Shown: positions 1-64,000 of the stretch, in pieces
Layout of the letters: every line of letters starts with the position of its first letter
How positions within the stretch are numbered: the first letter of the stretch is position 1
Assembly (NCBI GenBank): GCA_905178155.1
Contig: CAJINV010000009.1
Span: 1,041,415 to 1,105,414, forward strand
DNA length: 64,000 nucleotides
Direction of reading: 5' to 3'
Origin: Amoebophrya sp. A120
Lineage: Eukaryota > Protista > Dinoflagellata
Notes under the pieces: model-generated
What the model saw: the letters and a program-made list of their open reading frames with translations, nothing else
Told to the model about the DNA's origin: nothing
Databases searched by the model: none
Made by a program: the position numbers and the translations under genes

Positions 1-294
1 GACTCGAGGACTACCTGGGAACTTAACTCGCACCCCTGGCGAGGGCGAGCAGAAACTAGGCGCGGAGCCGCCAGTAGTGAGTGTCTGTTTGTCTTCAGAC
101 ACGACCTGAAACTGGAAAACTGCTTCGCTGAGCTCGAGTGCGAGGTAAGCCCGGGAAAGTAACCCGCCGCGAAAACTAGGTATTGGGCCGCAAGTGACGC
201 ACGCCTGTTTGTCTTCAGACACGAGCTGAAAGTGGAAAACCACTGCGCCGGACTCGAGGACAGCCTGGGAACTTGACTCGCACCCCGGGCGAGG
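1..294. repeat. Degenerate tandem/satellite-like repeat (~250-bp unit built from two ~120-130-bp related subunits), probably continuing beyond the left edge of the window
   Basis: GACTCGAGGAC..CCTGGGAACTT.ACTCGCACCCC.GGCGAGG at 1-44 and 251-294. CTGTTTGTCTTCAGACACGA.CTGAAA.TGGAAAAC at 85-120 and 205-240. AAACTAGG at ~53 and ~173. Confidence 0.75.
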
Positions 295-1281
295 ACGGGG
301 GACGCGATTTAGCATTAGAAGAGGGCCTTGCTGTGGGGCTGGCAGTCGATGTCCATCAAGGCCGCGCTTGTTGCTGGATAATCTTATGGTCGCGCTCGGG
401 ATAGGAAAGCTGGTGCGTAGTGAGGTCTGTTTACTGAGGAGATATACGTTCATGTTATGCGGATCGCCGATCTGAAAAACGCATGACAGAAACACGCCAA
501 GCACAGGGAGGCAAGGCCGAACAAGACACAACCGAGAAAAAAGAAAACGGAAACCCAATACGCAAGTGGAAAGCGACATGTGCACGGACCTCGCCAGCAG
601 CTTTGAGCAGACATATCTTGCCCCAGTTGACGACGCGGAGGATGTGTATCGGTTCTCCGCGTTGCACTACCAATTGCACCCAAAAGGAGGGCGCCTCCCG
701 TCCTGCAGCTGTGCACTAGCATAGACACGTTTGCCGTAGCAACGGGATAGACACGTCTTCATTTTTTCACTGCGAGGAGTCGCCGACGGGCGCGTCCGCT
801 TTTAAATCGCTCCTTGTCCGCTCGTGATTGCGCTCAGCTCTTGGGCTCGGTCTGGATGCGTCGGCTGTCATCTTGTCCTCATTTCAAGAAACCAGATGTG
901 TTGCCAGTGGGGTTACATTGAAGTCTCTCACGCGGAGACCAAGACCGCTCCGCTTGCGGCCACCGGGCTTGCGCCTGCGAAGAGTCTGACCCGGCTTCCG
1001 TACGTGGCAGGACCTAGGAACACGGCGACTTGTTCCCAGTTCACAGCAAGCGTTCAACTTTAGGTCGTAGGAGGCTCGCCCAGGTGAAGATGTATAGTAG
1101 CAGACGCAGTCAACTTAAGTACAAGGCAAAGAGACATCGCTTAATCGAACCTACTCAGTGCTTTGAGGTCGTGCTCAGTGCTTTGAGGTCGTAAGCGGCC
1201 CTAATTTTCAGAGACCGAGAGCACCGCCAGAAGGGAGCCCGGCTAGCCGCGTCTCGCGGATTTACGTCCACGCCCATCTTT

Positions 1282-1806
1282 TCATGACCCGACTGCAGAA
1301 GGCCGGGGGCTGGTTAGCGGGCTGCCGTCACCACCCTGCGTCGCGGCCCCTTCGACGTCGTGCTCCTCCATCGGCACCACGACGACTTCTATTGATTCCG
1401 GTGGCGCTCCCTGCACAGGCGGGAGGCTAGGCTCGTTTTGGGAGGCGCGTTGCGTGTTCATTTCGTCGATCTCGCTGTCCTGCGTCGCGACGTGACATAG
1501 GAACTCACTAATTGCCTGCGAGGGAGCATCGAAGGGGTTCGGAGCAACGTTCTGCGGATCCGATAGCAGCGCATCGATGCGACTGATGTCGATCAACTCG
1601 TGTAGGCCGTCATCGCTTGTACTGGCTCCCACCTCGTCCCGGAAACCTTCGTGGGATCTCGTGATTAATGCCGCGAGAGCCCGCGCTTCTTCGTCGTCAA
1701 CTGGCCGCTCTTCCCGCTCTTGGCGGGCCGGGGAGGGTGGAGGCCATTCGTCTTCCCCCAGGCCTTCTGGCCCTGATGCATCTTCCCCCAGGCCTTCGTC
1801 TTCCCC
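1282..1806 (-). other. Acidic, Pro-rich open frame (~175 aa) abutting the break point of a truncated TIR element. Either part of an inserted element or an alternative last exon of the giant gene.
   Basis: ORF 1282..1845 begins inside the TIR element. Its own sequence (GEDEGLGEDASGPEGLGEDEW...) starts where similarity to the element stops (~1807). No recognisable domain. Confidence 0.3.
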
Positions 1807-2023
1807 CATGCACATTTTGCATGACTCCTGATGTCTGTGATGCATGCCCTAGCATCACAGATTTTGTGAGGGCTTCCTGATGCCTATACCGCATGACAAA
1901 TGCTCTTTCCGTGTAGCAAAACTTGGACTCTCTTTGCTGCTCATGCAATACAGATTTTTTTAGAATCCAAAATCAGCATGACAAGTTGATTCTTCCAGAC
2001 CCAGACATTTTTACAATTGATAC
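1807..2023 (-). mobile_element. Truncated/interrupted third copy of the 264-bp TIR element (MITE/introner), in the opposite orientation to the other two
   Basis: The reverse complement begins GTATCAATTGTAAAAATGTCTGGGTCTGGAAGAAT and aligns colinearly with 4576-4793. The last ~46 bp, including the second TIR, are absent. Confidence 0.85.
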
Positions 2024-5000
2024 CACAACAGGACCAACGAAAGCAGTTGGGGTACGCCTCGCAGAAAAGTTCCTCGTTTCTGTGTATCAAATGCAAAAAT
2101 GTCTGGGTCTGGAAGAATGCAACTTGTCATGCTAAATCTGACGCATGCAAAAATCTGTGTTGCATGATTACCAAAAGCAGTGCAGTTTTAGCCAAGTCGG
2201 GAGGCAGTTTCTCATGCAGGATAGGCATGAGAAAGATCGCACAGAATCTGTCATGCTAGATCCTGCATTCCAGACCTCATGGGTCACGAAAAAGCTGCAT
2301 GACAAATCGCGCATTCTTCCAGACCCAGACATTTTTACATTTGGTACTGTGAAACACGTACTCAAACTCGTGCTTCAGCCTCGCTTCCTCCGGACTGTTC
2401 TTTACCTTCCCACCAAAGCCAAGATGTATGATCTCCGCGCTTTTCGCTAATTTCGTTCCCTCGTCCTCCGTTTTGCGGGCGGTGCTGGTGGAGGAGGTTC
2501 CGTCGCTTTTCTTGTTTTGATTTCCCTGCTTCTGCGCCACGGTTCCTTTCTTCCTGTTGTTGGTGAGAAAGCCGGAGGGAAAGAGCTCCGTTCCTCGCCC
2601 GGAAAAAAGAGCTTCTTCTACGATCGGGCAGACGCGCATCTGGAAATCCCAATCGATCAACTCTAGTCTACCCTCGTGGTCTTCGCAGTTCTCCGTTTGC
2701 AGGCGGACCATCTTGTCAATTTTCTGCTTCCCTTCCTTCCCCATCTCTTGCGGCAGCGAATGAACCTGAAGAAGGTACCACAGGAGGAACTTCTTGGCCT
2801 CTGCCTTCGTAAACACCTTCACCGGAATGTCAGGATCATCTTCAGTCGCTTTGGCTTTCATTTTCTTGCTTTGCCCTTTTGCAGTTCTATCTCCCTTGTG
2901 CAACGCCGCCGAGAAGTCCGGTTTTGCATCCTTTAATATCTTTCCCGCGTTAAGATGTTCTTGCCCCTGGCTGTTGAAATACTCCACAAGCTCCCGATCG
3001 TAACCCAATGCCCAATTAAACAGATTGCGGTGCGCCGGGTTGGTCTCGGTCGCCGCGGAGACCTTGTGCAGCATGATCGGCATCACGTCAGTCCAGTTTG
3101 TCATGGCGGTGTTCATCTGGCCCAAAAGATCGTAATTGTCGGCAATGGCTCGCATTAGACCGTCCGAGGGACAGTTCTCGTTGATTGGGTGGGGAATTCC
3201 ACATAAACTGCACTTCATCGGCTTCTTCCACCACGCGTCCAGGTTCTTTTTATTTGTTCCTTTCCCCTCCTTGTCTTTTTCCGCAATCTTATTTTCCGCC
3301 GTTTTACTTGCTGGGCCATCACGATATCCGATTTGGGTGCCGAACATGTACCGTGTCAAATTCGTCAGAAACTGCCGCCTTTCAATTGGTTTGTTGGGCG
3401 GCGGTGACGAACTTGTTACTGTCGTGCTTTTAGTACTATCGACGCTATCTTTACTTCCCGTAGGCTTGGTGGACGAGCTAGCGACTGTAGCAGGCGGAGA
3501 CGCAGGGATCTTGTTATACATGAGCCTGTAAATGTCTCGTAACAAGGTAGGAAGAAGCCTAACGCCGTCCTCCCGCGTGGGGAATGACGGATTTTGTTCC
3601 TCCTGGTCTTCATCTTCTTCGCGTAGTATTTCGTCAGCCTTATCGGGCGACGACACGCTACTGCACGCGCTGCTACCCGGCGTGGCGGTCAGCGCGGAAC
3701 ACCGTTCCTCAATGGCTTTGAAAAGACTGACCTTTTCGGGACTATCTTTCCTGGAGGTTTTTCCATTCTTCGGGTTCTGGGGTGCTGGGCTTGTTTTCTT
3801 CTGTGGCTGCGGATTTATTGGGTCGATCCTTGTGGTTGCTGCTACTCCAGCTGAAGCTGATGTGGGGCCTGGTGCTGAGGAATTATCTTTATCTGCTGTA
3901 CTTTTTTTTGCTCCATTTTGCGTATTACTACCGCTGCCTGTATTTTTGCCCCCGGAGCCCTGCTTTTTTTGTCCGCGGTTCTCCGAGGGGGTGCCGCCCG
4001 TTTTCTTGTCATTGTTTGTTTTCTCTTTCTTGTTTTGCGCCGTAGTCGACTTGGAAGTAGATGTTTTGCTGGCGTCTTGAGCAGCTCCACACAACGGCCC
4101 GGTACCTTCACGGAGCAACACCAGGTTCTCAGGTCGCGCCAATACCAGCTGCATTGTGCTAAGCGGATGCCCACAATAAACTCCCACATCGGGACGATCG
4201 GCGTTAATATCTGAACCTAACATATGATCCCCATTGCAACGTAAGACCCGAAGATCGCTGTCGAGGTGCACTCCGAGTCGCCCGGTTCGGCCCCCCTCTA
4301 TCATTGGCTCGACCCAGATGCCGTTGAGTTCAGTGCACACATCTTCTACCCGAGCCAAGACACCCTGGTAGTCGGCCGACTCGCACAGATGCACGGGGTA
4401 ATCGTAACTCTGACGACGTGCGTCTTCGTTTTCGCGGGATGCAGTAGTTGTACAGCCGCTGTCGCGTGTCTTCACGTCAACATCGGCTGACTCCAGAGGC
4501 GGGTAGTATCCGACGTCCGCTCTCATATGCAGGTAGGCGTTGGGCTTTCCATCCGTCGTCGTTCTGGGAGGCTGCGCATCAAATGTAAAAATGTCTGGGT
4601 CTGGAAGAATGCAACTTGTCATGCTGCATTTGGATTCCAAAAAAATCTGTCTTGCATGACTACCAAAAGGAATTTAATTTTTGCTACGCGGAGAGGGCAT
4701 TTGTCATGCGGAATAGGCATCAAGAAGCTCTGAAAAAATCTGTGATGCTAGGGCATGCATCACAGACATCAGGGCTCATGCAAAACGTGCATGACAAGTG
4801 TCAGAATGTTCCAGACCCAGACATTTTTACAGTTGATACTGCGCCGGCGCATTCTGGCACATTCCAAATCTTTCCGAAAAGTTCCCCGACAGTTCCTTCA
4901 AGCCCGCTGAGTCCAAAAGCCGGGGTAAGTCCGTAATCAAGTCCCGCAGCTTATCTGAGCTATGCCAAGGATAAAAGTCGTATCTCACTGTCGGTAAAAC

Positions 5001-8000
5001 TTTAGTCGAACAAGTGGACCCGGGTTTTTCGAGATGCCCACTGGATTCAGCTTTGTCGTCGTGAACGGCGGTCGTGCTGATGCGATTGCGAAATAGTTAT
5101 ATGCATTTCTTGGTGAAATCGCTGAATAATCAACGTCAAGTGGCTGCACTGGCAAAATAATTTCGCAGAAGAATAGGAGTTGCGATTGCTCAGAATCAGA
5201 TAGTAATGAAATACATGAAGTGCAGTTGATTGACTGAAGCCACAAAAAAAAAAACGGTACATTTGACCGGAGTAAAAGTACCCGGACTCGCCGTGGGTCT
5301 TCCGCGCGGCCATGAGGCGTAGTTCCTCAGCCCTGCCTGAAACAAAGCCGCACGCTAGCTCATCGCCGGTGGCTCGAGCTCCCTGGGGTCCGGCGGAAAA
5401 CTTGGAAGATCCATTCGGCGCCATGACGAGGCCATCGATAACGACAAGGGCATTTTTGAGCTTTTCCGGGAACACATTGCTGACAGAGCCCAAGTCCTTC
5501 CAGTCGGTGCAGCCGGTAATAGGCCGAGTGAGGCGGTACGTGTCGAAGGGGTTTTCGTTCTCGCGCTGCGCTGCTCCCTGACTCGAGCAGCTGTTCGATA
5601 TGCCCTGCGCAAACAACCGATTAACCGGAAAGGTGCTCAAGCGTCGCCCCCCGCTCCCGACCGAAAATCGATGCAGCATTTCGTACGTGCCCCGTTTGAG
5701 CGCTTCCATCCTTTCTCGCGCGACCGGCTCAGCCTCTTCCCCCTGCTCTGCTAGAATGTTCTTATACCAGTTGGAAATTTCCTGCAGCGTTTTCGCCGGC
5801 GTGCAGTCGACCTCTTTGCCGCTGGGCTCGCAGTTCGCCTTCGGGGGACATCCCTCCGCCACGGAAAGCAGGTACGACCAGGCGTCGATACCTCCCACGT
5901 CCGCGAAGAGCACGGCGAACTCTTCTAGCTCCTGCTGCACTTTGCAGCAGCTGCGGAAAACCGCGTTGCGCTTCACATGCACCCGGGCGTTGCGCGCCTG
6001 CGGTACCGTGTTCTCCAGTACATTGGCCTCCAGGGAAACGCCCTCGTTGTGCCAGAAATCCTTTGCAGACGGGCACTGCAGGTTCGCGACGTACTTGCTC
6101 TGAATTTGCTCCAGCTTTCCCAGGTGCTGCGTCAGGTTCTGCCAAACCCGTTCCGTCAGTTCGTCGTACCCGAACTGCTGCAAGTACTGCCACGAATTCC
6201 ACGGCGAGCACGCCGGGTGAAAGTAGTACTCTTGCGTGTACGGGCACTGGTGCCCGAGCTGCTGCAACACTTTCTCGGCGCGTCGGAGCCGGCGGCCGTA
6301 CAGCGTTTCCACGTCGAACTTGACCAGTCTCGGCATGCAAAACTGGTACAAAATGTTGGTCGTTTTCTGCCGCACGACGGAAGAAAAGTGTTTCGCTTTT
6401 TCCCACCACCGAGGCATGGCAGTCGTCAACAGCTTCCGTAGCGCGTCCTCTGACGAAGCTGCAATCTTCATTGAGCTACCGGAAAGTTCATCTGCAAAAT
6501 CACTCGCGGTCCAAGAGGAATGGCTGCTCGAAGCTGCTGTAATTCTGTTTCGATTCGTCCTACAACTGCCGGCAGCGTCGATTCGTGTGAACAGCAAGGT
6601 GTGCATGTCTTGCGGACCATCAGCGCCAGAGCAGGAAGATTCCTGTTCTTGATCTCGCGCAATGCAAGAAAAAACCGGCTTACATTCGTTTTTTGAAGCT
6701 GTTGCTGCATCGTTTTCACGTGCGCTCTTCTTACTCCTCTCACGCTTTGTTCGTCGACGTCCCCCCGCTGGGCATCCGTAGACCCACTCCGCAAAAGTTC
6801 GAAGACTTGGCCGCTTAGTGCTAAACACGCTCTCCTCGCCGTACTTTTTCACCGCGTCTTGTTTCGTAAATTGCTTGTGCTTCAGCAAGTTTGCCCGCGT
6901 GTACTTCACGACGAGGTGCGTCAGCAAGTTGCTCGCGGTGCTGGCGTTTTTATTGTTGTCTTCTGCGTTGTTTCCGGCTTCGTTACCCACTGCTGAGAAG
7001 TCGTCCTTGCTGTTGCGCCGGTTCTTCCCCCCGCCGCCGCCGCCGCCGGCGGTCGACGAACTGCTGTTTTTGTCTTCCTTCAGAATCTCCTTTACCTTGT
7101 CGGCGTACTTGGGATCGCTGGCCAAACTGCCCAACAGCGCGCTCTTGATATCCTTCTGCCGCTGCTGCACCGTCTTGGTGCCCCACTGCTTTTCCTTCGT
7201 TGCGATTTTGCTCTCCGTTTTCTGGATGACGCTGCTCTCCTCCTCTTCGGTGGACGTTTTCCAAGTGAAATCCATGAACCGGAACGGGGCCAGCGCCATG
7301 CCAACCTCCCGCTCCTCCACCTCCGGTAGGCATTTGGATAGCTTCTGTTCCGCGGTGTTATAGCACTTGGCGTCTTTTTCGCTACTGTGTCCCAGTTGAA
7401 ACGCCTGCAGCAGCTGGTCATTCAGTTCGACGTCCACGGCTGCCACCGGGGCGACCAAAAATTCGTCCGGCAAGAGCCTGCGTGCGACAATGAGCTTCAG
7501 GAAGAACAAAAAATCCACCATGAGGATCGACGACAATGGCGTGCCCTCGACGAAAAAACTGCGTAAAATCCCGTTCCCCAAGACGTAGTCGTCGTGAACG
7601 CGCAGCTTGTACGCGTCCACAATCCACTCGCACAGCTCAGCCAGCCGAAAGTCTTTCAACTGCAGAGCCGGGACTCTGGTGGCTTTTGGGGAAATTGTGG
7701 GAACTGCTGCAGTCGTGGGTGTAGTCGCTGACGTGCAAGATGATGGTCCCGCGCCAGTTGCTGGACCGGTGCTTTTATCCATCTGCTGGCGGTTCTTCTT
7801 GTTTTTGCCTTTTTTGTTTCCGGTCGTTACTGTGGTTGCCGCAGCCGCACCCGCAGCAGGCTTACTCTCTCCTACTTCGCTGCGTTCCTTCTCCGGTGGC
7901 GGTTCCTCGTCTTTCTCTATTTCGCGCTGAAAGAACTTGATCCAGCTTTCGCGCGTGAAGAAATCATGTGCAGAAGTGGTTCTGCTAGGCAGTCCTCCTC

Positions 8001-11000
8001 CTTGTGCACGGGACGACACATCAAAAGACGCCGGCTTCGTCGCGCCTGCAGTAGCCTTCGCACTGGTCGTAGCATCGTCTGCTTCACCAGTGCATCTCCG
8101 TGAACGAGTGATGCGACTCTTGTTTTGCCTAATATGTTCAGCCGCCATCTCGTCCAACCGGCGAAACCAGTGCTTCTTCAGCCTCAATTCGTCTTCTGCA
8201 GACAGCGTTTCGTCCTCGTAAATCGTTTGAGGAAACGTGTAACCGTACTTCGCTGTGTTCGGCGAACTGGCAGTGAATTTCAGTGGGTGGCAATCCAGAG
8301 CGCTCGCTCCGACTTCCTCGAACAGCGCAGGCTCCTCTAAATTCCACTCAGCAAGTGTGGCGAGCGCTGAGTAGAACGAGATGGCGCAGTAAACAGAGTG
8401 AGATTTTTTACTTCGTCCACAGCTTTCTTCAATTGCGCCGCTGTGTCGCTCGGAACTGCTGGAGACACCAGCGTCTGCCGGTGGACGAGTAGAATGATAA
8501 CCTTTCGTTTCTACTTCCACTTCATCATCAACGACCACGAGATTTTCGTCCTGAATCTTGTCAAGTCGCGCTCGGCACTGCGCGAAGCGAATGTCCGACC
8601 GCAGTTTTTGATCGCTCTCTACGGAGATCGTGGGCGTCTGCAGTTCCTTGCACAGAATCGAGCTCATCTCCGGCCGATCATTGGCGAGGCACCGGCGTAT
8701 CAGCCGCTCTTCCTTGCTGTTGGTGTTCAGGAGAAAACCCATGGTCTGAGACATGACGCCACCGCCGGGCTTTGACTTGGCGTGATCAAAGGAAGCCGTG
8801 GCCAAGACACGGTAGCATTTGCGAATGAAATCTAGGCGTATCCACAAATGCGCCGTCACCTTGGCAAACCTCGCTGTTCGCGTGCCGCACTCGCACACCG
8901 GGCAGAAACTACTGTTATTTCCAGTGCTTGCAGAGCGCGACTTTGTTTTGTTCAAGAACGCGGTGGAATTGTTGGCAGTAGTTGAGGTCGCAGCTCCACC
9001 TTCAATTGCGCTGCTGCTTGACGCCTGGCAACCTTCCGCCTGGGAAGCAGCAATTACTTGTTCCGCGGATGGAATGAGTTTTCGGTACAGATTCAGGTGC
9101 TGCTTCTTCTTGGCTTTCGTCGTTGACCTTCTCGATGCAGTGTGAGCTGCACCCAAACCAGGGCTGCGTGATGCGGGGTGAAATAGACTGCTGCCATACG
9201 TTGTGTCCGCACAAAGGCGGGTCAGGTACTCCTCTGCCTCCTGATGCATCCCCGCACCCGCTTCGATTAGCGTACAGAATGCAGCGACGGGCGCATTAAG
9301 CTTGTCAAAGAGGGTCGCTGCCTCTTTGCTAAGCCCCTTTTCGCGCATCAACCCGGCGGCAGCGACGAAGAAAAATAACCTGCTTTCCGGACCCATGCCA
9401 GTGGCGGTCGTGCGCAGCGTTGGGGTCGTTACATTCGCCTGTTCGGCTTTCCGAGGCAAGCACCACGAGGAATGCGACTGATCGCTGCTTGATCCACCAA
9501 AAAGACTGCTAAGCAGATCCGCAGGCAGCAGAGCGGAGTTCTGGTTCGTCCCTGTCTTGACCGTGAGCATTGGATCACAGCACGGGGAGTACAACGCGAG
9601 TGAGTCTTCATCACCTGCAGTCTCGATCCAACTAAAGTCGAAATTAACGGCGTCGAAACGCCGGAATTTTCCATCAGGTAGCTCTGCGTCCCTATCGCTT
9701 AGATCGAGTGGCTCTCCTTCTTTTCTGTTACAACTCGTGTCCACTGGAAGTTCTGCGGTCTTATTTCCAGCAACGACTAGTACTGGTTGTGTTAGCTGGC
9801 CCCCCAACAGCTCGGACAATCGGAGCCCTTGGCCGTAGTACTGCACGAGGTCCAGACAAAACCGGATCCTCCTGCCCAGCCCGGCGTCTTCGTGCAGATA
9901 AAAGTCCTGCCAGTGGTCTGCGCGGAACGGGTTACTCGTTCCAGTGGCAAAGCAACGCAGCTCGTCCTCGTCACGGCCACAATCCGGCGTATTGAAAAAA
10001 GCCGCCGCGGGTAGCAGACCGTGCAGCTGGTCGACCGCCTCAAAGTAGGTCTGGCTCATAGCGTTCTTTTGGTCTCTCTCCACTTCCAGCTTCTTGTTTT
10101 CCCTGAGCAGTCGTCGCCCCCGCGCGCAATGAATGCGCGCCAGCAAAGCCGTGTGGTACAGCATCCCCTCGCTGCCCGTGTCCCGAAGCAAGTCGAAGGC
10201 CTCGTCCCATTGAGGGTGGTGCTGCTTCAAGCACTGCAACGCCCGCTGTTCGCGGGCATACACACTGTTCCCCAGTGTTTCTGGATTCCCGAAATCATAC
10301 ACGTTCGGCGTGCGCCGGCAGCGGCGCTCCGTGGTGACGAAGTGGAGCACGGGGATAACGGAACTTCTACTCGCCCCTTCGTGCCGCAAGTGCTCGCCGA
10401 AAAAAGTGGAGCGCCCCTCCGCCGGAGGACCACCTTCATCATCGGTGGAGGACGGAGCCGCCATCAGCCGTCTCGCGTTTTCGACTGTGAAAATCTCCTC
10501 GGGCCAGTGCGCCGCGTGCAGGAAAGCGTGGCACATTCTTTCCTTCGCGGGGTCGCTGCATGTGGTCACTCCGTACCAGGCCTGGAGCGCCTGTAGGGCC
10601 ACACTGCGCTTCGGGTCGGCCTCCTCGTAAAACAGCAGTCGGCGCTTCGCCCGCGTAACCACACTGTACAACGTCTGCAGATCTAGCAACCAGTGCGAGT
10701 CGTAGTCTACCTCAGGAGAGGGCGGAGCTGCTGCCCCCTCTGTTCTTCTTGCCCCTCGAGTTCCATCAACATCGGAGGTGCTGCCCTGCTGATCAAATGC
10801 AGCACGTTCGCCATCGGGGTCTTCATTGAAGCCGGAAGTCGCAGGAGATGGTGAGACCACGGCTTGCTCGGGCGCTGATTTTGTTATCCTTATCAGCCTC
10901 GCCCAACATTTCTCGCTGCACCTGGGTGCGGCGCTCGACTTTTTTCGACTCGTTGCATCTTGGTCCACTTTGTTGTCGGTCCCGTAGGAATCGGTCGGGA

Positions 11001-22504: not shown

Positions 22505-23343
22505 TAATAAATTCGTTGTTCCTCTGGACCTGGACCTGCTGAGGATTCAGATTCAAATTCTCAAGATAAACAATGCTAAACAAGAGTCTGGTGTGTGAAA
22601 GTTACGTCTGGTATTCTTTACCGTAAGGAGTGAAACTGCCACCTGCAGCTAAAAAATCGATCCTCGAAACAAACGTAGTCTAGTAGATCTGCCATAAAAT
22701 CCCTGAGGGCCTGAGGAGTTGAGATTGATATTGCGACAATCAACATGAAGTCAAGCGGAACGACCATATTTGTTACGTCATCTACATGAACTACATGATC
22801 TCGCGGAACGGACAACGGAGCACAAGCACCAGGACCAGGTGAACCTCCACTCACTAGCTAGAGCGATTTTCTGTGTATCTATTCTATCTTGAACTTGAAG
22901 GAGAACGAGAAGATCTATCACGATATACAACAAGGACCAGCATCTTCACTGGTGTTAGATCTTCTTACCGTGTTCGCCCAGTAGACCAAGATCTTCGGAC
23001 CTGTAAATCTATCATCGCTTTGAAAACGTTGACGGACAAGGAGGACAGAGCAACCTTCCTGTCAGTATCAACTTCAAGTCAGTTGGACGACTTGGAAGGA
23101 TCTCAGGAGCAAGTCACTATATATAAATCATCTTCCTGTTCCTTCTCTTTTTCGATTTCGACTGTCTCAGCAAGCTCAAACTTGGTAAGCGTGTTTTGCA
23201 TCAAAATCAAGAAAGGAACGTCGTTTGAAGGCAGTGTCGATCTGAATCTGTATTTTTCATTGAGTTCTTGACTGACAGGATCATACTTTTTCGACATCTG
23301 TTGCCATTTGCAGGCGTATTTCAATGGACAACCGACCATCCCC

Positions 23344-26300
23344 TCACACCTCCACGTAGGCAGCACCAGCAACACCACTCGGATTTACGTTTGCCGTTGC
23401 GCCACGGTCTGCTGAGTTTTCACTTGCGCCAAATCTATTTCCTCCACTGGGCTGCGTCTCAGGGGCCAAAGCTGGTTTTGCAGTTTGCCGTGCGCCGAGC
23501 ACGTCCTCCGTTGCGGCATCCATGATCGTCTCCAAGCCAAAACGCGGCGAATGCTTCGCTTCATCTTGTGCAGAGCCAAGAAAAGTTGCTTCTAGTTGCT
23601 CTCGACCACCTCCGTCCCGCTGCAAATCGTAACTCCTGCTCCAACGAGTTGCGCCGTGAATACCTGCGCCGTTGTTCGCGTGGTCCTCGTCGTGTAACTC
23701 GAGCAACGTCGGTTCCTCAACCTTGGCGCTTGGTGTCCTTGCATGCTGCTGATGGCGCCACGCATCGCCAACATGACGAGCACCTTGAGAACGAGCAAGA
23801 GCATGGTCTTCCTGCAGAAACGCGGCGCCGGATATGCGCGCAGTAGGCCTCATTTCTGAAGGGCTACCTTCAGTTGTTTTCCGTCCAGGCGTCGTCGGGA
23901 CAGGTGTACTCGATGCTGTTCTGCTCTTAATATTTGTTGTCGCAGTATCGTCGGTCGGCACTGAGACCGTTTTCAGAAACTGCAGCTTGTAGAAGTGCCA
24001 GCCGTCGTCCCAGACAACGCGGATAGAGTAGCCGGCCGCGTGTAGGTAGAAACCAACTCCGACAACCAGGAGTAAGAAAAGAACGATGACCACCAGGACA
24101 CACTGCTTCGTGCAGAAAGGACCTCTTTGAACCTGAACCCGTACCCGAGCGTAATTATCCTCGTCAGGATATGTACTCACCAGATCGCGTCTGGCTCCTG
24201 CGGTCTCGTCGTCTGGAAGCTCTGGGCCTCCCCCGAAAACGTTCTCGGCGAGAAGGGAGTTCAGATTGTTTTTGGAGGCTGCGAGCTTCTGCTTTCGGTA
24301 CAACTCAGCTTCATGGTCGGGCTGCAGATAGCCGGGTGCGGGTACCGCCGTCGCACCCGCGGAGGGGCTGGAGTCCCCGTCAGAGGGTGAGGACAGGTAG
24401 TTGGTCAGCACCTGCAGTGTGTCGTATGCCGCTCCGGGGGTGCCCGGCTTCTGCAGTACGGTGGCCGCCTGGAACTCCATCGGGCTCACCAGCGTAGCTT
24501 GCTCGACGAAGTCAACGCCGGTGTTGTCGACGACTGCCTCGGCACGGAGCTCCGGGTTTTTACCTCCGGAGTTGTCTTGTGGAGACGTTCTTGCAGAAGT
24601 GTAGCCGGCATAGGGTACGGCCTGCTCTCCGCCGTGCCCGTGCGGAATCGGCAATTCCGTCGGAATTTCTTCGGCGTTCAACTTGCGCTGGTTGTGCTTT
24701 CTCGATCTCTGAACCGCGCGCTGCCTCCGCATTTCAGCCGCCGTGGTGGCAGTCTCAGCTCCGCTGCGATCGCTGGCACTGACAAAATCCGTGATTAGCA
24801 AGCCCGCCGGCTCTTCGGTTTCTCTACTGTCGGCCATCCTGGCCTCCGGCATAGTTGCAGGCGCAAATTGTTCATTTTCTACGGGATAAACTGCTTCTTC
24901 ATAAGTGTCAAGTTCGTCCGTGCCGGTCGCTTTGCTCTCAGCCACGACGAGAGCAGCGGCGGGGAGCGCTTGATCTTCACTATCGACATCCGCTAGAAGA
25001 CTGGCTCCAGTTTGTGTCGCTTGCTCGTGCCCAGCAATGGGGTTTTCCAACGTTTTCTTGCGGCCAACATGCCGCTTCTCCTCGGAAGTAGCACCAGACA
25101 CAGCGTGCTGCTTCGCCTTGTGCAGGGCTTTTGCACGTGCTGTAGACGCCTTGTGCTTCACCATTCCCTTCGCGGAGCGGGCTTGCTCAAACTCGTCCGA
25201 CACGCCCAGTACTGCCGTGACCATCAGAGTCGCATCGTCCACTGTGGGTCCTTCACTAGTATGGCCTTTTTTGTGTTTCTTTGCGGCATGATACTCATGG
25301 TCTCCTCCAGCACGGATACCAACTTCGAATTCTGACACGTCCTTGAAGGCAGTCGCCATCAAACTACCAGCGTTCGCAGTAATACCGGCTTCACCTTGTC
25401 GACTTCCTGTGGATGTGGTTCGCGTCACCATCTTGTTACTTCCATTCGCGGCCGCCGGGGCCTTGCTTTGCGTGGCTTGCTGCTGCAACAATTGTTCTTC
25501 GGCTTGAGCAATGTCTGTTGCGGCCATCACCATCAGCATCTGCTCCGTCTTCGCAATGGCATCATTGTCAGCGGCGGTCGCGACAGTGTTCATCTTGCTC
25601 CGATCTTCGACTGCGGCCCTGGCCTGCGTGGCCGCCCCGGAAGACGTTCCTACCGGCTTCATGAAGGTCCTCGCCGGGCTGGAGGCGGAGGAAACGCCAC
25701 CAGCGGGAGTCGCACCCTCTCTACTGCTTCCGCCCATCTTCGAGGGCACTTCTTGGCGCACGCGATCGGAAAAGTTCAGCGCACCCGCTGCGCGCTCTAT
25801 TTTGCTGAGCGTGTCCGCACCGTCACCAGCCGTCGGCGAGGGGCTCGGCTGTGCCTGCATCTTCGCGGACGCTCCAGCAACAGCCGCAACCACGTCCGCC
25901 CCACGGGTCGCCGGACGGAGGCTTGCAGGAACTTTTCCCGTGTTGTTGTCGACGAGCTGGTAGGCGGGTATGGACGCACCATGGAAGTTCGCATACATCT
26001 CGGTGCCGCCCGGCGTTTCCTGTAACTGTTTTTGCTGCAGTCGCACTTTTTCCCGCGACTCCTGCGTCAACGGAGCCTGGTACATGGTCCCCGCGGAACT
26101 TCCCGGGGTGGGTCCGGCCAATTTCTGCGATAGGGCAAAACCCCCGGGTTCTTCCTGGGCCGTCGCCTCCGAGTAGAGAAACTCATGCGGCTCCCGTCCA
26201 TTCGCCTGTTTGACCAGAGCGATGTCCTCCTTTAGGCTTGGCCCCTTGCCGTACGTCTTCTGGGCGGACAAAGGACCGCGGACCTGGTCGTCGAGGTATG

Positions 26301-26682
26301 CGGGCGGGATTGGCTGCGCTTCCGGAATCGGGACGACTTGCGCAGCGCTGCCAGAGTCGTCACCCATCAAAACGATTTTTGGTTTCTTCGGCGGGTTATT
26401 CTGTTCACTCGTAGTACCTCCATCTTGATTTTTGCTTTTGTTTCTCGTACGATGCAGCAGGTCCTCTTGCTGCCCCGCTTCTTCCCGATCCTGCATCGTG
26501 CTCCTCTCTTGCTCTTGGCTTGCAACGGGCACCGCATCGTCGCCCGTACTGTCATGCGCAGGGACTTTTTCTTTTTCGCCCTGTATTCCGGCTGGGGTCG
26601 TCGCTCCCTCGGTCTTCGCCGGCACTTTCTTCCGCTTGCGACCCTGTAGCACACCGAGTAGCTCTTGGTCCTCTGTAGACAT
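23344..26682 (-). CDS. Low-complexity ~1,110-aa protein with one TM helix near the C-terminus, function unknown (possible tiny last exon near 23260)
   Basis: Long open frame with hydrophobic stretch CVLVVIVLFLLLVVGVGFYLHAAG. It ends at GAG|GTGTGA, a possible splice donor. Confidence 0.75.
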   Translation of the reverse strand: MSTEDQELLGVLQGRKRKKVPAKTEGATTPAGIQGEKEKVPAHDSTGDDAVPVASQEQERSTMQDREEAGQQEDLLHRTRNKSKNQDGGTTSEQNNPPKKPKIVLMGDDSGSAAQVVPIPEAQPIPPAYLDDQVRGPLSAQKTYGKGPSLKEDIALVKQANGREPHEFLYSEATAQEEPGGFALSQKLAGPTPGSSAGTMYQAPLTQESREKVRLQQKQLQETPGGTEMYANFHGASIPAYQLVDNNTGKVPASLRPATRGADVVAAVAGASAKMQAQPSPSPTAGDGADTLSKIERAAGALNFSDRVRQEVPSKMGGSSREGATPAGGVSSASSPARTFMKPVGTSSGAATQARAAVEDRSKMNTVATAADNDAIAKTEQMLMVMAATDIAQAEEQLLQQQATQSKAPAAANGSNKMVTRTTSTGSRQGEAGITANAGSLMATAFKDVSEFEVGIRAGGDHEYHAAKKHKKGHTSEGPTVDDATLMVTAVLGVSDEFEQARSAKGMVKHKASTARAKALHKAKQHAVSGATSEEKRHVGRKKTLENPIAGHEQATQTGASLLADVDSEDQALPAAALVVAESKATGTDELDTYEEAVYPVENEQFAPATMPEARMADSRETEEPAGLLITDFVSASDRSGAETATTAAEMRRQRAVQRSRKHNQRKLNAEEIPTELPIPHGHGGEQAVPYAGYTSARTSPQDNSGGKNPELRAEAVVDNTGVDFVEQATLVSPMEFQAATVLQKPGTPGAAYDTLQVLTNYLSSPSDGDSSPSAGATAVPAPGYLQPDHEAELYRKQKLAASKNNLNSLLAENVFGGGPELPDDETAGARRDLVSTYPDEDNYARVRVQVQRGPFCTKQCVLVVIVLFLLLVVGVGFYLHAAGYSIRVVWDDGWHFYKLQFLKTVSVPTDDTATTNIKSRTASSTPVPTTPGRKTTEGSPSEMRPTARISGAAFLQEDHALARSQGARHVGDAWRHQQHARTPSAKVEEPTLLELHDEDHANNGAGIHGATRWSRSYDLQRDGGGREQLEATFLGSAQDEAKHSPRFGLETIMDAATEDVLGARQTAKPALAPETQPSGGNRFGASENSADRGATANVNPSGVAGAAYVEV

Positions 26683-27498
26683 GGTTACAAACCACTGGAC
26701 GTTAAAGAGAGACAGATAGTGAAGAAAAGATAGACCAACGATGTGCGATTTTCGCTTCTTCTTTGCAGCTTGCTTACTGATTTACTTACCTCTCCTGAAA
26801 ATATCCTTTTTTCTTTGTTTGCTAGATAATTCTCCATGTATCTACGACGTGTGCGTAAGCACGTGGACGCGAGGACCATCTATTTGTTCTGTGTTTCCGC
26901 GACAACCACGAAGGCTCAGCAAGACGACGCGATCGAGAAGATAGAGACATCTGTCAGACCTGCCATCGCGTAACGATTTACGATTTTGAAACGACACGGC
27001 TGTCTTGTTTCTTCGCCCACGACGAACAACTACGATTAAGACTATACATAGGCCACGAAAAAATACGAATATGGGAATAATTTAAACTCTCCTCTCGCAA
27101 CGAATACGACGGACAACTACGATGCCGTTTTCTTAGAAGGGCATGAGAAGCTGTACGAATGGTCAGCACAATGCAAGAAGTAACGAGACCCGGGCTCGAT
27201 AGGAGCAGCAGGATCTGATAGCAGAACGGGACATGATCTATCCTTGAACACGAGCAAGCGGCCGCATCCGCAAGGCGCTGGTAAGTCGATGGATTCGATT
27301 CGCTGCGCGAGCTCTCTGAGCTTTGCTGTTGTTGTCGCCTGCCGCACAAGGGAACTTACACGGCAGCGAATTACTTGTCGCTGTTTGTCATTATTCATCT
27401 GTTCTGTCGCGGGTTTTGCTTTTGAATTTGACATGGCGAAACCTAGAAGGGAACTCAGTGCCTCAGCCTTGAGCGGCCTGAGTGTCACTTGTAGCTCC

Positions 27499-29877
27499 CT
27501 AAGCGTCTTTTGTCGCGAGCAGTCGGCGGATGGCCTCTTGATTCGCCAAATTTCCGTCGGACACGTTCCTGACCGCAAAGATGGCGTTCTCCTTCAGCGT
27601 CGGCAGCACCGTGTCGGAGTAACAGAAAGACAGGAGCTTCATCAACTTGTCCTCTGGGGCAGTTCTGCCACGGGACATGTAGGTCGGTTTGGCGGGCACC
27701 AAAGGGGTAGAGCCCTGCTCCACCGGCATTTCCGGCCGGGGACCGAGAATTTCCTTCGCTACGGATTCTGGCACAACCTCAGTGAGCAGCAATTTTTGGT
27801 GCTCGTCATCACAGACCTGTTGATCCTGCTCTATTTCGCTCTTGGTTGCTGCCACCGTGTCAGGACGGCTTTGCACCTGCGTTACTCCCTCAGCGGTGCA
27901 GCTTCCCACTTGCTCGCGTAAGAGAAGCCCCGCGAGCCGCAGCACCACTGGGAGGTGAATTTGCTTCGCGTACCTCAGAAAGTCCTTGTAACCGCGGAAT
28001 TGCTCTTTCTTCCGCACCACGTCGCGCAGAGTCTTCTGCGTCTCCTCTTCGGACATGACGTACGGATTTTGCTGTTGGCCCTTCTCCCGTACTTCTGTTT
28101 CAGTTTCTTGTTCTTCGTCCTCCGGATTTTGAATAGTATGAGCACCTTGACCAGTACTTGAAGCCCTAGCGCCCTTGTTAACCGCTTCCAGCACTTCTGC
28201 GTCTCGCACCTGCAGCAGGCGGCCCAGGAGGTCGAAAATCGCTGCCTCCAGGCTGTTGAGCACCCTTCGCAGCTCCGCGCGGGTGCTAGGCGACACTTCC
28301 GGCCAGGCCCGCTCAAGATTCGCGATCACGCCGCAAAGGAATTCCAGCGCTTCGACTTCCAAGAAAGGTCGTGCTGGGGCTGTTTCCTCCGATGCGCCTA
28401 CTTGGAGGTCACCATTTGACTCCGCCGGAGTCTTGCTGCTCTGGTCCTCGGCCAGGCCAAGTTGCGGAAGCGCTACCATCGTTAGCCTGTCTACGACTGT
28501 TGCCTCCGCAACGTGTCGCAAGAATTGCAGTGCGTACAGCTTACTGCTCTCAACATCCTGAGAGGCTCGCTTTTCTTTGGACGATGACGCAACGGCACTG
28601 GAGCCGCCCCTTTCTTCTAGAAGACGTTCTTCCCCCTTCCCCAAGCACGCGATATCATCCGCGATTCTGGCGGGAAAGCCGTCTAGCGTCATCACTTGCC
28701 ACAGCCAAGTTGTCACGTGGGTCCATGTTGCACGGTCGTGCGCAATGTCGTGATCTGCTGGTAGGCCGAGAAAATGCCGCACCGCATCAGTCAGGGCTGG
28801 TGCGTATTCTCTGTCAGACAGGTCCTCGTGGCGTGTATAGATTGATGACTGCTGCAAAAGCATTGTAAGCACCTCAAGGTTTTCAAAGAAGAACTCCACG
28901 ACATCGTCGCAATCTGCGCCAATCCCGACATCTAAAATACGCTTTTGCTCGTACAAAACGGCGAAAGCCAAGACAGCAGCGGCGTGCTTCGGTTGAAGAA
29001 AACAAGCGTTTATGTCGTGATCGGACATTGTGCCTCTGCCTTCTTGCACGAAGTCTTGAAGAGGCAAGAGCTGCAGCACCCGGAAGAAGACATTCACAAA
29101 GTGGATCCCGCACCCGCGCACGAGGAAGCGCCGGTGGTCGTGTTCCAGGCTGCTGCTGATGTAGCAGTATGGCGGGGTCGGCCACGGCCGTTCTTGCTCT
29201 GCACGAGTCCTCGCAGCCACTGGGGACGAAGTAGTCGACGAAAACAAATGGTGGGCTAATTCCATCTGCATCCACCAAAACAGAAGGGCTTTCCGGGCTG
29301 GCAGATTCAAGCCTGATTGCAGTTCCGTTGAGTGTTCATTAGCGCGATCTTGCGAAAATGTTCCTGTATCAGTATCAAACGTTTCGCACCGTTCCAAGAA
29401 CAGCCGGAAACCGTTCCCGACAACAGAATCAAGCCTGTGAAAAAGTCTCTCTCCAATAGATCGCGCACCACCTGGTGAAGCTTCATGATCTGCTTCTGTT
29501 TTTGCTTGATCCCGATCCCGAGAGGCCGCGATCCGTGTTTGATAAGAAAACCCTTCGACGTCTCTCCTTATCTCCTCAGCGTTTTCCTGCACTTCCCTAG
29601 CCACGTTGGCTGCCAAGTTCCGTCCTAGGGTCGCCGCCTGCTGGTACTCCTCGGCTGAGCGCACTAGCTCACAGCTTGCGTTCTTTCTGTTGAAAACTTT
29701 TGCCAGCAAATCTTCTCTCGCCCAGACTAGTTCAATCTCTGCGGGATCTTTGGACCAGGCCAGTAGCGTGGCGACGGTCGGGTCGGCGGCTACCGACCGT
29801 TCCAGCTCGAGTGCAGCGGAATTGGGGCGCTGAGCGCCCTGCTCACAAGTGCCGGGAAGAGATGAATGTATCGCCAT
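27499..29877 (-). CDS. ATXN10: Ataxin-10 family (ARM-like) protein, 792 aa
   Basis: C-terminal LLSFCYSDTVLPTLKENAIFAVRNVSDGNLANQEAI matches the Ataxin-10/Ctr86 C-terminal signature (..D..NP.I.EWAI..IRNL.E.N..NQ). Upstream GVIANL also fits. Confidence 0.7.
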   Translation of the reverse strand: MAIHSSLPGTCEQGAQRPNSAALELERSVAADPTVATLLAWSKDPAEIELVWAREDLLAKVFNRKNASCELVRSAEEYQQAATLGRNLAANVAREVQENAEEIRRDVEGFSYQTRIAASRDRDQAKTEADHEASPGGARSIGERLFHRLDSVVGNGFRLFLERCETFDTDTGTFSQDRANEHSTELQSGLNLPARKALLFWWMQMELAHHLFSSTTSSPVAARTRAEQERPWPTPPYCYISSSLEHDHRRFLVRGCGIHFVNVFFRVLQLLPLQDFVQEGRGTMSDHDINACFLQPKHAAAVLAFAVLYEQKRILDVGIGADCDDVVEFFFENLEVLTMLLQQSSIYTRHEDLSDREYAPALTDAVRHFLGLPADHDIAHDRATWTHVTTWLWQVMTLDGFPARIADDIACLGKGEERLLEERGGSSAVASSSKEKRASQDVESSKLYALQFLRHVAEATVVDRLTMVALPQLGLAEDQSSKTPAESNGDLQVGASEETAPARPFLEVEALEFLCGVIANLERAWPEVSPSTRAELRRVLNSLEAAIFDLLGRLLQVRDAEVLEAVNKGARASSTGQGAHTIQNPEDEEQETETEVREKGQQQNPYVMSEEETQKTLRDVVRKKEQFRGYKDFLRYAKQIHLPVVLRLAGLLLREQVGSCTAEGVTQVQSRPDTVAATKSEIEQDQQVCDDEHQKLLLTEVVPESVAKEILGPRPEMPVEQGSTPLVPAKPTYMSRGRTAPEDKLMKLLSFCYSDTVLPTLKENAIFAVRNVSDGNLANQEAIRRLLATKDA

Positions 29878-30588
29878 GTTATTCCTTGCCAGTTTTGCTT
29901 AGTGATATTGTAGAAAGGAAGGAAAGCTCCAGCTCGTATTGGCAGAAGCAGAACGAAGGAATTGATAGATAAATAAAGCGAAATCACGCACACGTATGGG
30001 TGAGGTGAAGGGCGGAACCGGAAGGGGGGTCTCCTACAACTAGAATTACTTGGGCATAATCAATCGGGGGGTATCTGCGGAGTTAAGAACGAAAAGAGGC
30101 CCACTATCTAAACACGTTTGAAAACAAGCTTCTTGACCCAACATCGACCGGAGGATCTTACACGCAGATCCGCTAGCCATTTCTCTTCCCGTATCTGAAT
30201 TTCCATGGACCACATCGATCATGACAGCGAGCGATACAAGCTGCAAGATCATCACCTTAAGGCGTGCGATTGCGAATGCGATCCTTTCACTTTAGTATTT
30301 TCTTCGACCTTCGGATGATCCTTCCTTGGTGCATTTCATCTTGATCACTGCTGCATCAGAAGAAGTCGGTTTGGCAATCCTCAACGCGGTCAGCGGATTG
30401 GCTACGGTGGCGAGCCTCTACGAATGCGGACGTGAATGCGACTGCCGAAACGCAGCCAGACTAGCTCGTAAGATGCAGATCCTCATGATCATCATACAGA
30501 TATATTTTCGCTTGGCAGCATGAAGAGTGCGTTCGGCACTGCATGCGAAGTTATTGGGAAGATCATAGCGTTGTGGCTGACCACACCT

Positions 30589-33500
30589 TCATCCCAACCT
30601 TTTCGCGGGAAGAAACGTCGCACCTCGCAGGGAGGGATTGCTCACCGGAAGAGCTGGGTCTTGCGCCTTCTTTGCAGAAGCTGTGGCGCTAGTCGCGCCG
30701 GTGTTGCTTCCTGCCGCGTGAATTCCCGCAGCAATATCAACAACCCCCGCTTTTTGCGCAGCGGCTGCGATTTCTTTCAGGTCGACAAGATCCTTGCTGC
30801 GAGGAAAGTACGTTCGCTGCAGCTTGTCGTAATCCGCTCTCCGTGCTCTCCTACTGGTTGGGAATTGCGAGCTGTTGTTTGTTCCAGCATATGCAGATCC
30901 TGTCGCTGCATTTTTACTCTTCAGACCCCGTGCCTGCTTGTTCAGTTGATACTGTGCAAACTGGATAGACCGAGCGCTTCGTGGCGTCCTGTTCAGCTTC
31001 AGTCCTGTCATTTGCTGCCTGGACGAACCTAGGTGGTCACTGGTGGTGTGTTCCAAAGCAGAAGACCCACCACCAGCTTCGTTCGTGCCGGCCCCGCTCG
31101 CAAGTAATCGGTCAATCAGGTTTTCTTCTTGTTCGTAGGTCGACAGCTGTTGCCTCAGCTGCTTGTTCTCCTGCTGCAGCTTCTTTTCGTTGGTTGCGAT
31201 GCGCTTCAGATCGATCAGTGTGTCGGCGTAGTCCTTCTCCAGCCGCTGATATTTCTGCAGGAGCTTATGGAAAAATTCCTTCGCGCTCGAGCCGCGGCTG
31301 CCTGAGCCTGCGGGCTGCTGGTCCGCGGTGTTAGCTGCTGCTCCTGTAGTCGGCGATCCTTTCGGGTTTTTCTGCTGGTCTGTGCTTAATGTTCCCGCGT
31401 TACCGTTGTTCCGGGCCGCGGTTCTTCCGGTCGAAAGCCAATTCTGATGTTTGTCAGCAAACTGATTTCTGCTGTTCGACAGGACAAGTGTTTCTATCTC
31501 CCTCTTCTGCACGGCAACCAGCCGCTCCAGCTCTCGGATCCTTCGTGGCATGGGAAGGCGCTTGCGGCTTTCCAGCAACTCGATTTTCTGTTCCAGCTTT
31601 TTCGACTGCTGCTCCTGCTGGTGCACCAGCTCCGCGTACCGCTGCCACAGGGGCAGCTTCAGGCTGAGCAGAACTGCACGCGGCGACCGTTCTGCTCGCT
31701 CATCCGGAGAGGACGAAAAATCGTTCACATCTTGCAGTCGCAGGATCCGCTTGAACCGCGGCGTTCCATCCTTCCTTCGAACGTGTTGATCTGAAGAAGT
31801 TCCATCTGCAGGACTGAGACCTTTTCTGGGAGTGGTCGACGTGTGAGAATCTTCGTTCGGACCCGTGCGGCCAGAAATTGTAGGCGACCTCGACGATGTG
31901 GCCTTCTTCAAGAACCCATCCCGGTCGAAGAGGGCAAGCTTGAGTTCCAGGAACTGCCGCTGGCGGTGAATCTCGGTAGCAAGCGTGCTGCCAAGGTGCT
32001 GCTTCTGATTGTCTGATTGCAATTGCTGTGCGGATGCGGTATTCACATCCACGAGTTGTGAGGAATCGCTCATATCTAACATTCCGGCTCCACGATAACT
32101 ACCTGCTGTTCGGGAAAGCACCTCAGACGCCAGCACGTTGAGGTCCTCGAGATCCTGCGCTGTTGCGATCTTCTGTGCCTGCAGCGAAGCGATATTCGGA
32201 TTCTGGAGGTACAGAATTGGCTGGATGTAGGGCACGCGGTTTCTCGTGCGGATCTCCTCCAAAAGCCGGTCTGCGGCTTCCGATTCCTGCAGTGCTTGCA
32301 GATTGACGCCTCCTTGCGCAGCTGTGTCCTCGGGCGAAGCGGATTGCGTGTCCGTTCCTGTAAATTGCGGTGATCTGTTCTGCCTCTTCGGACTGCTCTT
32401 AGCCTTTTTTCGCACTGGCCCTCGGTCAAAAACACACCAATGAGAAACGATGCTTTTCGAATAGACGAAGTCGCTTTTTGACGCGGCTTCTTCCACCGCA
32501 CTGGAAATGACAGTGGTCTTACTGGTTTCCGGAAGGGAAGAGGCGCCGCCATCGTACGTCGGTGGAGCACGCGGATGCGAAGACTGCGATGGATGATGAT
32601 GAACGTGCGTGGCTATTTCACCTTCGCTTCTGTAGGGGAAGGAACCTTTTTCCCCATAAAACAGCTGCGGTGACCGCGAATGCGACGCCTCAGCTCCGCG
32701 GAGGTTTCGATCGTGTCGCAGCTGCTCCAAAACCGCTCCGGGGGACAGCGCCGGGGACATGGAATTGTTCTTGACACGGAACACTTCGGGACGGTGGGAG
32801 CCTTTGCCAGTCGGAGGCTGTGGCCGCCTAGAAATAATTCCTCGATGATTTCGAAATTCATATGAATCGTCATCCTCAAAATACTGATCTTCGTACTGCT
32901 CCGGCGCCGGGTTTGAGAGAGTAGACAGGAAACTACTGTCTGGGAGAGGCTGCATACTCCGCCGCCGCACGGGGCCGCCGGCAGGACGTTGTTGTACGAC
33001 GGGGCGCGAGGAAAAGTTGTCCCTTGCATGAACACTCTGGCTTTCTGGTGAATCGTAGAATTCCCGGCGTCTCCTGTCGTCCGCGGCTCTGTCCGTGTGC
33101 CTGCTCGGGGATGACAGGTAACTCGCGTCGCCGGGCGACGGCGAACGCGTTGGCATCTGCATGCGGGTATTGCCTCTCCTGTTGTAGTCTCGGTTGTAAC
33201 GCACAAGGGAGCTCGCAGGGGTTATGAGGGCAGAACCCGCGCCGGGGGAGGAGGACGGAGAGAAACCTTCGCCTGGTGAACCGGCCTGCAAATGCAAGTT
33301 TCTCGGGCTGCGACCATCAGGACGGCGGTCGTTGTGCCGGCGCGCCGATTGTGATGCTAAGAACATGCTCATCCCGTGTTCACTTTCTCCGACGGCTTGT
33401 TCTTGGCGGTGAAACAAGCTTGGCCTCCTCTCCTGCAGCATCGTATATGGCACGGGGAGAAACTGCGATTTTTTTCCCACGAGCAGCACGCTTGGACCCC

Positions 33501-34374
33501 ATTGCGGCAACCGGAGAAACCCCACACGGATGCACGCTTGGTCGAGACTAGTAGGCGGAATAGCATCTTTGGGGTCTACAGTTCTTTGCTGCACGATTTC
33601 ATCATACCGGGAAGCACTTCCCCCTCCAGGAAGGAGCTCTCCCTTATCATCACGCGCCTTCCTGCCTATCATGCTGTCCACTTGACTAAGCAGACTACTG
33701 AGCCGCGCTGGATCGACGAAACACTCCGTATGGCACTCCTCGAAGAAACACCGTGTGTCCGCACGACTGTCATTGTACAGAAGCTCGGCCAAAAGGTCTC
33801 GCTCGACGACCCCCGAAGGATTGGCCTCGAACACCTGCACACCGAAAAGGTGCGAAGCTGGACGCGCAGGAAAAAAAGGCACTGCAGCTGTGGAGCGACC
33901 TTCTTGCTCTTCTCCTCGTCCGCTGTGTCTACGTGCTCTGCTCCCGCCTGACGAACTGGAAGTACTTGCACTCCGCCGCGCTGTCTCCAGCCACGAGCTC
34001 GCGAGCAGAACAGGCAGACTTGCGCCCCCAGTACTCGCGGAACCCAGAAACAGTTCGCGGTCGCAGTTGTGGCACACGTGCATTTGCGCGTCCGAGAACA
34101 GTAGTTTCTTTTGACGAATCCCAGCAGCTTCGCCGTCCTCGTTCTGCTCGTCGATTCTGTTCAAGATGTTGTGCCGAAAAGACGCTTTACTTGGTGGGAT
34201 TTGCAAGTAAACCGCATCGTCGAAGAGACTGGCGAGTGGCACGTCCGCAGACACCTGCTCAGATCGACCACCAAGATCCTCGTATGCTTCATCTTGCTGC
34301 AAGCGGATGACAAACCCGGGCACGCGCTGTCTGTTCGATTCGTACTCCCGCGCATCGAAAAACGATGATCTCAT
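30589..34374 (-). CDS. 1,261-aa hypothetical protein with C-terminal coiled coils
   Basis: Long single ORF with heptad-rich segments (LVHQQEQQSKKLEQKIELLE; LLQKYQRLEKDY...LQQENKQLRQQLSTYEQE). Confidence 0.75.
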   Translation of the reverse strand: MRSSFFDAREYESNRQRVPGFVIRLQQDEAYEDLGGRSEQVSADVPLASLFDDAVYLQIPPSKASFRHNILNRIDEQNEDGEAAGIRQKKLLFSDAQMHVCHNCDRELFLGSASTGGASLPVLLASSWLETARRSASTSSSSGGSRARRHSGRGEEQEGRSTAAVPFFPARPASHLFGVQVFEANPSGVVERDLLAELLYNDSRADTRCFFEECHTECFVDPARLSSLLSQVDSMIGRKARDDKGELLPGGGSASRYDEIVQQRTVDPKDAIPPTSLDQACIRVGFLRLPQWGPSVLLVGKKSQFLPVPYTMLQERRPSLFHRQEQAVGESEHGMSMFLASQSARRHNDRRPDGRSPRNLHLQAGSPGEGFSPSSSPGAGSALITPASSLVRYNRDYNRRGNTRMQMPTRSPSPGDASYLSSPSRHTDRAADDRRRREFYDSPESQSVHARDNFSSRPVVQQRPAGGPVRRRSMQPLPDSSFLSTLSNPAPEQYEDQYFEDDDSYEFRNHRGIISRRPQPPTGKGSHRPEVFRVKNNSMSPALSPGAVLEQLRHDRNLRGAEASHSRSPQLFYGEKGSFPYRSEGEIATHVHHHPSQSSHPRAPPTYDGGASSLPETSKTTVISSAVEEAASKSDFVYSKSIVSHWCVFDRGPVRKKAKSSPKRQNRSPQFTGTDTQSASPEDTAAQGGVNLQALQESEAADRLLEEIRTRNRVPYIQPILYLQNPNIASLQAQKIATAQDLEDLNVLASEVLSRTAGSYRGAGMLDMSDSSQLVDVNTASAQQLQSDNQKQHLGSTLATEIHRQRQFLELKLALFDRDGFLKKATSSRSPTISGRTGPNEDSHTSTTPRKGLSPADGTSSDQHVRRKDGTPRFKRILRLQDVNDFSSSPDERAERSPRAVLLSLKLPLWQRYAELVHQQEQQSKKLEQKIELLESRKRLPMPRRIRELERLVAVQKREIETLVLSNSRNQFADKHQNWLSTGRTAARNNGNAGTLSTDQQKNPKGSPTTGAAANTADQQPAGSGSRGSSAKEFFHKLLQKYQRLEKDYADTLIDLKRIATNEKKLQQENKQLRQQLSTYEQEENLIDRLLASGAGTNEAGGGSSALEHTTSDHLGSSRQQMTGLKLNRTPRSARSIQFAQYQLNKQARGLKSKNAATGSAYAGTNNSSQFPTSRRARRADYDKLQRTYFPRSKDLVDLKEIAAAAQKAGVVDIAAGIHAAGSNTGATSATASAKKAQDPALPVSNPSLRGATFLPAKRLG

Positions 34375-34966
34375 CTTGTTTGCTTCTTTATTCGTCAGAT
34401 CGAAGCTCTTCTAAGTAGAAAAGCGGACTGTCGTGTCCACGTTCACCAGGTACGCCACAGTTCTATGCGCATCATGTTGTAAGTACTACTCGCAACTTGC
34501 ATGGCCCGCATTTTAGCACGATCACCACACAATCTGTGCGGATCTGCAGTCGTTCGGCATCTTGCTCGGCCGATTGGGGCCAGTCATGTGGCACTACTTC
34601 GGTCACAGTCTCTCTTCGCCTCGCGGACTCACAGAGGCTGTATTCCCTGGTTGCTTACTGCCTCCGACGCACCAGGCATAAAACTCATACATCTCTCACT
34701 CAGACAGTAGCGCACTCTTCAGATGCTTAAAAGTGGAAGAAAGTACTAAGTAGCTCCACACGATGTCAGACAAGACCGAGCCCCTCTGCCTTTTGCTCCG
34801 CCTCTGTCGGCTCGTGCCAGTTCCTTTCCACGTGAATTGTGTAATGCGGTCATGTAAGACACGCCACACAAGCAGTGTCTGTTCATAGGTGCGAATGTTT
34901 AAATGCGCTATCGATATTGTGCTGGACATGCACTCGAACCGCTTTCATGTCACTAATCGCTCATGT

Positions 34967-36883
34967 TCATGATGCCAGAACGTCAATGCTTGCCCATGCT
35001 CGTTTTTCTGGGTCTTTTTCTAGCAAAGTCGTAAGACAATTGCGCAAAAACACTTTTTTCGTACCTGTTCTCGACACTTCCTCTGCTCCCAACATGTTTC
35101 CTTCCGCTGCAGAAGTCGTCTCGCTATCTTCCGCGTCGGATGTGGTCGTGCTGCTACTTGCCAGACCGCTACCATTTGATGCCAGGTAGTTCTTGAACCA
35201 GGCGAGTAGCATGCTGTCGATGTTCCCGTTGTAGTTCATGATGCGCAACTGCATGGCGAACGCCGCGGCGAAGTCATTGTCGAAGGGAAGAGACGCGAAG
35301 ATGAGCAGAAAAAACACAACACCGACCGACCACATGTCCCGCGCCCGGCCAGACATACCGAGTTCCGTGACGTCTGGTCCGAACGCCTCGGGCGGGCGGA
35401 AGGCCATGGTGCCCTCCGCACTCCAGATTTGATCGTCTTCGGGCTTCTCAAGCATCTCACAGCTATTGAAGTCGCAGATTTTAATCGAGACGCTCGCCAA
35501 CGTCGCTGCGGACGGCGATTCGTACTCGAAGAAAAGTTTTTGCAGCACCTTCTCGTCGTCTTTAGCCTTTGTGAGAAACAAGTCCATGATGAAATCAAAT
35601 TGTCCGTGTACGAGGATGTTCTGCGGCGCCAGGTCCTTGTGCATCACCCCGTTCAAGTGCAGGTACTTCACGCCGGATTGCATTGCGTGCAGCGCGAAGA
35701 GCGTCGTGGCCGCGCTGTACCGGTAGAATTCGTCTTTTCCCGGCTTCTGCTTGTCGAAGTCCCGGACGGCTTCCTTGGGCACGATCCACCGCTTCCTCGA
35801 ATTGCAAAAGTCCAGCAATGGGCCGTTGCGCACAAGCTCGAAGACGTGGTAGAAGCTACTGCACGCTGGATCGTCGATGACCTGACAGAAATAGTAATTT
35901 TGTATTCAGTTTTGAATGTTCTGCGAAGCGTGGTGGCTGACGTCTTTGTATTGATGGCAAGGCATAAGAGCTCAAACACTTCATCTTCGATCTCGATGCG
36001 CAAAGTTCAGTTCTGGCGATGAGATAGTTGTCTCCTCACTAAGTTGCCTTTCGGACTTGGTAAGCAGATTCTAACGGGTGTCATCATGACACATACAGGT
36101 ATCTAGGGAGGATCTTCTGGTCGTGTACGATCTTGGCTTGAGAAATAGCAAATCAGTTCTGGCGATGAGATAGTTGTCTCCTCACAAAGTTGCCTTTCGG
36201 ACTTGGTAAGCAGATTCTAACGGTTGTCATCATCTTTGATTCACAAGTATGATCTTATTCTCCGCTTTGTGTGCAGCAGTGATCGATATTTTTCTTCAAG
36301 ATCATGTCCAGACGACTCGTTACAAGGTAATTGTATGCACTAGGTTCCTGCCGTCAGCCTTGGTCTTGGAAGCTATGTCGAATTTGAGTTTCACTTCGTT
36401 TCTCTTTCTCAAAGCGTAATCTGCATGAATTTCTCAGCTGTAAAAATATTAATCAGTGAAGAATACCTCGACAAGTCTTGCTATGTTCGCCATGCCTGCG
36501 CTACTGCTGGCAGAGGCTCCAAATCCCGACGAAGAGACCTGCTCGCCCTGCAATAGTCGCTTCATCACTTTGACTTCGTAGCGCGCTCGGTCTGCGAGTG
36601 ACACATCTGTCGAGCAGGTGCCCTTTTTACCCCAGTACGGCATCTGCACTTCACTGGCCACCCGGCGATCGTAGATTTTCAACGCGAAGCTTTTTTGAAG
36701 CGTGGCGCTCCTGCAAACCCGAACCTTCGTGAACCGCCCACTTCCGATAATTCCCTCGTCAACAAGGATATCGTACCGGGAGTGTTCCGTCACGAGGGCA
36801 CCTGGAATCCCATCGTCTTTTAGCACCGAGGTCTTTGGTGGCTCCACAACCTCGACACGTGAGGCCTCAAGCACTGGCGACAT
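34967..36883 (-). CDS. Ser/Thr protein kinase, CAMKK-like. Exons 36883-36467 and 35881-34967.
   Basis: Motifs IIGSGRFTKV, FALKIY, NIARLVE|VIDDP..FYHVFELV.NGP, HKDLAPQNIL, KICDFN, EGTMAFRPPE, DMWSVGV and LLEKDPEKR. GT-AG intron 35882-36466 is phase 0. Confidence 0.9.
36007..36087 (-). ncRNA. Intronic C/D box snoRNA (copy 1), dual guide for LSU rRNA
   Basis: Sense strand: ATGATGA (C) ... TCTGCTTACCAA-GT-CCGA (D') ... GTGAGGA (C') ... CTCATCGCCAG-AA-CTGA (D). The guides are antisense to the conserved LSU segment UUGGUAAGCAGAACUGGCGAUG. Confidence 0.85.
36153..36233 (-). ncRNA. Intronic C/D box snoRNA (copy 2), paralogue of copy 1
   Basis: 81-nt near-identical duplicate (2 visible substitutions, both outside boxes and guides). 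Similarity runs exactly from the C box to the D box. Short CAAA/TTTG terminal stem. Confidence 0.85.
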
Positions 36884-37609
36884 GTTGGCTTTTTCTCTGC
36901 TAAAATGTCTTAACCTTATCTTGGATTTGGCAACCAATAAACTCTTTTCAAGTACAATCCTTATCCTTCTAGGAAGCTTTAGCACCGAGCTAGAACGGAA
37001 AGAGCTAGAGCTACTTTCTAAACGCACCACAGATTTTTTCATGGTTTCGAAGTTCAAACTACTTTTAGCAATTTAGCCTCTGCTTCCGGTCTCTGCAAAG
37101 CTTTAAGGGAAACAAGTGATCCCGGTGAAGCATGATGTCTTTTCCTCCTGCTGCTTAGCGTGACCGCGAACACACTTCAGGCAAAAGGCAAACAACCAAA
37201 TGCCATCGTGGCCGGAAATCCATGCGGCTCAAGGTGGCACAAGTACCTACGGAAAATCTGAAGTCGACGGAAGTTTACGCCACCGTGCGGGTACTCTTTT
37301 CAGGGCTCAGAGCATTGAAATTAGTAGACATTGCCAGGTGTGCTCAATTTACATTCAGTTGGTGTGAGAGTTTCGTAATGGTGTGCAAATCTTTCATTTT
37401 TGTCGCGGTAGCTCATCGCTCAATGGTATATTAGACTTTTCATTATCCACGAAGACGAACTGTTTGACTTGGATGAACATTATCCTACAGGTCCGCCATG
37501 TACGTCGAAATGACGAACCCGTTCCCTTCTGTGCTCGTCTTTCTTCTAGTGAAACAACATTTTCCTTGACAGCACGGAGAGAGGAGGATTTTCTGCCACT
37601 GCCCCTCCA

Positions 37610-38430
37610 TCACTTGATAAATCCGAATCCCCCGTTGGAGAGCGCAATGGGTTTCGCTTTTTTAGTCGCCGCCGACGTGAACAACTTGTCGCGGATCTCC
37701 GGAACCTGAATCAATCGAAGGAAAAACAACGTAGAAGTTCAAACGTGCCTTACGCTTACTACTGCCGAGAAACTTCCGGCATAATCTTCAGTTCATACAT
37801 AAGTACTTAGTCATACGGTAGTAGCAACAGAAGAGGGTCTAATGATACACGTACCGGAACGAGCTCGCCGTCAACCATGAACTTCTTCTCGTGATTCGGC
37901 ACTGCCGCCGGCGGGGGTGGTAAGATATGCATGCAGAGTCATGAGTCCAAGAACGAAACGTAATCCTACTTTTCCGAGTTTGAAATGCAACTTGTTCCAA
38001 ATCAAATGAGACACCACTCATAGATACATGGCAACAAGAATTGCAAAAAGATTTTTCAATCGTGCATCTATATGCCGTGCGGTCCTGTGCACGTGACAAA
38101 CAGCACAACTCTAATTTCGACTCCTGCTTTGCCGCGAATACAGGGGCTTGCTTTTGTTGAAGGTTGCCCGCGCCCAGTCGAACTCCTTCTTGTCGGGCCA
38201 GGCCATTTCTGCGAAGATGGGGGGACCCATCCTGTCTCTGTGTGCTTGTTAAGGTCGGTGTTCCTGTTCGTTGTCGAAGTGGGATCCACACTATTCTACA
38301 ATCAACTACCTGGGGTCGAGAACATCGTTAGCGAAGAAAAGTCTCTTGTAGCAGAAGCAGATGAATGTGGCATAATTTCCCGAAACGAAATTCTGGGCTG
38401 CTTCAGCGGTGGGTCGAAACACGAAGACCT
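37610..38430 (-). CDS. Probable small multi-exon gene, unknown product (ends ...PNHEKKFMVDGELVP|VPEIRDKLFTSAATKKAKPIALSNGGFGFIK*)
   Basis: Clean GT-AG intron 37706-37854 joins two GC3-rich segments in frame. Further exon-like segments at ~38130-38232 and ~38310-38428 have an ambiguous frame. Confidence 0.45.
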
Positions 38431-39143
38431 GTGCAGGAAATATACAATCGGGAAGCTACTTAGTTCCGGCACAAACGGAAACGACGCGAAGGCGGCACAA
38501 AGAATCGCCCTACGAAAAAGTAGACGATCACAGTTGACGGTCTCTGTCCCTCTCTCTCTGTGTCTCTCTCTCTCTCTGTCAGCTTTCTCAGCATGCTATC
38601 GCTTTTTCGAAGCATCGCCTCTGCTATAGTCACAATACAGTTGGTCCTGCGCATGGAAAATATAGATGCAACTGTCGACAGGAGTACCGACTGCTTCCCT
38701 TTTTCATCTTCTTCTGCTGTACTTGTCGAGGAAAATCAACACAATCCTGAAACGGCGACTAACTTTCATGTGGCCCGGAGAACGCGATAGGTCGATGATC
38801 CAATCAATATTAACTACGCTTTTTTATTGTGGTCCATCAAAATCTTACACTTTCACGGACTATTTGATTCTCCCCTGCTACGACTGAATAGGAAAAATTC
38901 TAGAAGTTTTGCCTGGTAAAGTTCATTAATTGAGGCTTCCCGAACATATTAAGCTAACAAATTCATAAGATGGAAAATTACTCTCTTTTCTGCTTGCCGA
39001 AATACCATACCACAAGTCTACAATATGAAACTGGGGTGCATGCCGTAGTTCTACAACATTATACATCTATTATATTGGCGCGCAAGGAAGCGCCAGCCAA
39101 GTACAAGTAGATCACTGGCAGTACAAGATAGCACAGCGTACGT

Positions 39144-42100
39144 TCACCCCTGGGGCGAGTTCTGGCCCGAGCTCCCGGCTACTGTCTTATGTTCTAAGGT
39201 TGTGAACTGCTCCAGGAACTCGTGAAAGTTGCAGTAGCCACCGCCGACACGGAATATCAGCTTGTTTTGCTTCGTCAGTTTTACCAGCACTTTCCTACTC
39301 CCGTAGAGGTAGATGCCTGGGCTTAAGCGGTAGAACGGCACCGGGGGTTTTGCTTGGTTGATCAAGGTGGCAAGCGCTTTGTCCACACTGTCGGCTTTCA
39401 CGGGCACATAGCGATAATTGTTGATCGTGGTGCTCTCGATGTTGTTCTGTTGGTCAGACGGGAACACCACGGGCGTCTTGTTCAATGCTGGCATTTTCCC
39501 GGAAGACGCGGGTGGGGTTTTCATTTGGTACTGGCTGCCGGCTGGTAGGTGAAAGTGCTGCTGAAGTTGGTGGTGACTAGCGGTAGTTCCTGGAGTGGAG
39601 TGCTGAAAGCTGTGGCTCGGGAATCCCGTCGCGCTCATCGGCGTCCGCACACTCAAATTCGGGCTGCTGCTGTGCGACCCCGGCCCGTGTATGGTGGACG
39701 AGGGCGCGGACTGCGGGTAAGCCGACGTCGCGTGTGACTGCTGCACCTTTTGGTAGTTGTCAGCTGAACATGTTGTGGTTGATTTGCACCACGTACACTA
39801 GTTCTACCGCGTTAAACGAGGCCAAAGCATTTTGCTGATGCGCTCCCAACATTTTAACAGCACATGACAATTTGTTATGTACTTACCAGAAGTGCGCGTT
39901 TCATTTTCCGTGCCTCCTCCTTGGGAACATATTCGTCCCAGAGGCGGTTGCTCCTTTCGGCGTACTCCGCCTGGATCTGGTCACGGCCTTTCCGCAGCAT
40001 GGCGCACTCTGCCACGACGTCCTCAAGCTCCTCTTTCAATTTATCGCGCAATTTTTTCTCCTCTCCATTCACCGCCATGCGTGCTTCGGCTTCCTTCGCC
40101 TACAGATGAACGAATGGTTGCAAAACTCCTTGACGAACATGCAGCAAAAGATCGAAACCAGCACTACGGCATCTTCAGTACGAAAAATTCAGAGAGAGAT
40201 CATTGATTCGACTTCTCTACCTGAAACGTTGCCTTTTCCAGCTCGGTCTGGACCTTGTGAAATTCGGGTTGGATTTCTTGCAAGAGCTGCTTCAGATCCG
40301 CGTTGTCCTTCTCCAGCAACTCGGACCGCGACTTTTCGCTGGCCATGTGCTCGGCGAACTGCTGCTCCTGCGCCTCCTTCTCGGACACGAGCACGGCGAC
40401 CCGCTGCTCCAGGTCCTTGCAGAAGTTTTCCATTTGCTCCCGCTGCTTCTCCATGTCCCCCGCGATAATCAGTCGCTGCTCCATCTCTAGGCATTTGGAC
40501 GTCAACAGCGTGATCTGCTGCTCCAGCGCCCGCTGGTTGTTCCACATCGCGGCCGTCGCGCCCGGACTCTTCGCGGTCGAGGTCGGCGTGCCGGCCGCGC
40601 TACCGCCGCCCCCGAAGTTCCGCTGTACCTTCCGCAACTCCTCGTTGGCTTCCTGCTTTTCCCGGACCAGCTTTTGTTGGGTCTCCAGCTCCTGTTTGAG
40701 CTGCTTTTCGAAGGTCTCGCGCAGTTCCTCGAGCTGCCGGGCGCGCGTCGTCAATTGCTCGTCCTGTCGGGCAATTTGCGCCTTCAAATCCGACACCAGA
40801 GACTTGCTGTACTTCGCGTCGCGAACCTCAGACTCGAGCGTCATGATCCTGGTGTATTGCGATCATGATGCAGTTCCCATGTTGTAGGTTTCCTCCCTTC
40901 GGCACGCCTAGGCCTACGAAGAAAATCGAGAGAGGGTCATATCATGAAACATTTGACACACTGATACTGAACGAAGCGCATACTTAATTAATGAGGATGC
41001 GTTTACTTCATCTGATAATCGTCCTCCCGTTTCCGCCATTCCTGGAAGCTTTGTCGCTCCGCTGTGGTGAGCTGAAGGTTCTCTTGTAATCGCACCGTCG
41101 TCCGCCCGTACTCGTTCTCGGTCGCCTGCAGCTGCTCGGTGAGTTCCTCGATCTGGCCCCGCAGCTTCAGCTCGTTCTCTGTGTACAGGGTCTTCTCGGC
41201 CTGCCGCTGCTTTTCTAGAGTGGTATAAAAACGAAAAAAGAATAATTGTGCCTGCACCAAGTCGGCAAGAAGGTGATCATTCTTGGAGCTACTCTTTGTA
41301 GCATGCACAACTCTGATACTGGTTCTGGTGAACAACAATTTCAGCCTGGCTAACGCTGCTCGACATCTTTGCGCATGCTTGTCCAAACGCGACTCGATTC
41401 AGGGGCTTTACTTCATCAATTTTCTTCGCATACTTTTCCTTGAAGGTTTTCTCGGCATTGAACATTTTATCCAGTGCCTGGATTTGCTTCAGCAAAACTC
41501 GTGCCTCCACCGGCTCCGTATCGGACATGGCCTTCGCGTTCTTGTGCAAAGTGACCTCATCCAAAGCCGAGTCACGGGAACTACGGACCTGTTGTGGCGC
41601 AAGCGGAAATTAATTTTGTGTGAGGCTGCAGAACCTCGTTGCTGTTTGTTAATTGAGAAGAAAGCCGACCATGACAGATAGCACTAGCGGCTGTGTGAGA
41701 CACGAATCAATCCGTGTGCGCAGGAGCGTGAACATTGCTTCTAAAAAAACGCCTCTACCTCGTTCAACTGTGTCCGCAGCGTGTTCACTTCTGCGGTTCT
41801 TTCGTCTACGAGCTTCGCGTACTCGGTCAGTTTGCGCTCGAACAGATTGCAGGACTCCTTGAACTTCTCCTGCGTCGCGCCGCTTTGCACCCGCAGCGCC
41901 GCCGCGGCGCGCTTGTAGATCTCCACGTTCTCGCGCTCGTAGCCCGCGGATTCTAGCTTTGTCTCCAGGACGTCGATGATCTGGTGGTAGGGCCGTATTC
42001 GCTCCCAACAGGCGTCCTCGAAGTCCTTCGTAGACTTGAACACCTGCACGAAGAAATCAGTGGCAACGGAATGCACAGAGAACGCAAAGCGCGCCAGCTT

Positions 42101-43786
42101 TCAAATTCAAAAAAGTGGGGAATATAATTCGCGTTAGCCATAACAAATATTGCTTTTGCCCCCCTGCCTTTTTTCTTCGAAAGTTGATGCGTCATGCGGA
42201 AAACGTAACATCGAATGAGGCGGATTTCCATTTTTTTTGTCTGATGTGGTGAGTCTAACAAATTTGCGTCACCAGTCAGCTATCGCTAAGTTAAACAATA
42301 CCACATTTCCGCCGGCGACCCGCGGTAGCGGGGCGAACCCCTTTCCCTCGGAAATTCTTTTTTTCAAATTGCTTAACGTCGACGCCGCATGGTCGCTCTG
42401 CGAGGCGTCGCCAGACGTCGTCCCGCCTGCGGGCAGCGTCGATGCGGAAGAACTCGATGCCAGTCGTCCTGTTCCTTTCTTCGTCCTCTTCCCGGGCGAA
42501 TGTTGCCGCGAGGTCCCGGCGGAGACACTTGAAGATGTTACTCCACCCTGCGGTCCGGATTTGGTACTGCGTGTGCTCGCCCGGTTGGCCATCCTGGAGC
42601 CGGGTGCGGACGGGTTCGGGCGCGTGCTTGCCGAGGAAACGCCGGCGTCCTGAGTTGCGAACCCGGTGGAGGTAAAAGGATCATACGGCGCTCCGCCCGT
42701 GTTCGCGTCGGACACGAACAGAAACGGCGCAACTGCTCTACCGCTTTCAAACTCGTTCCCGGAAAGCTTTTCCAGCTCCAATGACTGCGAAGCACACGAC
42801 CTCGCCTGGTGGCCGTCATTACTTCTCAAAGAGTCATTGATGTACGCCGGACTGCTCAGCAGACTGTTGGGGTTCGTGGTCAGCTCGATGCGTTCGATCT
42901 GTGGCACTTTGGAAACACCGTCCAAGGAGCTTGATGCTGCTGCGGCCAGTCCTTGTCCGGACACCAGGTCGATCTTGTTTTGATGTGAATAAGCTCCTGG
43001 AATTGTGCCACCTCCGGTCGCAAAACTCGAAGTTGTGGTTGTTCCACTTCCGACGACCAAATCCGGTGACGACATGCTGCTGGCGTCACTGAGACTCTGC
43101 AGTGCGAGAATTAAAAAATCTTGGCAGTGGAACGTGCGGTCAATGTCGCTTTCCGCCGCTGCGTAGTCCCCAGGTACGTACTTGCACAGCACGCGCAGCC
43201 GCGGCGCGCGGCTTTTGGTCGGGGACGGTTGTTGCGGCTCGGATTCCTCGAAGCAGTACCGAGTCCCGTTGAGGGGGATCCAGCGATCCAACGTGGCGTT
43301 CGGCACGAGTGAAAGAGGGTAACTGAGCACCGCAGACCCGACTTCCAACGAAGATCCAGAACTGCTCCCGCTGGAGGAAGAAGGTCCTGAAACTCCTTGT
43401 TCCTGATGCGCTACAGATGAATTATTTGCACTGTACAAGGTTATGTGAATGTCGTGCGTTGAAGAAGCAGGAGCCCCTGCGCCCGTCTGTTCTGTCTCCG
43501 TGCTCGATGGCAGCTCAAGCAAAATGTGCCCTTCGGCCGTAGACGGGACGGGGGTCACGATTTTTCGACCTCCTGTGGCGCTACTGCTCCGCAGCTCCAC
43601 GACGCACTCGAATCGAGCCTCGAGTGAGTTTTTCGACCGCTCCGTCACTGCGTCAACGCAGCAAAAAATCAGATACCCGCCACTAGACGCGCCGGAGGTG
43701 GCACTTCTGGCGGCCGCGGTTGAGGCGGAAAAGCCCGGCGCTGGTAGCCGACTGCTACTGGACGAGGAGCTGGACGTCGCCATCAT
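39144..43786 (-). CDS. GAS2/GAR-domain coiled-coil protein with an N-terminal C2-like region (about 7 exons)
   Basis: C-terminal SVDKALATLIN...FYRLSPGIYLYGSRKVLVKL..NKLIFRVGGGYCNFHEFL is a GAS2 signature. Exons at ~42045-41760, 41590-41415, 41215-41007, 40850-40222 and 40101-39886 encode coiled coil and have GT-AG borders. The N-terminus has EVGSAVL...LDRWIPL...PRLRVLCKY. Confidence 0.8.
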
Positions 43787-44390
43787 TCTTCTTGCAATTG
43801 AAATAGTACTTTTGTACGTGCTGCGCCCGTGAACTTCTACTCTCACACCGCTACTTGACGCTCACGCTCTTCTCGTTAAAATAGCAGCAACAATTAAAAG
43901 GTGCGCCAGGAACGCACAACTTATGCATGGCTTGCGGAAGAGAAGGAAAACTCTCAGGAACAGAAACATGAGGCTTTCTCTCGTCCGACACGCAACTTCA
44001 TTCTGCTGAACGGCAACAAGATTGCTGCTCTAATCACGCTCACGATGCCGTGCCATGCGGTATTATATCCCGCCAAGCGTCCGCTTTGCACTTGAACAGC
44101 AACAGCACGGTATGGTGATCGAACGAGCACAAGCATCCGCCTTGGTTCTGCTGCCTTCGCATCTTCAATGACATATTTTATAAACAACCAGATGCGTTTT
44201 CGAATGGGTGGCGGTGGAGTGTCCGTTCAACAATAACCTTAGTTATCGGTTTAAGAAGACCGCATCGAAACTTACTTAAACTTATGCTGTGGATGCAACA
44301 AGCTGCTAAGCGATCTGTTTGATTTTTGTTTGGGATCGTGCGAGTAGCTTCACCTAGGATAGAACGTACTTTTTTCGTGCCTCATGGCTA

Positions 44391-45642
44391 TTAGCTCCTT
44401 ATGTCGGAGTTCCACGCTTTGCAACCCCTGGTGACGTAATCATCGAATGTAGTGTCAATGTTCTCCGTCTTCGATTTCATGTTGTCAATAGTGGTATCGA
44501 AGAAGTTACTGGTGATTCGCTCGGAAGACATAGAGTTTTTCGGGTCTTCCATCGTGTCAGAGTCCGAAAAGTCCCACAGGTCGTCGTTGCTCTTGGTAAG
44601 ATGATCGCGCGCCACTACTGCTGGCGTTTTCTCTGCATTGTTCCACTGCGCAGGCTGAGCAGTTCTCTTCGTAGTTAACTTTGCTGCGTCCGGGTCCAGA
44701 GGAAAACCTTTATCTTCACGGCGACTAGAGGACATTCGACCGTACCGCGATGCGGTTGCAGAACCGCGCAAAGAGCGTCGCTCACCTTCGCTTTCGGAAG
44801 AGGAAGCGACAATGTATTTGTGATGTTTTCTCCTCTTTTGCTCAGTCTTGCTGCTCATTTTGTCCTCCACGTATTGCAACAAACTATCTTCCTCCTCCCA
44901 AGAGCCGTGCTTATTTCTGCGGTCCTTGTCCTTCCCAATCTTCGAGTGCTTTTTGTTCTGCTTCGACGAAGCAGACGACCTCTGGCAGGAGTTGGACGGG
45001 TCGAGGTCGTCTGCTCCTGCTTCGGACAACAACATTAACTTGGAATTCTTTCTTTCCTCCCGCCGCTCTGTCCGCCTGGACTCCTTCGCGCGCCTCCTCC
45101 GTTCCCGGTCGACCAGGCGCCGTTCTTCATCACGGTCCGCTCGCGTCATAGCGCGACCGTCTTTGTCCACCACGGCGTACACGTCCAAATCGGGAGAAGT
45201 AATCTGTCCCTGGTCTACCACATGGACGCCTCCGTCCGCAAGGTCTTGGCTCGTGGGAGCTGCGGCCACGCGCGGATCCCCGGCGGAAAGGCTACTGCTG
45301 GACCGGCCGACTCCCAAATTCGCAGTCTGCAGTGGTACCTTGCAGCGGTTGCGGTGGAAAGGGCATAGAACTTTGGTTGGATGATGTTCCTAGCTGTAGA
45401 CGTGATTCATGGATATAGCTTTTGTTTTTCTTTGTTCGCGATGACAGCACAAGTACAAAACTGAGCCAAAGCTGGAATCATTTTCGGCGGGAGTTCATGA
45501 CAATCCCCTGACTCAAACCAAAATCCCACTTTACCTGTGGTGGCGCAACGACTTTAACTCGGTAGAATAGCGGGTCCTTCTGAATCCACTGCTCGCGCTC
45601 TTGCTCTACCTTCTCGCGTTCTGCAGTGGCTTCGCGGTCCAT
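44391..45642 (-). CDS. Charged hypothetical protein (~345 aa), exons 45642-45535 and 45326-44391
   Basis: In-phase GT-AG intron 45327-45534 joins VVAPPQ|TANLGVG. R/K/E-rich. Confidence 0.6.
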
Positions 45643-46098
45643 GGCACCTTCGTCCGTGTAGATCCACCAACCTATTCTAAGAAAAAGCCACGGGGAACTA
45701 TCACCATCAGACACCTCTAAGCGTGTACAGATGTAGGCCCGACTAGAGCTTGTTCCCGAATTCAATTTTATATCATACATAAGAGTGACCCACAGAAGAT
45801 GATCGATTGGTGAGTTGTGGTGTGGACTCTCGCGCAATGACGGAATCGCTATTGCAAAAACGCTCTTCTATGCATGGAAATAAAGCCGGAAAAATTTCAG
45901 CCGAGGTGCTTAGGGACTGAACCAGATGCAGCCTTTTACTCGTGATATGCTTCTTCGTGTGCGTTCTCGGCTTGAGCAGACCTGTTGAGGAGGTAGTGGA
46001 AGTTTGACCCTGCTGATAGCTTGCGAAATGATAGATATCATTCCAAGTGAGTCGAGATAATGGGAGCCAAAAACTTTGAGGCTTGCCATTGCAATGAA

Positions 46099-47160
46099 TT
46101 ACTTTGTACCATGGTCAAGCTCGGTCAAGATGTGAGACGCTGCACTGACGCTAAGATTTGCGCGCAGGGCCTTGTGGAAGAGGTCTTCGTTGAAGACGAC
46201 GTCGCCCCCAGGTCCGCAGTGGAGACACCGGAGCGTGGGCACCATCGAGCACGTGTACACCTGGTCCGGCACCCGAATCACCATCAGCCAGGGAGCGTGC
46301 ACGAAGGGCCGCGCGGGGTCGAAGCAGCGGGCGAGGTGGGAGGTGGCTGGTTCTTGCTGGCTCCCTTGGGAACAAGACGTGGATGTCGATGCTGCTGCGG
46401 TGTTTATCATCGGATATCGGCCTTCCAGCGTGTGCCACTTCGGCTGCACTCCCCGCGCGGGCAGCCAAGTTCCGTCGTCGGGGTGCCGGATAGGGTCGCG
46501 CATCAGGTCGATGGTGTGCCTTTGCATGTTGACCCGTTCGGCCATCTTTTGCCGGTGCTGCTCCAGGCTTTCATGCTGCCGGTCAAACTCCATGTGCTTC
46601 CGCTTTGCGTTACGGCACAGCCGGCACCGAATCGCGAAGCTGCCCCATCTCTGTAGATCACCATCCGCATAGCAATACCTTCGGGACGCACAGGGTGCTC
46701 AGTGAATGCGAGGTGGAGGCGGAGCAAGACTTTTTCTTCTGTAAGCACTGCAAGAACTCAACAGGGTAAAAATACTCGGCCAAATAAACGTGACGTTGTG
46801 CGCAAAAGTTGTCTTTCGAAATGGAACCAAAAAAAACAACAAACAAGTAGAAGTATCTTGGTACCAGCGGCAGTGCTGCTGAATTTCGAACTTGTTCTTT
46901 TTCGAATTGAACTCGATCAGATGATCGTATTCCCCACGATAGGATGACCACGAACCCGAATGAACCTGGGAACTTTGAAATGGCAACTCGTTGACCCACT
47001 CAGTCGGAAGAGCCTCCGGCTCCATGAACTGCGTAGTCTCTTGGCACACCACCGGTGGAGGGCCATCAACTCCGTTATCGTCGTCCTCCGTTCTATCATC
47101 GTAGAGATCGTCGGGGACCTTTTTGATGATCCAAGACGCCTCGCTGCTGTTGCAACTCAT
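46099..47160 (-). CDS. Hypothetical protein (~290 aa), two exons (~47160-46865, ~46678-46099)
   Basis: A GT-AG intron would join QHCRW|YCYADGDLQRWGSFAIRCRLCRNAKRKHMEFD. CxxC pairs present (CRLC, CLHC). Confidence 0.5.
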
Positions 47161-48047
47161 CTTTCAGACCTGTTGCACACAAAACCTCTATAGACAATAA
47201 CCAGTCGAGAAATTGAAAACTCCTCCGGAAAAACTCACAGATATCTTCTGAAGCACCGTCAAAGTATCTCGTCGTGATGCCACCTAGGTTCTCATTTTGC
47301 TTACCTGATAACAAAGTCCCCAAGATCATTCTGGACAACCAAAAATGATTCTCCTTCTCCTAGGAGGAAAACCGCTTGACAAATCTCAAGCGTGCAATGA
47401 ATCGGGATCTTGCGCTGCCAGATGCAGATCGAAAAAAACGGCGATAAAGATCTTGCGCCGAGCCTCGCCTTTGCTTGATCGTGAACTCGGTCGAAACCTG
47501 ATAGACGTCGGAGCGCCGAAGAGAGAGGCATACACCTATCCATAAGCATAACCAACCACCTCCACCAACGTGACTACACAACATCTCATAAGTGACTCTT
47601 ACCAAGACAAAACGTTTGCAACACATACCCAGAATCGATCTTCACACTGGTTGTATCTGACACACACAGCAGATCTTGGCTCGTGCGGGATCTTCCTCGA
47701 GTCAGTGGCCGAAAAGCACAAGAACGATCGTCTGCTTGGAGTTCGACTGGAACTGCACTGCTAGTTTCCGAATGCAGAGAGAAACGATACGTCAACAAAC
47801 ACAAGCTAGTAAGTCTGAATCGATAGAACATATACAAAGATCTGAATCTTCCACTCTGTCAGCAAAGTCGCGTGTTCTTGTTTCACCTATTTGCGACTTC
47901 TTGTTTCATCTATTTGCTTCACACAGTCGTGCTTCTCTGTATGTCAGATGAAAAAATAAAAACAAGAGCAGATGCGCGAAACCGCTCTGGCTACAAAATC
48001 GCAAGCAGTCCTCGAAGGGATTCCGTCCTTGTATCGCTAGTTTTGTT

Positions 48048-51000
48048 TCATTTTTTTCTCCTTCCGCCCTTTTTCCCTTTTCCTTTCTTCCCGTTCTTGC
48101 TGTGTTTGCTTCCACCCGCATTCCCGTTTCCATGCTGACTGTCGGCGCAAGCAACAGCATCAGCAGCACCGGGGTGCAGGCCACCGTCGGAGCTGGTGGC
48201 AGGTGAGGACTCGAGCGTCGGTGTCGTCGTCGCCGGTGATGTTACCGCACCGCTCTGCCACTCCACCGGCGTTTCAAAGTCGAAATAGTTGACGGCGAAG
48301 AGCTCGTCGCCGTTAACCAGCAAGCCGCGGTTACTTGAACACCTGCCGGACAGGGCGTTTCCGGCAGAGGACGGCTTCTCCAGCAAAATTTCTACCTTGT
48401 CGATTTTCGTTTTATTTCCCGACGATTTTGTCTCGTTTTCCTTGTTACCCGACAGCTGTGTCAAGGCGTCGTAGTGGCTGTAGTAAATGCCGATCACGAA
48501 GGCTGCGGTCCCGTTCGGCAGCACGGGTGTTCTGTGGTTCATGTAGATCACCCGTTGGCCAAGAAAGAAGGAGGAGGCTTTGCGGCTCTGTTCGGGGCCT
48601 GGGTCTGTCACCGAATCTGCGGCTATATTCCTTCTAGACGGTAGCATTGGCGCGAGAAGCCCTATTATGCTTCCAGTAGGAAGAACTTTTTCGAGCGGAA
48701 GGTCAATGAAACTGGCGACGCATTCTTGCGAAGAGGTCGGAGAGGCTGCTGCTGAGGAGGTCGATGAGAAGCGTTTGTTCATCGCTCCTAACGCGCTTTT
48801 CATGACCTGCTCCACCATCTTCATCGTCTTGCTTGCCGCTGCATCTTGCTCTACGATCGTCCCTCCCACGACTTCCGGTGGGTCCACAATCTGCTTTGCG
48901 AAGCATTCTGCAAGCTGCTGGTGAGTTTGGGAGATAGCAGATTCTGACTCAGGTGCCACTGGAGAACCGTCGATGAAATTACTAGCAAAACTCCTGTCAA
49001 TCAACTGCTCCAACACCCGCACCACTTGCAAGGGAATCAGCTCGTGCCACGGCCCGACGAAGGGGAGCTTCATGTGCGGCTGCTCGTGCTGAATGAAATG
49101 CAACAGCTGCACCATTCGGTACTCGATGTGGTCCTTGGAAATGCTGTTCTTGTTACCCGAGGCTCCTCCATTTTTGCCGCCGTTCTTCCTGTTGTTTTTT
49201 CCACCCCCTTGCTGTTCCGCGGACAGTGCGTTGAAGGCTTGCGCCTGCAATTCCTCCTTCATCAATCTGGCGAGGTGCGGGCCGGAAAACAAATCCTTCA
49301 CGTTCACCGCGGTTCCCTTCAGCGCGCCCGGCCACAACGACCGGTCGTGCGTGTAGCTGGACATGTAGCCCTGCTCCACCGCGTCGTCCAGATAGGCCCA
49401 GATTTCCGGAAACTTCTGCTTGTGTCTACGCAGCAACTGCGCCACGACCGCCGCGTTGTAACGAATCTCCTTCAGAAGAGAATACTGGAGCGAAGACCAA
49501 GCATTTGTTCTGCTGCTCGACGATGGTGCAGCACCATTTTCTCCTTCGTTACAACTCGTATTGATGTTCCCGCCAGCAGCGGCTGCAGCTCCTGCGCCAC
49601 TTTGGTGCACCAACTTGGAAAACTTTTTCCGCGGCAGCGGACTGTGTAATTTTACTAAGCCCGGGATGAACTGCACAAAGGGATCCTTCCCAGAATCAAC
49701 CTCGCGACTCTTTGGAAACCAGAGCAGGTTGAGACCTACGTTCTCGACCTGGTCGTAGTTGATTTTCACGTGGAAATCCTGCAGAATGAGCAAGCAGCTG
49801 TCCACGTAAAACTCCTTGCCCAAATGCTGCTTCACCAAATCGATCGCCGACACCCAGTGCGGACAGGGAAAGTTCTGGGCCGTGGCGTAAATCAACTCCT
49901 GTACGCGGGATTCCAGAAACATGAGGTTCGCTGCTGTGCGTGTTCTTCGTAATACGGGTGTAGAAGTTGCGCCGGTACTAGTATTCGCCGTTTCTTTTGT
50001 ACTAGTGTCGAGGACTTCTGCAGGAAAACGAATGACATTTCCGTGTGCGAAGCCCGTCGAGCCATATGGTGGTAGTGGAAGTGGTTGCCTTTCACTTCCT
50101 CCATCTTGCGATGATATTGCCGCAAAAACGGGATTACTTGCTCTCGTTGCGGGAGGTCCGCGGAAGACATAAACGACCGGTGCGCCAGGACGCGTCTCCA
50201 GCAGCGGCCGGATTGGGGCTTTCATCAGCGAGGCCTCGTTTGTCGCAGTATGAAGTATCTTTGCGAATGAGTCGGTCTTCTGTCCTGCAACCTCCAGCAA
50301 GTGCAGAACGACCTGCTTGAAGCCGGCTGCACAAAGCTGCCCGCCTCCCGGTTCTTGAAGCTGCTTTTCACCGGCTGTCATTCGTAAAGAATCCACGATC
50401 ACATTGGCGCGCAGTCCGGAAAATTCTTGGTCTAAGGCTAGAATTTGTGTCTCCAGCTTCTTGAAATCGTCTGTCCTTTCCTCTTTCGTAGTGCTACACA
50501 TTGAATTCTTGCTCCCCGAATGGTTCACAGCTAAATTCGTTTTCATCCGGAGCCGACTGAGGTGTTCGGGCGGCACGGCGAACACGGTTGCGTACAACCG
50601 GACGCGTTTGTCCCCGAACGTGGGCTCCAGTGACCCGTCGGGCTCAAGGTAGCGCACGTAGCAGAACTTCAGCTTCTTATACCAGCTCTTTGAACTGGAC
50701 AACGCGACGCCGTGGCCCTGCAGGTACCGACCGACGTACTCGACTTCCTTGCGGAACAGGTTCTGCAGCGCTTGCTTCTCCTTGTTCGGCTTCTTTCTCG
50801 AGGGCTTGGAGGCGTCGACTTGTGATGATTCTTGCAGCTGTTGTGCATCATGAAGCTCAACGTCGCCCACAGCAAGGCCTTGCTCATCACTCCCGTTCCG
50901 ACCTTCCTTTTTCACTTCCGCCTTGTTGACTTCCGCTACGGTGGCTGCGTGGTCCGCGGGAAGATTGTCTGTAACGAAGTCTGCGTACTCGAAAACTTCG

Positions 51001-54000
51001 CACACCACACCCAAGCGCAAGTACGGGTAGTCCACATAGCACACTTTGTTCAGCAGGTTGCGCGAGTCCACCGCGGTCTGGTCGGAGGCGAGGTTATTTG
51101 GTGCCTTATTCGAAGCATCTTTCCCAGTGGCGGCGAGCACATCATTCGGCAGCCCGGCTCTGTCGGTGATGGGAGTGTTGTTATTTTTGTCCTTGTACAG
51201 GTTTTCGAGAATCAAATAGACCCCTGGATTGAACGCGGCGGAGTCGAAACAGTGAATGCCATGGTCCAACCACCACTGGTGGATCACCGCGTGGTGCACC
51301 GACGGCCACGGGTGCGGGGAACGCGCAAGCAAGGAGGCGCTCGCGCTGCCGCCAATGTCTCCTGTTGTCCCATACGCGTCAAGGAGGTCATCTCCCCGTG
51401 CTAGCGCAAGCTGTTTTCCCGGGTGCTCGCACGCGAAGCGACAAATTTTCCTTCCCGGTTCCGGTAACGAGACGTCTTCGAGTAGGTGTACCGGATTGCA
51501 GATTTGCAACTTCGATCTTGGTGCCGATTCCTCCAAATCATGTTCTTTTGCGTGTCCATTTCCATTTGCCGCAGAAGTGGGGCTAGCGGGTGCGTCGGAA
51601 CACAGCTCCATCACACGAGTTCTTACTAGGTCTATACACGCGGAAACCTCTGTGCTGCCTTTCCCGCAACCGCTTTCTCCCACCAGATCCACAAACTTTC
51701 GCAGTAGAGTCAGCACTGCAGCTCGACAAGGCTTGGATGAACTGGTGGTGGAGCCGACGGCATCAGTCATTTCCGCTGCAGCTGCAGGTTGACCTATTGC
51801 CTCTGATGTTTTCATCGCGCTCACCAACGCGGACTGCGTGACTGCACCGTCGTTCAGCTTGACGAAGCCCATTTCCGCTGCGCCTTCCCTGTTGAAGAAC
51901 GCGAACGCCGTGCCCTTGCGCTCATTTCTATGACGTTCCTCCTTGGTGAGTTTGTTCAGCCGTGGGTCGTCCGAAAACATGACTTTTTTGCAGACTTCGT
52001 CGAGTTTTTCGGGGTCAATCAGCGGTACCATGGTGATGCCGCCCCACGCCACCTTCACGCCGTCCATGTCGATTGCGAAGTGCGTGGGGTAGAACTCGTA
52101 CAGAGGCGAGACGCTTTTGTCGTCGCACATCAAATACTGCAGTCCGGGCGGCACGAGCTGCTTGGACGCCGCGGGCAGGACGGACAACAACTGCGTGAAG
52201 GGGGACACCGGTCCCTGCTTCGCCAGCTCCTCTGCGCTGCGGGTCTCGGGGAAATACAGGTGCTCGCAAAGGAAATCCTTATCCTGAAACCGCAAGCGCT
52301 GCCCGGCGTGGAGGTGGTCGATGCAACCGGGTTTACGGTTTGCGCTGCCGTCTGTAGTCACCACATCCTGATTGAAGAATTGCCCCAGAGGCCATTTGAG
52401 GTGTTGCTTGATCAGTTGTTCGCACTTCGCTGACTTTTCCTTCGTTGCTGCGTCATCTGCTTCGCTCGCGGTCGCCAGAACATCCGCATACCGCAAATTC
52501 CCACACAAGGGTAGCAAATTCGTGGACCTGAGCAGCAGATACCGATACATGTCCACCAGTAAAGGGCTGTGATACTCCGGGTAGAAGTAGCGCCAGCCGC
52601 AGTTGCTGTCCGGGCCGCGGAAATAGTAGTACATGACCCACTGCAGGCCCTCGAAGTACACCTCGCAAATCTCCCATATGCGCTGGCTGTTTGCGGATGC
52701 ACGTGCGGTACTGCCGTCGGCGTTGGTGATGGAGGTTTCGTCCTCGAACTCGTCCTCATCCCCCATGCCAAGCGCCCCCATGGCACCAGCCAGGTCAGCC
52801 AGGTCATCGTGTTTCGCTTCTGCATTTGGAACATTCTCATCCTCATCGTCGTCATCCCCAAGAAGCCCACCAAACGCTGCTGCGGTGGCGAAGAAGTCGT
52901 TTCCTGTGTCCGGCACTAAACTGTGGCTTTGCTCGGTCACAGTCGGCGTCAGGTCGCTTTCCACGCCAGTAGTGTTATTTGTCTTGCCTGCCGACCCAGT
53001 GCCCAGCAGGTTGACAGCAGCTCCCGCGGCAGATCCTCGTTGGTCTGCTTTATTACCTCCGACAACCGCGCCGGCTGTTGCTGCGCCGGTAATCACTGAG
53101 CTGCTATCCGCCCCCAACACTGCGTTTCGTAGCACATCTCTGTAAGACCCCCCCGCTGTCACATCGTCGAATTCAAAAGTTTCCAAGAAGTTACTCGCAC
53201 TGCTGACCTGCTTGTACAGCTTTGCCTTCCACTTACTAGCTTCCAAATGCTTTTCCTCGTAGAAGTTCTTCAGAAAATACTCGCACTCGATTTTCTTGCC
53301 GAACTTCATCCAGTACCACTTCTGCCTTATCGCGGACAGGTCGTCGCACCTCATGCGATTCACGGCCGGCATCTGCGGTGGGGGCTTGTTGGGTATGTCA
53401 GTCGGTCCGCAGATTGCCTGCATGCCGAGGTCGAAAGTGCCGCCTTTCTTCAACACGGTGTCGTTCATCACTTGGATTTCCAGGGGCGTGCAAATGTTCA
53501 AAAACTTCGTCAAATTTGGCCAGTGGATCTTGCCCGCCTGATACGTCAGGTAAAACTCGTCCTTCAAATGTGGTGGAACTTGTAATGCTTGTGAAGAAGA
53601 TGAAGATGCAGCTGCATTTGCAGCGGCCAGTTGTTCCTTCTGATCCTCGTCCTTCGTCGAGATGTCCTCATCCGTCGGCAAGTAGACCATCAGGTACACT
53701 TTGTAGGCGGCGAACATCTTTCCAAATTCCTTCACGTCCAGAAACGGCAGGTGCGGAAGGAAATCGTTCCCCAGCAGCGCCCAAATCAAAATCAAGTCGT
53801 CGATCACGCGGTTCAGGTCGAAGTACTTTTTGCAATCGTCGAGTTTGAATTCCAGCTCTAGGTATTCCCTGAGAAGTTGTAAATGCAGCAGCTGAAACGT
53901 GGGCTCTGCCAGCATGGATCTTTTCAAGTGCGGCTTCGTCTCTGTCCGGCTGAAGTTCACCTCCTCGCGGAGCAGGGAGAAGTGCGGCTCGTGGGACACT

Positions 54001-54805
54001 AGGCTAAGCATGATCAAGTCGGCGTCGAGGCCGTAGAAGCAGTGCCGGGTGTGCGGATTGAAATTTTTGCTCAAGGCCAGCTTCGCCTTCCGGATGTAGT
54101 CGATCATCTTGTGCTCGCCCTCCCCGGGCTCGTCCGCGCCCGAAAAAATGATCAAGGGGATCGACTCCCACAGGGGATCGGTCGCTTTTTGCCGCTGGAT
54201 ATTCGCCCTGAGAGTGTTGTTCAGTTTCTCCATGAAGGGCGTGCCCGGAGTGATGGCGTTGCGGTCGAAGCGAAATTTGTTTTTCTTAGCCGTATCGATC
54301 GGGTTTGCCGCCATCTGATTCAATCGTTCCATCTCCTCCTCGCGCTTCAGTGCGGCTTCCTTCGCGACACGGCTGTCGTTGGCGGAGCGAAACCGCCGGG
54401 ACCGCTGCTGGTTCATCTTCGCGCGGGGGGCAACACCGTCGAGAGCCATGTACCTGGGGTCGAGGAGAGAAACACAAATTTAAGGACAAAGGCAGAACCA
54501 GAAAACTTCAGAAGGACTTGTATTTATAGCATTTTCATTTGCGATGTTGGAAAAAATGCAACAGGAGAAGAAAACTTGCAATACAGGAGCTCTTTCGGCT
54601 GGATGATCGCAACCAGGTAGCGGATGTACTCCCAGGCCCGTTCTATCATGTCTTCTTCGGACACGGCTTCGCCAATGGTGTTGTGCACGATGCCGTTCAT
54701 ATCCAGGTAAAAGTTGTCGAACTCGGGAATCATGCTCTTCTGTACCTTCTCGTTGATGAGCGGGTACCGCTCGGAGAGCTTTCGAAAAAACCGTGGAACG
54801 CCCAT
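48048..54805 (-). CDS. XRN1: 5'-3' exoribonuclease 1 (~2,210 aa), exons 54805-54585 and 54453-48048
   Basis: MGVPRFFR, FDNFYLDMNGIVH, LYMALDGVAPRAKMNQQRSRRF, NAITPGTPFM, PGEGEHK, HCFYGLDADLIMLSL, GNDFLPHLP, EGLQWVMYYY, PFTQLLSVLP. The C-terminal SH3-like block (LGQRVIY...AGNALSGRC) favours XRN1 over XRN2. Confidence 0.95.
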
Positions 54806-55449
54806 TTTGCCACCCTTTCTAATTCAATTTGAGTAAATAACTTTCTACCGTACAAAAAATGAAATTGAGAAAGGCGAGAGCTACTGCCCGTCGAAGATAC
54901 ACTTGCCTGGGTGCTTGTCTATCCTCGATCACATGAGCACGACACTATCTCGGAACTACTAGATATTCAGGCTGTTTTTCTTTAATTTGATGCTCGCTGT
55001 AAATATCAAAAAAAATAGTACGCAACATCGCCACACCGATATCGCAAAAATATCAAGTGGTTCCCTGATTGAATACAGGCGAAGGACCAAAAAGGGAGAA
55101 GCCGTCGCTATATGATTTCGCATTCTTCACAGATCGCAAGCAGTCGGCAGGACGCAACTCCTTAGAAAACAAACGTTTTTCGACAAAATAAAAGTGATCT
55201 TTTCTGGGGCGCTTGGCCATGCTTGACGATCGATTTTGAACATTAGTTACGGAAGATTAAGTAGAAGAAGACGACGAAACACAAACCAACGCACGATGTT
55301 GGGCACCGAGGCGCAGAAGGATTGAGCCTTCGCTTCATCATCTTCTGACTTCGTTTCATGACGAATGTTGCGTGGCGGTGGGGGCATCAAAAGCTGCACC
55401 AAGACGAACGCATTCCTACCTACACGTCAACTGCAAGGTCTCAATCAGA

Positions 55450-56706
55450 CTACACGAGATCATCAATTGTTAGCCGTACGGCAAGGTTTTGTTCGCCGAC
55501 TGGTGGATCCTCATTCTGTCCTTCTAAGTCGACCGCATCGTCGCTCTCGCTGTCTTCCTCCTCCATATCGTCATCGTCGTCTTCCAATTCGTCTTCATCC
55601 GATTCGGGCGCTTCCTGGAAAAACAAGGTAATGCAGCCGGACGCGCCTCCGAATTCGCCACATGTAATGCGCTCTTCGTCATCCTCCTGTTCGTCGCATT
55701 CAACACTTTCGTCCAGCTCGCCCTCGGCCTCAAACTTCTGCAACAGATGCATATCCGCCGGGTCTTGTGGCAGCAACCGGAAGCTAACATGTTTTCCGTA
55801 AATAGTCCTCAAAATCTTCTGCGCCTGCGCTACAGTCGTGGACGCCGCAAAGGTAATGGGCTGCGGCCCCCACATAGTTTCCACACCGTGGCTCTCGCCC
55901 GTCATGTCAGTGACCGCCACTCGCCCTGTGAACCGCGTGTGGGCGGTCTCGCTTCTGTTTTCTGAACCATCCTGTTCCTGATCCTGATTCACGTCGCTAT
56001 CAAGCTCCACGCTCCCGACCGAACGCATCTCAACATCCACCTGTTCACTCTGAGAAAAACCAGTGCGGCGATGCGTTCCAGCTTCCGTTCGCGCCTGGGA
56101 GCCCGTCGGTATTTCAGGACTCGGCCCCAGAACTGCACGTGATGCCTCCATCGGCTCCGCGGATTTAGTTTGTTCAGCTGAGTCCTTTTTCGCTTTCCTC
56201 TTCGCCTTTGCTTCGCTCTTTAACTTGGACTGCTCTTGCTCTGCAGCGACCGCTGCGTCAACGATGTGCTCTGCGTGTGTACGATTCTGCTTATGAAAAT
56301 TTTGCACTTGTGCCGGCGAGATTTTGTCGCTCATCTCGATTGCCCTCAAATATTCTGTTAGTTGTTCTCCAGACAGTTCCCGCTTGCTGTTGCTGACGGC
56401 GACGAGTAGAATGAAGCCAAAAGAACCAGAACTTCCAACCGGCTTTGGAGTGACACCGAACCCATGCACGATCCAGCCCAGGTCGAGCGGAAAGAAGAAA
56501 TCTGTGAGATACTGCCGCACGCTCGCCATCTTGTCCGTTACGCAACACTGGATGTTTCGTTCGTAGTTGGCAGTGCTCGTGCGCAGTACGGGTCGCAACT
56601 TCCGAATGTCACCGGGCAGTGGAAACGGATCTTCGATTCCGGGCCCGAGCCACGGGAACACCATAATGTCGGCGGGGTCCTCTCTGCCAACGTGTGCTAC
56701 GGACAT
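55450..56706 (-). CDS. 418-aa hypothetical protein, possibly with a divergent ubiquitin-like domain and an acidic tail
   Basis: ATG-initiated ORF. The segment VAVTDMTGE...ITFAASTTVAQAQKILRTIYG...FRLL...RITCGEFG...ITLFFQ follows a beta-grasp pattern. Confidence 0.65.
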   Translation of the reverse strand: MSVAHVGREDPADIMVFPWLGPGIEDPFPLPGDIRKLRPVLRTSTANYERNIQCCVTDKMASVRQYLTDFFFPLDLGWIVHGFGVTPKPVGSSGSFGFILLVAVSNSKRELSGEQLTEYLRAIEMSDKISPAQVQNFHKQNRTHAEHIVDAAVAAEQEQSKLKSEAKAKRKAKKDSAEQTKSAEPMEASRAVLGPSPEIPTGSQARTEAGTHRRTGFSQSEQVDVEMRSVGSVELDSDVNQDQEQDGSENRSETAHTRFTGRVAVTDMTGESHGVETMWGPQPITFAASTTVAQAQKILRTIYGKHVSFRLLPQDPADMHLLQKFEAEGELDESVECDEQEDDEERITCGEFGGASGCITLFFQEAPESDEDELEDDDDDMEEEDSESDDAVDLEGQNEDPPVGEQNLAVRLTIDDLV

Positions 56707-57276
56707 TTTCTAATGTTGGTTTCAATGACTCACTGGCGGGCCAAAAAACACAATCAGTGTAGGAAGGACGACAAATACACAAAAAGAACTAGAGGCCAGT
56801 GTCAAGTCATGCTCATGATCGTCATTAAGGACCCAGATGACTAAGTACGCAAGACCGGCCTGGAAACGTGTTGGCCTTCTTCTTGATGTCGAGGATTATG
56901 TATGATGGTGTGCACTCAAGAATTCGCTGCTGGCGATTAAAAGCATTTGCGAGTAGTTCGATTACAATTTCGTTGCACCAGACTGTGTCCATCGATGATG
57001 CCACTAATGTTGGCTAGTGTTTCTCCCACCACTACTGCTACCGAAAAAGAAAGACTCAACTTAAACAGCAGAGCAATATCACATCGCATCCAGAAACTCC
57101 ACAAGGAGTCAAATATCAATGTTTTTGCTTTTTTTGTTCATCGATGCTCACCTTTGGCCCTTGACATTTCATCTCGGTCAGTCTGGGTTCGTCTTCTTGC
57201 GGTACGAAACAATACATGCGTTATTCTGAGTTCTTGCATCACGATTCAATTTCAAAGGATCCAAACCGGGCCCTTT

Positions 57277-57981
57277 TCAATCCTCTTTTCGTCCTTCGTC
57301 TCCATCTTCTCTGCGGCGTTGAACCGGAACGTCAGCCTGACCCGTTTCGTCGCTCTCGCGCTCGCGCTTGAAAGACTGGCATGGCTTGTCCTGTGGGTTC
57401 GCAGCTCTTGTCTTCGATGATTCAGAAGCGGTTGGAGCTGCCGGTACGGATTGCGTGCTCACAGTTTCCGAGGTGGAATCGTGCTTCTTTTTTGAAGTGG
57501 TAAAAATGCGCGTAGGCGCTTTCCAACCACATGGATGATTGAACTCGACGTGAAAGGCCGCAGTCAAGTAGAAAAAAGCGTGGCTGCGGCAAAATTTGGC
57601 GGTCAACTCCCGGTCCTTCTTTTTGGCAAGAGCGGGGTCGTTTGCAACTTTTCCTGCATCTCCAACAAATCTGTATTCATATCGGACAAGATGAAGTCAC
57701 CAACATTTTGCTACTGTGACAAATGAAGAAGTAAGTTGCATAGTGAGATTGTAGTTGTACTATCCGAAAGAAAACAAATGCAAATGAACCGACATGAAGG
57801 TGGGTGAACTGCGTACTTACCCCTCCTTTTTCTCTCCACAAGAGGCTGGACGAGCATCAGGAGTGTCAACAATGGGTTTTTCGCTCTTGGCAGCCCCGCC
57901 TCCTTCGCATGCTGCCGCCGCGTTTCCTTTGCTTGTCACGTCTTCTTCCGGAATTGGAAACGCGAAAACGTTCGGCCTCAT
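57277..57981 (-). CDS. Small hypothetical protein (~185 aa), exons 57981-57821 and 57670-57277
   Basis: Strong GTAAGT donor at 57820 and TACAG acceptor at 57671 join ORFs 57817..58329 and 57277..57606 in phase. Confidence 0.5.
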
Positions 57982-58204
57982 AGATACAGTTATGGAGCAA
58001 AAAGAGCAGTCGGCCTGTCGAACGCCTTCAACGTTTTGTGTTCCTTGAAGTTGCGTAGCTCTATCTGCGCTAGCAAATACAAATACGAATACGAATCCGA
58101 ATGGCAACGACAAACGTGCGCCAATCACGTGTTTCAGATTCAAGTCGTGGCCGGGATTTGTTTCAAACCTTGCACATATGTACCCATGCAAAACTTGCTT
58201 CGCT

Positions 58205-61200
58205 CTAGAGCTGACTGCTCTTCGCTTCCGTAATGTGTCGGTGGCCTGTGACGAACGGGTGTCCGCAATCCTGAAGCGGCGCGATCCAGATTTCCTCTCG
58301 CCTCCTTGGCTCGTACTGGGCTCCCACATTTGTCAGCAACCACTTCCGGAGTTCCTCTCGAGATGCACATCGTTGTGCGTCCATAGTGATAGGCTCGAGG
58401 GGACGGTAATCTTCCGTTGTCTTTCTTTTTGCGCTGGCACCGGTCTTCTGGGCTTTTGCATCAGCCGCCTCCTTTTCGATTGTTACTTTTTTCTCGTACT
58501 CAGCCGCTACCTGCAACGCGGATTCTCGAAACAAGGCTTTCACCGCCCCTTTCCTTAGTTCCAACGCCCTTCGTGGACGAAACGCCTCCTCCGCGTACGC
58601 AACCGAAAGCTCGTGTGGTGTAGGATAATTTTTTGCAGGTTCAGAGCTGCTGGACGTGACACTAGTGTACAACTTGTTGATCTCGGATAACGGCAGAACG
58701 TGATCTTGGATGAAGAACAAATCTTGGTCACGGGGATAGTAATCCAGTTCCGTGAGGTACCAGCGAAGACTTACCGAAGCCCCGGCGTCGAGAGCAGTCT
58801 TGACCAGAATTATGTCCTTCGAATTGCCCCCCGCGAGAAAATCTCGTGCCTCCGCAACAGAAGAAAAGCGGACCTCGGCTATGGTATCTTTCGTTTCCTG
58901 AGTGCACTTGGCACCGCAGAGCGCCTCCAGTACCCCACGGTACGCATGCTGGGCTGAAGCGCACGACCCGGATGACGCTGCTGCAATGCGCATTATATTC
59001 CTTTCCTCCCTCTTGTGTTCAGTGACCGGGAAAACAAGCTTCCAAATGAACCGATTTGCGGGGAGAAATCCAGCGCGGGAAAACAGATCTACCAAGTCGG
59101 ACCGACCACGATTGTGTGTGGTGAGGCAATTCCTTCTTAGCAGTGAGCTCTTGCGTTTTCGCCGACGCCGAGAATAATGGTGTCTGCATGGGGATAAGCA
59201 GGGGTGCTGCTCATCGGACGGCACGTCGACGGCGGGCGTGCCCATCAGCTGCGAGAACATTGCGTAGTCAGCCTTGTCGACTGTGTACTGATAATCATCG
59301 TGCCTACAAACCTCTTTCTCGAGCTTCTCTAGATTTTCTGCAGTGGCACGTAAATCGCATAGCACTCGCTTGTCTCCCAGAAACTCTCGAAGTCGCAGAT
59401 AGTCCGGAATCCCAGCAAGATCTACGTCGGTGGGCTGCGACTTGACCAGCCCGTAGCCCTTTTCGCCGCGCCAATTGAAGGTCAAAGCATCGACGAGTTC
59501 CGCGCGGACAACAAACGGGCATCTGTATCTGGGATTTCTCGGATCCAGCTCCTCTCGCGGTCCACTGGTCATGGTCAACATGGAAAACAGATGCTCGTCG
59601 ACATAAGGGTGCAGTGCTTTCGCCGCAGCAGCAGCACCGTCGCGGCCTCCGAACGCAAGACAAAGCTCCTCGCCAAAAGTGACCGGCCCCCCGTCGTCAC
59701 GTATGGAGCCCACCTGTGACCGCCAACAAGAGTCAGACGACCACGAGTGAAATTCTGTTTGCAGAAGCTCGTAATCCTGGCATCGTACTCGTGCTTTGAA
59801 TGGAGGCACAACCAACTTGAGAACGCCAACAATTCCCAACCGTACCTGGGTCGGCATCTTATGTAGAATATCGATCTCGGCAAACACATTTTTTCGCGAA
59901 TGTGCATCGACGCGCTCCAACGTCGACGAATACGGAAACGCACAGGGATCTTGGTCGCCACAAAGGGGTGCAGGCCAAGCAAAGAGGCGCATGAATGGCA
60001 GCTCCCGTCCGACAAGGGGGACGCCATTGCAACAATTGCGAGTTGCACGAGCCAAGGACCCTCCGTGAATCAAATCACTCTCCATGTTGCTTGCGGTGGT
60101 CACCCAATGGGTGACAGCTACGTGATTCTCTACCTCCACCTTCTGAACCTGACCTGCCACTGGCCGGCTTACTTCTTCAGCATACTGTTTTGCTTCACTT
60201 TGTGCATTCGCTTGTTTAGCCTTACCCAGCTCCATGGCAGCCCCCATCTGCGATCCTTCAGAATGAGACAGAGACTGGAGAGAGGATGAAAACTCGGCGA
60301 GCCGCTTCATTCTCTGCAGAAAGTGCTTCGTTTCGCGGTTGTAAGCCAGAGCGTCCTCCTCCGTGACGAAAGAGTTTGACCCGGAGACGGGAAGCGCATT
60401 GTCGGCTTTCGTCAAAATGCCGCCGACAGTCGCGAAGGCCGCTGCAGCCCCGGGAATATCTGGATCTGTCAAATGACGCGATCTCCAGCGGCAAATAGGC
60501 AGTCCCGTAAGAATATCTAGATCTGGCACTCGAAGGTATTGGTAGGCGTCAGGACGATTTGGACTGCCACCACTACTGTCCGCGAAAGATACGGGTTCCC
60601 CGTCCATAATGGACAGCCGCGGCTGGTAGTAGACGACAGCTCTTTCAATAACTGCTGGCGTTGCTAGCGACGCCAGGCAATCATCGTCCTCGCCACGCAA
60701 GTTTCCGAATGACGTTGACGCACAACCACGCCGTTGCGTCGCGAGACCGGCAGATGCCAACGCATCCACCAAAAGTCGGTCTCTGCCGGCGAGGCGCTTT
60801 CTTGCGTGATTCCGCAGGGGCTTGGCGGTGCTGTCACTCCTGAAAGGAAACAAATCTCTTCGGGAGTACGGCATGTGGGACGGAAACCCGACGACGCCGC
60901 CGCTCGGCAGGAAGTTCTCCGATTCCCAGAGCTGTGAAAGAACAACTTGCAACGTCTGCACGTCTAGATGCGGTACACGATCGGTATCCTCTGTGTCTTC
61001 GATCCTCAAACTGGTTTCCTCGTGCTCTTCTTCTGCAGGAGTCAACACCCACTGCTTCCTGTACTCTTCCCCATCAAACCGGTCATCTTCTAGGACGTCC
61101 TCCGCTAGTTCCCCAGCGGATTTGCGAATTCGCCGCTCCTCTTTGAGAAGTACCCGCGCCACCTCCTGGGCAGCCTCATTCCTGGTTCGAAACTCCAAGT

Positions 61201-63484
61201 TGTGAAACTCCGTAAACTCTGGGTGCTCGAGCACAAAACGCAGAGGACGCCGGCGCCGCACGTGTTGCTCGTTCTCATCCTCCTCGTCGTCGGAAAAAGC
61301 TAGCTCGTCAAGCAGCAACGCGCGGTCAATCAGCTGGGTCTTTCGCTTCCGAAGTATGCGAAACACCGCAACTGCGGCATGGCCGTGAGTGAACCCGTAC
61401 ATGGAAAGATTGGTTCCGCGCACAACAGCAAGACTCCCGAGCTGCTTGTGGGGATCTTTCGGCTTTGGCGAATCGGCGTTCCCGCCTTCTGCTGCGTCGC
61501 ATATCTTGCTCATTTTGGACGACGTTTCGGCCTTCGGGTTCTCCTCTACTCGGAGGTACTGCTGATATTCGGACGGAATTTCTTCGAGACGAAATCCCAG
61601 GGGCAGCTCTACACGACGGCCATCCGCCGTTTTCTCCCAGTGTTTACCCCAGTTTTCTTTCTGAAAAGTACGAAACTGAGTATGAATCTCATCAACCACG
61701 TCTCCGACCTCGGCACTGTCAAAAAGATGCGAGTCACAGAACGCGCCCGAGGAGAGCGATATCGCTAGTGTTCCAACAGTTCGTGCTCGCACGTCGTCGC
61801 GACGTCTTAGCACATCATAGTCGCTGGTCCACGCGTACTCCTGTGCATCTTCGGGCTGCTGCTGGTCATCGTTTGCCGCTTCAGTGTTTGCCGCGTCTTC
61901 CTCATCGGAGGACGACCCATAAAGGTTGCGGCGCTCTTCGTCCGCATCGGGGCCATCGTGAAACACAGCGTTACGCACAGTCCTGTGCCGCCCGGGAAAT
62001 TCTTTTCCGTCGCGACCGCGAAAACGGCTGCTCGGCAGCGAATCGCGCGTCCGACTCTCTATCGCTCGAGGGCCTGGTAAAACTTCGGCAGTTCTTTGTT
62101 TCGCACGCAGCTCCTTCATAAAGTGTTCGTAGTCGACATCTTCATCATCAGATTTCGCCTCTAACGGAGTGAGCACATCAACTCGTGTGAAACCGGACGG
62201 CCCAATGGTTCTGGTTGCTTTTTCGAGTACATAATCCGCTTCAGCGCGCCATTCGCATGAAAGTCTACCGGCTGATTCTACTGAATATTCCTTTTTCGGA
62301 ATTCGATTGTCCGTCCAGTAGTGGTTTTTTCTCTGCATGCGCTCTGGATCTCGGTCGACTTCTTTTGGCGTGCATCCGGCATCCAGCCGAACGAACTCGA
62401 ACTCAATATCAAAATCGAACCCGAGCTCGTGGCGTAACGTTTCCGCAATATCGCTTTTCTGTCGATCATTTAGAAACTCAACTAGCGGCACGTCACCAAC
62501 AAAAACCTCGATTGCGGCTTTACTCAGCGATGTGCAGTAATCCGCATTCTCAAACGGCGCATACCCCCCATCGGCGCAGCAACTGTTGCGGTAGCCTCCC
62601 GATGGCGGTGTTCGATATGTAGTCAGCCCGGGAGGCAGCACTGCACGTGCGCGGCGATTTCCGTGATTCATGTGACCGACTCGTTTCATCTGGGAAAAGA
62701 GCGCTCCGTACCGCCGATGCTGATCAAGAACAATCATGTTCTGTAGAGTATCCTCAAAGTCTAGCGGCTTTTGTTTGATTTTCTGCGCTTCCGCAGGCTT
62801 TTCTCTTTTAGGGCAAGATGAGGTCATTCCGGTATTATTCTCCGCGCCTTTTATTTGCTTTGGTGGTACTACGGCGGCGCCGGCTGGCGCCGGTTCGGCG
62901 GGTGAATCCTTGCTCACACTGTTACCAGACGTATCCGGTGCAATATCTGCTGCAGAAGATGCAGAATCCTCTTTCGTGGCTGCTTCCTTGACAGAGCCGG
63001 GGTCGTCTTTCCCGACCCTGCTTCCTGGCTGGTTTTCTTTTCCCGCCCGCGCCTTTTCGTGGCTCGCAACAAACTGTGCCATCAGGCCCTCGTTTTCTGC
63101 ATCAGCATCCAGTAGCTCCTGGAAAGACCTACGCTGGAAGACAAATCCACGTTGCTCCTGTACCTGCGGGTCGTGGAGGTTCTCGGCAGTTTCAGAAGAT
63201 TCTTTCGTGCTGACCAAATCCTCGCTCTTTTTCAGCCGAACCGCTACAGGTTCGGCAGAGTCCAAGAAGACAGGAATAGCGAAGGTGTCTTTAGGGCCGC
63301 GCCCGTCTAAAACGTTCCGGAGTAAGTGTAAGCCAGCGTCCGTGTCTATCCCTTGAGCGTCCACTACAGGTGCCGGATTTGCCTGCTGCGCCCTCGCCAC
63401 CTCGTCCAGCAGCAGGTCAAATGTCTTCATATTCCTCTGACGCTCGAACGCCAACTGCATTTTGAAGCACAAATGCTGTTTCAC
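58205..63484 (-). CDS. ~1,750-aa hypothetical protein, possibly with a degenerate 2OG-Fe(II) oxygenase-associated region
   Basis: 5.3-kb open frame. TVGTLAISLSS and FLPSGGVVGFPSHMPY...LAGRDRLL weakly resemble uncharacterised 2OG-Fe(II) oxygenase-like proteins. The 5' end is uncertain. Confidence 0.75.
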   Translation of the reverse strand: MKQHLCFKMQLAFERQRNMKTFDLLLDEVARAQQANPAPVVDAQGIDTDAGLHLLRNVLDGRGPKDTFAIPVFLDSAEPVAVRLKKSEDLVSTKESSETAENLHDPQVQEQRGFVFQRRSFQELLDADAENEGLMAQFVASHEKARAGKENQPGSRVGKDDPGSVKEAATKEDSASSAADIAPDTSGNSVSKDSPAEPAPAGAAVVPPKQIKGAENNTGMTSSCPKREKPAEAQKIKQKPLDFEDTLQNMIVLDQHRRYGALFSQMKRVGHMNHGNRRARAVLPPGLTTYRTPPSGGYRNSCCADGGYAPFENADYCTSLSKAAIEVFVGDVPLVEFLNDRQKSDIAETLRHELGFDFDIEFEFVRLDAGCTPKEVDRDPERMQRKNHYWTDNRIPKKEYSVESAGRLSCEWRAEADYVLEKATRTIGPSGFTRVDVLTPLEAKSDDEDVDYEHFMKELRAKQRTAEVLPGPRAIESRTRDSLPSSRFRGRDGKEFPGRHRTVRNAVFHDGPDADEERRNLYGSSSDEEDAANTEAANDDQQQPEDAQEYAWTSDYDVLRRRDDVRARTVGTLAISLSSGAFCDSHLFDSAEVGDVVDEIHTQFRTFQKENWGKHWEKTADGRRVELPLGFRLEEIPSEYQQYLRVEENPKAETSSKMSKICDAAEGGNADSPKPKDPHKQLGSLAVVRGTNLSMYGFTHGHAAVAVFRILRKRKTQLIDRALLLDELAFSDDEEDENEQHVRRRRPLRFVLEHPEFTEFHNLEFRTRNEAAQEVARVLLKEERRIRKSAGELAEDVLEDDRFDGEEYRKQWVLTPAEEEHEETSLRIEDTEDTDRVPHLDVQTLQVVLSQLWESENFLPSGGVVGFPSHMPYSRRDLFPFRSDSTAKPLRNHARKRLAGRDRLLVDALASAGLATQRRGCASTSFGNLRGEDDDCLASLATPAVIERAVVYYQPRLSIMDGEPVSFADSSGGSPNRPDAYQYLRVPDLDILTGLPICRWRSRHLTDPDIPGAAAAFATVGGILTKADNALPVSGSNSFVTEEDALAYNRETKHFLQRMKRLAEFSSSLQSLSHSEGSQMGAAMELGKAKQANAQSEAKQYAEEVSRPVAGQVQKVEVENHVAVTHWVTTASNMESDLIHGGSLARATRNCCNGVPLVGRELPFMRLFAWPAPLCGDQDPCAFPYSSTLERVDAHSRKNVFAEIDILHKMPTQVRLGIVGVLKLVVPPFKARVRCQDYELLQTEFHSWSSDSCWRSQVGSIRDDGGPVTFGEELCLAFGGRDGAAAAAKALHPYVDEHLFSMLTMTSGPREELDPRNPRYRCPFVVRAELVDALTFNWRGEKGYGLVKSQPTDVDLAGIPDYLRLREFLGDKRVLCDLRATAENLEKLEKEVCRHDDYQYTVDKADYAMFSQLMGTPAVDVPSDEQHPCLSPCRHHYSRRRRKRKSSLLRRNCLTTHNRGRSDLVDLFSRAGFLPANRFIWKLVFPVTEHKREERNIMRIAAASSGSCASAQHAYRGVLEALCGAKCTQETKDTIAEVRFSSVAEARDFLAGGNSKDIILVKTALDAGASVSLRWYLTELDYYPRDQDLFFIQDHVLPLSEINKLYTSVTSSSSEPAKNYPTPHELSVAYAEEAFRPRRALELRKGAVKALFRESALQVAAEYEKKVTIEKEAADAKAQKTGASAKRKTTEDYRPLEPITMDAQRCASREELRKWLLTNVGAQYEPRRREEIWIAPLQDCGHPFVTGHRHITEAKSSQL

Positions 63485-64000
63485 TTAAACAAGGAATACC
63501 CACAGGCAAGCTTCCTATCTCTAAACGCAGATCAAGATCATTTCAGCGACTGTGGTAGAAGACCACTGGGAAAAAAACGAAACTGAACAAAATATCTTCT
63601 TCTACAGATCGAAGTGAGGATCTATGTGTCTCGGTGCGCTTCCATAATGAAAAAGCCAACATACTCACTGCGATCGCTTGTGATTCTGGCTGGATCGTTT
63701 ATCATGCTGTGGCTGTCCGCGTACATCTGCTTTGTCCTCATGTGCGAAACGAAGCTTTCGTGGCAGCACATGATAACTTTGTGGAACCACAATTCTTCCA
63801 GCAAAAAAGAGCAACGCGCGAAAATGTCAAGAACAGTGGTCGCGCTGATAGCTCCTGACACCAAAGTGAACCAACGCGTCATGGAAATGAGAGGAACACA
63901 AATGTTCACCCACGGAACATTTCGATCGAAATCGAAAGAGGATACCAGTTGTGATGAAAGTTCTGGAGATGCTGCCTGGGAAGGCTGCGAACTTTTTTCT

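Follow-up and report, generated by a model that had tools for sequence, protein, structure and literature searches.

Three members of one family of terminal inverted repeat (TIR) elements interrupt a single minus-strand gene of Amoebophrya sp. A120, two of them in the same orientation and the third inverted, and they behave as introns. The middle element, copy B, is skipped exactly over 267 nt in four of four RNA runs, all from one sample, with a joint from 2079 to 2347 that carries 5 ambiguous letters. An earlier note on this DNA had proposed such behaviour from the letters of the window, the whole stretch of 64,000 nucleotides analysed here, and the RNA bears it out. The gene is read from high to low coordinates, and its parts are as follows.

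5282..5424, minus strand: first annotated exon of CAD7959575.1, in a frame that is open upstream to 12483
5077..5281, minus strand: canonical GT-AG intron of 205 nt in the same gene, with an RNA joint 5076 to 5282 in run X3 only
4839..5076, minus strand: coding exon upstream of copy A, from RNA contigs (X3, X6) and protein alignment
4839..4843, plus strand: right target site duplication (TSD) of copy A, CTGCG, 5 bp
4577..4838, no strand assigned: copy A, a 262-bp non-autonomous TIR element and non-canonical intron
4572..4576, plus strand: left TSD of copy A, CTGCG, 5 bp
2347..4571, minus strand: large coding exon of ~741 codons, partly under RNA contigs
2347..2351, plus strand: right TSD of copy B, CTGTG, 5 bp
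2085..2346, no strand assigned: copy B, a 262-bp TIR element oriented as copy A
2080..2084, plus strand: left TSD of copy B, CTGTG, 5 bp
2023..2079, minus strand: micro-exon of 57 nt between B and C, from RNA pieces in X3-X6, with edges that shift by up to 5 nt
2023..2027, within the micro-exon: predicted TSD copy of copy C
1807..2022, no strand assigned: 216 bp of copy C, which lies in the opposite orientation to A and B

The gene corresponds to CAD7959575.1 (P0121, GSA120T00004086001), a protein of 1147 aa from Amoebophrya sp. A120 with 100% identity over every window exon. It was the one protein matched, at 100%, by a 200-aa piece of the large exon. The alignment runs over 5424-5282, 5075-4839 and 4577-2349 and then the micro-exon (residues ~869-888). 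This public model is already joined across A, B and C; as an annotation, it is no independent proof of splicing. Removal of an element together with one TSD (267 nt) does restore the frame, as had been noted earlier, and yields a single open frame with 3240 stop-free codons over four exons. By itself this does not speak for splicing, because the same is true of every insertion that duplicates its target site within coding DNA. The large exon (2349-4571) matched no Pfam family, and a search of 1.84 billion representatives returned no homologue of the host protein but itself, and hence no orthologue with empty sites. The last exon of CAD7959575.1 (259 aa) was found neither in the window nor in ~140 loci of assembly JACKZZ01. 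On the upstream side, a minus-strand frame of 2478 codons (5047-12483, no Pfam match) joins the first exon in frame via the GT-AG intron, and RNA reaches at least 5497, upstream of the public model start at 5424. The true host protein may comprise ~3500 aa.

The transcript evidence comes from runs X3-X6, which represent one sample (S2) and were read as assembled contigs only, a form in which rare variants are dropped. No run covering the locus is recorded as RNA, and X3 was assigned from its GT-AG joint: as an internal control, it skips the 205-nt intron at 5077-5281, and it therefore holds spliced RNA. Run X1 (sample S1) was taken as DNA-like from its flat depth of 21-30 over exons, introns and flanks. 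Unbroken contigs of 781-1791 nt span both the B joint and the edge of C with no difference from the window. In all four RNA runs the contigs exit the window at the border of the inverted copy, position 2023, and continue for 67-1042 nt. The 30 letters past 2023 are absent from the window; translated by hand they give GQIFRSETER, the residues that follow WSCC in CAD7959575.1, so the near end of C is used as an in-frame exon boundary. As to copy A, no RNA contig in X3-X6 bridges its joint, and two contigs end at 4839 with overhangs of 6 and 16 letters that do not align. These ends fit an excision of copy A, which is likely to be removed too. The check for 267-nt gaps in RNA that the earlier note had proposed thus came out positive for copy B, in four of four runs of one sample, and left copy A unbridged. 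Its question whether the inverted copy is excised as well is largely answered: the RNA leaves at the near TIR edge of C in frame, and the far end is out of view. No match to the junction of C with the micro-exon was found in metagenome contigs, and the raw RNA run X15, which bears the same species label, contributed 33 partial reads, all on the element only.

Two readings would deny that the gap in the transcript arises by splicing. The 267 nt could be missing at the DNA level, either because the RNA sample carries an allele with an empty site or through excision at one life stage in the manner of internal eliminated sequences. This has in its favour that the RNA runs (S2) and the DNA-like run (S1) are different samples. 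However, the RNA contigs match the window without differences, B and C are skipped together on the same molecules, and a 2285-nt contig of X1 (2319-4603) passes unbroken from the TIR of B through the exon into the TIR of A with 0 differences. Moreover, excised copies would be lost permanently in a cell that has no separate germline nucleus, and we consider an origin at the DNA level very improbable. Slighter still is the chance that the gene is merely disrupted by miniature inverted-repeat transposable elements (MITEs). The cut end of copy C and the absence of the last exon from the window are what such a disruption would leave, but the exact skip of B in all four runs refutes it for that copy, and the in-frame run past C and the intact public model of 1147 aa also speak against it.

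The copies themselves had been described earlier as 264-bp elements with 3-bp duplications (TGC, TGT) and TIRs of ~50 bp that start GTATC/GCATC. The length of 264 nt is correct as then delimited, whereas the element proper, TAT...ATA, measures 262 bp. Likewise, the TIRs are near-perfect over ~35 nt and do extend to ~48-50 nt at 84-88%, while their supposed terminal G and C are part of the target site. The 3-bp duplications did not survive, since the TSD is really 5 bp, CTGCG for A and CTGTG for B. The two still differ, and A and B therefore represent separate insertion events, as had been concluded. The excised length is also unaffected, for a 262-bp element plus one 5-bp TSD gives the same 267 nt. 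The TIRs of the window copies start with TAT + 7 nt + AAA, with one substitution in TAT at one end of A and at one end of B. In copy A the plus-strand end is CAT where the family has TAT, and the transcript-side end is ATG; in copy B the 5' end is TAC.

Alignment of A with B shows identity in 205 of 262 columns (~77%). Copy C, the partial inverted element that the earlier note had correctly placed beyond the 57-nt micro-exon, equals family positions 1-217 and is over these positions 88% identical to A and 75% to B; its far TIR is absent from the window. The description as three copies of one transposon thus stands for a common family, although A and B are related subfamilies rather than near-identical copies. 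Stop codons occur three to five times in every frame of A and B, in line with the in-frame stop seen earlier in each copy. The elements are short, with TIRs, a TSD of fixed length and no coding capacity, as is typical of MITEs. On the transcribed (minus) strand, A and B each fold as a single long stem that brings the ends together (z = -10.8 for A and -11.9 for B; 0 of 200 shuffles each). No fourth complete copy of the family is present in the 64-kb window.

A scan with the TIR pattern returned at least 139 loci, all in assembly JACKZZ01, where ~450 stretches are estimated; viral contigs gave 0 matches, and a lone 20-nt match in a bacterial metagenome-assembled genome was taken as chance. The best JACKZZ01 matches to the window copies reach 92-97%. 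The family is thus repeated genome-wide, and the depth of the DNA-like run X1 piles up on the elements, with 14,204 of its 259,971 contigs on this stretch, a figure that is not a copy number. Among 142 distinct complete relatives, a TAT start was found in 139 and an ATA end in 138, while the positions read earlier as terminal G and C showed all 16 base combinations; because they vary so freely, these positions belong to the target site and not to the TIR. An exact 5-bp repeat surrounds the TAT..ATA core in 121 of the 142 relatives, and a repeat with one mismatch in 13 more. Exact repeats of other lengths are rare (3 bp in 2/142, 4 bp in 2/142 and 6 bp in 0/142). These relatives rule out the parse into a 264-bp element with a 3-bp TSD. 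A C-NNN-G target preference and a carried-over flanking base were likewise discarded, the bases concerned belonging to a 5-bp TSD whose sequence is free. The 5-bp rule is common to more than one family, since JACKZZ01 also contains inverted-repeat elements with a 5-bp TSD and other ends, namely TATCCT, TAAAAACG, CAAAAACG and TTGGTT (L022:4311-4767, L009:3084-3344, L058:973-1233 and L038:955-1277).

For the analysis of host context we used 117 elements out of 260, a set pre-selected to have TAT..ATA ends and an exact 5-bp repeat. In this set, each of the four bases occurs frequently at each TSD position. A GT donor created by a terminal G of the TSD, as in all three window copies, was considered as a signal and dropped as not general, this G being present in 33 of the 117. 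A register with GT/GC-AG is possible in 9 of 117 relatives with a callable host strand. Element lengths modulo 3 are random (42/33/42), and retention would thus break the frame in most. After precise removal in silico, the frame was open and coding-like at 117 of 212 sites, as compared to 46-57 of 212 for four wrong-removal controls. In coding sequence, 18 relatives are oriented like A and B and 16 like C, a count based on 34 of the 117 elements, the remaining 83 being other subfamilies. A smaller strand-clear set of 24 elements gave 14 versus 10; it comes from an earlier TSD and strand count in which 92 of 134 elements had long flanks. On the orientation that the earlier note had suggested examining, the relatives in JACKZZ01 lie in coding sequence both ways. 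Strand was called with a codon model that had ten window ORFs as its training set. Since roughly 50 of the 212 wrong-removal controls also pass this model, part of the strand calls are wrong.

The cut end of copy C deserves separate treatment, with one further feature.

1774..1806, no strand assigned: discordant join left of copy C, where the X1 contig departs at 1773

A 12,678-nt contig of X1 follows 1200-1773 with 2 differences and then continues for ~11.9 kb off the window, so that the DNA-like run gives no support for the cut end at 1807. The RNA runs X3 and X4 have zero depth on 1200-1763. A 188-codon minus-strand open frame at 1282-1848 resembles another gene's 3' end, and a short tandem repeat occupies 1750-1806. 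Short-read scaffolds, with their gaps closed, underlie the A120 assembly, according to the part of PMC7789003 covered. The truncation of C, seen earlier as a property of the copy, is accurate in that only 216 bp are in the window, and it is likely an assembly mis-join. Alternatively, there may be a real multi-kb insertion inside C, which would then be a multi-kb intron. Segment 1-1806 is unrelated to the transcript's next exon and contains a repeat spaced by 120 nt (53-258) and short tandem repeats.

GT-AG (or GC-AG) is absent in all six equivalent cut registers of A and B. With an exact 5-bp TSD of free sequence, insertion in both orientations and random length modulo 3, the signal is narrowed to the TIRs; coding sites in both orientations and unconstrained TSDs make it highly probable that the removal signal lies there. 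If the relatives splice as copy B does, it must sit in the symmetric ends. How the ends are read is less clear, because any TIR element folds and TIR ends look alike both ways, so that neither folding nor orientation independence separates a paired from a linear signal. In the TIR stems of the 117 elements, G.U pairs on the sense strand do not exceed A.C (129 versus 113, p = 0.33), so that selection for a helix in the RNA is not apparent, and TIR positions 4-7 are Watson-Crick paired in only 116-197 of 260 elements. The scheme we favour, to which we grant about an even chance, is that TIR pairing matters and that the spliceosome catalyses removal; excision directed by the TIR hairpin had been raised as a possibility in the earlier note. 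The TIRs would pair in the pre-mRNA and draw both TSD copies together; the cut site would be set by its distance to the stem base, with no role for dinucleotides, and orientation and target sequence would then be irrelevant; and the chemistry would be performed by a spliceosome without detectable U1. This scheme is favoured because A120 has U2, U4, U6 and almost the full set of spliceosomal proteins, whereas U1 was not detected, in the part of PMC7789003 covered. Against it, one intron end or both must consist of arbitrary sequence, a poor fit for a spliceosome.

We rank this stem-guided spliceosome above two competitors. Guidance by the TIR stem could instead serve an endonuclease and a ligase that act independently of the spliceosome, as suspected for the nonconventional introns of euglenids. 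The lack of a dinucleotide consensus in any register and the free TSD sequence would suit such enzymes, as would the failure to detect U1 (PMC7789003, in part) and the report that euglenid TIR/TSD introns leave as circles with no lariats (PMC11282704, in part). Yet no candidate enzyme was seen, a GT-AG intron occurs in the same gene next to a nearly complete spliceosome, the stem shows no G.U excess, and the non-canonical TIR introns of Fritillaria are reported to be spliceosomal in the portion of PMC11282704 covered; we therefore regard this system as possible but rather unlikely. Less probable again is a protein or small RNA that recognises the linear TIR, namely the first 30 nt and, at the 3' end, their complement, and then cuts a set number of nucleotides away without any pairing. 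The near-invariant TAT and ATA (139/142 and 138/142 relatives), the loose pairing at positions 4-7 and the level of G.U would be natural for such a reader, and the symmetry of the ends would let it work in both orientations. However, B is spliced with a 5' TAC and the transcript shows ATG at the end of A, and the 1954 families of introner elements in A120, with other inverted repeat motifs in A25 (PMC7789003, in part), would be hard for one reader to serve.

The window elements are, with near certainty, A120 introners of a known class, as the earlier note had already named them: the A120 gene model matches at 100%, the ends read TAT-N7-AAA, the repeats are 5 bp and the intron ends are non-canonical. 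In the passages covered, Farhat et al. 2021 (PMC7789003) describe A120 introner elements, with 29,850 repeated introns and a hairpin model; the inverted repeats of these elements start TAT + 7 nt + AAA and their direct repeats measure 3-5 nt, 5 bp in the legend of Fig. S19. The introner elements of A120 are counted as 1954 families, A25 has different inverted repeat motifs, and the non-canonical introns of A120 have a mean length of 240 nt. The window copies share with them the organism, gene model, inverted repeat motif, repeats, ends and hairpin, and a size near the mean, and those passages hold no difference of kind. The element class, and these three introns in the public gene model, are therefore already on record, and the finding itself is not new. 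Orientation independence and a TSD fixed at 5 bp on a TAT..ATA core are unstated in the same passages; for orientation independence, a thin search found no statement in the literature, which is no proof of unpublished status.

Comparable elements are known in A120 and elsewhere, as far as the parts of the sources covered go. The A120 TIR families fam12, fam100 and fam48 of Gozashti et al. 2025 (PMC12130899) measure 250-280 bp with TIRs of 30-70 nt and, like the window copies, have mostly non-canonical ends, a comparison by description only. Nonconventional introns of euglenids (PMC11282704) likewise have a TIR stem, TSD-like junction repeats, no GT-AG and a proposed MITE origin; they differ in lineage, in their TIR motif CAG/CTG and in reported circular excision products. 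Introners of Aureococcus, Micromonas and Polarella (PMC9860276, PMC11282704) are also non-autonomous, have TIRs and TSDs and create introns. In contrast to A120 copies A and B, however, these carry or co-opt GT/GC and AG, for which 9 of the 117 relatives have a register; with no GT/GC-AG in A or B, the window elements fall outside the canonical spliceosomal introners of the Aureococcus/Polarella type. Amoebophrya ex Karlodinium and AT5 have GT-AG introns (PMC12005148, in part).

The closest correspondence for mobilisation is A120 fam38, listed in the portion of PMC12130899 covered as '5-bp TSD, TA/TA Termini' and Ginger, with integrase-like homology noted in the text. The 5-bp TSD and TA..TA termini of the window family match this row, while fam38 itself is ~808 bp long with remnants of an integrase-like ORF and the window copies have 262 bp and no coding capacity. 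From the fixed TSD and these ends, we infer that the elements may be mobilised in trans, by a DDE transposase of integrase-like type whose staggered cut spans 5 bp. TSD-bounded long copies in JACKZZ01 span 457-1031 bp. Four long members of 481-1031 bp (L056:3998-5028, L060:3998-4969, L041:3862-4492 and L040:571-1051) have unique interiors, and 40 ORFs from seven longer stretches gave no Pfam match at all, a transposase domain included. Longer copies with the same TIRs, in which the earlier note had suggested looking for a transposase, do exist, up to 1031 bp, without a Pfam match in these ORFs. Farhat et al. 2021 also found no transposase in A120, by the passages of PMC7789003 covered.

The rest of the window, 5500-64000, contains no other family member and no clear element with TIRs and a 5-bp TSD, although one element every few kb would be expected from the total published for A120. 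It consists of very long co-oriented frames on the minus strand. An XRN1-type exoribonuclease of 2143 codons (48051-54479), a protein kinase (34970-35905) and a protein with an ataxin-10 domain (27502-29898) are encoded on this strand. Nested inverted repeats occupy an intergenic segment at 15284-15578, with 29-nt arms at 15284-15378 and perfect 15-nt arms at 15326-15578 and no evident TSD. Two 81-nt copies, 98% alike, lie 146 nt apart at 36007-36233.

The locus is useful for testing by what route tens of thousands of introns without splice signals are removed in A120, as one transcript combines a GT-AG intron, two TIR introns of the same sense, an inverted one and a 57-nt micro-exon. It is conceivable, if doubtful, that A120 excises from RNA, blind to sequence and by a non-spliceosomal route, any TIR stem with a 5-nt repeat, in either orientation and with any interior. 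If true, such excision would render a whole transposon class harmless in exons.
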